Shown here: in pieces, positions 1 through 64,000 of the stretch
Position numbering within the stretch: the first letter of the stretch is position 1
How the letters are laid out: each line of letters opens with the position of its first letter
Source: Malacoraja senta
Taxonomy: Eukaryota
NCBI GenBank assembly: GCA_038087875.1
Contig: CM075988.1
Location: 19,532,001 to 19,596,000 of the forward strand
Reading direction: 5' to 3'
DNA: 64,000 nucleotides
Made by a program: the position numbers and the translations under genes
Notes under the pieces: model-generated
Seen by the model: only the letters and a program-made list of their open reading frames with translations
Databases searched by the model: none
Told to the model about the DNA's origin: nothing

Positions 1-1929
1 AAAGGGAAAATAGATTATGAAAGAAAACTGGCAGGGAACATAAAAACTGACTGCAAAAGTTGTTATACATATGTGAATAGAAAGAGATTAGTTAAAACAA
101 ATGTAGGTCCCTTGCAGTCAGAAACAGGTGAATTGATCATGGGGAACAAGGACATGGCAGACCAATTGAATAACTACTTTGGTTCTGTCTTCACTGTGGA
201 AGACATAAATAATCTGCCGGAAATAGCAAGGGACCTACATTTGTTTTAACTAATGGAGTTAATGAGTCAAATGAGATGGAGGAACTGAGTGAAATCCAGG
301 TTAGCCAGGAAGTGGTGTTAGGTAAAGTGAATGGATTAAAGGCCGATAAATCCCCAGGGCCAGATAGGCTGCATCCCAGAGTACTTAAGGAAGTAGCCCC
401 AGAAATAGTGGATGCATTAGTGATAATTTTTCAAAATTCCTTAGATTCTGGAGTAGTTCCTGAGGATTTGAGGGTAGCTAATGTAACCCAACTTTTTAAA
501 AAGGGAGGGAGAGAGAAAACGGGGAATTACAGACCAGTTAGTCTAACATCGGTAGTGGGGAAACTGCTAGAGTCAATTATTAAAGATGGGATAGCAGCAC
601 ATTTGGAAAGTGGTGAAATCATTGGACAAAGTCAGCATGGATTTACGAAAGGTAAATCATGTCTGACGAATCTTATAGAATTTTTCGAGGATGTAACTAG
701 TAGAGTGGATAAGGGAGAACCAGTGGATGTGTTATATCTGGACTTTCCGAAGGCTTTCGACAAGGTCCCACATAAGAGATTAGTATACAAACTTAAAGCA
801 CACGGTATTAGGGGTTCAGTATTGATGTGGATAGAGAACTGGCTGGCAAACAGGAAGCAAAGAGTAGGAGTAAACGGGTCCTTTTCAGAATGGCAGGCAG
901 TGACTAGTGGGGTACCTCAAGGCTCAGTGCTAGGACCCCAGCTATTTACAATATATATTAATGATTTGGACGAGAGAATTGAATGCAACATCTCCAAGTT
1001 TGCGGATGACACGAAGCTGGGGGGCAGTGTTAGCTGTGAGGAGAATGCTAGGAGGCTGCAAGGTGACTTGGATAGATTGGGTGAGTGGGCAAATGCATGG
1101 CAGATGCAGTATAATGTGGATAAATGTGAGGTTATCCACTTTGGTGGCAAAAATAGGAAAGTAGACTATTATCTAAATGGTGGCCGATTAGGAAAAGGGG
1201 AGATGCAACGAGACCTGGGTGTCATGGTACACCAGTCATTGAAAGTAGGCATGCAGGTGCAGCAGGCAGTGAAGAAAGCGAATGGTATGTTAGCATTCAT
1301 AGCAAAAGGATTTGAGTATAGGAGCAGGGAGGTTCTACTGCAGTTGTACAGGGTCTTGGTGAGACGACACCTGGAGTATTGCGTACAGTTTTGGGCTCCA
1401 AATCTGAGGAAAGACATTCTTGCCATAGAGGGAGTACAGAGAAGGTTCACCAGACTGATTCCTGGGATGTCAGGACTTTCATATGAAGAAAGACTGGATA
1501 GACTCGGCTTGTACTCGCTAGAATTTAGCCGATTGAGGGGGGATCTTATAGAAACTTACAACATTCTTAAGGGATTGGACAGGCTAGATGCAGGAAGATT
1601 GTTCCCGATGTTGGGGAAGTCTAGGACAAGGGGTCACAGTTTAAGTATAAAGGGGAAATCCTTTAGGACCGAGATGAGAAAAACATTTTTCACACAGATA
1701 GTGGTGAATCTCTGGAACTCTCTGCCACAGAAGGTAGTTGAGGCCAGTTCATTGGCTATATTTAAGAGGGAGATAGATGTGGCCCTTGTGGCTAAAGAGA
1801 TCAGGGGGTATGGAGAGAAGGCAGGTACAGGATACTGAGTTGGATGATCAGCCATGATCATATTGAATGGCGGTGCAGGCTCGAAGGGCCGAATGGCCTA
1901 CTCCTGCACCTATTTTCTATGTTTCTATG
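1..1929 (+). mobile_element. CR1-clade LINE, 3' part (young; runs off the window start)
   Basis: Long RT ORF followed by the CR1 3' UTR (GATCAGCCATGATCATATTGAATGGCGG...GGCCGAATGGCCTACTCCTGCACC) and a (TTTCTATG)n tail at about 1914-1929. Confidence 0.95.
276..1838 (+). CDS. CR1 ORF2 reverse transcriptase, C-terminal 520 aa
   Basis: Motifs KSPGPD, NYRPVSLTSVVGK, QHGF, DFxKAFDKVPH, GVPQGSVLGP, FADDTKL, LEYCVQFW, VVNLWNSLP. Confidence 0.93.
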   Translation: MEELSEIQVSQEVVLGKVNGLKADKSPGPDRLHPRVLKEVAPEIVDALVIIFQNSLDSGVVPEDLRVANVTQLFKKGGREKTGNYRPVSLTSVVGKLLESIIKDGIAAHLESGEIIGQSQHGFTKGKSCLTNLIEFFEDVTSRVDKGEPVDVLYLDFPKAFDKVPHKRLVYKLKAHGIRGSVLMWIENWLANRKQRVGVNGSFSEWQAVTSGVPQGSVLGPQLFTIYINDLDERIECNISKFADDTKLGGSVSCEENARRLQGDLDRLGEWANAWQMQYNVDKCEVIHFGGKNRKVDYYLNGGRLGKGEMQRDLGVMVHQSLKVGMQVQQAVKKANGMLAFIAKGFEYRSREVLLQLYRVLVRRHLEYCVQFWAPNLRKDILAIEGVQRRFTRLIPGMSGLSYEERLDRLGLYSLEFSRLRGDLIETYNILKGLDRLDAGRLFPMLGKSRTRGHSLSIKGKSFRTEMRKTFFTQIVVNLWNSLPQKVVEASSLAIFKREIDVALVAKEIRGYGEKAGTGY

Positions 1930-2387
1930 GCCAAAAATCTAGCGATATATGGTAGCGTTTTTTCTAAAATCAATATGCAGCGCAGACAGGAAGTGGTCAA
2001 GATGAGACTTTTAGTTACATAGATGTATGATACCACAATGCAAAGATAGGCTTGGTTATTGGAAGTATTTAAATCATTCATTTTTGTAATCAGGAAATTG
2101 AGGGTGGTGGGGATCTGATGCAGAAGGGAATAGCAAGCCAGGAGACTGGAGCACCCTGAAGAAGCCCACGTGGTGACAGGGAGAACGTTCAAACTCCACA
2201 CAGACAGCATGCGAGGTCAGGGTTGAACTAGGGTCTCTAACTCTGTGAATCAGCAGCTCTACCAACTGCACCACAGTAGGGGAATCAGGGGTGGGCATGT
2301 GTGGGAGATGAGATTACGAGGAAATAAGTGGATGAATGGGATTACGCCGATATTTGGTACAAACTCACAGGATGAGCTATGTTGCTT

Positions 2388-2893
2388 TGAGGGAGTGCAG
2401 CGTAGGTTCACCAGGTTAATTCCAAGGATGGCGGGACTGATGTGTGATGAAAGAATGGGTTTACTGGGTTTATATTGACTGGAATTTAGAAGGATGAGAG
2501 GATATCTTATAGAAACATATAAAATTCTTAAATAATTGGACAGGCTAGATGTCGGAAAAATGATCCCGATGTTGGGGGTGTCCAGAACCAGGGGTCACAG
2601 TTTAAGAATAAGCGGTAGGCCATTTAGGACTGAGATGAAGAAAAAACACTTTTTCACCCAAAGAGTTGTGAATCTGTGGAATTCTCTGCCGCAGAAGGCA
2701 GTGGAGGCCAATTCACTGGATGTTTCAAGAGAGAGTTAGAAATAGCTCTTAGGGCTAACTGAATCAATGGAGATGGGGAGAAAGCAGGAACGGGGTACTG
2801 ATTTCGGATGATCAGCCATGATGATATTGAATGGCGGTGCTGGTTCGAATTGCCAAATGGCCTACTCTTCTTCCTATTTTCTATGTTTCTATG
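2388..2893 (+). mobile_element. 5'-truncated CR1 fragment
   Basis: EGVQRRFTRLIP...VVNLWNSLP homology, same 3' UTR and TTTCTATG tail. Confidence 0.9.
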
Positions 2894-4850
2894 ATGAATG
2901 GTATCGTTCAATGCCGTATGTGAAAAATAAAAATATGAAATTTCACAACCTCAGGACATTGCCAACTACTGTAAAATCCTTTTGAAATGCAGTCACTGTT
3001 GCTGTGACCTCTCCCTCCCAACAGAACAGGTGGTGAAAAGGAACATTGTTAAAGTGAGGACTAATGGGGAATAAATCCTCTAAACACGTTAAAAATTTCA
3101 CCGGTTCAATAGAGGGGCAAATATCTCTGGAAAAGTATTTTTTGTCATTAAGCAATCAACTATGAAACTGCTTTGATCACACCACTGCCTCAAATCAAGG
3201 CATTACATCAGGATCATGTTCTGTGCAAAAGTCACTAACAGCAAACCATTCATGTAATTCAATTGGTACAACAAATTTACTTTTCTCTCTTTCCTTGAAC
3301 ACACTTCATATGCTTTCTGCCTTTCTGCCTTTCTTCCCTTGAGAAAGTCTCCAGCTGGCTACTCCATTCAAAGAGCCTTCAATGCTGACTCTGACCTGAT
3401 CAGTCTTTGAACGAAGAAGATGGCAAAAAGTGGTGAACACTGCCCAGCCCAGCACGGGTACTGACGTCCCCACCATCGAAGTGATCTACAGGATTCTCTG
3501 CCTCAAAAAGGCAACCAGCATCATCAGAAACCCACACCACCCTGGCCACATTCTTATTTCACTCCTACAATCAGGAAGAAGGCATAGGAGACTGAATATT
3601 GTACCTCATACCCAATTGCACGTGACAAGAATAAGCAAAACTAAACTGAGTTTAACCCGGCCTCATGTTCGGCATGGACATAGTGGGCCGAAGGCCTGAG
3701 GCTGTGCTTTATGTTCTATTTCTACTGCAACCCATTTCATAATTCTGGGATGTTGCTCAATAGCTCTTTGGACCTTTATGTTCACCAAGTTCTCTGATGC
3801 TCATTTTTAACTGGTTCCTTCAGTCCATCATTCTCGCTACACCCTTGGTTCTCCAAAACCTCTGGCAGGATTTTTTTGTGTTTTCTTCCATGAAGACCAA
3901 CAAAAAATAGTTTTCAGCACCTGCTCCACCCCATTTTCTGCATTCCAGCTTGAGTCCAAATGGGTTTCAACTAATAGCTTGGTCTGAGTTAGCAGAGTCT
4001 ATACTGGGAACCTGAGACTGTCCAATGTACATAGAACAAGCCAAATTCACCAGGTATTAATTTCCTCGTCTGCTGGCCTGCCCGGTGAGTCTTGCAATTC
4101 TCCGATCTGCAGAGAATAGTTAACTGGGCCGCTCATCAGCAGAGTAGTGCTCATTCGCTCTATTTGAGCAACTGATTTGTGAAATTAAAGATGAACAAAA
4201 CAGAACAATTTAGATCCTCAGTAATTCCTTTTTTTTTGGTGCATCCAAGTGTAAGGAAAGAAATGAAATATATCCTGGACAACTCTTAGAAACAGAGAGC
4301 TGACCATTGCAAGAATTTGTTCAGCAAAACACAAAGTGCTGGAGGAACTCAACAGGTAAGCCTGCATCGGTGGAGGGAATGGACGGACGATGTTTTGCAT
4401 CGGGACCCTTCTTCAGACTGTAGACACAAAATGCTGGAATAACTCAGCGGGACAGGCAGCATCTCTGGAGAGAAGGAATGGGTGACCCATTCGGGCCAAG
4501 ACCCTTCTTCAGACTGATGGGAGTAGATGGGAGAAAGAGGGGAAAGAGGAGGGGTGGGGCAAAGCCCGGCAAGTGATAAGCAGCAAGTGCTGAGGACAGG
4601 CAGGTGGCTGTAATAGCGAGTCTGGGTCAGAACATGGTCAAAGAGCAGGGGAGCAGCAGCAATCACAGAGGCAGAGCAGTGAGAGGGTCTCCCATCAGCG
4701 ATGGCATATCTGGGCTAGCCTGATATCAACAGTATGTTTATTCCCCTTATGAACATAAAACATTTTGATCAGTACAGCACAGGAACAGGAACGGCCCACA
4801 ATATCTGCACCAAACGTGATGCCAAGTTAAACTCATCTCTGCATGCTCAT

Positions 4851-5143
4851 TTAGTTTAGTTTAGTTTAAAGATACAGTGCAGAAACAGGCCCTTTAACCC
4901 ACTGAGTCTGCGCTGACCAACAATCCACTTACACTAGGGACAATTTACAATTTTACCAAGCCAATTAACCTACAAGCCTGTACGTCTTTGGAGTGTGGGA
5001 CGAAGCCGGAGCACCCGGAGAAAACCCACGCATGTCTTGGGGAGAAAGTACAAACTCCATACCGACAGCACCCATAGTCAGGATCTAACTCGGGTCTCCA
5101 GCGCTGTAAGGCAGCAACTCCACCGCTGCGCCACCGTGCTGCC
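4851..5143 (-). mobile_element. tRNA-derived V-SINE (HE1-like)
   Basis: Minus strand has a GGCAGCACGGTGGCGCAGCGGTGGAG head, V-domain-like core (GGAGTTTGTAC..CTCCCC..GCGTGGGTTTTCTCCGGGTGCTCCGG) and (AAACT)n tail. Confidence 0.8.
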
Positions 5144-7399
5144 CCTGATCCATATTCTTCCATTCCCAGCAAATCCATGTGCCTATCCAAAAGCCTCTTA
5201 AACTAGTGTTGTAGATACCTCCACCACTGACCCCTGGTAGTGCGTTACAGGCACCCATCACTCTCTGTGTAAAAATAAAATGTCCCCGCACATCTCCTTT
5301 CAACTTTGCTCCTCTCGCCTTAGAGCTTTGACCTCTAATCTTTGACACCATTGGAGTAAAGGGTCTGACTATATATCCTTTGTGTACCTCTCATGTTTTT
5401 ATATACTTCTATCAGGTGGGTCACTCACTAACTCAGTGGGTGAAATGTGTCGTATTAGTAAATCATACAAGTTCTAAATAAATGCTAAATTTCCCATTTC
5501 CCATATTTAGCTATCATATTAGACGATGCTTCTTCATAAATGGATTGTTTGAAATTTTTAACAAGCTCATACAAAGCAATCCACAATTTTAATGTTATCA
5601 TTTGACGGGTAAAATAAATGGTCACTCCTTCACCAGAATAACAAAGAATGTGATACGAGTGCCTCAAATGTTAATGCACTAATATTTAAAGAGCTCAATT
5701 TCAGGGCATCAGATGCATAATTCAGTGGAAAACTATTGCCAGAGGAAACCTGATCATTTTAATCCATTGTGCATTTTACGGCTGATTTACTTTCATTTCT
5801 CAAAGAAAAATAGTTTATATTTTTAAATTAACTGATACTGCTATTCTGATAGGTTTGCACTGAATAGATTTGATGGGAGCACTCTTGCTATGGTCTGCTT
5901 AGATTTGCCTTCACAGCACTTACATGAACCACATTCTCAGGTGAAAGGTTCAATTGAATGCAATGAGATGTGAATATTTTGGTAAATAGAAACTAAAATT
6001 TGTCTCCGATGTCCATATGAACCAATTTTATTTTCTCAGGAGAACTGACACCGTTCTTTGATTTTGACCTCAAAAATTCTCAAAGACATTTACAAAGCCG
6101 AGCTCAAAATGAAGAGGTTAGAATAGAGGTCCCGCTGTGCATTTTTATGGTTTAATGACCTCATATCGCAGAGAAAAGCTTGTGAGTTGTAATTAAGAAA
6201 ATCCATGCCTATACTACCAATGACAGCAATAAAATATATATACGTAGCAAATAGACGGAGGAATTTGTACAATAAAATTCAGACGTCAGGGAGGATGGTG
6301 CTAAACAGTCAAAGGGCTTGGAATCTTCAGGTTGCCTCTCTCTACCCACACAAGGCAAAATGCAAGGTCTCCTCAATAGCTGCTGGGTTCATGGCAAGAG
6401 GAGGGACAAAGCCATGAATATGTTCAAGGCAGTCAGGCAGTGAAGCGAGACTGAGCAAATCTGAGCATTGAAATCGAATTGAAAAGGCATAAACGAAAGC
6501 TAAATTGACAATATTTATAAGATGAATTGAAAATCAGCGAGACATGTAATGCCAGATAGAGTTTTGTAAACAAAAATTTGAATGTGAGCCATCGCACAGT
6601 CAGAGCTGTGTGAATCTGTGCATAATTCATGAATTGGGTCTGCTTTCTCGAAAAGTCAACATTGGCATTTCTGAAGTGCATGGTTTTAATTCACCAAACG
6701 CCAGGTCCTCATCTCCAAACACCCCAAAAAGGACATCCAGTCATTCATTTGCAGATCTCGTACATACAGGAAAATTGAACAAAATTGATTCATTTACTCT
6801 GTGAGCACCACACAAAGCTTGCCACAAAACCTAAGACGAAGTTGGATCACATTGTTATTACATGTTGGTGTGTGCAATGATCAACTTGACAAAGACATTT
6901 GTTGTTTTTCTTTTCTTCCATGTTTTCCAGAGATGCTGCCTGACCGCTGAGTTACTACGGCACTTTGTGTCTATCTTTGGTATAAACCAGCATCTGCAGT
7001 CCTTTATTTTACATTTCCCTTTTCTTTTGTTCAGGAAGATTATTTTCAACAAGCCGTTCTGAAACTGTCACTGTTCTAACTTGGAACATATCAAGTCAAG
7101 AGTCAAGTGGGAAGTCTTGAGGGTCAAGCTGCTTGGTTGGAACATTAGTCTAAATGCAACAGTTTTGAAGGGCCAGTTGTTCTTGCATCGTTCAATGTAG
7201 ACAATCGAATTAAGAGGAGTGTTTAATAGTCATATGTACCGGCAACCGAACAATGATAGTCATATTTGCTGCGGCTTTGCAGGCCCTTCTAACACAATAG
7301 CACATAGATAAATATACAATAATCAGGAATAATTGGTAACCTAACCATAACAGTACAAACCAAAGTATACAGTGCAAATTAAACAAACCTCATTGTAGA

Positions 7400-7900
7400 T
7401 TGTTGCTGGAATAGGATTGTGGTGATGGTTGTGCAGGTTCTTGGGCCTGTTGGGTGCTGGCAAGAAGCTGTTCTGGAACCTGGAGGTCACGGTTTTCAGA
7501 CTCCTGTACCTTCTTCCCGATGGAAGTAATGAGATGAGAGCGTTGCCAAGGGTCTTTGATAATATTAGTTGCTTTTTTGAGGCAGTGCCTCCTGTAGACC
7601 CCTTTGAAAATGGGGAGGTCACCATCTGTGATGGACCAGGCAGTGTCTAATACGTTTTGCAGCTTCCATTGCTCCTGAGCATTCGAGTTACCGAACCAGG
7701 CCATGATGCAACCAATCAACATGCTATCTACCGTACACTTGTAGAAGTTTGATAAATTATTTGGAGATATACTGCAATCATCTAAGGAAGTAGATGGATT
7801 GATGAATTTTGTATGTGATTGCATCGATATGCTGGCCCAAGACAGATCTTCAGAGATATGCACACCCAGGAATGTGAACTTGTTGACTCTCTCCATCACC
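7400..7900 (-). mobile_element. Degenerate Rex1/Babar-like LINE RT C-terminal fragment
   Basis: FTFLGVHISEDLSW, FYKCTVDS, CIMAWFGN, LLPSGRRYRSL, spread over frameshifted ORFs. Confidence 0.75.
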
Positions 7901-8757
7901 AGGCAGTTCACAGATCCTCAGATCTCTTTTCCATCAAACAGCTTTTGTCTCACTCTGCATGACTACACTTCTCATCTGTTGTATCCCCATATTTCCCACG
8001 ATAGTAGAGCTGACAGATGCCCAGTAAATGTTATGGAAGGAAACCGATTTTATTCTGTTAGAGTTTAGGTCTCTACACCAATGGTAGAAACCAGGGGGAC
8101 TGTCAGTTCTCAGTTTCTCGCATATTTCCCTTCTCAGGCACTTTCCTCCAACAATATGACTCTGTGGATTGTAAAGTCAAGTCCAGGAGTTGAAATCGCT
8201 CTGTCTTTCCTGGTGGGGGGGGGGGGGGATAGATTTTAAATTGTGTTTTTAGTGAAGTTATGTCTGTTGTTCAGGAGCAGAATGTCGTCATTTCTGCCAT
8301 CGAACACCAACTTCAGTTACCTGAAGGTCTGATACAGATGGAAATAGTAAAGTTCATCAACAAAGGGTGCTCATAACTTCCCCTCACAAGGACAATCAGT
8401 GCTTCGAAATTTTTATTCACAAACACAACCAAATACCACTTCAACTGCGCAAAATATTATTGCCTTACACCTAGTGATAACAAGATGGCGCCCAAGCTAG
8501 GCGACTCTGTGCCTAGAAGCGGTCTGTTGGTCCCAGAAGTGGATCTGCAATCGCGCCACTCTTTAAAACATCTACTCCAACAGCATCCTGTTGTTATACT
8601 GTATCTGTGCACTGCGGACGGCTTGATTGTAATCATGTATAGTCTTTCTGCTGATTGGAAAGCACGAGACAATAAACTAAACTAAACTAAGGCTAAACTG
8701 AAGACTGTAGTTGCAGTGTGGGGCACCTGCAAGATGCACCGCACTGCAACTCGATAA

Positions 8758-9012
8758 AGGGCCTGTCACACTTGGCAATTTTTTCAGCATCTGCCGGCAT
8801 CGTTGACTGACGTATCAGGTCACCGAAACGTCGCAGTGTGACGCGTCGGTGACGTAGCGGTGATGCGCCGTGACGCAGCGTGATGAAGTATGACGCACGG
8901 TGTTTTTTCGAGTGTCGCAACGTTTTTTTGTTGTCGCTGCTGTATTTTGAAATGTTCAAGATCTTTTGACGACATTGATATGATGCCGAAAAAAATCGCC
9001 AAGTGGGACAGG
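8758..9012. mobile_element. PIF/Harbinger-type MITE (right tip eroded)
   Basis: TAA then AGGGCCTGTCACACTTGGCAATTTTTT ... AAAAAATCGCCAAGTGGGACAGG inverted ends; CpG-rich interior. Confidence 0.75.
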
Positions 9013-10044
9013 ATGCTACAACAGCAACCCCCCCCCCCCAAACCCATGGTTTCTCCCATTTCTCTAGAGCGTTGGAGATTGAGGGGTGACCTAGTAAAAG
9101 TATATCAAATTATGTTAGGGTAGACAATCAAAATTAAGACTAGATGGCATAGGTTTAAGATGTGAGGGGGCAAAGCATAAAGGAGATGTGTAGGGCAATT
9201 TCTTTTAACAGAGGGTGGTGGGGGCCTGAAACACATTGCCATGGGTGGTGAATGAGGCAGATATGATAATGGGGTTTGAGAGGCTTTTGGATAGGCATAT
9301 TGATATTCAGGGAATGGAGAGATATGGATCATGTGTCGGCTGAGGGGATTTGTTTAAATTGGCATCATGTTCGTAATGGACATTGTGGGCCGAAGGGCCT
9401 TTTCCTATGCTATCCTGTTCTATTTTTAAGAATGGTATTGGCAGCTGGTGCAGGGGAACACCACCACCTACAGGTTCCCCTCAAAGTTGCGCGTAATCCT
9501 AACTTGGAAATATATTGCTTTTCTTTCATTGTCATTGGGTCTAAATCTTGGATTTACCTCAACATTAGGTCATGTGGGACCACATTCACTGGACGAACTG
9601 CAGCAGTTGAAGAAGACGACACAAACCTTTCCGAATCCCGAAAATGAATTCATTTAAAATACATACCTACTGACAGACACATTTCACACACTCAATATCA
9701 TCAAAGACCCACCACACCCTGGCCACGCTCTCATCTTGCTCCTACCACCAGGAAGAAGTACAGGAGCATGAAATCCAGGTTCAAGAACAGCTTCTTCCAC
9801 ACAAACATCAGGCCTTTGAACATTACAAACTAACTAAGCAACTGTGATATGCTATAGACTGAGCTTTGGTTGCACGACGGACTTCAGTTTTGCACTATTA
9901 TGGTCTGGTTACCCAGTATTAGAGCAGTTAATTTATTGTATTACTGATTATTAGTTTATTGTATGATTATTTTTGTTTATTTATATTTATTGTATATGAC
10001 AATGAAGTACACGTGACTCTCGAAACACATTCTCCCTATCTCTC

Positions 10045-10143
10045 TCACACACACACACACGCACGCACGCATGCACGCGCACACGCACGCGCACACACAC
10101 GCACGCACACACACGCCTGCACACACACACGCCTGCACACACA
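10045..10143. repeat. CA/CG-type microsatellite
   Basis: (CA)n mixed with (CACG)n. Confidence 0.95.
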
Positions 10144-10619
10144 TAATAGAAACTAGCAGCTGCAAATGCTGGTTTGCACAAAATTACACAAAGTGCAGGA
10201 GTAACTCAGCAGGTCAGGCAGTATCTCTGGAGAACATGGATAGGTGACGTTTTGAGTCAGGACCCTTCTTTAGACTGATTGTAGGTGGAGTAGGGGGGAA
10301 AGAAGGCTAAAAGAGAGGAGATGCAGGACAAAGCATGGCAGGTAAAATGTGTGCACACTTACATGAGATTAGTATGGGTGTCAAAGGAGAAGGCAGGAGA
10401 ATGGGATTGAGAGGGACAGATGAATCACGATTGAACGGCAGGATGGACACGATGGGCCAAATGGCCTAATTCTGCTCCGAAAACTTATGAACTTATGAAC
10501 TTATGAGAAGCACTTCATTTGATCAGTAGGTTATGCCACTTTAATTTTGGTAACGCAATCCTTGAAAAAGTTGAAAAATTCATAATCAAACCAAAGAGAT
10601 GGCAGTGGTGAATGGTGAA

Positions 10620-10960
10620 GGGGAGAGACAGCAGCTGTGAACAGTCCGCAAACTCGCCTTCCGCATCCTCGGAAAGCGCCCTAAAGTTCCATCCCCAGCT
10701 CGGGAAGTGGGACACGGTAACCTCGGCGCACGGAAGCAGAGGGGCGGCTGCTGGAGGTGATGGACGGTACGTTTTCGGTGGCGTAGGCGGAGGTGGTGGC
10801 GGGAGGCCCTACAGCAGCCAGGCGAGCGAGCGAGCGGATCGAGTGCAGCCTGCGGCAACTGCACGGAGCGGCGGTGAAAGGAGCCGACGGCATCACGCTG
10901 GGCAAGGCCGAACCCTACTTCACCCATCCAGTGCCGCCATGACACCGGGCCTTAAAGCGA
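10620..10960. promoter_or_regulatory. CpG-rich island-like segment (possible first exon/5' UTR or retrocopied 5' UTR)
   Basis: High CpG content in an AT-rich background, GCGA repeats, GCCGCCATG at 10933-10941, no recognisable TE ends. Confidence 0.35.
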
Positions 10961-11097
10961 GAAAATAAGAAACTGCAGATCTCCTTGGGCCAAGATCGGA
11001 CTTTTCAGAGATTTAGAAGTTACAGGATGGCACTGCCAACTCTCTGCATGCTGCTGTTCCAGAAGAGGATCAATTATAATCCTGTACAGTTGTTTCA

Positions 11098-11317
11098 GAA
11101 AGAACTGCAGATGCTGGAAAAATTGAAGGTAGACAAAAAATGCTGGAGAAACTCAGCGGGTGAGGCAGCATCTATGGAGAGAAGGAATAGGTGACGTTTC
11201 GGGTCGAGATCCTTCTTCAGACTGATGTCGGGGGGGTCTCGACCCGAAACATCACCTATTTCTTCTCTCCATAGATGCTGCCTCACCCGCTGAGTTTCTC
11301 CAGCATTTTTTGTCTAC
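11098..11317. mobile_element. Penelope-derived terminal-repeat element, inverted pair
   Basis: GGTAGACAAAAAATGCTGGAGAAACTCAGCGGGTGAGGCAGCATC...TTTCGGGTCGAGA followed by its reverse complement; same sequence as the 3' end of the Penelope copies at 17 kb and 60 kb. Confidence 0.75.
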
Positions 11318-12031
11318 CATACTCCTGTACAGTGCGATTTGACAAGATAGCATGCAGAACAAGCTTTTCACTCTATCTCTGTACACGTGATAATAAATAA
11401 TCCAAACCAAACCAAACCTAGGACTGTAAATATTTATAATAGTGGAAAGGAACCTTGTTCATGAATAATACTGGATACTCAATAATGCTGTTTGAGACAA
11501 TAAAAGAAGCCATGCAGTAAGGCACGTGGGTTATGTGTTTGAACTTTGTCCGTTGCACATTGGACGTGACATTTGTTGATGCAGTAAACATGGTGCAGGA
11601 GAAACCAGTGATGGAACTTCTCATTCCCACAGTGAGCAGCTGATCAATTCAGTTGCTTCTGTTACTCCTTCAGATCTACTGCAAAACATCTCACTCACTG
11701 GAACAGTGTTAAATAATTAAGCAAGAAATATTGCTACTTGTTCAAGGTTAATTCGGTTCATTTGGCAGAGGAGATTAGCTTAATTTAGCATCATAATTCA
11801 GCAGGGACAATGAATGTTTTTTTTCGTATGCTGTACTGTTCTTTTCGATGTTCTCTATATCTCTTTCCATTTAAACAATTCTCTTTGCCAACGTCCCAGC
11901 TGGTGTCATTCCCATTTCTCTCACTAACTTATTGGTCAATTGTGTTGCAGTAGAAACACGTTACTCTTTGATATTCAAGAGTCAAGTCAAGTCAAGAGTC
12001 AAAAATCAAGAGTGTATAATTGTCATATATT

Positions 12032-12425
12032 ATGGGCGGAAATCCTGGGGGAGATGGGGGGGGGGGGTGCCTGTCCCCCCCCCACGTTCTGAAAGGTGGG
12101 GGACAATCCCCCTCCATGTTTTGTGAGACATGTTGCAGTAAAACCGCCTGGGAATGTCTGTAGCGCCCAGGTCAGCTGGCAGGTCTGGCTGTAGCACCCA
12201 GGTTCCCTGCGTCCCCTGGCATTGGCTGTAGCGCCCAGGTTGCCTACATGCCCTGAGACTGGCTGCAGTTCCCAGGTCGCAAAAACGAATTGGAAAAAAA
12301 TACGCCTGTGGGCCGGATGATTTCGGGTTAAGGGCCAGATCCGTAGGTTGCCGACCCGTCCGAAATGTCAGGCCTCATTGTGTCCCCCCCCCCCCCCCCA
12401 TGTTTTAAAAGTGATTTCCGCCCAT
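12032..12425. mobile_element. Non-autonomous DNA transposon (MITE) with 13-bp TIR
   Basis: ATGGGCGGAAATC (12032-12044) / GATTTCCGCCCAT (12413-12425); G/C homopolymer subterminal tracts; internal tandem CTGGCTGTAGCGCCCAGG repeats. Confidence 0.75.
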
Positions 12426-14028
12426 TAATGTACCAACAATGGAACACCGACATTCTTACTCGCAACAACATAACAGGCCTGGAAACATATTGTGCATGGA
12501 TAATATATAATAAACCAGAAGTCAGTAAATCTTTAACCCCAATACTAGTGCAAAAAAACCCCAAGTCTTTAGTGCAACCAAAGGCAGTCCATTGTCCATT
12601 GTTCATAGTCATGGTGGGTGTTGTGCAGTGTTCAAGAGCCTGATGGTTACTGGGAAGAAGCGGTTCTTGAACCTGGTGGTCACAGTTTTCTGGCTCCTGC
12701 TGATGGTAGGAGTGAAATGAGAATGTGTTAGTCTTTGATGATGTTAGCTGCCTTTTTGAGACAGCACCTTCTACAGATCCCTTCATTGGTGAGGAGATTG
12801 GTACTTGTGATGGGCTAGCAGTGGTTCACTCTCGGTGACCTCCTTCATTCCTGGCCGTTCAAATTGCTGAACCAGGTCGTGGTGCAACCAGATGTCCAGG
12901 TGATTATTTGTTGACATACCATGTCATTTAAATATTCCAAACATTTGCATTTTTCCCCCAGGTTTGGATTGCCCAAATTTTAAGTATCTGGCATTCAGTA
13001 CAGGTAAGGGCTGGTAAGACCCTTGGGTCAAGTTAATCTTTCTCTCAATTTGGCTGGACAACACATTTTCTTCTTCAGAAAATATTGCAGATGCTTTGTG
13101 AAGTGCAAAGTCGTTCAAAACACAAAGCGTGAGAGCAGAATTTAAAAAGAGGCAAAAGGAAAAAAAAAAAATTTATTAATAGCAGAATGCAATGGGCACA
13201 TCTGTTGTTCAAATGCAGGCAAATCAGATGGGATACATCAGTTGTAAAATGATAAAAAATGACATCTACATGAAAGAGCAGCTGTCAATGGAACATAACT
13301 GTGATACAGAGGAGAACTCCTTGAGGAGAGTCACATCTTAGACCTTCTACTGGAAGTCTATTTCCATATCTTACAGTTATTGATGTAGCAGCTAAGTAAC
13401 AAATGATGGGTAGCTGTCCCAGCAGGCTTGTTTTTGAGTTATTTTGACATTGCTGGTCCTTGTTGAGAGAAAATAAGTTTAGGTTTATTATTGTCACATG
13501 TGCCGAGGTGCAGTGAAAACCTTTGTTTTGCATGTTGTCCAGACAGATCAGACATACCATACGTAAATACAATCAAGTCAAACTCAAGTACAATAGGTAG
13601 AGCAAAGAGGAAGATACAGAGTGCAAAATATAGTTCTCAGCATTGTAGCGCATCAGTTCCAGAGACATTGTCCATTGTCTGCAATAGGGTAGAGGTGAAT
13701 CGGTCAGTACCCTAGCTTATGGTGAGACTGCTCAGAAGCCTGATAACGGAGGGAAAGAAGCCGTTCCTGAGTCTGGTGGGATGTGCATTCAAGCTTCTGT
13801 ACCTTCAAAGCAAAGCAAGAATTTCATTGTCCTATCAGGGACACATGACAATAAACTCTCTTGAATCTTGAATCTTCTGACGGACGGGAGCAGGGAGAAG
13901 AAGGAACCACCATGATGGGGCAAGTCTTTGATTATGTTGGCTGCTTTTTTGAGGCAGCGTGAAGTGTAGATGCAGTCGATGGTGGGAAGTTTAGACTGTG
14001 TGATGGACTGGCTGGGCTACATCCACAA

Positions 14029-14699
14029 ATCTCCAAGGACCTTAAGTGGGGGGCTACCATCGACTCCACAGTCAAAAAGGCACAACAGAAGATGTACTTC
14101 CTACGGCAGCTGAGGAAGCACAATCTGCCACAGGCAATGATGGTCCAATTCTACACGGCCATCGTAGAGTCTGTTCTCACCTTCTCCATCATGGTCTGGT
14201 TTGGCTCAGCCACCAAGCACGACACCTGGAGGCTGCAGCGAATCGTCCGAACAGCAGAGAAAGTTATTGGCTGCAGCCTTCCCTCCATTGATGAACTGTA
14301 CACTGCAAGGGCCAGGAAACGAGCGGGTAAGATCATCTCTGACCCCTCTCACCCTGGCCACAAACTCTTTGAATCACTTCCCTCTGGAAGGCGACTCCGG
14401 ATTGTCAAAGCTGCCACAGCCAGACATAAAAACAGTTTTTATCCACGAGTGTGGTTGCTCTACTCAACAGCCAAAAATCTGTAGCCTCCCTTTGATCTGG
14501 TATTTTGTTGGTTCAAATGCTTGATCAATGGTGTTTTATCATTCATGTTTTATTATTATTAATGTTTAGTGTTTTCCGAGTCATTCGTAACTGTCACTGT
14601 GTGTCATGTTGTTACTTGTGGGTGGAGCACCAAGGCAAATTCCTTGTATGTGAATATTTGGCCAATAAATTTACTTACTTACTTACTTACTTTACTTAC
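14029..14699 (+). mobile_element. Young 5'-truncated Rex1/Babar-like LINE
   Basis: ORF 14092-14484 MYFLRQLRK...FYTAIVESVLTFSIMVWFGS...LPSGRRLR; (TTAC)n tail; sits inside an older LINE fragment. Confidence 0.85.
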
Positions 14700-14912
14700 C
14701 CTCTGCAAATTCCTGTGGTCTTCGGCAGAGCTGTTTTCAGAGTTCTTCACTGGAGTTGTTTTGTCAATGGTTTGTGCAACTTTCATGCCTGTGTATTCAG
14801 AAAGCTGCCACTTTCTAAAATAACTTATTTTTATGTGGGAATGTGTTGATCACCAGAAAGGTCGAGTGATAGAAGGTGAGGGTGAATAGGTCCTACAACT
14901 GCTTGTTTTCAA

Positions 14913-15232
14913 GTTTAGTTTAGATTAGTTTAGATTAGTTTAGTTTAGTTTGGAGATACAGCTCAGAAACGGGCTCATCGGACCACCAAGTCTGCGCCGA
15001 CCAGCGATCCCTGCACACTAACACTATCCTACGCACACCAAGGACAATTTACAATTTACCAAGCCAATTAGCCTACAAACCTGTACGTCTTTGGAGTGTG
15101 GGAAGGAACCGGAGCGCCCGGGGAAAACCAAGCGGTCACAGAGAGAACCTACAAACTCCATACAGACAACACCCATAGTCAGGAATGAACCCAGGTATCT
15201 GGCACTGTAAGGCAGCAACTCTACCGCTGCCC
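14913..15232 (-). mobile_element. V-SINE
   Basis: Same head, V core and (AAACT)n tail as 4851-5143. Confidence 0.8.
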
Positions 15233-15754
15233 ATGTTGAAGTATTGAAGGTACTTTGCTGTTGGGTGAGGAGTTCTGGGATATATACCCAGTGATTACGA
15301 ATGAAGTTGGTTCTGGTCATTGGAAAGAACTCAAACCTTGAAGGTCACTGCTGGAGTCCTGATTTTATTTACCAGTTTGGAATGCTTTATGACTTCAGGA
15401 GTCAAGAGTGTTTTATTGTTATATGTCCCAAAATGGAATGATGAATTTCTTATGGAGATTGTTTGTTGCTGAAGAATTAACAGTACTGGGGCCAGTGAAC
15501 CAGTCAAATGTTCATGGCTCAATTCCTGACTTCCTCATGGGAGTACCTTGTCATTGTACATAATTTGCATTCATTTAAATTCTTAATAACACCCATGTTA
15601 ACAAGATCTTGAAACAATGCTGATTAAATATTTTATCTCCGATTGAAGTAGACAACATCATTTTTCATAATCCTTCCAATTTAACAGAAATAAGTACCAC
15701 CGTGTGTTTTTATTTCTTTAAAGCCCAAAGCAGTTCACCTTGGATTGCATGTTT

Positions 15755-16062
15755 TTTTAGAGATACAGCGCGGAAACAGGCCATTCGGCCCACCGAGTTC
15801 TCACCGACTAGCGATCCCCGCGCACTAACAATATCCTATACACACTGTGGACAATCTTATATTGATACCAAGCCAATTAACCTACAAACCTGTACATCTT
15901 TGGAGTGTGGGAGGAAACGGATCTCGGAGAAAACCGACGAGGTCACGGGGAGAACGTACAAACTCTGTACAGACAGCACCCGTAGTCGGGATCGAACCCG
16001 AGTCTCCGGCGCTGTAAGCCATGTAAGTGAGCAACTGTACCGCTGTGCCACCGTGCTGCCCC
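15755..16062 (-). mobile_element. V-SINE
   Basis: tRNA-like head with GGGTTCGATCCC B-box and V core. Confidence 0.8.
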
Positions 16063-16976
16063 TATGTTTAACCCAATCCGAGACTGAAGGCTGTGAACTC
16101 ATAGCTGTGATCCTTATACATTCATTAGACAGTAACAGAGAACAGACCTTCACAGCTTCATAACCCCCTGACACCCATACTAATCATGAATCTATCAATA
16201 TCCATTGACTTGGCCTCCACGGCCTTCTGTGACAATGAATCCCACAGATTCACCACCCTCTGACTAAAGAAATTCCTCCTCATCTCCTTTCTAAAGGTCT
16301 GTCCTTTTATTCGGAGGCTATGGCTCTCAGCACTAGCAGAAACTTCCTTTCTATATCCACTCTATCCAGACCTTAAGCAGAGAGAGGGTTAAAACAATAT
16401 GAAAGATGCAGATTGGTCCAAAACCTGGATAGGTGAAACTGTGAATAGATGTTATTTATTAGACATGTAATGTGCCAAAAAAAAAAGTGTTGTATTCAAC
16501 TCTAAAATTTATTTCTGCCACTGTTCATGGTTAGGAAACATTACATCATTGGAGTCTTTATTTATCTATACATAATTTTATTTACTTTATTTATCTATAA
16601 CTTGGATAGGTGAAACAGTGACTAGTTGTTATTTATTTGAGATGAAAGGTGGGCGATAAACAGAAACATAAAAAAAATAGGCAGGTTGGGATAGGAATGG
16701 TGAACAAAGGAAAAAGGAAAGCAAGTCAATAGATAGGTAATTGTGTGATGTGCAGGCAAGATCAGATGGGGAAGGTTGATAAGTCTAGAAGATAGACACA
16801 AAATGCTGGAGTAACTCTGCGGGACAGGCAGCATCTCTGGACAGAAGGAATAGGTAATGTTTCGGGTCGGGTTCCTTCCTCAGACTGAGAATGATAATGA
16901 TGAGCAGTTTAGATAAAGATTGGGTGGGGAAAGAGAGAGAGAGACCATGGGTGGACAGATGGGATTGGGAAAGGAC

Positions 16977-17408
16977 ACACAAAAATGCTGGAGAAACTCA
17001 GCGGGTGCAGCAGCATCTATGGAGCGAAGGAAATAGGTAACGTTTCGGGCCGAAACCCTTCTTCAGACAGATAGGGGGTGGGGAGAAGAAAGGAAAAAAG
17101 GAAAAAGGTGGAGGAGGAGCCCGAGGGCTGGGGGGAGGGGAGGAGACAACCGGATGGCTGATGAAGGGGAGGGGACAGCAAGGGCTAGCAGAATTGGGAG
17201 AATTCAATGTTCAAGCCCCCAGGATGTAGACTGCCCAAGCGGAATATGAGGTGCATTTCCTCCAATTTACGGTGTTGCTCGCTGTGGCCATGGAGGAGAC
17301 CCAGGACTGAGAGGTCCGATACGGAATGGGAGGGGGAGTTGAAGTGCTGAGCCACCGGGAGGTCAGGTTGGTTATTGCGGACCGACCGGAACCCAGGTCG
17401 GTCCGCAA
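16977..17408 (-). mobile_element. Penelope-like element 3' fragment (GIY-YIG C-terminus plus terminal repeat)
   Basis: Encodes PVAQHFNSPSHS...RKLEEMHLIFRLGSLHPGGLN; near-identical to 59985-60389; 13-bp inverted repeat at the 5' break (17375-17408). Confidence 0.85.
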
Positions 17409-18024
17409 AGGAACCCAGCAGGTTACCTGCCTTGGTTGGCACAGGCATGTTGGGCCGAAGGACCTGTTTCTGTGCTGTATGCCTCTATGACCCCCCACCA
17501 TCAACATCCACCTCTTGCCGACGCACTATCCTGCCTCCCAATAATGTAAAGGCCTTCATGATGTTTTGGTCTCTCTGCAAGCGGTACAGCATGGACATTG
17601 TGGACCGAAGGGCCTGGTCCTATGCTGTACTGTATCAATGTAAATGTGAATTATTTTCCTAAATAGGCTGCTTGCTCAAATAACGCATACTGTATCCAGA
17701 AACTGATTCATGTAAACAGTAAACAAAGATCAAACATCAAGGCACGGTGACAAGAATTTTAACAGCAAAGTTTTATTCACATATCTCCTACCTGCTGTCA
17801 TCTACATGCTAAAAGGTGTCAACGAACCATTGTGCTGTACTGAACAGGGGCAGAATTTAATTTTAGACTTGAATACAACGCTTTTTTTTCTAGTACATTA
17901 CTGCCTTGTAAGTTTTAGTACAATAACAACATTGTTTTATTTTTTCCATTGGATTCTTACAAAGTTGAAAGACCCGATAAATTTTAAGCACTAGGTTCAT
18001 ACTCATAGAGTCAAAACATCATGG

Positions 18025-18320
18025 ATGCAGTGGCACAGTGGCATTAGAGCTGCCACCTTACTGCGCCAGAGACCCAGGTTCGATCCTGACTGCGGGTGCT
18101 GTCCGTGTGTAGTTTGCCCATTCTCCCTGTGACCTTGTGGGTTTCCTCTTGGTGCTTAATTTTCCTCCCACATTCAAAAGATTTGTGGGTTTGTAGGTTA
18201 ATTGGCTTCTGTAAAAATTATCCCTAGTGTGTAGGATAGAACTAGCGTATGGGTGATCGTTGGTCAGCATGGACTCGGTTGGCCAAAGGGTTTCCACGCG
18301 GTTTCTCTAAACATAAACCT
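18025..18320 (+). mobile_element. V-SINE
   Basis: GGTTCGATCC B-box, V core, CTAAAC tail. Confidence 0.75.
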
Positions 18321-20559
18321 AATCATACAGCATAGAAACAGGTCCTTGAGCCTAACATGTCCAAGTCAACTGCTCAGTTCATATCTAGACTAATCCCATT
18401 CACCAGCACTTTTATCAAGTGCCTTCTGTGCCTCTGCAATTCAATTTTGACAATTCAAAAATACTAAAACAACATTTAAAAACATTTGTACAGGTACATG
18501 GATAGGAAAGGTTTAGAGGGAAATGGACGAAATGTGAAACGTGGGACTATGGATTGTCTCCTGTGCCTGCAAGTGATCCATATCCCTCCATTCACAGCTT
18601 ATACATAAATAATCCTGTTAAATGCCTCCATCCTATCTGCTTCCACTACCACCTTTGACAATGCATTCCAGGCATCCACCACTCTGTGTAAAATAAAACA
18701 TGCCATGCATATCTTCTCTAAAATGTCCCCTTCTCACCTTAAAGCTATGCTCTCTAGTCTTTGACATTTCCACTCTGAGAAAAAGGTTCTGACTGTCGAC
18801 CCTATCCATGCCTCCCCGTCATTTTATATACCTCTGTCAGCTCTCCCTTCAACCTCCTCCACTCCAGAGAATGCAAACATGGTTTATCCAATCTCTCCTC
18901 ATGACTGAAACACTTTTCCAGGTAACATCCTGGTGAATCTCCTCTGCATCTTCTACAGTGCAACATATCCTTCCTGTAGTTTGTTGACCAGGACTGTACA
19001 CAATATTTCAGCTGTAATCATATCATGACCTCTGCTCTTATACTCTATGCCCTGGTTAATGAAGGCAATATCCCAAATGCCTTCTTCACCACCAAGCCTA
19101 CCCGCGTTGCAACTACCTGCATGGTCCGAGCAGAAATCTAGACCAGCCGTCGCAACCCAGAGTCTTTAAGGTTCTTTCGTCATCATTGATCCAAATCCTC
19201 GAAACCTGTTTGTATCATTACATAACACAAAGTGCAAGAGCAATTCAGAGGGTCAGGCAGCATCTGTGGAGGGAATGTGTAGGAAAAAACTGCAGATGCT
19301 GGTTTAAACTGAAGATAGACACAAAATGCTGGACTAACCCTTCTGAAGGACCTCAGCCCGAAATGACACCCATTCCTTCTCTCCAGAGATGCTGCCTGTC
19401 CCGTTGAGTTACTCCAGGTTTTTGTGTCTATCTGTGGAATGAATGATAGCTTATCCATTCCCTCCACAGATGCCGCCTGACCCACTGAGTTTCTCCAGCA
19501 CTCTGTGTTTTGCTCAAGATTCCAGCATCTGCCGTTCCTTATGTCCCCATTGAATCATTACGTGGTCACACTATTGTGAAGATTGACCACTGATAAAAAC
19601 TGGCAGAGAGCTGGGTCCAAATGAAATCGCAGATCAGAACACAAGAACAATGTGGTAACGAATACACACTTGTTTGTTGAGCAGGAAGAAATGTAGGGAA
19701 ATTTCTTTTCCGTAGAGCTTGCAAATTAGGTTTGGTGATAAACTACGCCCTTAAGCAGAACAGACAATTCAATCTAAAAATTGCTCTGTTCGAATAATAA
19801 CAGCGATTTCCACTCAACGTTCATTGTGACAGTCCATCCTTTAATTCCCCCTCTTGCAAATGCTCGCTGTTGATTGTTCATTTAATCTGCTCGTTTTAAC
19901 ATATCATTTCAGCACTAAAACCAATGAATGCTCTTAAATGTATGTCCCATTGTTGGAAACACAAAATCAATGATTGATTGCCATTAGAATAAACTGTAGG
20001 ATGGGTTCAGTTTTGTTAAGATGCATAATTATTATACTCCAACCAGAAGTAATAAGGTCTTCTTCAAAATAAACTCCCCGAAGCACCCATGCATGGCCTG
20101 GATAGGAATTGAAAGATATAATTTACTTGATTTATTTGTTTAAAGAATGTTGGTTGTGTTGGCAAGGACCTCATTAAAGGCCCTTCTACAACTTGCCTTG
20201 AGGCAGTGTTGGGCCCTGGAACTGTTGTCCTGGTAATGACACACACCTACCTGCTGTTGGGTGGGGATTTCCAGGCAGATAAGGGTTTATCTTGGCATCA
20301 TGTTTGGCACAGACATTGTGGGTCGAATGGCCTGTTCCTGTCTACTGTTCTATGTTCCATGTGGCTCTGTTGGATTCTGTCTTTGGAACTGGTGCGCTAC
20401 AATGCTGAAAACTTTAACCTGCACTCTGGTATCTTTCTCTCGCTCTATCTGTTGGGCTTGTATTTGGCTTGATTGTGTTCATGTGCACAATATGATCTGA
20501 TTTGATTGCATATCACCCAAACAAAAGCCTTTCACCTAAACCTAAACCTAAATAATTCA

Positions 20560-21110
20560 GTTCAGTTCAGTTCAGTTTATCATCACATGTACAGTGAAAG
20601 GTACAGTCAAAAGTTTTTTTGCGTGCTATCCAGTCAGCAGAAAGACAATACATGATTACAATCAAGCCATTTACAGTGTATAGATACATGAGAAGGGAAT
20701 AATGTTTAGTGCAAGGTAAAGCAAGCAAAGTCCAATCAAAGATAGTCTAAGGGTCATCAAAATGGCAGATGGTAGTTCAACACTGCTCTCTGGTTGAGGT
20801 AGGATGATTCAGTTGCCTGATAACAGTGGGAAGAAACTGTTCCTGATCTGGAGGTGTGTGTTTTCACACTTCTATATCTCTTGCCTGATGGGAGATGGGA
20901 GAAGAGGGAATGGCCAGGGTGCAACTCATCCTTGATTATGCTGCTGACCTTGCCGAGGCAGTGTGAGGTATAAATGGAGTCAATAGAAGGGAGGTTGGCT
21001 TGTGTGATGGTCTGGGCTGTGTCCAGAATTCGCTGCAATTTCTTGCGGTCTTGGATGGAGATATTCCCAAACCAAGCTGTGATGCATCCTGATAAAATGC
21101 TTTCTCTGGT
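20560..21110 (-). mobile_element. Rex1/Babar-like LINE 3' fragment
   Basis: LQRILDTAQTIT...HPGHSLFSHLPSGKRYRS; (TGAAC)n tail. Confidence 0.75.
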
Positions 21111-21858
21111 GCGTTCTTAATTGTCCTTAATTGTCCATGAGACACCTCTTAATCTGCCAACTCAGTGCGTTCATTGTGATCTCCCAGTGATGTACAGTAT
21201 TTCGACCCATGGACAATTGAATGCAGAAGGGACACAGTTTCCATTATCAGGGGGATAGGGCTTTAAAGGAAACAAATTTTAGGCGACATGTAAGTGAACA
21301 ATATAACGAAACACTTGCTTTGTCTGTTGGTCAGTAATCCTTCATTGAATGGATAATCAAAATGAATTCAACTGTAACATTCGAAAAGAAAAGTACTGAA
21401 TTGATATAAAGAAACTACAGAGCCAGGGGAAAGCGGGACTCATTGCGTGGCAAAGGCACGTGGGATAGATGAGTGCATCCTCTGCGGCATTATTCTGGAC
21501 CAGCCCCACAGAGTGCATCCACCAAACCTTTCTTCCTGTTCCAATCCGGCTGTGGTCAAACGGCATGATTCCAGTCATGATTCAAATGAAACCATTCATT
21601 TTACAATTAGAACATAGAACACAGTACAGTATAACATAGGTAAGGCCTCATCGACTCACGATGTCTGTGTGTAACATGATGCCTAGACTACACATAAGAC
21701 TTATCTGCCTGCACATGATCCATATCTATCCATTCCATATCTATTTATCCATGCGCCTATTCAAAAGTCTCTTAAACCCCACCATGTATATGCCTCCACC
21801 ATCAACTCTGGTGACACATTCCAGACACTCACCAGTGCACTGAAATATTCCTGTTCAT

Positions 21859-22630
21859 CTTTTTTTGTTTTTTGTTTTTGTTAGAAGCAATTGTACAAAA
21901 AAAAAGATCGACATAACAGTTATACAGTTTTCGTACAGCTTCAGTTTTAACATTTTATATTCTAATAACTAGATAGGAAAAAAAAGAAAAAGGAAAAAAG
22001 GAGAAAGAAAGAAAGTAAAGAGAAAAAAAAACAAAAAAAAACGGAACTAACGAAGGTGTACAAGAAGCAGAGATATATCCAACTACCCTTCCGTACCCCC
22101 CGCTCACCCAGCCCTAGCATCGGTTTTGAGTTTGTGTTCAGCCATTATGTTGTTGAAGAAATTAAATAAAAGGAGACCATATTTTTGAAAATTGATCTGG
22201 TTTGTCAGTCAACACAAACCTTATTTTTTCTAGATGAAGTCTCTCGGTCATTTCTGTGATCCACATCTTCACTGTGGGGACTGTTATCTTTTTCCAGAAT
22301 TTAAGTAAAAGTTTTTTCGCAGTTATTAAACCGTAGTCAAGGAAGCGTCTTTGAAATATCGTTAGATTAGGGCAACCCTCTGACATTCCTAATATTATTA
22401 GTTTTGGATCTGGCTCCAATTGAGTTTTAAGTGTTTTAGAAATAATATTGAATATTTCCGTCCAGATGTTTTGTATTTTTATACAGGATACAAAAGTGTG
22501 AGTTAGGGTGGCTTCTTGAAAGTGACATTTATCACAAAGAGTTGGGAAGATCTTGTTCAATTTGGTCTTTGAGTAGTATAACCTATGCAATACTTTAAAT
22601 TGTATCAGCCAGTCCCTGGCATTTAAAGAA
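21859..22630 (-). mobile_element. 5'-truncated L1-clade fragment with poly(A) tail
   Basis: ORF 22162-22638 LIQFKVLHRLYYSK...LCDKC...LTHTFVSC, homologous to the C-terminus of the L1 ORF2 at 26.3-27 kb; T-rich tail on +. Confidence 0.85.
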
Positions 22631-22986
22631 CCGTTCATCTTCTTTAATCTTTCCCCCTCTCATCTTAAAACTATGCCCAACATTCTTTGGCATTTCATTT
22701 GGCATTTCCTCGTGGTAAGCCATGAGAGCCAGATGCACACAAATTGGTGACATTGCGTAAGATGGGGAAATAAATAGCCAAGAAAATGTCAAAGTGGAGT
22801 CACGGGTGATAAGATTTTTCACATGAATCTATATAAGTTAATTTGTAACTTTGTCTGCACCGTAGGTGGCCATTATTTGTATCCATTGGGAATGCAAGAA
22901 AAGAATTTCACTGTGCCCTGTCACATGTGACAATAAAGTATTCCTTTCATTCCATATCATGTTAGTGAGGGAGTGAAAGTTTGAGG

Positions 22987-23792
22987 AATATTTTGCTTTG
23001 GGCCAGTGTACAGTACATTATCTTTGGGAAACTGACACATATCCGATACTTGACTCTTCAGGAAAGAGGGGCAAGCAAATGAACCGAATGACCCCAAAAT
23101 TGTCACAGCGTTCATCATTAAAGAACATATTAAGCCGTTCGCTCAGCCTCTGAAACTATGGAGGTTAATCAAAGGAAAACATCATCCCAAGAAACAGAAA
23201 ATGGACACATTTATTTCACAAGCATCATTAGTACTCGCGAGCTGTACCCACTGAACACACATTATCATTGTATCTCTCTTTTCTGATATTCAGTTCTATT
23301 GACTTCAGCGGAGTCAAATTTTGGAAGCATGTTATAATATGTAGCCACTACTGTTGCAGTGCATTCAACCTGTGGCCAAGTTGAATTTCTCCCCTGAAGA
23401 TTTGAAAGTTTTTTGACCAACCTAAATAAAGCCTCAAGCACTGAGCTAAAGCGATGAAAATATATTGCTATCTGTTCCAATAAGGTGGTTAAGTAACTTA
23501 ACAGCTACCAAAATTGCTAAGAAATAAGTTCAGAATGTAGAACTCAGATGCCATCATTAATTAGGAACAGTGATCTCTATTAATAATGGATATTTGGCTC
23601 TGGGCAAGTGTACATCACCTATGGGAAAGTGAAACATATTGAATACTTAACTATTCAAGAAAGTGGGGCAAGCAGATGATCTGAATGTCCCCAAACTGTC
23701 AGAGCATTCTTCATTAAAGGACACATTAAACCTTTCACCCAGCCTCTGAAACAACAGCAGCCAGCAGCTTAATCAAAGGGAAACATCACCTC
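22987..23792 (+). repeat. Diverged local duplication of an approximately 200-bp unit (22987-23190 and 23589-23792)
   Basis: Colinear shared blocks TGGGAAA, GGGGCAAGCA, CCCCAAA, TCATTAAAG, CAGCCTCTGAAAC, TTAATCAAAGG. Confidence 0.85.
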
Positions 23793-24190
23793 ACTTTAGT
23801 GCCCAGTCATTCATTTTGAAAGTCTTCAATATTAACGAGATGACTGAAAATAGAAGACATCTAATTTGATTCAGTGCTCTACATGGGGCGTCATCACCTG
23901 TGGCACCTTCACCAGTTCTGAGCATTGAGGAAAACAGGTCCATAACTGTCTAATGACTGGCTTGGTCAAGTGCCCCAAATCTCCAGTTTCCTTCTTCCAT
24001 GACTCTCAGTCTGAAGAAGGGTCTCGACCCGAAACATCACCTATTCCTTTTCTTCAGAGATGCTGCCTGACCCGTTGAGTTACTCACGCAATTTGTGTCT
24101 ATTTCCGCCCCAAATACTCCAGTGAAGGGGGTGTCCCTCTCCATCTTCCCATTGCCAGCGTCAGGATTACTGAGATCAGAACATGGGGTC

Positions 24191-24336
24191 TTCTTCTTCC
24201 TCGTGTCCGGCCATCTTCTATATCATGTCTTTCCGGTTGGTTGCAGAATTCGCTACTTCAGTCAGTCACTGTGGTACAGTTTCTGCCGTCAGCATTGCCC
24301 CGGGATGCACCACGTGGAGGCTTCTGCTTGCATCCC
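24191..24336 (-). mobile_element. Short ribozyme-headed retro-insertion with (GAA)n tail
   Basis: Perfect TSD AGAACATGGGGTC at 24178-24190 and 24337-24349; 3' end GAAGATGGCCGGACACGAGGAAGAAGAA. Confidence 0.85.
24243..24336 (-). ncRNA. HDV-like (CPEB3-like) self-cleaving ribozyme
   Basis: P1 GGGAUGC/GCAUCCC, P2 GCAGAA/UUCUGC, P3 GCC/GGU, L3 UCCACGU, P1.1 GG, GCAA junction, P4 UGCU/AGUA with long insert, J4/2 GCGAA (putative catalytic C at 24252). Confidence 0.85.
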
Positions 24337-24754
24337 AGAACATGGGGTCATCTAACTAAGTACATCTAAAGACAAGTTGATGAAAGTGAATAACTCCAAA
24401 GTAATTAAGCAGGAGCCAAATAAGCCCCTGAAAATAAATCACAGAAACTACCCACTCTACGGGGTGAGGTTTTGCAGAGATTACTTATATTTTGGGCCCT
24501 TCCTAGCAATCTCCTTCAGTGAGAAATTTCAATCTACTGTCCACTCTCGCATTAAAAACAAGGTAGAAACAGAATAAGTTACTCAAACAGCATAGCTCAT
24601 GATTAGTGGAAAGTCTGACAATATTCAAGTTCACTCATCAGGAGTGTGTGGAGTTTGCAGAAGTGAAAGGTGACTAGATTTGCAGAAACTCAAGTTAATG
24701 TGTTTCACGTCTTCCATTCATTTTCAGAGCTGCCTTCTTAAGAAGGTGGTGATG

Positions 24755-24755
<1 letters not shown>

Positions 24756-24785
<30 letters not shown>

Positions 24786-25103
24786 TTATTGGCCAAGTAT
24801 TCACATACAAGGAATTTGCCTTGGTGCTCCGCCCACAAGTAACAACATGACATACAGTGACAGTTACGAATGACTCAGAAAACACTAAACATTAATAATA
24901 ATAAAACATTAATGATAAAACACCATTGATCAAGCATGTGAACCAACAAAATACCAGATCAAAGGGAGGCTACACATTTTTGGCTGTTGAGTAGAGCAAC
25001 TACTCGTAGATAAAAACTGTTTTTTATGTCTGGCTGTGGCAGCTTTGACAGTCCGGAGTCGCCTTCCAGAGGGAAGTGATTCAAAGAGTTTGTGGCCAGG
25101 GTG
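24756..25103 (-). mobile_element. Rex1/Babar-like LINE 3' end (same family as 14029-14699)
   Basis: Reverse complement of about 14350-14690 with (TTAC)n tail. Confidence 0.85.
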
Positions 25104-25427
25104 TGGATGTCAATAAGTCCACAGTGCTGATCAATTGTCCTTCATCTCACCAACTTTCCTCTTGCACCAATAAAGCATCATCAGAGACTATCCAGGATGA
25201 ATAGTAAGATTAAACGAGAACTTACCAAGTTTGAAGTTTGATCTTTATTTTATGAGGAGTTACGTTGGTGATTACGTGAAGAAGACCCATCAGGGCGCAT
25301 GCGCGTCAATCTTCAAAGCAGCAGTATGAAATCACAGATAACACAATATTTGAAGTAACATATTAAGATGAGCAACATGAGAACTACCATATGACCTTTT
25401 TTATGAGAGAGGATTGGGCGTGGCGGG

Positions 25428-25539
25428 CACGTAATCACCAGCGTAACTCCTCATAAAATAAAGATCAAACTTCAAACTTGGTAAGTTCTCGTTTAATCTT
25501 ACTATTTTACTTCGGAGTCACGTTTGTGACTACATGAAG
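25428..25539 (-). repeat. DIRS internal complementary region (ICR)
   Basis: 25428-25506 is a 79-bp inverted copy (1 mismatch) of 25200-25278, fused through TTTT to an inverted copy of the left terminus (ACTTCGGAGTCACGTTTGTGACTAC), i.e. the circle-junction sequence. Confidence 0.93.
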
Positions 25540-26269
25540 GGTTCAAAGCTCTGTGATTTTATGCCGCAGATCCAAATCCCGGCTTCTCACTGCATTGATT
25601 GACTTTCGATGAGAAACAATCAATAATGCGTTAAACATAAAATGTGAATATCATGCAGTAACAATTGATTTGAATAATCAAAACAACCAGTAACCCCTCT
25701 ATCCCAGGGGAAACTAAACAGGACTTAATCCTGAATTTGCAAACAGCCTCTCTCCGATCGGCGATCGGCCGATAGTAAAAAAAAATTGTTTTAATTCATT
25801 TGACCACCCGGCACCTATAAAAATATGGCTGCTGTGAACATCCATTGCCCTAGCCGACGACGTTGCTGCTGCACTAGTGGAAAAAGGATATATACACTTC
25901 AGTGTTAATACCTGCCTTTTTTTTCTTTTTTTCTTTTTAAATATTTTATTTTATTAGAAGTGTGTACAGTCATATGGCACCAAAGTGCCTAATATATATT
26001 TGCATAATACATTTTATGTACATCTTCTTATTTTTTTAAATTATAATATAGAAAAATAAGAAAAAGAAATTAGATAATAAAGAATAGAAAAATGTGAGAT
26101 ATATAGTGTGTGAAAAAGAAAAAAAGAGAATGATAGAAGAAAGTTGAAGAAAAGAGAGTAGGAAAAAGAGAATAAAAAATACAAATAAAAAGAAATAAGG
26201 AGATCATTATTTATAATCTTGACCATCCCCCACCCAGTCCTGAAACAATTAGTTTCTACAATTATGTTG

Positions 26270-29200
26270 CACCATATGATTCCAAAAAGACGACAAATGG
26301 AGACCAACTCGTTAAGAATTGGTCTGATTTTTCTATTAGGAGGAATCGCATTTCTTCAAGATGTGCGGTGTCCAACATGCTTGCGATCCACATTTTAAGC
26401 GTTGGTATTGGTGTATTTTTCCTAAATTTAAGTATTAGTTATTTTGCTATTATTAAACCATAATTAAAAAATAAGTGTTGTGATAAGTTCAATTTATTCC
26501 CATCTTCCATTACTCCAAATATAATCATTTCAGTATTAGGTTCCATTCTTATCTTAAATAGTTTTGTATATATATCTAAAATATCACTCCAAAATCTATA
26601 AAGTTTTATGCAGGAAACAAAAGAGTGTGTTATAGTTGCGTTTTGGGATAGACATTTATCACAAATGGGGGATATATTTGGATATATTCAAATCTTGAAT
26701 TTATTCAATCTTGTTTTTGAATAATATAATCTATGTAAAATTTTAAATTGAATTAGATTATGTCTTGCATTAATCGAACATTTGTGTATATATATCAAAT
26801 ACTTTTCCCATGTAACCTTCGTAATTTTTATCATTAATTCCCGTTCCCACTCTTCTCTAAGTACCTCTGTCAATGGTAAATCTATATTTAAAATACTATT
26901 ATATAAATATGATATTAATTTTTGTGAGTCAGCTTTAATATTCATTGCTTCTTCCAATAAGTCAAAAGTTAAAGGCCTGTCTCACGAGTCTGCGGTCATT
27001 GGCGGCGAAACAGGAACTATCTACCGCTCCTGAGCCGCCAGAGACCGCGGGCTCGGTCAAACGCACAATTCCGTGGCCGTGCGGCGTTGTTCCCAAAAAT
27101 ATGTTCCTACCGCACAGTCGCCGCCAGTGAGGCATGAGTGCGGCACGGCCGCCGCCACAGCCGCCGCCAGTGAGGCACGAGCGCCGTGAGTCGAACCTGC
27201 ACTGCCACAGCCTCCGCCAGTGAGGCACGGGTGCGGCACGGCCGCCGCCACAGCCGCCGCCAGTGAGGTACGTGTGCGGCACAGCCGCCGACAGTGAGGT
27301 ACGTGTGCGGCACGGCCGCCGCCACAGCCCCGCGATCCGAAAGACGTCATCAGCCAAAACCGCAAGCTCGTTGAACCGGCCGTACTTGGCCCCCCTGCGC
27401 AGCATCCGTGCGGCGCTCTCGTGGTTGCCGTGCGGTCCCCTCTTCCGGCGACGCCGCGCTTCACCGCCAACGACCGCAAACCCGTGGGACAGAGCCTTTA
27501 CTTTTTGATATCCTTGTATGTATTTCTTCATGAAATTGCAAATCTGAAGATATTTAAAATATTGGTTATTTTTCAATTTAAATTTTAATTGTAATTGTTG
27601 GAATGATAATAGATTTCCCATTTCATACATATCCCCGATCCTTTTAATTCATAAACTCTCCCATTGGTTATATGTCTTATCAATAAGAGATGGTTTAAAT
27701 AAAGGGTTATTCGCTATAGGCGTTAACAATGATAAATTCCTTAATTTTAAGGGTAATTTTATTTGTTTCCAAATTCTTATTGTATCGTGTATAATTGGGT
27801 TCTTCTTATATATTGTGTTGTTCAGTTTTTTCGGAGAGAAGAAGATCGTTCCTATATTACAAGGGAAACAATCCTCTTTCTTCATTCTTATCCATTCTGT
27901 CTGTTGGGTAGAACTGTCCAACCAATAAATTATATTCTTAATATGCACTGCCCAATTATAATACAAAAAAATTCAGGAGTGAGAGTCCCCCGGCATCTTT
28001 TGATTTACATAAATGTTTTTTTTTTAATTCTATGTGATCTGTAATCCCAAATAAAATTGGTAATATTAGAGTCTAATTTTTTTAAGAAGTATTTTGGTAT
28101 ATATAATGGTATAGATTGAAATAGGTATAATAATTGTGGTAGAAATATCATTTTTATAGCATTTATTCTACCTATTAATGATAAAGAAAGTGTTTTCCAA
28201 AATTTAATCAACATATTGAGTTTATTTAATAAAGGTATAAAATTAGCGTTGAATAATGCTTTATATTTTCTCGTAATTTGAATACCCAAATATTTAAATT
28301 TTTCTATTTCAATTTTAAAGGGGAACTTCAGTAAGTGTGTGGATTCTTGAGGTTTTAACGTCATAATTTCACTTTTATTCCAGTTTATTCTATATCCAGA
28401 AAAGGACCCGAATTCCTCTATTAAATTTAATAAATTTGGTATACTCGTTTGTGACTTTGTAATATATAAAACTATATCATCTGCATATAATGAAATTTTA
28501 TTATTTGAGTCCCTAGTGTTGTAGCCACGAATATTCGGATGAATTCTTATACTTTCAGCCAAAGGCTCTATCATAAGGGCAAATAGCAGGGGTGATAACG
28601 CACATCCCTGCCTATTGCCCCTCGATAATTGAAATTTTTGAGATAACATATTATTAGTTAATATTCTTGCCATCGGTTTATCATATAATAGTTTTACCCA
28701 TGTAATAAAATTCTCTCCCATATTAAATTTTTGCAGTACTTTATATAAGTATTGCCACTCTACCTGATCAAATACTTTCTCTGCGTCCAGAGAAATAATT
28801 TATATATCTTCTTCCTCCCTTTTATGTGAGTACATTATGTTAAACAGGCGTCTCAAATTATTAAATGAGTATCTTTTAGGTATAAACCCCGTTTGATCAG
28901 GATTTATCAGTTTACTAATATATTTGCTTAATCTTCTTGCTAAAGTCTTTGCTAAAATTTTCTGGTCTGTATTTAAAAGTGATATAGCTCTATATGAGCC
29001 CGGATCGTCTAAATCTTTATCTTTTTTTGGAATAAGTGTAATAGTTGATTCTGCTAATGTTTCAGATAGTTTATTTTCTTTAAAAGCATGAGTATATAAA
29101 TTAAATAAATAAGGAGTCGTTATCTCATGAAATTTTTTATAAAATTCATTACTAAAACCATCTGGTCCCGGTGTTTTACCATTTTTCAACGATTTTATTG

Positions 29201-30608
29201 TTTCACCTATTTCTTCAATTGTAATTTGAGCTCCAAGTTCCTCTTGTTCCAAAAGATCAAGTTTTGGAAGATTACAGTTATCTAAATTTTTTTTAATTTT
29301 ACTATCTTCTATTTTAGTTTTAGATGTATATAAATTTTGATAAAACTGTGCAAATCTATTGTTAATATCTTTAGGTAGTATTAATAATTCACCTTTCTCT
29401 GATTTAATTTTAGTTATAGTATTTTCCTTTTCTTGTTTTTTCAATTGACGAGCTAAAAGCTTATATGGTTTGTCACCAAACTCAAAATGTTCCTGTTTTG
29501 TAATTTGGAATAGTCTTATTACTCTTGCCGATAAAATTTGATTAAGTTTAAATTTCAGTAACATTATCTTATTATGTTTATCTGTAGTGGAATCTTTGGC
29601 ATTATCTAACTCTAACTGTCTAATTTCTTGTTCTAACAGCATTTGTTCTGTCTTATTCTTTTTATTTTGAAAAATTTGATATGAAATTATAATTCCTCTA
29701 ATAAATGCCTTAAAAGTTTCCCATAATAAAGAAGGCGAATTACCTGGTGTGTCAGTTGTCTCAAAAAAATATTTCATTTGTTGTTTTAAGTATTGATAAC
29801 CTTGTAAGTCATTTAAAATATGTGTATTAAACCTCCCAAAAAAGTTTTTACCCGGCATTCCCTCAAATTTTACTGAAAATGTCAACGGAGAGTGATCAGA
29901 AATACTACTAATGTGGTATGTTGGATTAATTGTATATGGCATTAATTTCATATCCACTAAAAAATAATCAATTCTTGAATAAGTTTTATGTACCGAAGAG
30001 TAAAACGAGTATTCCCTTCCTACTGGATTAGCAGATCTCCATACATCTGTTATATTAGTATTTTTTATATATGTATTTAGAAGTTCACTAGTCTTAGATT
30101 TTAAATTACTCCTCCTTTGTTTTACTGATTTGTCTAAGTATGGATCTAAAACACAGTTGAAGTCCCCCCCTATTATCACATTTTGGTAATTAGACTCTAA
30201 TATTATATCTATAATTTTATCAAAAAATTTGGGGTTGTCAAAATTCGGAGCGTAAATATTTATCATAGTTAGTGGGGTTGCATAAATTTCTCCCGAAACT
30301 ATAATATACCTTCCCTCTTTATCTGATATAGTATTCTTTAATTTGAAAGGTATACCTTTTCGAATAAGAATAGCCGTACCTCTAGATTTAGAAGTAAATG
30401 ACGAATAGTATGTTTGACCTATCCACTTCGCTTTGAATCTCATTTGTGTTTGTTGTTTCATGTGGGTTTCCTGTAAAAACATTATGTCGCTTTTCAAAGA
30501 TTTTAGTTGAGCAAAAATGTTACCCCTCTTTATTGGTTCATTGGCACCCCTTATACTCCAACTACAGAATGTGATTCCTCCATTCTTTATTTGTCTATCG
30601 TCTTGCAT
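26270..30608 (-). pseudogene. L1 ORF2 (APE endonuclease, RT, C-terminal Cys-His domain), frameshifted and MITE-interrupted
   Basis: FLQETH, NIYAPN, GGDFN, SRIDY, SDHSP, PGPDGF, RQGCALSPLLF, LYADD, ICDKC; broken into ORFs 28800-30608, 28005-28721, 27649-27966, 26688-26957. Confidence 0.93.
26972..27497. mobile_element. PIF/Harbinger-type MITE nested in L1 ORF2
   Basis: TTA TSD (26969-26971, 27498-27500); ends AAGGCCTGTCTCACG / CGTGGGACAGAGCCT; very GC-rich with tandem GCCGCCAGTGAGGCACG..GTGCGGCAC repeats. Confidence 0.9.
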
Positions 30609-31766
30609 TATATATCAAAATAGTATTCCTGAATCATATGGTGCAAGCAAATACCTCAGAGTTCTGGGTGTTGGGTGGTCATCCCAAGTTTTTAGATTTA
30701 TATTACATCTCCTTCTTGAAAAGAACCTTAGATAAAGAAAGAAAAAATGTGATATAAAGTTGAATACAAAAAAAAAAAGCAAATACAAGTCTTTATAGTG
30801 ATTTTTTTTTTAAAGTGATGTTAAGGTATCTAAGAAAAGATACCTTAAAGACAGGTAGCCACCTAAGGTGGCGAAAAATTTATGGACCTCCGTTGATGTT
30901 GTTTTACATTGAGCTCCAATCCCTTATTAAAACCTCATAAAAAGCTACAGACCGTTTCATATCTTGTTTGTTCCTATTTAAATTTATCAAACTAGCAACA
31001 GTGAAAACCGAAAAGATTCAGAAAAAGATATAAAAAATAAAAAACAAATATAAAACACAGCATATTCTCAGTTCTATAAATATATATGCCTTTCCAATTT
31101 ATCTAACCTTAATCTAGTCTAAACTTTACCATAAATGTCCACCCAAGATTCTTACGTAATAACCCGTTCTTTAACTACCATACAAGCAGGTACCAAGGGG
31201 TTAAACAAAACCTCATTCCTGGATCTTTTCCAGATTTATGCTGCACCTAACTCCTTCCCACACAAGAAAAGTACGTTAGTAATGTTATAAACATTTTGGT
31301 TAGTTACTATTTATAAGCATATATCATTTATAAGTATATATCAGTAATATTAGTTCATTTCCCTTTTTAAATATATAAAATCATAATTTATACACTCCCA
31401 ATCTCCTTCCCCATCTCATAGTTTATTCATGATTTGTTCATATTTACTACATACATTCACGAGTAATTAGTATTATTAAATTTTTTAAATTAATTGGTTA
31501 ATTATAATTAGAATATAATGGTTAGATATTTTCTTAAATCAACAGTTTTTATATTTCAATTAGTATTATCTCGTTCCATGTCCATTATACATTCCCTCAT
31601 TACGTCTGTATCTTCAACGTCCTTTTGTTTATCTTTGAGCTTTTCATTCAAGGTGAAACATGGACAATGCTCTCGAATACACATTCCAGGCAGATAAGCT
31701 TGGTAACTGTCTGGAAAAATCCGCCATCTTAACCAGTTCAGAACTCTATCTTAAAAGTTAAAAAGT

Positions 31767-32852
31767 TCAGTCTTCTTGCTTGTCGACATCTTCCCCCGAT
31801 GTTTTCTTTACGATATCTTCTGCGTACTTAAAAGCTTTTTCGGGATCCGTAAATGAGCGCTCAGTGCCATTATGAGTAATCTTCATTTTTGCTGGGTAGA
31901 CCACCCCATATCTGACATGGGGTATTCCTCTCAAAATGTTACTTGTCTGAGTAAACAAGTTCCTTCTCTGGACGACCTCCGGAGGATAATCACGGAAAAA
32001 TTGAATATTATCCCCACGATATGTCGGCTTCTCCCCATGAATAATCTTATTCAATATAAATTCCACTGAAGAGATGTCGAGAAATTTCACAATTATCTGT
32101 CTTGGAGGAGCATTTCTGTCTCTTGAAACCCGTCCAACTCGGTGAACGATATCTATTCTTGATTCTTCCGGCAGTTTAAAAACATCTTTGAGTAAGTCAG
32201 CAACGAAAGTACGTGTTTGAGATCCATGTCCCTCTCGCCCTTCTCTTACTCCAACAATTCTCAAATTCTGCCTTCTCGATCTCGCTTCCAAGTCCAGACA
32301 TTTGTCAGTCATTCTTGCAAGTTTTTCTTCTTCAGATTTCTTTGATTTTTTCAAACTCTTTATTTCCGTGATCATCTCTTTCATGTCTTTTTCCATCTCT
32401 TCCATTCTCTCATCAATATCTCCCATATTATCATTTACATCAGTAAATTTCTTATTATAGTCATTTTCGATTCTAGCACATTCTGACTGAAATTTTTTAT
32501 CAAACTCCTTATGTTGCTTCTTCAGCTCCTTTAACTCACCACAAGCACTGTCAATTTTTTGAGAAATTATCTCCATATTAGTCTCCATACTCTGCTTATT
32601 ACTCTCCATATTAGATTCCATACTCTGCATCTTTTCCAGTGTCGTATTGATTGTAGCAGTTATATCTAAAAGCATTTGCTTTACCTCCTTCTCCTTCTTT
32701 TCTCCTTTTGCAGCCATTTCAAACACAGATCCTTGGCTGTAAGACTCTTCTTCTGATCCTTCTTCTGTCGTTTGCAGAGTATCCAAAACTTTCTCAAGCT
32801 GGAGACTTATAGTGATCTTCTTAGGTGCTCGTGAGCTTATCTCTCTTCTCAT
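31767..32852 (-). CDS. L1 ORF1 protein (coiled coil plus RRM/CTD), intact 361 aa
   Basis: Heptad-rich N-half, DLEARSRRQNLRIVGVREG, HRVG, PRQIIVKF, FFRDY, YPAKMKI. Confidence 0.93.
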   Translation of the reverse strand: MRREISSRAPKKITISLQLEKVLDTLQTTEEGSEEESYSQGSVFEMAAKGEKKEKEVKQMLLDITATINTTLEKMQSMESNMESNKQSMETNMEIISQKIDSACGELKELKKQHKEFDKKFQSECARIENDYNKKFTDVNDNMGDIDERMEEMEKDMKEMITEIKSLKKSKKSEEEKLARMTDKCLDLEARSRRQNLRIVGVREGREGHGSQTRTFVADLLKDVFKLPEESRIDIVHRVGRVSRDRNAPPRQIIVKFLDISSVEFILNKIIHGEKPTYRGDNIQFFRDYPPEVVQRRNLFTQTSNILRGIPHVRYGVVYPAKMKITHNGTERSFTDPEKAFKYAEDIVKKTSGEDVDKQED

Positions 32853-33849
32853 TTAAAAGTCCCGGTTTTTACCGTTAAACTCCCGATTTTAGCATCGCTT
32901 TCTGATGAATGGCTTTTTAGAGAATTTTACGGGAGAGGAGCTCAATGCAGCACCCTTAGTGTTCCATGGCGCTACCGGAAGGTCGTTAATACCTGCCTTA
33001 ATCAACATTTGCTTTAAACCACCTTGAGATAGTCTGCACTAACACTCTCCTGTGTGGCTTCATGTAACTGATAAACAATGCTGTTTCCACATTTCTTAAG
33101 GTCTTTATAGCTTCAATATAATGAAAATCTTTGTGCCATTACACATAAACATGGATCAGTAGGTTATGCTGAAACACAATATTAACAAACCTGTGACACC
33201 TGGCCTGCTCTGCTTAAACAGGACGCAATTATATAACATAACATTCTCTTCAGCAACTTCCATCCTGTCTAGCAGAAGTTTTTGCAAATCTGCACTTGCT
33301 ATGCTGAACCAATGCCAAGAGCATAACCACTTTCATGATTAGTTTGGCAAATTCAGAGACATGACAGGAACCTACTATCGAAGCATCTTGAGGAACACAC
33401 TTACATCCCAGATCGCCATATACCTGGGTTTAGGTTTCGAGTTGAAATTCCTTTCATCAATCCAGCTGTGATATGATGAAACTCAATAGGATCTTTCCTG
33501 ACCCCATCAAAACCATACGATGACAAAGCACTTAAAGCTGTATTAATGGTGCTATAACTGAGCCCCTCATTATCGTAGAGTGTCAACAGGAACTCTAAAA
33601 TATCCACAATACCTGCAGTACTATAGTCAATATTATTTTGTACACAATATTGCTCCCATTTTTTTACATAAGTAATATACTCCTTTTGAGTACTCTTTCT
33701 CCAGGCTACAGTGAGCATGTCCACCGTTCACCCAGACAGTCCTTGCTCCAGGTATGGCCTTCTTAAAACCTGCAAATTAACAAGTCAATACAATCACATA
33801 ACAGATGACTTTCACGTGTTAGCGGATGCTCCAGTCAATTCCTACGCTT

Positions 33850-34940
33850 GGGAATCACCAAAAAGAGGTTGGATCCCTAACTGTAACATCAAAGGGAACC
33901 ATGCTTGATTTGGCCAATTAGGTATTACAAGCACCCCCAAAGCAGCATCCTGCTTGATTTCTTGCAGACTCCGACCTATTAGGCAAAATGGTAGGAAAAT
34001 ATATAAAACATACCACCCCAATGTAACATCAAAGTATCAAATACAACTGACACCTGGTCTGGTTCCCATGAAACCTATTTAGGCTGCTGATGGTTGAACC
34101 TTGATGCAAAACAAATCAACATCTGGCATTCATATACAAGTACTATATTATTGAACACCTCCTGGTTCAACATCCAATCTATGTTGTTATGGAACTTTCG
34201 TGACTTGGCGTCTGCTACTATGTAGAATCTACCTGGTAGATAAATAGCTGAAATATCTTTTTCAATGCACCATGCCCAAATTTGATTAGCCAATCTGTCA
34301 CAAAATACCGACTTGATTCCACCGATGTGATTAATATATATGCCACTTGCGTAGTATTGTCAATCTGAAACTGAACATGCAGATTACATTTGTCAGAGCA
34401 ATAAGCCTCTGAATAGTTAATTGCCCATGTCTGCAGAAGCGATGCCTCTTGCTCAGTCCATCTGCCTCCACAGCTGAAACTCGTATCCGTGACACCCCAC
34501 CCAAGTGCACTGACATTCATCTGCAAAATCATGGAAGGCTGGTCAAGCATTACCTTGCTATAACTTCTGGACACATGGTGAATCCACCATTGCAAATCAG
34601 AAATAGCCTTTACTGATAACTGCATAGGTCTATTATAATGACCCGTATGTATCCTTAATGCCTCCATTCGCTTGATACACCTGTCAATTAGCTCTACCCT
34701 TTTTTCCCTGGGCAGTGTCACTTAATTGAATCAATTGTGACCCAAATAGTCAGGTGTTAATTTGGATTCCTCTGGATGCATAATGCCCAATCTTTGAAAA
34801 TTGGATTTAGCAACTATCACCTGTTACTTCAGCTGTTCTCTTGGATAAGCTGTAATCAAGATATCATCGAGATAAGCCATGAGCACCTGACCCTGGCCTC
34901 TCAGCATGCCTATTATAGGTTTTAACAATTTTGTCCCAGA
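33850..34940 (-). pseudogene. DIRS pol remnant: truncated RT, RNase H and methyltransferase-like domain
   Basis: MAYLDDILI, DLQWWI, xSALGWG, QIDNTT.VAYI, YLPG..ADAKSR, CFASRFNHQ, VIPNWPNQAWFP; many frameshifts; N-terminal RT appears deleted. Confidence 0.85.
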
Positions 34941-34979
34941 AACAGATGTAATGTACCCCAGATTAAGTTGTGTCACATT

Positions 34980-36389
34980 TGATATGTGCACCTGAAAACC
35001 AGGCCCACCTGCCTCCTTGGTACCTGGTGGATGACGTTGTCCCCGGCTCCTTGGCAGGAAAGTCAATGTTTGACCATGTTTCCGCTTCGTTTGTTGGGGT
35101 ACTTTCTTTTTTGGAAATTTGTCGACTGCCGGTGGCTTGATCAAGCCCACCGTCTTTGCCTTGTCATCCATGTCCTTGACACTGTTGGCGAGGTCCTCTC
35201 CGAAGAGTAGGTTAGCCGGCTGTATGTTGCTTGGTTGGAAAAATACTGCAATCTTGGAATTAATGGTGGGCCGAATGGCACTTTCCCTGAGACAATTTAT
35301 CTCAAAAATGGGTGCTACAAAGCAACCCTAGTACCTCTTGCTGCATCTCCGACACATGCCCTCCATCCACCGTTCTCGTGAACGCCGTAATTCCTGAGCC
35401 AAGTAATTTCAACATTCTCTGCAGCTTCATCTCCTGGGCACTGCACGCCCACGCCCATCTGGCTCCATATCACCCGGTTCACTGCTGGCACCTTCAGCAA
35501 CTCGCAGTTACCCCGTCTCTTGGTGATTCCAGACTCTGACTGGACAGCGAATCGTACTGCCAGAGATGGGAACTCTGACAACGGCCATCTTCGCTTTCCC
35601 AGTGGCACTCCATACTCTGACGGGACAGCGAATCGTGCTGCCAGAGAATGGACCTCTGACAACGGCCGTTCTTCGTTATTCAACAAAGTCTCCGTCAGAG
35701 ACGGGTCAGAACTGAGCTGACCCTATCGTGGAGGCCAGCTCTTCTCCCAGTGGCACTCCATACTCTGACTGGACAGCGAATCGTGCTGCCAGAGAATGGA
35801 CCGCTGACAACGGCCGTTCTTCGCTAATTTCCAAGTCTCCGTCAGAGTCGGGGGTCAGACCTTAGCTGACCCTCTGCAGCCCTCTACCAGGTGCTGCCGG
35901 CATGGCCTTTCTGCAGCCTACCGCCCACACGACTCTTCCCCGGAGTGTGCGTTTCTGGAGCAACCTCTGGATGAGGTGCTCCATTTGGGAGAACCGTTTT
36001 AAAACGTCTCCAGCCCCGTACAGGCTCGTTGTGGCCCGACTCAGTTGAGTCCAAGGGCCTCCCAGACTTCCCCGTGCCTTACACCCGACTGGCGTTGGCT
36101 TTGGTGCTTTTTAGCACTGAGCCTGAAGTCGCCCCGCTCCCGGTCGGCGACTGTGCAGGGGTACGAGGCAGCCGCTGACAGACCGCATTCCCGCGGCTCT
36201 CCTATGCTTTACCTGCGGCTGCCCTCCCCCTGGTCGTCTTCATCGTGGTGCTGCCTGTAATAATAAAAAACAGAGCACCACAAAAAAGAAACGTTCCCCT
36301 CCAGCTTAGCTGGAGCTTTAAACTATAAAAGTACTTTAAAAGTACTTGCTACAGGAGGAGGTCTGTCCTCCCCTGCTCGTCTTCACCAT
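34980..36389 (-). pseudogene. DIRS gag-like ORF, degenerate, with internal tandem repeats
   Basis: LKVPAVNRVIW motif, position upstream of pol, three copies of an approximately 65-bp unit at 35529, 35610 and 35758. Confidence 0.65.
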
Positions 36390-37984
36390 GGTGCTGCCTG
36401 TGACAAAACACAGAGCACAGCACCACAGTAAATGAAACTGTTTTACTCCAACTAAGTTTCTCACTTAGCTGGAGCTTTAAAACGCTTTAAAATACTCTAA
36501 AAGTACTTACCGTGGGAGGAGCTCTGTCCTCCCGCTGTCCGTGCGCCAATGCGACCGACGTAATGACGCGCATGCGTCCTGACGGGTCTTCTTCACGTAG
36601 TCACAAACGTGACTCCGAAGTAAAATTATGCAAGGCTATCAATACTTAGACAAACCCAGCAAAAGAGGGTAGGATACAAACACCTTCCTGAAAGCTGCTT
36701 TCAGTGTCAAGATGCAAATCAACCCGATCCATTCAGGTTACAGTCACCAGCAGATATTGTTGTAAAAATCCAGACCCATGGAATGATGATGATTAATTCA
36801 AACTTAAATCAATTCACTTCAGGACTGACCTTGGTAATGAAATAGAATCATTCATACTTTTAATTATTAATACCACCACAGTTATCCCATAAGGAGCTAC
36901 GAAAAAAGATATGAACATAATTAGGCCATATGAACTGTCACATCGAGAGACAAGGATGCTAGCTGACAAAATGAAACATGCTTTCAAAGCTGCAAATAAG
37001 GTATTTCAACACGAGACCACAGATGCGAGAACCTTGAGCAAAGAAAAAATAAAGTACTGGAGGAACACGATGGGTCAGGGAGCATCGTGGAGGGAGCGGA
37101 CAGATTACATTTCAGAATAGAACTCTTCTTCAGACTGGAGTGGTAGAGGGGAGAAAGCTGGGAAAGAGAGGGTCTGGGTGGGTCTGCATATTTCCCTCCA
37201 CAGGTACTGCCTGACCCGCTGAGTTCCTCCAGCACTTTGTATTTCATTACGGGTTGGTTGTTCCGCTGGAGAGGCAGGACTGTTACCATGTAGCATGATA
37301 CCAGCGTCCGAAGCTCAATAGCGTTCTGTAATTGAAGATGAAAAGAAAGGTCTACATTTCCACCAGAAGAACAACCAACACCAACATCGCTACCATCTTC
37401 CATAGAAGAACAAGGACAGGGAAAGGGAAAGGCAACATTATCACTTATTGCTTTATCATTACCATGTGTACTGAGATACAATGAAAAGTTTTGTTCGCAT
37501 GCTATCCAGTCAAATCGTGCTATGCAGTCTCAAAGGTCCCGACAAGAAACACCATCTATCCATTCCCTCCAGAGATGCTGGGACCCATTGACATCTTCCA
37601 GCACTATGTTTCACTATACATCAGTACAATCAACCCATATACAAGCCCAACAGGTAGTGAATAGAGAAAAATACGAGAGTGCAGAACATAGTTTTACACT
37701 GTTGCAACAATACATTTACTGAGGAAAAAAAATCCAGGGTCCACAATGAAGATCAGGATTGCACACTAGTTTATGGGAGTACCATTCAGTAGTCTGATAT
37801 CAGTGGGGAAGAAGAATCCTGAATTTGGTGGTACATGCTTTCAAGCTTTTGTACCTTCTGCCCAATGCGAGCAGGGAGAAGAGGGAATGACCAAGGTGTA
37901 AATGGTCTTTGATGTTGTCAGCTGCATTCCTGAGACACTGTGAAATGTAGATGGCGTCGATGGTGGGGTGACGGGTCCACAGTA

Positions 37985-38760
37985 TAGACTGTAATTGTAA
38001 AACTGCAGCACTGTAACACAGCAGCACTGTAACACTGTAACACAGCAGCACAGTAACACTGCAGCACTACAGCATTGTAACACTGCAGCACTACAGCATT
38101 GTAACACAGCAGCACTGTAACACTGCAGCACTGCAACACTACAGCACTGTAACACTGTAACACTACAGCATTGTAACACTGTAACACTACAGCATTGTAA
38201 CACTGTAACACTGTAACACTACAGCATTGTAACACTGCAGCATTGTAACACAGCAGCATTGTAACACTGTAACACTGCAGCATTGTAACACTGTAACACT
38301 GTAACACTACAGCATTGTAACACTGCAGCATTGTAACACAGCAGCACTGTAACACTGCAGCACTGCAACACTACAGCACTGTAACACTGCAGCACTGTAA
38401 AGGGCCTGTCCCACTGTACGAGGTAATTCAAGAGTTCTCCCGAGTTTCCCCTGATTCGAACTCGGAGAATTACGGTAATAGCCGTTCGTAGGTACTCGGG
38501 GTTCTCGGGGAAATTTTTCACACTGTTGAAAAAATTTCACGAGCTTACCGCGTTTCCCGAGTACCTGCCGTTAGCGTTACGAGCCGCTAAGAGACGTCCC
38601 GAGCTCCGACGTACCCGCTACGTACATTCTACGTACTTACCACGAGTTTGATTTTTTTTAAACTCGGGAGAGCTCTTGGGTAAACTTGTATAGTGGGACA
38701 GGCCCTTAACACTGCAGCAGTGTAACACAGCAGCACTGTAACACTACAGGACTGTAACAC
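37985..38760. repeat. 8-bp unit satellite (CTGTAACA / CTGCAGCA variants)
   Basis: Tandem array visible directly; interrupted by a MITE. Confidence 0.95.
38401..38706. mobile_element. PIF/Harbinger-type MITE
   Basis: Perfect 15-bp TIR AGGGCCTGTCCCACT / AGTGGGACAGGCCCT and TAA TSD (38398-38400, 38707-38709). Confidence 0.92.
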
Positions 38761-40189
38761 TATATTCTGCACTCTCGTATTTTTTTCATTGTCCTAACTG
38801 TTGTACTTGATTGTACTCATGTCTGGTGTGATTTGACTGACTATCACAAAAACCAATGTGTATGGCTTGATTGTACTTGTATATGGCATGATTTGATTTG
38901 ACTGGATAGTAAGCAATACAGTTTTTTTTGCTGTATCACGGCGCAGGTGACAATAATAAGCCAATACCAATACTTACTGCATCAAGCTTTTTGAAAGGTA
39001 ACGCCAGAACTATTGAGATGGTTGGAACTTTAAACAGTTAACAATAAATGCTGGATGCACATTATCCAGCAGAGAGACTCATCAGACTTGAAAGGTACAT
39101 TCATCTATTGAACAGCCATCCATCATCATACAAAGGATGACCATAACAATACTGTCAGCCCTTCCCTTCCAACTCTTCCTCATCTTCTCTGACTGAATAA
39201 ATTATTCAAATTCCCATCCTTCATAATTAATCAGAACAACCACATGTGTAAGTGTGCCATGTTTTTGGTAATTAAATACCATTCATCAATGATTTTAAAC
39301 ATCCCCCGTCCACCTTGCCCCTTCAAAATAAATACTATTCAACAGTCTGATTACAGCTGTATAGATTAGCAAGAATATGTTGCTGAAATTAATTATCATT
39401 CATAAACTTGATACTGAGGGAACAATTTGAATGGAATATTTCACCTCTGAGCAGAACACTGGTGAGAAATTGTCCCGCGGGTTTATTTATTTCAAAGCAA
39501 ATATATTAGAAAGAAAAAGTGAAGCTCTTTATATTTACTCATGAGCAGTGCCTACTGATTTATTTGTATCTGTCCATTGTGAATTAAATGTCTTTATTTA
39601 TTACAGGTGTGGATCTGCTCAATGTACTATTGCCGAGATATAATACAACAATGGGACATGGGAGGAAAACCAGAGCACCTGGAGGAAACCCACATGGTTA
39701 CAGGGAGAATGTGCAAACTCCTCTTAGAAAGTACCCGAGGTCAGGATCGAACTAAGGTCTCAGATGGGGCTCTGCCAGCTGCGTCACTGTGCCTGTTTAG
39801 TATCAGTTTACCAAGGGTTAAGTACATTCTTGGTTCAGATTTCGCTACAGTCTAAGAAATACTTTCCTATATTAGTTTGACAGTAGATTTGAATAATGTA
39901 AACTCAGATCTGGTCATTTGTACTGAATTACTAATACGTCGATGTTATGTCCATTTTTAGATGTAGTAATTATATTCCAAGTTACTAATTTTCAATATAG
40001 AGACAAAAGCATTAAATGGACCATTTTTCTTTTTAACAAATTGCATTTTAAAATACTGTTTAATTTTGCCGACAAGGGAAATAATAATTTGTTTAGTATT
40101 GATGTGGTGCAGATTTCAGGAAAATGCACCATTCTACAATTTGATCCTCAGTTAGAGGAGATATGTTGTACAATGAAAACATGTCAGTG

Positions 40190-40347
40190 TGCATGTACAC
40201 ATGTATGCGCACACATGCACATGCATACACACATATGCGCACATGTACTGTACATGCACATATGCACACACGCAGGCACACACATACATGCATACATACG
40301 CACACAAGCACGCACACACTATGCACACATACGTACACAAGCACGCA
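40190..40347. repeat. Degenerate CA/purine-pyrimidine microsatellite
   Basis: Direct inspection. Confidence 0.85.
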
Positions 40348-41103
40348 CTGTAAGGCAGCAACTCTACCGCTGCACCACCGTGCCGCCCCAGTAATAATAG
40401 CATCATCTCAATACCATGCGATACCAAAGAGGAAATGCTCGTAATTCTCATTGAGTAAGCAAATGGTAAAGAAATTACTTTGACAATTAAGGAACAGTAC
40501 AAGGCAAAGTACGGCTCTAAAATCAGAATAACTGAGACACACCAGACCAAGCAGCTGGTAAAAGCATTCACACATTGAGGAAACAGTTGAGGCAGATGTC
40601 CCAAGCAGCCAGAGTCATTTCAATGATTAAATTCTCTAATAGTTTTCTATCGCAGCAGATTTCAATAAATGGAGCTCATATCAGTGCAGAATTATTTGAT
40701 TGTAATGAGTTCAATCTGTCATTACTGTTTCCTCCTGCAATGTTCCCCACCTAACTGTGCATCGTTGGCTGGTAACTCCATTACACACACTGCTGATGCA
40801 TGTACAAACAATAATTTAGTGATCACTCTTCAATCCTCCTACATTATTACCACTTTATTTATGTATATTGAGCATAATGTGACTAAGTTTAGTTTCTGCT
40901 CTTTTGTTAATAGATTCACTCATTGCAATAAATTCTGCAGGTCAGACGTGATTCTGAAGAGAAGAATGATTGAGATTGCTCAAGGAGCCTCCTGTTTAAC
41001 ATCTTCATAATTCAGCACAAGCATCTTCCAGTGGTCCCAGTCTCCAGACCTTGGTCAAAGCCACCCTGGTTAAGCAGATGTAACAGGTCCTGGCACTCAA
41101 TAT

Positions 41104-41626
41104 AACACACATATACACACTCACACTCACATAGCGCACACACACACATAACACACACACACACATAACACACACACACTACTCACACACACAGCGCACA
41201 CACCACACACACACACACACACATAACACACACACACACGGGCACACACACACACACACAGCGCACACACACACATAACACACACACACTACTCACACAC
41301 ACCACACCACACACACACACAGCGCACACACACATAGCACACACACATAGCGTGCACACACATGGTACACACACAGCGCACACACAAACACATAACACAC
41401 ACACGCCATTCACACACACACATATAGCACACCACACACACACATATGTGCACACACATGCACACACACATAGTGAACACACACAAAGCGCTCACACTCA
41501 GCATATGCACTTACGCACATACGCACACACACGTAGTGTACACACAGAACATACACGCGCACACACACATAGTAAACACTCACACACAGCACTCACACAC
41601 ACACACACACGTACACACACACGCAC
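41104..41626. repeat. Long compound (CA)n microsatellite
   Basis: Direct inspection. Confidence 0.95.
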
Positions 41627-42573
41627 GAGCAACCAATCAGTGTGCTCTCTACCGTAGACTTGGAGAAGTTCGATAGATTATTCGTTGATATCATAGCCCT
41701 CAATGTCCGCACTGCCACAGCCTCCTCCGATCCTGCATTCCTCAGGCAGTTGTGCCTTCCTTCAGCTCTGGACTCAGGAGCATCCACCACCTCTATCGTG
41801 CTACTATTTGTGTCGTGTCTTCAACATACCTTCTGGTATTCCATTCGTTGCTGTCCTCCTTATGAAGTGACTTTCCTCAGCACACCTCCCCCCCCCCTCC
41901 AACAAGCTGGTTAACATGCACAGCAAGAGCATGCTTCTATACATCAGGAAATACTCCATTATGATATTTCGGTTGAAGGCGGAAATATGATTTGATGAGA
42001 AGCAGTGGAAGATAATTGGATTGGTAATCTGTATCAGGAAAGAATGATTTGTGTTACACCGTTCACTTCCCAAGTAGAACTCTTTATACTTTATCTGATG
42101 CATACTCCGAGGAATAGCACATCATCGTATGATGTTGTATAAAAATAGATTTGTTTAATAAAATGTTACTCAATATTTGCAAGAAGAAAGATTCCAGCTT
42201 AATTGAATTGATCAGGTGAACTGCTTGTAGATATGGAATAAAATGGTATTAAACTGATTTGTTCAGATGTCTGATGTAACGTTTCCAGTAGTGAGATTAA
42301 GATAATTAATCTACTTCAATAATGTGTATGGAATACAAACCTTTGCAAACCACAGCGAAATGGCATATCATAGTTACTTTCAAGTTTGGAGATTTTCTGT
42401 AGATATGATAATCGCCGCGTTATGCATTTGCTTACGTATATTCTATATTGTGAATTTGGAGACCCAAAAAACTGCCGATACTGGATCTTGAATAATAAAC
42501 AAAGTGCAGGAGGAACTCAGCGAGTCAGGCAGCATTTGTTGATTCAGTCGGAAGAAGGATCTTAACCCAAAAG

Positions 42574-42860
42574 GGGCGGCAGTGGCGCAGTGGTAGAGTT
42601 ACTGCCTTACAGCGCCAGAGGCCCAGATTCGATTCAGACTTCGGGTGCTGTCTGTACGGAGTTTACACTTTTTCTTCTTGTGACCGCGTGGTGCTCCAGT
42701 TTCCTCCCACATTCCAAAGTCGTAAAGGTTTATAGGTTAATTAGCGTCAGTAAAGATTGTAAATCGTGCCTAGTGTGTCGGATAGTGCTAGTGTACAGGG
42801 TGATGACTGATCGGCGCTGATTCAGTGGGCCAAAAGGCCAGTTTCTACGCTGTATCTGTA
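42574..42860 (+). mobile_element. V-SINE
   Basis: GGCGGCAGTGGCGCAGTGGTAGAG head and V-like core. Confidence 0.8.
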
Positions 42861-43412
42861 AGGTCTAAAGTGTAAGACTGAAGTTACCTGTCCATTCCAA
42901 GTGCTGAGGTCCTGGCCCACTGAGTTCCTCCAGCAATTTGTGTTTTGCTCAGGATTCCAGCATCTGCAGTTTATTGTGCCTCCTCCAGCAGTTTGTTCAA
43001 TACTCTGAGCTTCGTGGAATGACAGAAATGAAGCTTGTCCTTTTGATTCATAACTTTGTTCCAGATCCTGTAATGGAATGGAATGTAGTGGGTTGGGTGA
43101 TACACTCTTCTGGATTACTGTTGTCCATATTTTCAGGAACCCTCGTTTTCCTCCTTGAATATTACCCATCCGTCAACCTCCGGAACACTTCCAGCCCTAT
43201 GCACTTTCCAAAATCTAAAAAGCAGCAGATGTTGGAAACTTGAAATAAAATGGTCGAGAGCTTCAAGTTCCAAGGCGTGAATATCACCAACAATATTACC
43301 AACTGTAATTTGTCCCGGAACAACCACATTGAAGCAACAGCCAAGAACGCACAACAATGCCTCTGCTTCCTCAGAAGACTAGGGATTTTCGGCATGTCTT
43401 CAGCGGCTCTTA

Positions 43413-43772
43413 AGGGCCTGTCCCACTTTCCCGAGTTATTCACGAATTCTCCTGAGTTATTCACAAATTCTCCTGAGTTTTCAAATCACAGAATGTTCGT
43501 AACGAGTCAGTGGGAGTCCGTGGATATATCGTAGCGGCTCGTTATGCCAGCCGTAGGTACTCGGGGCTATTTTTTTTCTCGTGGACATTTTTCATCAGGC
43601 TGGAAAAAACGTCCCGACTTACCTGATGCCCCGAGTACCTACGGCTGGCATAACTAGCCGCTAGGATATATCCACGGACTCCTACGGCCTCCCATGGACT
43701 CGTTACGAACATTCTGCGAGTTTGAAAACTTGGGAGAATTCGTGAATAACTCGGGAAAGTGGGACAGACCCT
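43413..43772. mobile_element. PIF/Harbinger-type MITE inside a Rex1-like LINE fragment
   Basis: Long TIR AGGGCCTGTCCCACTTTCCCGAGTTATTCACGAATTCTC / GAGAATTCGTGAATAACTCGGGAAAGTGGGACAGACCCT; flanks TTA and TAA. Confidence 0.9.
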
Positions 43773-44170
43773 TAACAGGCTTCCACAGATGCATCGTGAA
43801 AGCATCCAGTTTCTCAACAGCTCTGCCTAAGACTGGAAATTGTTTCTTAAACCATTTTATGACATTGAACTGAAGATTTAACTGCAGCAATGAATAAGTC
43901 ATAAATATTTGAATGTAAATCACCAAAGGTTTCCACTTAAATACAATCTTGGAGATAATATAAATTAGGTAAAATGCGCCGTGTTATAGTTTAGACATTT
44001 CGCGTTAAGTGACTGGCTTAACTTTCTGTGACAGAAAATATCAATGCAAAACTATAACCCAAAATGCAGAATTGAAGAAAATATAAAAAAAACATTTTTG
44101 GAAGAAGGTTGGGTTTTGCCCAGTGCATAAAAATTAACAAAGCTGAAAATAAACTAAACTGGTTCCAAAC

Positions 44171-44275
44171 CTGAGAGGGGAAGAGTCGCTGGAGGAAACA
44201 GGAACTGGACTTGAAGGTGCTGAAACCATAGGCGATGTGGGTGACAGTGGTGAACTGGGACTGGGAGGAAGAGGA
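44171..44275 (-). CDS. Candidate internal exon of an unidentified host gene, Ser/Pro-rich (PLPPSPSSPLSPTSPMVSAPSSPVPVSSSDSSPL)
   Basis: Acceptor cttacttattttctAG with upstream GCTAAC branch-like motif, donor CAG/GTTTGG, 105 nt (frame-preserving), repeat-free flanks. All three frames are open, so the frame is inferred. Confidence 0.5.
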
Positions 44276-46335
44276 CTAGAAAATAAGTAAGAGTATTAAA
44301 ACTGAAAAACAAATTAAAATAATGTTAGCAAGCACCGGATATGGCTTTAGGGAATAAAGCAAAGGACTCGGGTTAGCATGCCTAATTGAGGACTTTTTCT
44401 GACTACATTCCAATTTGATGACTTCTCACTGCAACTAAAAAGATGATTAATTTCAACAGGACACTGAGTTCCAAATATGGTCCAAAGACACATTTACAGA
44501 ACATGAATCACATTTTAACTGCTCATTTGCTGGAATTTCTGATCCAAAATATTATTAGAAAGGGTTATTACAATTACCACCAGTATTTGCTTAATACATC
44601 AAAGGGGAAGGAAATCTTCCTCTTTATGGATGCATCGTTCATTATCTTGTGAAACGTCTCACTGGCAGCAATACAACAAAGCTGCTTTCTTACCAACACG
44701 TTAGCAACTACTGTCTAAGAACATTGATTCTTCCTAAGAGTACAAAAAGACAATTCTAATACTCTAGCATGATTGAATCTTTAGGAAGGTTGGAGGCATT
44801 TTGAGCAAACTTACTCCAGAGAAATTTGACAAGCTCTGCCTTGAGCTTCCCAATGTGGGTGTAGACCCAAGAAATTGCAGAGAGTGGTCGATGTAGCCCA
44901 ATCCATCAACTCAGCCTCCACCCCACCCTCACCTCCCCATCAACTCCAGCTGCACCTCAGGCTACCTAAAAATAAACAGCCAACATAATCAAGGACCCAG
45001 GTCATTTCCTCTTCCAGGTACAATGGTCTTACCTAAAAATGAGTGACTACAACAAAATCTGCTTTATTGTCTGTCTTTGACATCTGCTTGACATCTCTAT
45101 ACCTTCGATTGAAAGATGTGCTTAGTAATTTATTTTATATACTTTGGAACATTTAGTTAAGTTAGAGTCACTGTACAGATACTTGCAGCAGCACTGCTAA
45201 AGTCCAGAGAAACAGCTAACACAAACACAGACCGTTGGAAATATTCAATCGGTCCGGCAACATCTGTGGAGGGAGGAACAGGATTGAAGTTACAGCCCAA
45301 TAACCTTCATCAAATTGATTGATCTGAAACATTCCTTGCCCCATAGATGCTGCCTGATCAACAGAATATGTCCATATTTTATTTCAAATGTCCAGCATCT
45401 ACTTTTTTTTCTGCTGGAGGAAAAGGCTATGTACTGTGTAGGTGACCTTGTGGGATAATTTAAGTCATAGAAAACAAAGTAGTTTAAAAAAAAAGGTTAT
45501 TATTAAAATTTGGGAGATGTGAATGTGGAAGTTGGATTTACGGTCAGCTTTGGTCTGTGAGGACTGATTATTGAGCCCTTAGGTTTTTATAGGGTTCATG
45601 CCATGAATTTTAACAACTTATATTTAGTCTCTGAAAATATTTTTATTTTTGCTACCTCTTCCTCCCAGAATTTCTCCTCTTCCCTTGACCATCACCCAGA
45701 TCTGGTTCCTTCTTGCTTCCCTCCATCCTCTCCACACAGCACCAATGTCCAAGGCTTCATTGGGTCATATGGAGGGGTCTCTGGCTCTGTAAGGCAGTGA
45801 CTCTACCGCTGCACCACTGTGCTGCCCAATGGTTGCGTACTAGCCTCAGAAACACATTTTTCACCATTGTATCCAACCAGTATAAATGTTGGGAGGTTAT
45901 GTCATAGTTGTACAAGGCATTGCTGAGACCACTTTTTGAAGCCCGTGCTAGTCCCCAAATTAACAGTTACACCAACATCATTTTATATTTAGAGCCAGTC
46001 ATAGAGCCATGGCGGAAACAGGCAGTCAGCCCATCTCATCAATGCCCCATCTAAGCTAGACCCATTTGCCAGCATTTGGCCCATATCCTACTAAACCTTT
46101 CTTGTCCAAGTGTCTGAGAGATACTGATATGCACAGTTTGAGAGAAAGATGCAGGTATACACTGTATCAGAGAGAGGTGTAGATATACAGTACATGGTAT
46201 TTGAGAGAGATACAGATATACTTCTCATTAAGCTTCTCACCTTGAAGAACCTCATTTGACTTTCTGATCGGACTTTTGCTGCTTCTTGCACCTTGTGCAT
46301 CTTCATTATATTTGGTTTCCTTTCTTGGCTCTGAC

Positions 46336-46392
46336 CTGCTTTTCTGTGGGGCTCAGAGCAGAGATATCACGTTCTGTTTGCACTGAGTAGCC
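46336..46392 (-). CDS. Weak candidate exon (GYSVQTERDISALSPTEKQ); alternative donor at 46240
   Basis: Pyrimidine tract then cacAGcctAG; CAG/GTCAGA donor, or AAG/GTGAGA further on (that longer version has stops in all frames). Confidence 0.25.
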
Positions 46393-47035
46393 CTAGGCTG
46401 TGTTTAAATGAAAAACAGCAGAGAGAAATTAGTTACTGTCCTGAGACCCGTCACCACTTTACAAATAATAACGTATAAATAATCTGGATAAAGCTTTAAG
46501 GTGGACGGAGTAATGTTTCATTCATGTTATTTTATTCCATGCCAGTCAAACTCCAAGCAATGATCATCTCCCATCCCTGACTCCCATATTTCCCTTTTAT
46601 CCCTGCTCTTTCCCTTCCTACCTGGCCCCATCCCTTTTATTCCTCCCTCTGGCTTTACATTTCACTCCTCCTTTCTTACCTAATCTGATCCCTTTTGTAT
46701 CCTTGTCACCTCTTCACCTTTGTCATTAGCTCCACACTTCTGCCAGTCACCCCCCCCCCCCTCTGATCTGTACCCACCTATCACTTGCCAGGCCTTGTCC
46801 CCACCCCACACCCCTCCTTTTCAGCATTTTGCATCTTGCTGCATCAGTTTGAAGAAGGGTCCCGAAACGTCATCTGTCCATTCCCTCCCCAAATGCTACA
46901 TGACTCGTTGAGTTCCTCCAGCACTTTGTGCTTTGTTGAGGATTCCAGCATCTGCAGGTTCTTGTGTCTCCAAGTAATGTTGATGCACTTGTGTGCACCA
47001 AGGTCCCACATATATCTGCCCGGTAGTGTTGAATT

Positions 47036-47338
47036 TTAGATTTAGTTTAGAGATACAACATGGAAACAGGCCCTTCGGCACACCGAGTCCGTGCCAACCA
47101 GTGATCCCCGCACACTTACACTATCCTACACACACTAGGGACAATTTACAAATTTAACAAGTCAATTAACCTACAAACCTGTGACGTGAGAAGAAACTGG
47201 AGATCCCAGAGAAAACCCACGCAGGTCACGGGCGGAACCTACAAAACTCCGTACAGACAAGCACCCACAGTCAGGATCGAACCAGGGTCTCTGGCGCTGT
47301 AAGGCAGCAAATCTACCACTGCGCCATCGTGCTGCCCA
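47036..47338 (-). mobile_element. V-SINE
   Basis: Same family head and tail; partial V core. Confidence 0.8.
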
Positions 47339-49319
47339 ATGTTTGACTACTAGTTTTAGAAATACACATTTCACTATTGTTTCCAACTAGTATAGATGTT
47401 GGGACGTTATGACATAGTTGTACAAGACATTGCTGGGGCCACATTTGTAGTACTGCTTTCAGTCACCCTCATATATAGGAAGAACATCATTAAGCTAGAA
47501 AGAGTGCAAAGATTTATGAGGATGTTGCCAATAATTGAGAGGCTGAGCTATAGGGAGAAGATGGGCAGGCTAGGACTTTATCCTTGGTGCACATGAGGAA
47601 ATGGGCTAAATGCACAGTCTTTTACGCAGGAAAGGTGGGTCAAGAATCAGAGGACATAGGTTTAAGGTGAGAGGTGAAAGATTTAATAGAAACCTGAGGG
47701 ACAACATTTTCACACAGAGGGTGGTGGATGTATGGAACGAACCACCAGAGGAGATAGGTACTATACAGTATTTAAAAGATACTTTCTGTAGATACATGGA
47801 TAGGAAAGGTTTAGAGGGATATGGGGCCTAACACGGGCAAACGGGACCAGCTTGGATGGGGAATCTTAATCGAAGGACCTGTTTGTCGTGCTGTATGACT
47901 TTATGATTGCAGTGCCTGGAATGAAAAAGAACGTTCAACCTTGAGAACATTCAGGTCTTGATTCATTGAGTAAACAGCTGAGGTCACGTCGCATTTGCTT
48001 TATTGCTGAAACTTTGTGACTTGCCGGCAGCAATGTGCAGCTGTTGCCTGGTTTGAAAACCAACACGCCAATGCATTTTATTAATGATTTCTCACAGCTG
48101 AAATGCAAATACATGCAAGAACAAAAGAGAGTCGTTTTCAAGATGAAAAGGCATTTCTAAGTGAGCTTTCAGATTCAGAGCAGGTTTTTGAAGTCATCGT
48201 TGTATATTCGAAAGTGTGAAAGTAAAACGTGGCTTGCAGTTTGAAGGCTATATCTTTAGTTTCATCGGCAGCACATAGAACATACAAATAAACAGCCACT
48301 GATCTCTGCATATTTAGAGGCTTTGTCAAGGCAAAACACAAAGGCAGCTGAGACCTAATGGAAAGGAAGTTTGTGGGCCTGATCAGTTGATTGTCAAAAC
48401 TGATTAGTCCATTCCCAGGATACTGTGATATTTAACTTCGCACAAAGGAAAATACATCAGAAGATAAACACTTCCTGCGCTTTTTGTGGCAATGAGTGTA
48501 ATTCCGTTGGGGCTCATTATGTGCATTAAGTCTGTTCATTATGTGCATTAAGTCTGTTCATCGGCAGCACTTCATGATAAAGACTGTAGTTTCGAGTTTA
48601 ACTCCGGGACTTGAACAGATTATCCAACTGCACGGTGGTTCATCTACTGAGCAGTATCCAGAGGCCTGAATCATTGATCTAGATGTGAGTTCAAATCCTA
48701 CCACACGAGCAGATGAATTCAAATGCATGTAATTAATTGAACTATGGCAACCATAAAACTGCTGGGATGCTGTAAAAATCCATCTGATTGATTAGAGTCC
48801 TAGCGTTATACAGCACCCAAATAGGGTCTTAGGCCCAACTTACCCATGCCGACCAAGATGTTCCATCTACCCTAGCCCATGTTTGGGCCATATCCCTCTA
48901 AACCATAAAAAGACACCAGGTGCTGGAGTAAATTAGTTGGTCAAGCAGTATCGCTGGAGAACATCTCCTGACCCGAAACCTCACCTATCCATGTTCTTCA
49001 GAGATGCTGCGTGACCCGCTGAGTTACTCCACTCATGTTCTTTTGTGCAAAATAGCATTTACAGTAACCATGTACCTGTCCAAATGTCTTCTACAGTAAG
49101 TGTTGTTACAGTACTTGCCTCAATTGCATCCTCTGGTAGCTCATTCCACATACCAACCACACACTGTGTGAAAATGTATCCCCCCCCCCCCCCGATCACT
49201 AATAAATCATTCCCATCTCACCTTCTGGTTCTTGATTCCACTACTCTGGGTAAAAGTCTCTATACATCTACCCTATACATTCTCCTCATGATCTACACAC
49301 CTCAAAAGACATAGTTAGC

Positions 49320-49560
49320 TGTAATTAAACATGGTTTATTGCTGGTTATCCATAATTATCTAGGTTTTACCCAGTTATTTATAATTCTCATATTTATCTA
49401 TGGTTTACCCATAGCTATTCAGAATTATCCAAGTTTATCCATCACTATCCATAGTTTTCCATAAATATCCACGTTCATTCAGTTATCCATAATTCTCCAA
49501 AATTATCAATACATCCATAGTTATACATAATATTCCATGATTTATTAGAGGTTATCCATG
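49320..49560. repeat. Degenerate TTATCCATA-type minisatellite
   Basis: Recurrent TTATCCA(T) units about every 10-20 bp. Confidence 0.7.
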
Positions 49561-52539
49561 GGTATTGAAACTCAAACCTACCATCCCATCACCTGCACTC
49601 TGAAAATCGGAGTATTGCTTCATGATGGATAGTGGAATCTGTGCCTGGGAATCACAAGATATCCATCCCCATCTCTAGAGTATAAGATTCCATTGTTAAT
49701 GCAAGTGGGGAAAGGTGCCTCCACCTTCAATCGATCTTTGTGTCAGCTGCCCCCATGTCCCCTTGGTGTGGCTCAGCATATACTGTGGCTGTGTGTAAGT
49801 ACACTGCATCTGTCAAAGAGCCCATAGAGTCATAGAGTTATAGAGTCATACAGAATGGAAACAGGCCCTTCACCCCAACTTGCCATGCCAACCAAGATGC
49901 CATACCTACACTAGTTCCACCTGCGTTTGGCCCATATCGCCCGAACCTTTCTTATCCATATACAAGTCCAAATGTCTTTTAAATGTTGTTGTAGTACCTG
50001 CTGCAACTACCTCCTTTGGCAGCTCGTTCCATATACCCATCACCCTCAGTGTGAAAAAGTTGCCCCTCAGGTTCCTATTAAATCTTTCCCCTCTCACCTT
50101 AGCAGCACTTGGGACTTTTGTTGCTATTCTAAAGATGCTATGTAAATTCAACATTATTTCTGCTGCTTTCCTACCAAATTACAGGTGTCAGGGGTTATGG
50201 GGAGAAGGCAGGAAAATTGGGTTATAAGGGAGAAATAGATCAACCATGATTGAATGGAGGAGTAGACTTGATGGGCCGAATGGCCAAATTCTGCTCCTTT
50301 CTATTATGAACGTATGAACAAATGATCTAACTCCATCCTATCAAAGAATTACATTGCAAGAGACATCATGATGTTTAATGACTACAATGAGCCTGGTCCC
50401 ACCAAGTGCACAGCTGGCGTTCAGTTTATAGACTGCAAGTTCCACACGCATTAAGCTGCAGTTGAAGACACGAGGAACTGCAGATGTTGGAATCTTGAGC
50501 AGAACACAAAGTGCTGGAGGAACTCATTGTGTGTCAGTCAGCATCTGTGGAGTGAATGGATAGATAATGTTTAAGATCAGCGCCCTTCTTCAGACGGATG
50601 TCCCGACCCGAAACATCCTCTATCCATTCCCTCCACAGATGTTGCCTGACCCGTTGAGTTACTCCAGCACTTTGTGTTAAACTTCAGTTGTTACATTTTG
50701 TCAATGGAGCACGTTGGAGAGGAGATTTGGTTACGAGATACCAACTCTACTATCAAGTCTATTCCCCCCACACATTGTGTTTAGATAAAATACCGTAGCT
50801 GTCTTTTCCTCGGGGGGTCGGGGAAACGGTTAACTTTGTGTGAAAGTTGGCAACGCCAGCATTGAGAGAGCAGAATGTTTTTGGAGCCAATGTCAGTGGA
50901 GCTCGGCAGCACATTAAGATGCAGATTATCACTCCCCTTGCTATGAGCCAACTGTAAATGACTTCCACTTATTACACCAGCACAATATTCCCATCCAAGC
51001 TGAAAACAGAACGTGCTGAAAAAATATCATGGCAACTGTTGTGATGGAGCAGACTTAATATTTTAGGAAGATAGTCATAGAGCTGTACAGCACAGAAACA
51101 GGCCCTTCAGCCCACCAGTACTAGGTGGAAGTAACCTCATGGTAGTCATTCAATGTCAAGATGTCTCTTCCAATGCAATTCTTTAATAGGATGGAGTTGG
51201 GAAAGAGTAGTAGGCCCCCCTTGGTCATGACTGACCATGGGTGATGCATCCTAGTTTGCAGGTGATGTGTGGTCGGATGCAAGCCTGGGCGATGTCATCT
51301 GGAGGACAGGCTGTTGCCCGTGCAGCACGTCCCCCCTCTCCACATCGCTGATCGATCCAAAGAAACAGCAGGGCCGTTACAATTTGGCACCAGCGCTGTC
51401 GCCAAAAGAAAGCAACAGCAAGAGCAAGTTGTCCCTGCTGACTAAGTTGACATCCTGGGCTAGTCCCATTAGCCTGCATTTGGCCCTAAGCCTTCTAAAC
51501 CATTCCTACCAATATATCTGTCCAAAGGTTGTAATTGTATTGCTTCTATAGCTTACTCTGGCAGCTCATTCCATGATATGAATGACCTACCTTCCAAGTG
51601 ATAAAGTTGCCCCTGGGGACCCTCTTAAAAAAGAATATTGGTACAGTATTGGTATTGATTTGTTATTGTCACATGCACTGAGATACAGTGAGAAGTATGT
51701 TTTGTGTACTATCCTGTGAAATCAAGTCATACCACACACAGGTACAATCAAGCCATTCACAAGTACCACAGTTGGTGCAAAGAGAAAAATACCAGAGTTT
51801 AGAATATAGTGTTACAGTGTGATAGCATTACAGTTATAGAGATCTAACTCAAAGGTCTTTAATGAGGTAGGTTGGGAGATCCTAGGATGGTACACTCTAG
51901 CTTATGGGAGGACCATTCAGTAGTCTGATAACAGAGCTTTTCCTGAATCTGGTGGTATGTGCCTTCAAGCTTTTGTACCTTCTGCCCGCCAGGAGAGGAG
52001 AGAAGTGGGGATGATAGTGAGAAATTGCTTTCCCAATGCAGCTTTTAGTACACATGGTCGAGAAAGGCTGAAAGGTTATGCCAGCAGATTGACGCATTTC
52101 ATAGAGCTTTAACTCACAGCTCCAGCACAGTTGGTGCAATCCTGACCTCTGCTGCTCTCTGTGTGGAGTTTGCAAGTTCTCCCACCTGACTTTCCTTCAG
52201 TTCCTTCCCACATGCCAAACTATATGGATCATTTGGTTAAATGTCCAATGCAAAGTGTCCCTTGAATGTACATGAGAGGTAGATTCTCAGGGGAATGTGG
52301 GAAGAACTGTGTACAATTATTGTAATTGTGCGTTCAATGGTCAGCAAAGACTCAAATGGGCTGAAGGGCCTGTCGTGTGCTATGTATAGACAGTGACTAT
52401 TGTCTTTGTTATATGTTCCTTCTTGGTTCTGGATGCAAGTCATTTTATAATTCTGTTGTGTTTACAATATATCTGCCCCCATAGCAGTTTGTAACAACCC
52501 TGAACACATCCCTTGCATTAATTAAATGTACTCATACTT

Positions 52540-53071
52540 AAATTCTGGAAAAATGCGCCCACACCAACAATAAAAATGTGGACATCAAATATGTTTGAAA
52601 CATTACATCTGGAAGAGATGAGATTCCTCTTAGCAGGTAAAGCAGACCAATTCCAAAAGACGTGGTCTACGTTTCTGGACCTATTACAAGCATGAGGTGC
52701 AATAGTAATTTTAAAAATAAATAAATAAACAAATGGTATCAGGACCTGGTAATGGGAGGTAAAACAACAAAAACAGACTTGGTTGGTAGTCCCCTTTCTG
52801 CGATTGTTCCTACTTTCTTTTTCTTTCTTTTCTAGGATCTACTTTCTTACTTTACTTCCTTCTCTAACTTCTTTTCTAAGGGGCTTTCTTTTCCCAACAC
52901 TCTCTTGCACTTCACGACTCTTGCGCACTTTCTTTACTTTTCTTACTTCTATCTTTCTTTTAAAGCTCAAAAAAATGAAGCGGTACAAAAAATGTATTAA
53001 GATATATGTGTTGTGTATTACTGTAACTTACCGTACTTCTAATAAAAACAAATTTAAAAAAATTTAAAAAA
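52540..53071 (+). mobile_element. L1-clade 3' end with AATAAA and A-rich tail
   Basis: LKFWK..PTIKMW..TLHLEEMRF..KTW homology to L1 ORF2 C-terminus; tail 53041-53070. Confidence 0.8.
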
Positions 53072-53263
53072 TTAATTAAATGTAATCTTAAAAGTAAAAT
53101 GATCTCCGAATTGGAAACATTTGAGTGTTGCCTTTACAAGGATGTTGCCAGGACGAGAGTGACTGAGCTCTAGGGAGAGGTTGAGCAGGCTAGGACTCTG
53201 TTCCTTGGAGCGCAGGAAGATGAGGGGTGATCTTCTAGAGGTGTACAAAATCATGAGAGGAAT

Positions 53264-53454
53264 CTTCTTCTCTCGTGTCCATCTTCCATGTTTCGAATGT
53301 TGACATCGTTGTTATCATCCGTCCTGAAAAGGACACAAGCTTCTTCAATCAGTGGGAGCCATCACTTGTTGCAATAGATGATGGTGGAAGCAGAATTGGC
53401 TCAGGATACTTCCAGTTTGCAGCCCCGCGACGTGGACGCTTCTGCTACGGGGCC
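53264..53454 (-). mobile_element. Second short ribozyme-headed retro-insertion with (GAA)n tail
   Basis: Interrupts CR1; decayed TSD ATGAGAGGAAT / TTGATAGAAAT (8 of 11 match); tail GAAGATGGACACGAGAGAAGAAG shared with 24191-24336. Confidence 0.8.
53389..53454 (-). ncRNA. HDV-like (CPEB3-like) ribozyme, possibly partly decayed
   Basis: P1 GGCCCC/GGGGCU (G-U at cleavage site), P2 AGCAGAA/UUCUGCU, P3 GCG/CGC, L3 UCCACGU, single-G P1.1, imperfect P4, J4/2 GCCAA. Confidence 0.75.
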
Positions 53455-55459
53455 TTGATAGAAATAGATCGTGTAGACACATCTCACCCAGAGTAGGGGA
53501 ATCGAGAACCAGAGGACACAGGTTTAAGGTTAAAGGGATGGGAAATTTAATAGGAACATGAGGGATAACGTTTTCACACATTGAGTGTATGGAACAAGCT
53601 GCTGGAGGAGGTAATTGAGGCAGGGACAATCACAACATTTAAGAAACATGGTTAGGACAGGTTTAGAGGGATATGGGCCAAGCGCAGGCAGGTGGGACTA
53701 GTGTGGATGGGACATGTTGGCCAGTGTGGAGAAGTTGGGCTGCTTCCACGCTATATAACATTATGACTCTATGAGTGCAGGCGATCCTTCCCTGTTCACA
53801 CATTGCCGTCATCATGACTGTCAACAACACAACAGCAAAATCACAATGTTGTCATGATTTGATGAATCTCATGACATGGTTCATGTGGGTTGGGTTTTTG
53901 GGGGTCATTCGGGGTCAATTTGTGATTCCCCAACCCGACTGGAAAAACAGCCTTAAAAATCACCTCACAAATGTTGCTTCTTTAATAGACTGTGGCGAGA
54001 ATGTAATGTGTCACTTTGCGCTAACCTTTATGCTCTCTCTGAGTCAATGATGGGAGAAATTATGTTGAGGAGTAGGAAGTAACTGGGCCATTGAACAAAT
54101 ATTTAATGTCTGTTCTGACAGAAGTAGCATGTCAGACTGCAGGGGTGAAAGGATTAGTGAGAAAAAGGAACGTTAAGTAAGTAAAATTAGAATGAAAAAG
54201 ATTGAGAAACATCACGCTTGCTTTCATCATTCAGGGAGCTGAATGTAGAAGTTGGGACATTATCTTACAGTTGCCCACAATGTGGCAGAGCCTGCATTTG
54301 GAATCTTATGTTCAATTTTGGTCACTCTATTATTGGATGGTATTATGATAGAAAGACTGCAAAGAAAATGTTGCCAAGGCACAAAGGCCTGAGCTATTGG
54401 GAGAAGTTGGGCAGACTAGGACTTTATTCCTTGGAGCGCAGGAGGCTGAGGGGTGATCTTATAAAGGTGTATAATGTCATAAGGGGAATGGATATGGTGA
54501 GTGTACAATCTTTTACCCAGAGTAGATGGATCAAGAACTAGAGGGCATAGGTTTAAGGAGAAAGGAAAAAGATTGCAGAGGAATTTTGTCAGAGAGTGGT
54601 TAGTATATGGAATGAGTTACTGGAGGAAATAGTTGAGGGAGATACAAGAACTGTAGATGCTGGTTTACAAAACAAAGCACAAAGTACTGGAGTAGCATCA
54701 GTGGATCAGGCAGGATCTCTGGTGAACATGGACAGATGACATTTTTGGTCAGGACCCTTCTGAGGCAGGTACGATAACCGCATTTAAAAGACATTTGGAC
54801 AGGTACAAGGGTAAGATAGGTATGGGGTCAAATGTAAACCAATGGGACTAGCTTAAATGGGGCATCCTGGGCTGTGTGGACGAGTTGGGTGAAAGGCCCT
54901 GTCTCCGTGTTGTGACTCAATTGCTCCAGAGGATCAAAAGCTGACAATCATAAAGACCTGAAAGCCTACATACTTGCAGTTTAAAATGAGTGACATTAGT
55001 GAAAGTGGAATCTTCCAGTACATGCACTGGCACATGGCAAAATGACTCCACTATTCAAGATGGGGAGATGGGGTTGGGGTGGGGGGGGGGGGGGTTAAGG
55101 GGGAGTGGGGGGGGGGGAATAAAGAGCCAAGGACTGGATTGATTGTGAAGAAGCATTTGAATGATCATTAAATAATGCGGCACTTAGAAATCACAATATG
55201 ATTAAGGTGATATTAGACTTGGATTGGTGGCGCTGTTTAATTCAGGTACCTTCCTTTCTCCAGTGAAAATTAGAGAGCTGTAGATGCCTGAAGTCTGAAT
55301 CATAATCATTAAAATGCTGGAAGCACTCAGAAAGCCAGTCCACATCTCTGGAAAAAGGAATACAGTTATGGTTTCTCGTCTGAGATTCTTCAACAGGCCT
55401 TTGGGCTGAAATATTAATTCTGCTTCTCTCTCTCCAGTGGGCGACAAATCGACACAGAT

Positions 55460-55750
55460 GTGCAGTGGTAGAGCTGCTGCCTCACAGCGCTAGAGACACA
55501 GATTCATTCCTGACCTCACTTGCTGTCTGTTTGCACGCTCTCCATGTGACCGCGTGGGTTTCCTCTGGGTGCTTCGGTTTCCTCCCACACTCCAAAGATG
55601 CGCAGGATTGTAGATTAATTTGCTTCTGTAAATTGGCCCTAGAGTGTAGGATGGGATGGCATAGAACTAGGGCATGCGGGATCAATGGTCGGCATGGACT
55701 CGGTGGGCCGATGGGCCTGTTTCTTCACTGCATCTCTAAAACTAAAACTG
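55460..55750 (+). mobile_element. V-SINE
   Basis: GCAGTGGTAGAGCTGCTGCCTCACAGCG head, V core, (AAACT)n tail. Confidence 0.8.
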
Positions 55751-58700
55751 AAATTAAAGGATGCTGACTGACCTGCTGAGTGTTTCCAGCATTTTTATTT
55801 CTCTTCTGGAGTGCCTGGTATGGCTTCTAAATTGGTTCCCTACTGATACCTTTGGAGTAATGTTTCTGTTGCTAAGCGAAGGCTCAAATCTAGTTGGAAG
55901 TGGAAAATCTTTTACTTTTAGCCCCCAGTGTGAGAATGAAGCCAGCTTGGTTTACGCTGAGCGTGTGACAGATGCAAAGTAAAACTACTTCACCTCATCG
56001 TCAAAATTCATCTTAATTACAATTTCCACGTTCCTGGAGGTTTTTCTCCATCGGATGTTGCAGTCTTTCCTCAGAGAAAGGTTGAAAATCTAAATTAATC
56101 AGTGTTAAATTACTGCCAGATTTATGCTGTCTTCTCGTGAGTTGGAGCTGGTTTGCCAACATTCACATTTATTTTGCAGCTTTCCAAATCGATGGAGAGA
56201 AAAGCTATTCAGAAGGGATGGGGTTAGATGGCAAAGGAGGACAGCATGGAGTCCCACTCTTTCAATCCCCCCTATTCAAATGTCTTTGTTCTATCTGGGA
56301 CATATGACAATTAAACACTCTTGACTCTTGATGGGACTATCGAGGGATATCCTATGATGTTCAATGTTTAGTTGTAAAACTCCACCAAATAAACCCTGGA
56401 TCCAATAGCACAGTTGCACAACTGATAGAGATTGAGGTCACATCTTCCCGAGCCAACTTAGGGATTACCAGGCACCACCCTCCCTGAGGTCATTTGTGTC
56501 TGGTCCTGATTGGTCCTGGTCTGTTCTTGCCTGCACACCCCGCCCCCCTCCACTCCCCCACCCCAGTCCCAGCCCCTACTTTCAGTCTGAAGAAGGGTCC
56601 CGACCTGAAACATCACCCACTCTTTTTCTCCAGAGATGCTGCCTAGCCCTCGGAGTTACTCCAGCACTTTGTGTCTATCTAGAGCTACAGCCTCACAGCG
56701 CCAAAGACACAGATTCGATCCTGACCATGGGTGCTGTCTGTCTGGAGTTTGCACCTTCTCCCAGTGAACTCATGGGCTTCCTCTGGGTGCTCTGGTTCCC
56801 TCCCAGATCCAACAGATGTCCAGGTTTGTAGGTTAATTGCCCTCTAACATTGCCCTAGTGTATAGGGAATGAATGTGGGATAACATAGAACTAGTGTAAA
56901 TGGGAGATCGTTGGTCCACATGGAATCGATGGACCTAAGGACCTACTTCCATGCTGTAATTCTAAACTTATCTAAATAATAATCAGTGTTCAATTTTAAA
57001 GAATGTAGAGGACTGGGTAGGTCTACCAAAATATAAAGGAAAGATTTATTGTATAACATCCTTTTTAAGACTTATCTCAAAAATAATATTTTGCGATGTT
57101 GCATCATGGTTGGATGTCAGTGTATGACTATTATTCCTTATATGAATGCAGAACAAATCCAATAATGAAGACAAAAATGACACAGTATAAGGTAATTAAA
57201 ATTCTGGCTATTACAAAAAAAAGGGCTATTGAGATAGCAAGATAGAGCTTGATACCGCCGTTTGTATCCACGTGACGACAGTTCTGTAGCTGTCTTGCGC
57301 TGAACAAATGACCTCGCTGTACATTGGTGGCTCTCTGTTCTTTTCTCTTGCGCCTCTGGACATTCCCATTGTGGTGGATTGACCAGGAAACGTTGTCCTG
57401 TGTCCCAGAGCTCTGCATTTGTCTAGCTCTCTGAGGAGGTGGGCAAGACAGAAAATATTTACCCTCACAGTGGGTGTTGAGGGGGGGGGGGGGAGTGGGG
57501 ATTGCATATGTAATGGGGTGCTGCTTCTGAAGAGGGAGATATTGAGGAAGTTCTTCTCTTAAAAGATTGACAACTGATTGGGGATGATCAGCCATGATCA
57601 CATTGAATGGCAGTGTTGGCTCGACCGAATGGCCTACTCCTGCACCTATTGTCTATTACGTTATGTATTCCAGATGTCTTTGGAATTTGAACCATTGAAT
57701 AATTTCAAAGCAAAAAAAGGAGGGTTTTTTTTGGAGTCGAGGGTTTTAGGGAAAACAGGAAATTGGGGCTGAGATCAGATCATCAGTGATTTTATTGGAT
57801 GATGGACAGGCCTGAGAGGGTATATGATGCATTTAATACAAGGAAGACTTTCTATTGCAATTTATTTATCTGTAATAGTGTCCAGGCAGTTTTTAGCATC
57901 TTTCTTGGCCAATTTGATGATTGCCTTCTAATATCTAATATCTACACTCATTTTTTTTCCAATCCTTCCTTTGCTAATTTTGACATTCTTTCTTTTGCCC
58001 AGCCATTGTTCCACACATGTTCCCACTGAACTTAAAACATAGATCCAAATGTTTGGATTGATGTTAAACCTAAATCCAATCGCACAATGCTTCCCACGAC
58101 CAGACCAGCTATCGGAGTTCAATAAACAACTTGCTGAGGAACTCAAAGGGTCAGGCTGCATCTGTGAAGGGAAATGGACAGATGACGTTTCAGATCGGGG
58201 CCTTTCTTCAGTCTCCATCTACCTGAATTGGCGATTTGGGGAATGTCAGGACAAATGGGTGGAGCAGGTCACCAAGTGAAAGTATTTCAGGACAGTCAAC
58301 TGAATGCGTAGGAAGGAACTGCAGATGCTGGTTTGTACCGAAGACGGACACAAAATGCTGGCAAAATGCTGGCAGCCGCCCTTCCTGCGGTCATCGGCTG
58401 CCCGCCCTGCTTTGTTCTGTCCTTCTCTATCTTTCAGTCTGAAGAATGGTTCCAACCCACACACCACCTATTCCTTTTCTCCAGAGATGCTGCCTGACCT
58501 GCTGTCACCCAGCATTTTGTGTCTATTATCAACTAAATACGCATTCTTAACAAACCCAATTGGCCCAGGCACTGAAAGGTTACAATTATAGGAAATTCTG
58601 CAGCAAGGTAAAAAAATATTTAAACATAAATTACTTTCCATGGTACGATATTCATTGAGTCACACAGCACGGAAACAGGCTCTTCGACGCAAACTTACCC

Positions 58701-59984
58701 GTGCTAACAGTGATGGCCCCATCTAAGCTAGTCCCACCTGCCCACAATAGCATGGTTGCACAACTGATAGAGATTGAGGTCACATCTTTCCGAGCCAACT
58801 TTGGGCTTACCAGGCACCACCCTGCCCGAGGTCATTTGTGTCTGGTCCTGATTGGTCCTGGTCTGTTCTCGCCTTCACACCCCCCTCCCCACACATCCCC
58901 ATTTATCCCCTGTGCCTCTAAACCTTTCCTATCCATGTACCTGTCCAAGTGTATTTTAAACATTGCTATTGCACCTGCCTCAATTATTTCCTCTGACAGC
59001 ACGTTCCATATACCCACCATCCTCGAAGAGGTTATTACTGAGAATCCTATTATCTTTCCCCTTAAACATATCCCCATTAGTTTTTGATTCCTCTACCCTG
59101 GGAAAAGACCCTATCTATCGCCCTCATGATTATTTTCACCTCTAAAATATCACCCCTCAGTCTCCTGCACTCCAAGGGATAAAGTGCTAGCCTGCCCAAT
59201 CTGTCCCTGTACATCAGGCCCATGAGTCCTCGCAACATCCTAGTAAACCTTCTCTGCACTCTTTCCAGCTTAATGACATCTTTCCTACAGCAGGGTGACC
59301 AAAACCAAACGCAATGCTGTACTCCAAACGCAGCCTCACCTACAGTATGTCTTGTACAACTGTAACATAAAAGGTTCATAACTTATGATGATTTTCACCA
59401 CTGTAGACAGAGAGGTGTTGAATTTCTCACATACATTTTAATATATTACCCTTTAATTTTGAAGCTATTATTGATTTGTCGATGTAAGACTTTGAAAGCG
59501 ATGATGTGTAGAATGTTTTAAGACTGATGATCATCAGTTCAGCTCCAGAATATGTTAATTGTACCTTCTGTCAATAAAGACAACACCAGGGACATCACAG
59601 CAGAGTCAGCAGTATCTGATGTTTACAAACCATGGTTCAAGTCTCCAAACATAGCGGTGAATGAGTTCTTCTCCCCACAGATGCTGATAACAAGGATGCA
59701 CGTTTGGAAATGTCACGGCTCTGAAGACACAACATGTGCGCATGGTGCATCTCTCATACCAGAGGAAGATGAATGCTAATTGGAATGAAATCTGATCGTG
59801 GAAAGCAAGGTGAAAAGTACAGAGAGCGACCAAGGAAATTTATGTTGTTAAAATCTGGCAGCATGTTTCCTTGATGCAACCCAGAACAGTGGAGATCTTA
59901 TTATATTTCTCGGATCAACCTTGCTAAAACCCTCCCATGTTCATTTTTCTCACAAATACACTTTGGCTTAACGTCAGCAATAAC

Positions 59985-60389
59985 CTCCGCAATAACCAAC
60001 CTGAACTCCCGGTGGCTCAGCACTTCAACTCCCCCTCCCATTCCGTATCTGACCTCTCTGTCCTGGGTCTCCTCCATGGCCACAGCGAGCAACACCGTAA
60101 ATTGGAGGAAATGCACCTCATATTCCGCTTGGGCAGTCTACATCCTGGTGGCCTGAACATTGAATTCTCCCAATTCTGCTAGCCCTGGCTGTCCCCTCCC
60201 CTTCATCAGCCATCTGGTGTCTCCCTCCCCTCCCCCAGCCCTCGGCTCCTCCTCCGCCTTTCCTTTTTTCCTTTCTTTCTCCCCACCCCCTATCAGTCTG
60301 AAGAAGGGTTTCGGCCCGAAACGTTACCTATTTCCTTCGCTCCATAGATGCTGCTGCACCCGCTGAGTTTCTCCAGCATTTTTGTGTAC
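59985..60389 (+). mobile_element. Penelope-like element 3' fragment
   Basis: GIY-YIG C-terminal peptide (PVAQHFN...LGSLHPGGLN); 13-bp TSD CGTCAGCAATAAC at 59972-59984 and 60390-60402. Confidence 0.9.
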
Positions 60390-61472
60390 CGTCAGCAATA
60401 ACAAGTTGTTATCAAATAAAAACTTTCCAGTTTCCCTGAAACTCTTCTTTATTCGTTCAGTCAGAAGACTGCAGAAGCTGAATCTTGAGCAAAGCTCAAA
60501 GTGCTGTAAGAACAGGGCTGGTCGGGCACCATCTGTGGTGGGTATGGACAGATGATGTTTCAGGTTGGGACCGTCCTTAGATTGATTTCAATGATCCTCA
60601 TGTAAACTTGCAGCGTGAGCTTCCAAATTTACTGTTTCTCAATTTACACAGTCTGTGTCAGTTCAAAGGCTATGATGATGGATACGACAGGTTTGGAGGG
60701 ATATGGACCAAACGCAGGCAGGCAGGGACTAGTGTAGCTGGGACATGTTGGGCGGCGTGGCCAAGTTGGGCCAAAGGGCCTGTTTCCACGTTGTATCACT
60801 CTATGACCCTATGAGCACTTTATATGTCCCTTAAGAGAAACATCATATTCAGTGGCTTCAACACAATGGTAACCTCCAATCAGTGTTGCACTGAAATGGC
60901 TACAGTGGAAAATCCAAGGTAATTTTTCACCGGCACTGACCAACAATGTCAGACATCATATTCTCATGGAACAACAGTGATGGGGTAGAAGTTTCAAAAG
61001 CTTCTCCACAAACAGGGAGGAACTGGTCAGGTGAGTTTAGACGCCAGTATCGAACTGAAAGACATGTTATGCACATTCCACATATTTTAGCAGTAGGTTT
61101 TATGCTCTGACCATGAGAAGCCAAGAGAATAGTTTATGTGGAAAATGGAAAATATAAAATGGGCCTTCTTGTTAGCTAAGAAGAGCATGTTTCTCATGCA
61201 GCCTGGGTAAGGGAGATAACTCAAGATCCAGATTAATAAGCATGCAAGAAATAGAAGCAGTAATCAGTCACATATGCCCGCAGCCTGCTCAGGCATTCAG
61301 TATGGAGGATTATTAACTGATCATGGGGTTTGGATCTGGATAACTGGAGGACATAGGTTTAAGATGAGAGGGGAAAGATTTAATAGGATCCAGCTGGGCA
61401 GTAGTTTCACACAGAGGGGGAAGGGTATATGGAACCAGCTGCCAGAAGAAGTGGTTGAGGTAGGTACAATGA

Positions 61473-61662
61473 AGGGCCTGTCCCACTTAGGCGACTGTCA
61501 GGGACTAGTTTTAATGGAATTAACGCACGATACCTGGCGACAACCTACGACAACCTACGACAGCAAAAATTGTCACCACTGTCGCCAAAAAATGTCAACA
61601 TAGAAAATTTTGCGGCAGTCGCCTGTAGTCGGCCAAAAATCGCCTAAGTCGGGACAGGCCCA
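61473..61662. mobile_element. PIF/Harbinger-type MITE inside a CR1 fragment
   Basis: AGGGCCTGTCCCACTTAGGCGA / TCGCCTAAGTCGGGACAGGCCC. Confidence 0.85.
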
Positions 61663-62976
61663 TAGCATTTAAAAGAACACTTGGACACATGCATGGCAGA
61701 AAAGGTTTAGAAGGATACGGGCCAAGCAGAATAAATGGGATTAGGTTGGATGGACTTTTTGATCGCATGGACAGATTGGGCCGAAGGGCCTATTTCCGTG
61801 CTCTAGACTCTTGATTATGCTGGTGGCCTTGCCGAGGCAGCGTGATGGAGTCAATAGAAGGAAGGTCGGTTTGTTGTGATGGCCTGGGCTACGTAAACAG
61901 CTCTCTGCAATTTCTTGCGAGCTGTTTACCCTCTCCAGAATAATAATGTTTCAAGAGCAGAAAAAGCGAGACATGTTTATTTTAACCACGGCCAATTTAC
62001 TCTGCAGGGTTATTCCCATGGTAACTGAGTGCTGGAGAATTTCACACAGTCACCTTCTACCACCTGAGACTGTGTGAAATTCAACCTTGCCAACACCGCG
62101 TGAGACTGCTTCATCTGTTGTCTAACAAACACTGCAGGTGAAATTAGTTTTGACGTTCTTAATCAGTTCCCAATGGACAAGGATCCTCTGTATAAACTTT
62201 CCCAACTCTGCAGAAATTGGCACTGAATTACTGGTCTTACATAGCCGAGGGATGTTTAGGGTCAGAAAAAAAAGCTTACTGATCAAAGGAGCTAGTTTCT
62301 TAAGGTGGATGTAGGTTTGGAATTAAATGTCAGTTCACATTAATAAGGGCATGAAGGTCTTGCAGAAAGTAGGATGTGAATCAATGGTTCTGGGGATGCA
62401 AGGCTAGACTGGGGAAGCTGTTCGCTCAGTGCCGAATGTTGAGATGAGATCTGATTCAGGTTGTCAAAATTATTCTGGGGTAAATATAGGGACCCCTTTC
62501 CATTAGCAAATGGTTGAAGGAGCAGGAGGTGTTAGGGTTGAGGTTAGGTTTAAGTTTTATTATTATTGTCACTGTCACTGTCACGTATACCGAGGTACTG
62601 TGAAAAGCTTTTGTTTATCATGCTATCCAAACAGATCAGATGTCATCAAGTCAAACTCAAGCAAAGGGGAAGATACAGAGTGTAGAATATAGTTCTCAGC
62701 ATAGTATCGCACAGTGGGGTAGAGGAGAATTAGACAGTACCCGAACTTACGGAAGGACCGTTCAGAAGCTTGATAATGGGGGGGGGGGGGGGGGGAGAAG
62801 CTGTTCAGGATTATTCAGGATTATTCAGCTGTTCAGGATTATTATAAAATTAAGTGGAAGTAGCAGCAATTAATGCAAAACAAGAACCAGTCTTCGGAGT
62901 ATCCGTTGTAATGAACAACAGTAATCAGTTTGAAATTGAAAAAGGACAGCTTTGCAAACAGACTGTCTGTCCTCAT

Positions 62977-63339
62977 ATTGGACAGGCTAGATGCAGGAAG
63001 ATTGTTCCCGATGTTGGGGAAGTCCAGGACAAGGGGTCACAGCTTAAGGATAAGGGGGAAATCCTTTAAGACCGAGATGAGGAAAAACGTTTTCACACAG
63101 AGAGTGGTGAATCTCTGGAACTCTCTGCCACAGAGGGTAGTTGAGGCCTGTTCATTGGCTATATTTAAGAGGGAGTTAGAAGTGGCCCTTGTGGCTAAGG
63201 GGATCAGGGGGTATGGAGAGAAGGCAGGTACGGGATACTGAGTTGGATGATCAGCCATGATCATATTGAATGGCGGTGCAGGCTCGAAGGGCCGAATGGC
63301 CTACTCCTGCACCTATTTTCTATGTATCTATGTTCTATG
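62977..63339 (+). mobile_element. 5'-truncated young CR1, near-identical to 1574-1929
   Basis: LDRLDAGRLFPMLGKSRTRGH...GEKAGTGY and the same 3' UTR. Confidence 0.93.
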
Positions 63340-63458
63340 TATATGCATTAGCCAAATGAAAGACAATCGCATGTGTTAATTGGCCCGTTTCAACCAGAAA
63401 TCTTCAACTTCAATTATTTTATACTGTTGTGATAAAGAGGAAGGAAGTTTATAACCAT

Positions 63459-63820
63459 AGGTACACAAAAATAGGCAACGTTTCGGGCCGAAACCCTTCT
63501 TCTTCGTTTGAAGAAGGATTTCGGCCCGAAACGTTGCCTATTTCCTTCGCTCCATAGATGCTGCTGCACCCGCTGAGTTTCTCCAGCATTTTTGTGTACC
63601 TTCGATTTTCCAGCATCTGCAGTTCCTTCTTTAACAAGTTTATAACCATACTTGGCACTTGGCACATCAAACATGGTCATAGGTAGACAAAAATGCTGGA
63701 GAAACTCAGCGGGTGAGGCAGCATCTATGGAGCGAAAGAAATAGGCGAAGTTTCGGGTCGTGACCCTTCTTCAGACTGATTTGGGGGTGGGGGGAAGAAG
63801 AAAGGAAGAGGCGGAGACAG
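63459..63820. mobile_element. Cluster of Penelope-derived terminal repeats, including an inverted pair
   Basis: TTTCGGGCCGAAACCCTTCTTC facing GAAGAAGGATTTCGGCCCGAAACG; another copy at 63681-63780. Confidence 0.75.
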
Positions 63821-64000
63821 TGGGCTGTGGGAGAGCTGGGGAGGGGGAAAAAAGAGAAAGCAGGGACATTGACTTCTCCAATTTTAGGTAGTCCCTGCTT
63901 TCTCCTTCTTTTCCCTACCCTTCCCAGCTCTCCCACGGCCCACTGTCTCCTGCCTCTTCCTTTCTTCTTCCCCCGTCCCCCCCCCCCACCCCCACATCAG

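What the first reader, a model, noticed from the sequence alone, without database searches (positions are those of the whole stretch)
53389..53454. Primary-sequence similarity to the mammalian CPEB3 ribozyme
As I recall it, the CPEB3 intronic ribozyme contains AGCAGAAGCGUUCACGUCGC and ends CGAAUUCUGCUG. This element reads AGCAGAAGCGUCCACGUCGC...CCAAUUCUGCU, and the 24.2-kb copy has GCAGAA...CGAAUUCUGC. P2 and P3 are constrained by pairing rather than by sequence, so sharing them suggests common descent. Inference: such mobile elements could be relatives of the element that was domesticated as the CPEB3 ribozyme. The comparison relies on memory and needs verification.
Basis: partly seen in the sequence, partly recalled or inferred. 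Interest (0 to 1): 0.8.

Follow-up and report, generated by a model that had tools for sequence, protein, structure and literature searches.

The report
CPEB3-type ribozyme heads jumping genes
A self-cutting RNA motif almost identical in sequence to the one in the mammalian CPEB3 gene sits at the very front of a family of jumping genes in this genome, which points to where the mammalian ribozyme may have come from.

Summary
Window 53454..53389 (minus strand) is a complete HDV-like double-pseudoknot ribozyme. It matches only Rfam's mammalian CPEB3_ribozyme model: 33.5 bits, against a cut-off of 35. It forms the first 66 nt of a 192-nt retroposon (53454..53263) with a GGACACGA(GAA)n tail and target-site duplications. 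The genome holds hundreds of copies, and they begin exactly at the predicted cleavage site. Nine of ten better-preserved copies pass the Rfam cut-off.

This short element is an internally deleted derivative of a ~3.1-kb LINE found in the same genome. That LINE has a single endonuclease/reverse-transcriptase ORF and carries the same 5' ribozyme and the same 3' end. A sister LINE and further short families carry ribozymes scoring 37-64 bits. Metagenome contigs hold three more, scoring 55.6-66.5 bits.

Between them these ribozymes reproduce the CPEB3 consensus P1, P2, P3, L3, J1/4, J4/2 and, in one family, the P4 stems. The same helices covary freely among the families. Common descent is therefore much more likely than convergence.

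Not shown: self-cleavage itself, and that the mammalian ribozyme was domesticated from such a LINE. No mammalian or other vertebrate genomes could be searched.

The parts
53263..53454 (-). Whole 192-nt non-autonomous retroposon copy ('SINE-1'), an internally deleted derivative of 'LINE-B'. It lies inside an older interspersed repeat. This copy is diverged: 16 differences from the majority of 30 copies.
   Evidence: In one search, matches start at query positions 21-23 in 35 of 39 other copies, and position 22 is G 53454.
53389..53454 (-). HDV-like (CPEB3-type) ribozyme. The predicted cleavage site is immediately 5' of G 53454.
   Evidence: RF00622 33.5 bits. The unconstrained MFE fold of a sister copy recovers P1 and P3.
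53449..53454 (-). P1 5' strand GGCCCC, which pairs with 53426..53421 (GGGGCU). The helix is 6 bp, with G.U at the cleavage site.
53440..53446 (-). P2 5' strand AGCAGAA, which pairs with 53395..53389 (UUCUGCU). It is identical to the Rfam CPEB3 consensus.
53427..53439 (-). P3 (GCG/CGC) enclosing L3 UCCACGU. The CPEB3 consensus has UUCACGU.
53421..53426 (-). P1 3' strand GGGGCU. The next two bases, 53420-53419, are GC. The family majority has GG there, which would pair with the CC of L3 to form P1.1, so this copy has a weakened P1.1.
53400..53418 (-). Short, weak P4 region AAACUGGAAGUAUCCUGAG
   Evidence: constrained fold
53396..53399 (-). J4/2: predicted catalytic C (53399) followed by CAA. The family majority has C-UAA and the CPEB3 consensus has C-GAA.
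   Evidence: by position in the Rfam alignment. Catalysis was not tested.
53389..53395 (-). P2 3' strand UUCUGCU
53263..53280 (-). 3' end GGACACGAGAGAAGAAGA, the motif shared with the LINE-B 3' end, plus the (GAA)n tail.
53455..53464 (-). Upstream target-site duplication TTTCTATCAA (degenerate)
   Evidence: It matches 53262..53253 at 7 of 10 positions (hand count).
53253..53262 (-). Downstream target-site duplication TTCCTCTCAT
24189..24336 (-). Second short family ('SINE-2'), 148 nt. It consists of a ribozyme, a short body and the tail GGACACGAGGAAGAAGAAGA.
24242..24336 (-). SINE-2 ribozyme. P1 is GGGAUGC/GCAUCCC (7 bp). P3 is GCC/GGU here and GCC/GGC in the family. L3 is UCCACGU. P4 is long (~45 nt). 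The predicted catalytic C is 24252, followed by GAA and then UUCUGC.
   Evidence: (20.2 bits)
24337..24347 (-). Upstream TSD CCCCATGTTCT
24178..24188 (-). Downstream TSD CCCCATGTTCT (exact)

Best explanation
The flagged 66 nt are the 5' self-cleaving ribozyme of a retroposon. The fold is an HDV-like nested double pseudoknot (P1, P1.1, P2, P3, P4) with a catalytic C in J4/2.

The 192-nt element is an internally deleted copy of a ~3.1-kb LINE. That LINE has a single ORF encoding an apurinic-type endonuclease plus reverse transcriptase, which is an RTE-like architecture.

Inferred life cycle:
- The element is transcribed, probably as part of longer host or read-through transcripts.
- The ribozyme cuts just 5' of its own first G and so defines the RNA's 5' end.
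- The LINE protein recognises the shared 3' end ..GACACGA(GAA)n and copies the RNA into a nicked target. This gives insertions that start exactly at G1, end in the (GAA)n tail and are flanked by 8-12-bp duplications.

This ribozyme, its relatives in several LINE and short-element families of the genome, and those on metagenome contigs form one sequence family with the mammalian CPEB3 intronic ribozyme, by common descent.

Shown: anatomy, copy structure, the parent LINE, sequence and structure similarity, and covariation. Inferred: cleavage, mobilisation in trans, and homology.
For: Fold and covariation:
- The unconstrained MFE fold recovers P1 and P3 in both short families.
- Across 12 ribozymes of 5 types, 97.3% of P1/P2/P3 cells pair, against 41-56% with partners slid by 1-3 columns. 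Five of 17 pairs change on both sides.

Mobile element:
- One search scored 40 of 1982 first-look candidates, and 35 of the 39 other copies begin at query positions 21-23. Position 22 is G1.
- In the 30-copy alignment, 26 begin GGC and 4 have A or T at position 1.
- A crude script finds TSDs abutting G1 and the tail in 22 of 30 copies of each family.
- Exact-pattern counts are 574 short-P4 and 206 long-P4 ribozymes, with 0 in reversed-pattern controls.
- Contigs of three runs from other coded organisms cover only the element, with divergent flanks starting at G1 and after the tail.

Parent LINE:
- L105 begins with the SINE-1 ribozyme and 5' body and runs in frame into an endonuclease domain.
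- Its 3' end in L107 matches the last 37 nt of SINE-1 at 89% identity.
- The copy is flanked by a TTGATAAACA duplication.

Sister LINE-A:
- Its 984-aa ORF holds Exo_endo_phos and RVT_1 domains.
- Relatives at 45-63% identity are named in lancelet, sea urchin, fish, lizard and insects.

CPEB3 likeness, Rfam RF00622 with cut-off 35 bits:
- SINE-1: 9 of 10 copies score 35.1-41.8 bits.
- LINE-A: 10 of 10 score 40.7-64.2 bits.
- Types C, D, E and F: 8 of 8 score 37-59.7 bits.
- Metagenome types: 5 of 5 score 55.6-66.5 bits.
- Genome-wide, 39 of 59 scored candidates are over the cut-off, and 0 of 14 control genomes ring.
- Other HDV-like families are absent, apart from one 26.3-bit HDV-F-prausnitzii match.
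- Type D is collinear with the consensus, including the P4 stems CAGAUUC/GAAUCUG, with only a 1-nt insertion.
Against: - No cleavage assay was done and there is no RNA 5'-end evidence. The runs labelled 'RNA?' are guesses and are held as contigs.
- The window copy itself is a decayed relic: 33.5 bits, below the cut-off, with a G>C change in P1.1 and 16 differences from the majority.
- SINE-1 has a 6-bp P1, one pair shorter than the CPEB3 consensus and LINE-A.
- Active-site sequences of HDV-like ribozymes are known to converge (PMC3774820).
- No mammalian, tetrapod or other vertebrate genome could be searched, so no intermediates link this family to the CPEB3 intron.
- The LINE clade was not placed by phylogeny.
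Confidence: 0.8

Rival explanations
1. Convergence. These are genuine HDV-like retrotransposon ribozymes, but their likeness to CPEB3 arises because few sequences can fill the active site, not because of shared ancestry.
For: Eickbush et al. 2013 concluded that R2 ribozymes 'converged' on HDV-like active-site sequences, in discord with R2 phylogeny (PMC3774820 section 19, passages read). P3, L3, J1/4 and J4/2, a large part of the shared sequence, lie at or near the active site.
Against: - Identity extends to helices that are free to vary and do vary within this family.
- P1 GGGGGCC/GGCCCCU is exact in the metagenome types M1 and M2 and in type D.
- P2 AGCAGAA/UUCUGCU is exact in SINE-1 and in M1-M3.
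- The P4 stems are shared in type D.
- The L089 ribozyme is identical at 52 of 61 aligned positions.
- Unrelated HDV-like Rfam models do not match, apart from one 26.3-bit HDV-F-prausnitzii match to a SINE-2 copy.
Confidence: 0.1
2. The ribozymes are homologous, but the transfer went the other way or was independent. A LINE lineage captured a host intronic ribozyme, or both inherited it from a third source such as a deltavirus-like RNA, so CPEB3 is not a domesticated LINE end.
For: Nothing here fixes the direction. Ribozyme modules are regarded as interchangeable among mobile RNAs (PMC7761336, concluding remarks, passages read).
Against: - The ribozyme is present in at least eight element families of this genome (LINE-A, LINE-B/SINE-1, SINE-2 and types C-F) and three types on metagenome contigs.
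- It always sits at the element's 5' terminus.
- The LINE protein family is spread across animals.
- The CPEB3 ribozyme is reported only from mammals (PMC8233481).
- A single insertion into an intron is the simpler event.
Confidence: 0.1
3. The conserved 5' module is kept for another role, such as an internal promoter, translation start or protein binding site, and does not self-cleave in vivo. The exact 5' ends would then reflect transcription start sites.
For: - No cleavage data exist.
- In L1Tc the same 77 nt serve as both promoter and ribozyme (PMC3383444, abstract seen).
- SINE-1 has an unusual 6-bp P1 and a weak P4.
Against: - All elements of the HDV fold are present, with compensatory changes in P1 and P2.
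- The C-N-A-A junction is conserved.
- The 5' ends coincide to the base with the predicted cleavage site in families whose P1 sequences differ.
- No tRNA-, 5S- or 7SL-like head that would supply a Pol III promoter was found.
Confidence: 0.1

Closest known systems
Mammalian CPEB3 intronic ribozyme (Rfam RF00622)
   Same: It has the same fold and nearly the same sequence. P2, P3 and AAUUCUGCU are identical in the window copy. In sister families P1, L3 (UUCACGU), J1/4 (GU), J4/2 (CGAA) and the P4 stems also match. The length is the same: the consensus is 67 nt, SINE-1 is 66 nt and type D is 68 nt.
   Different: It is not a single-copy intronic element of the CPEB3 gene. Here it is the 5' terminus of multi-copy retroposons with tails and TSDs. 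SINE-1 has a 6-bp P1, L3 UCCACGU with a two-pair P1.1, and a different, weaker P4. The window copy scores 1.5 bits under the Rfam cut-off.
HDV-like ribozymes at the 5' ends of non-LTR retrotransposons (R2, RTE, R4/Dong, L1Tc; drz-Agam-2 of Anopheles RTE)
   Same: The position and presumed role are the same: cleavage at the element's 5' junction, releasing the RNA from a co-transcript (PMC3774820 discussion; PMC10274809). The parent here is an endonuclease/reverse-transcriptase LINE with a single ORF.
   Different: Those ribozymes are not reported to resemble CPEB3 in primary sequence. In my searches of the held library, none describes a CPEB3-type sequence in a LINE. The key papers, Ruminski 2011 and Webb & Luptak 2011, are not held, so this rests partly on recall.
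L1Tc/NARTc pair of Trypanosoma cruzi and R2 'SIDE' internal-deletion elements
   Same: An autonomous LINE and its short non-autonomous derivative share the same 5' ribozyme (PMC3383444 abstract). This parallels LINE-B and SINE-1. That R2 SIDEs are internal-deletion derivatives is recalled, not read here.
   Different: They belong to different LINE clades and hosts. Here the short elements far outnumber full-length LINE 5' ends: 574+206 against 14 exact-pattern matches.
Minimal HDV-like / theta ribozymes lacking P4
   Same: Type F here (~53 nt; L116-L119) has P1, P2, P3, L3 and J4/2 but only about 5 nt in place of P4.
   Different: Theta ribozymes are found in gut phages next to tRNAs (PMC10879173, abstract). 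Type F sits in a retroposon of a 1.94-Gb eukaryotic genome.

Membership tests
HDV-like self-cleaving ribozymes | Nested double pseudoknot: P1 enclosing P3, P2 crossing P1, P4 between P1 and P2-3', and P1.1 between L3 and J1/4 | tested here: met
   The MFE fold recovers P1 and P3. P1/P2/P3 are 97.3% paired, against 41-56% in slid controls, with 5 of 17 pairs changed on both sides. P1.1 (CC with GG) was read from the alignments. It is weakened in the window copy.
HDV-like self-cleaving ribozymes | Catalytic cytosine in J4/2 followed by N-A-A before the P2 3' strand | tested here: met
   C-(C/U/G/A)-A-A is present in all types. In the window it is C 53399.
HDV-like self-cleaving ribozymes | Site-specific self-cleavage 5' of the first P1 nucleotide | not testable with these tools
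   The support is indirect only: genomic copies begin at that nucleotide.
Rfam CPEB3_ribozyme (RF00622) | Score at or above the gathering threshold of 35 bits | tested here: inconclusive
   The window copy scores 33.5 bits and the 24.2-kb copy 20.2 bits, both below the cut-off. By contrast, 9 of 10 sister SINE-1 copies, 10 of 10 LINE-A copies, 8 of 8 type C-F copies and 5 of 5 metagenome loci are above it.
Rfam CPEB3_ribozyme (RF00622) | Single-copy element in an intron of the CPEB3 gene, orthologous across mammals | tested here: not met
   It is a multi-copy dispersed element with TSDs and a tail. It is therefore a sequence relative, not an orthologue.
Non-LTR retrotransposon and its non-autonomous derivative | Target-site duplications, a 3' simple-repeat tail, and many dispersed copies | tested here: met
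Non-LTR retrotransposon and its non-autonomous derivative | An autonomous partner encoding endonuclease and reverse transcriptase and sharing the 5' and 3' ends | tested here: met
   The LINE-B 5' end is in L105 and its 3' end in L107. The sister LINE-A ORF has Exo_endo_phos and RVT_1 domains. Mobilisation in trans is inferred.
RTE clade of LINEs | Placement in the RTE clade by reverse-transcriptase phylogeny | not tested
   Only the architecture fits: ~3.1 kb, one ~1000-aa ORF, no ORF1, short UTRs and a simple-repeat tail. No reference set was available.
Classical SINE | A Pol III-type head derived from tRNA, 7SL or 5S | tested here: not met
   No tRNA was found, and no small-RNA family appeared in the Rfam E-value scan of 53300-53550. 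The head is the LINE's ribozyme.

The most novel reading that the evidence does not exclude
The mammalian CPEB3 ribozyme is the domesticated 5' ribozyme of an RTE-like LINE of this clade, inserted into the CPEB3 intron in an early mammalian ancestor. The clade still exists in other animals as a diversified family of LINEs and short derivatives. It therefore supplies the outgroups that CPEB3 studies lack, together with a natural record of how every helix of this ribozyme can change.
Probability: 0.6. Interest if true: 0.85.

Novelty: new member of a known kind. Interest (0 to 1): 0.8.

Why it matters
The origin of the CPEB3 ribozyme is an open question. It is the only HDV-like ribozyme known in mammals and has been implicated in memory. 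[quoted passage not shown]

A living retrotransposon family with the same sequence would do four things:
- It would give a concrete and testable origin: exaptation of a LINE 5' end.
- It would provide outgroups for ancestral reconstruction.
- It would offer a natural series of variants for studying the fold. These include 6- and 7-bp P1 helices, one- and two-pair P1.1, swapped P2 pairs, and P4 ranging from 45 nt to none.
- It would warn annotators that RF00622 hits outside mammals may be transposon copies.

Tried and rejected
- Patterns meant to find a third family or the LINE partner by excluding SINE-specific bases found nothing useful. In hindsight the reasons are clear. The parent LINE shares the SINE's first ~150 nt, LINE-A has L3 TTCACGT, and its 3' end reads AGACACGA rather than GGACACGA.
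- The LINEs inside the window are not the partner. They are an L1-like element at 26.9-32.9 kb and an RT fragment at 276-1838 with a CR1-like 3' end by recall, and their 3' ends differ.
- Two pattern counts returned 0 because I mis-set the spacer at 10-12 nt instead of 9. One search is the corrected count, with 14 matches.
- The metagenome records could not be extended or searched. As a result, the type M3 context beyond 600 nt and the source organism of these contigs remain unknown.
- Reads: the only raw-read run, X22, laid nothing, so it is no test. The three 'RNA?' runs are guesses held as contigs, so they say nothing about expression or cleavage. They only confirm the element's boundaries.
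- Earlier-findings look-ups gave nothing on this genome or sequence.
- The 800 nt downstream of types C, D and F showed no endonuclease ORF. One type D copy is a ~255-nt short element with the TSD TAGTTGT.
- Papers not held: Webb & Luptak 2011 and Ruminski 2011.

Full report
**1. Observation**

The feature lies on the minus strand. Window 53454..53389 reads GGCCCCGUAGCAGAAGCGUCCACGUCGCGGGGCUGCAAACUGGAAGUAUCCUGAGCCAAUUCUGCU.

At gathering thresholds Rfam finds nothing in the window. An E-value scan of 53300-53550 returns one meaningful match, RF00622 'Mammalian CPEB3 ribozyme'. It covers 53389-53466(-) at 33.5 bits against a cut-off of 35, with E 1.6e-7 and 4.1e-5 for the whole window.

No HDV, drz or other HDV-like family appears even at E<=10.

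The 24.2-kb copy, 24242-24347(-), matches the same model weakly (20.2 bits, E 0.95).

**2. What the 66 nt belong to**

A search of the window's own genome (1.94 Gb, 6182 contigs) with 216 nt around the feature gave 1982 first-look candidates. Of these, 40 were scored, at 88-91% identity for all but the window's own copy. Among the 39 other copies, 35 start at query positions 21-23. Position 22 is G 53454, the first base of helix P1.

Aligned, 30 copies form a ~190-nt element:
- It begins GGCCCCAUAGCAGAAGCGUCCACGUCGCGGGGCUGG.
- It ends GGACACGAAAGAAGAAGA.
- The flanks are unrelated apart from short direct repeats.
- A crude script finds a duplication abutting G1 and the tail in 22 of 30 copies. 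L009/L010 are one duplicated locus.

The window copy spans 53454..53263. It has a degenerate duplication (7 of 10 positions) and 16 differences from the majority. It lies inside an older interspersed repeat.

The 24.2-kb copy belongs to a second family, SINE-2:
- There were 400 first-look candidates, of which 40 were scored.
- It has the same tail motif and an exact 11-bp duplication, CCCCATGTTCT.
- Its P1 (GGGAUGC/GCAUCCC) and P3 (GCC/GGC) differ from SINE-1, and its P4 is ~45 nt long.
- Its P2, L3 and J4/2 are the same as in SINE-1.

Exact-pattern counts in the genome are 574 ribozymes with short P4 and 206 with long P4. The reversed-pattern controls gave 0.

Neither a tRNA nor any small-RNA head is present, so these are not classical SINEs.

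**3. The parent LINE**

A pattern allowing any P1, P3 and P4 but fixing P2, L3 and AATTCTGCT found 8 loci on metagenome contigs, which represent three ribozyme types. It found none in viral contigs.

In types M1 and M2 the ribozyme lies about 200 nt upstream of an endonuclease reading frame with the motifs ..CDILCIQETH.. and ..IGDFNSQS...

Using 90 residues of that frame as a probe, the window's genome gave 150 matches. The top 13 are 52-57% identical, and some lie in open frames of up to 1014 aa.

LINE-A (L091) has these features:
- A 5' ribozyme.
- A 984-aa frame with Exo_endo_phos, Exo_endo_phos_2 and RVT_1 domains.
- A 3' end reading ..AAAGACACGAAAAGAAGAA.
- Relatives at 45-63% identity named in Branchiostoma, Strongylocentrotus, Pogonophryne, Anolis, psyllids, moths and crabs. 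The best Atlas cluster is a chordate RT cluster.

Of the 16 LINE loci inspected, 10 hold a complete ribozyme. Six of those begin GGGGATC directly after unrelated flanks.

LINE-B (L105) is the decisive one:
- It starts (G)GCCCCATAGCAGAAGC.. and continues through the SINE-1 body.
- That body includes ATGGCTCCCAC.., which is the start of the LINE's ORF.
- It runs in frame into the endonuclease domain.
- Its 3' end (L107) reads ..AACATTTGAAACATAAGATGATGGACACGAAAGAAGA. This matches the last 37 nt of SINE-1 at 89% identity.
- The whole ~3.1-kb copy is flanked by TTGATAAACA.

SINE-1 is thus the LINE's first ~155 nt joined to its last ~37 nt. This is the same relation as in internally deleted derivatives of other LINEs.

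I call the LINE 'RTE-like' from architecture only. No phylogeny was run.

**4. Ribozyme anatomy and covariation**

The segments, read, are in the order P1-5' | J1/2 | P2-5' | P3 | L3 | P3' | P1-3' | J1/4 | P4 | J4/2 | P2-3'.

| Type | Segments |
|---|---|
| Rfam CPEB3 consensus | GGGGGCC \| Ac \| aGCAGAA \| GCG \| UUCACGU \| CGC \| GGCCCCU \| GU \| CAGauucUGgugaauCUG \| CGAA \| UUCUGCU |
| M3 (L089) | GGGGGUC \| AC \| AGCAGAA \| GCG \| UUCACGU \| CGC \| GACCCCU \| GU \| 30-nt P4 \| CAAA \| UUCUGCU |
| M2 (L085) | GGGGGCC \| AU \| AGCAGAA \| GCG \| UCCACGU \| CGC \| GGCCCCU \| GU \| .. \| CUAA \| UUCUGCU |
| LINE-A | GGGGAUC \| AA \| GGUAGAA \| GCG \| UUCACGU \| CGC \| GAUCCCU \| GU \| CAAGUAAU-AUCACCAA-AUUACUUG \| CGAA \| UUCUACC |
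| SINE-1 / LINE-B | GGCCCC \| AU \| AGCAGAA \| GCG \| UCCACGU \| CGC \| GGGGCU \| GG \| weak P4 \| CUAA \| UUCUGCU |
| SINE-2 | GGGAUGC \| A \| AGCAGAA \| GCC \| UCCACGU \| GGC \| GCAUCCC \| GG \| 45-nt P4 \| CCAA \| UUCUGC |

Further types came from the genome-wide RF00622 search:
- **Type C:** P1 as in M3, with P2 GUAGAA/UUCUAC.
- **Type D:** P1 as in CPEB3, P2 AGCAGGA/UCCUGCU and L3 UUCUCGU. Across three decayed copies, the P4 strands read CAGAUUC and GAAUCUG, the same as the CPEB3 consensus.
- **Type E:** P2 GAAGGA/UCCUUC.
- **Type F:** no P4, about 53 nt in all.

On a 12-sequence alignment of five types, 97.3% of P1/P2/P3 cells pair, against 41-56% when partners are slid. Five of 17 pairs change on both sides, three in P1 and two in P2. 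SINE-2 was left out of that count because its 1-nt J1/2 shifts the P1 register in the MAFFT alignment. Its P1 and P3 pair perfectly by direct reading and in the MFE fold.

**5. How like CPEB3, and is it more than convergence?**

Rfam scores against the 35-bit cut-off:

| Group | Result |
|---|---|
| SINE-1 | 9 of 10 copies at 35.1-41.8 bits; one at 29.5 |
| SINE-2 | 9 of 10 detected at 20.3-30 bits |
| LINE-A | 10 of 10 at 40.7-64.2 bits |
| Types C-F | 8 of 8 at 37-59.7 bits |
| Metagenome types | 5 of 5 at 55.6-66.5 bits |
| Genome-wide | 39 of 59 scored candidates over the cut-off |
| Control genomes | 0 of 14 ring |

Part of each score comes from 11 flank positions of the model, which are random here.

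For L089, my hand count on the printed alignment gives 52 identical positions of 61 aligned. Eight more are the two sides of 4 pairs that remain paired, and 1 is a mismatch. Type D aligns to the whole model with a single 1-nt insertion in the P4 loop.

The documented rival is convergence at the active site (PMC3774820, section 19). That could explain L3, P3 and J4/2. It does not readily explain verbatim P1, P2 and P4 stems, because these helices demonstrably drift within the family. Every helix of the CPEB3 consensus occurs verbatim in at least one family here. The CPEB3 sequence therefore lies inside this family's cloud of variation. I put homology at about 0.8-0.85.

**6. What is not shown**

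- **Cleavage:** none of this tests catalysis.
- **Expression:** the SRA index finds near-identical SINE-1 in runs of six coded organisms from 12 studies. Contigs of three of those runs cover exactly the element, with divergent flanks at G1 and after the tail. Their RNA status is a guess, and contigs cannot show RNA ends. The one raw-read run laid nothing.
- **Direction and timing** of any domestication: no mammalian or other vertebrate genome could be searched.
- **Host organism:** From recall only, its common repeats look like those of cartilaginous fishes. I treat it as a non-mammalian animal, unverified.

**7. Literature**

In the held library I found no report of CPEB3-type sequences in transposons or outside mammals.
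- Reviews place HDV-like ribozymes at the 5' ends of R2, RTE and other LINEs (passages).
- Webb & Luptak 2011 and Ruminski 2011 are not held and might bear on novelty.
- 'MamRTE1' occurs as a repeat name in 15 papers on mammals (listing only). That it denotes an ancient RTE-type LINE family in mammals is my recollection; the listing does not say so.

**8. Verdict**

The element is a ribozyme-headed, internally deleted LINE derivative. That is a known kind of system, but it belongs to the same sequence family as the mammalian CPEB3 ribozyme, which appears to be unreported. Its value lies in the evolutionary link and in the outgroups it offers.

Noticed in passing
L091 (G000:C8:933700-938200, minus strand; oriented positions ~385-530) and L100: Two LINE-A copies carry 4-6 tandem repeats of a 26-nt unit, GATCAAGGTAGAAGCGTTCACGTCGC, ahead of the complete ribozyme. 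The unit comprises the P1-3'/P1-5' junction through P3. Rfam sees these as partial matches of 25-27 bits. They could arise from template switching at the 5' end during reverse transcription, but this is unexplained.
   Followed up: partly
L116-L119 (G000:C13:8596050-8596174 and others): Type F is a ~53-nt CPEB3-like ribozyme with no P4 helix, only UUUCA between J1/4 and the catalytic C. It scores 37-43.7 bits. It would be a 'minimal' HDV-like ribozyme in a large eukaryotic genome.
   Followed up: partly
All ribozyme types except LINE-A and M3: The bases directly after the P2 3' strand are ACCAC(C) in families whose helices differ. This short conserved motif has no known role. It could be looked for after mammalian CPEB3 ribozymes.
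   Followed up: no
L112 + L120 (G000:C3:83739860-83740768, minus strand): The type D ribozyme heads another short element of ~255 nt. It ends ..GACATGAAAAAAAAAAGAA and is flanked by TAGTTGT on both sides.
   Followed up: partly
window 26962-32852 (-): An L1-like LINE. One ORF has a weak Transposase_22 match. Broken ORFs with Exo_endo_phos and RVT_1 domains follow it. Its AT-rich 3' region is unrelated to the ribozyme elements.
   Followed up: partly
window 276-1838 (+): A 520-aa RVT_1 open frame of another LINE. Its 3' end reads ..GGCCTACTCCTGCACCTATTTTCTATGTTTCTATG, which I recall as CR1-like. The very abundant repeat that the window's SINE-1 copy interrupts looks to me like the 3' part of the same kind of element. 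I did not compare the two.
   Followed up: no
window 63772-64000 (both strands); also 40165-40330 and 38047-38327: Long purine- or pyrimidine-rich, imperfectly palindromic low-complexity tracts draw many sub-threshold plant and animal microRNA models in the E-value scan. These look like composition artefacts.
   Followed up: no
L089 (metagenome contig Ga0210059_1000457, 8231-9500): The most CPEB3-like ribozyme found (66.5 bits) has no reading frame in the 600 nt downstream. Its contig (51.6 kb) could not be read further, so its element type and organism are unknown.
   Followed up: partly
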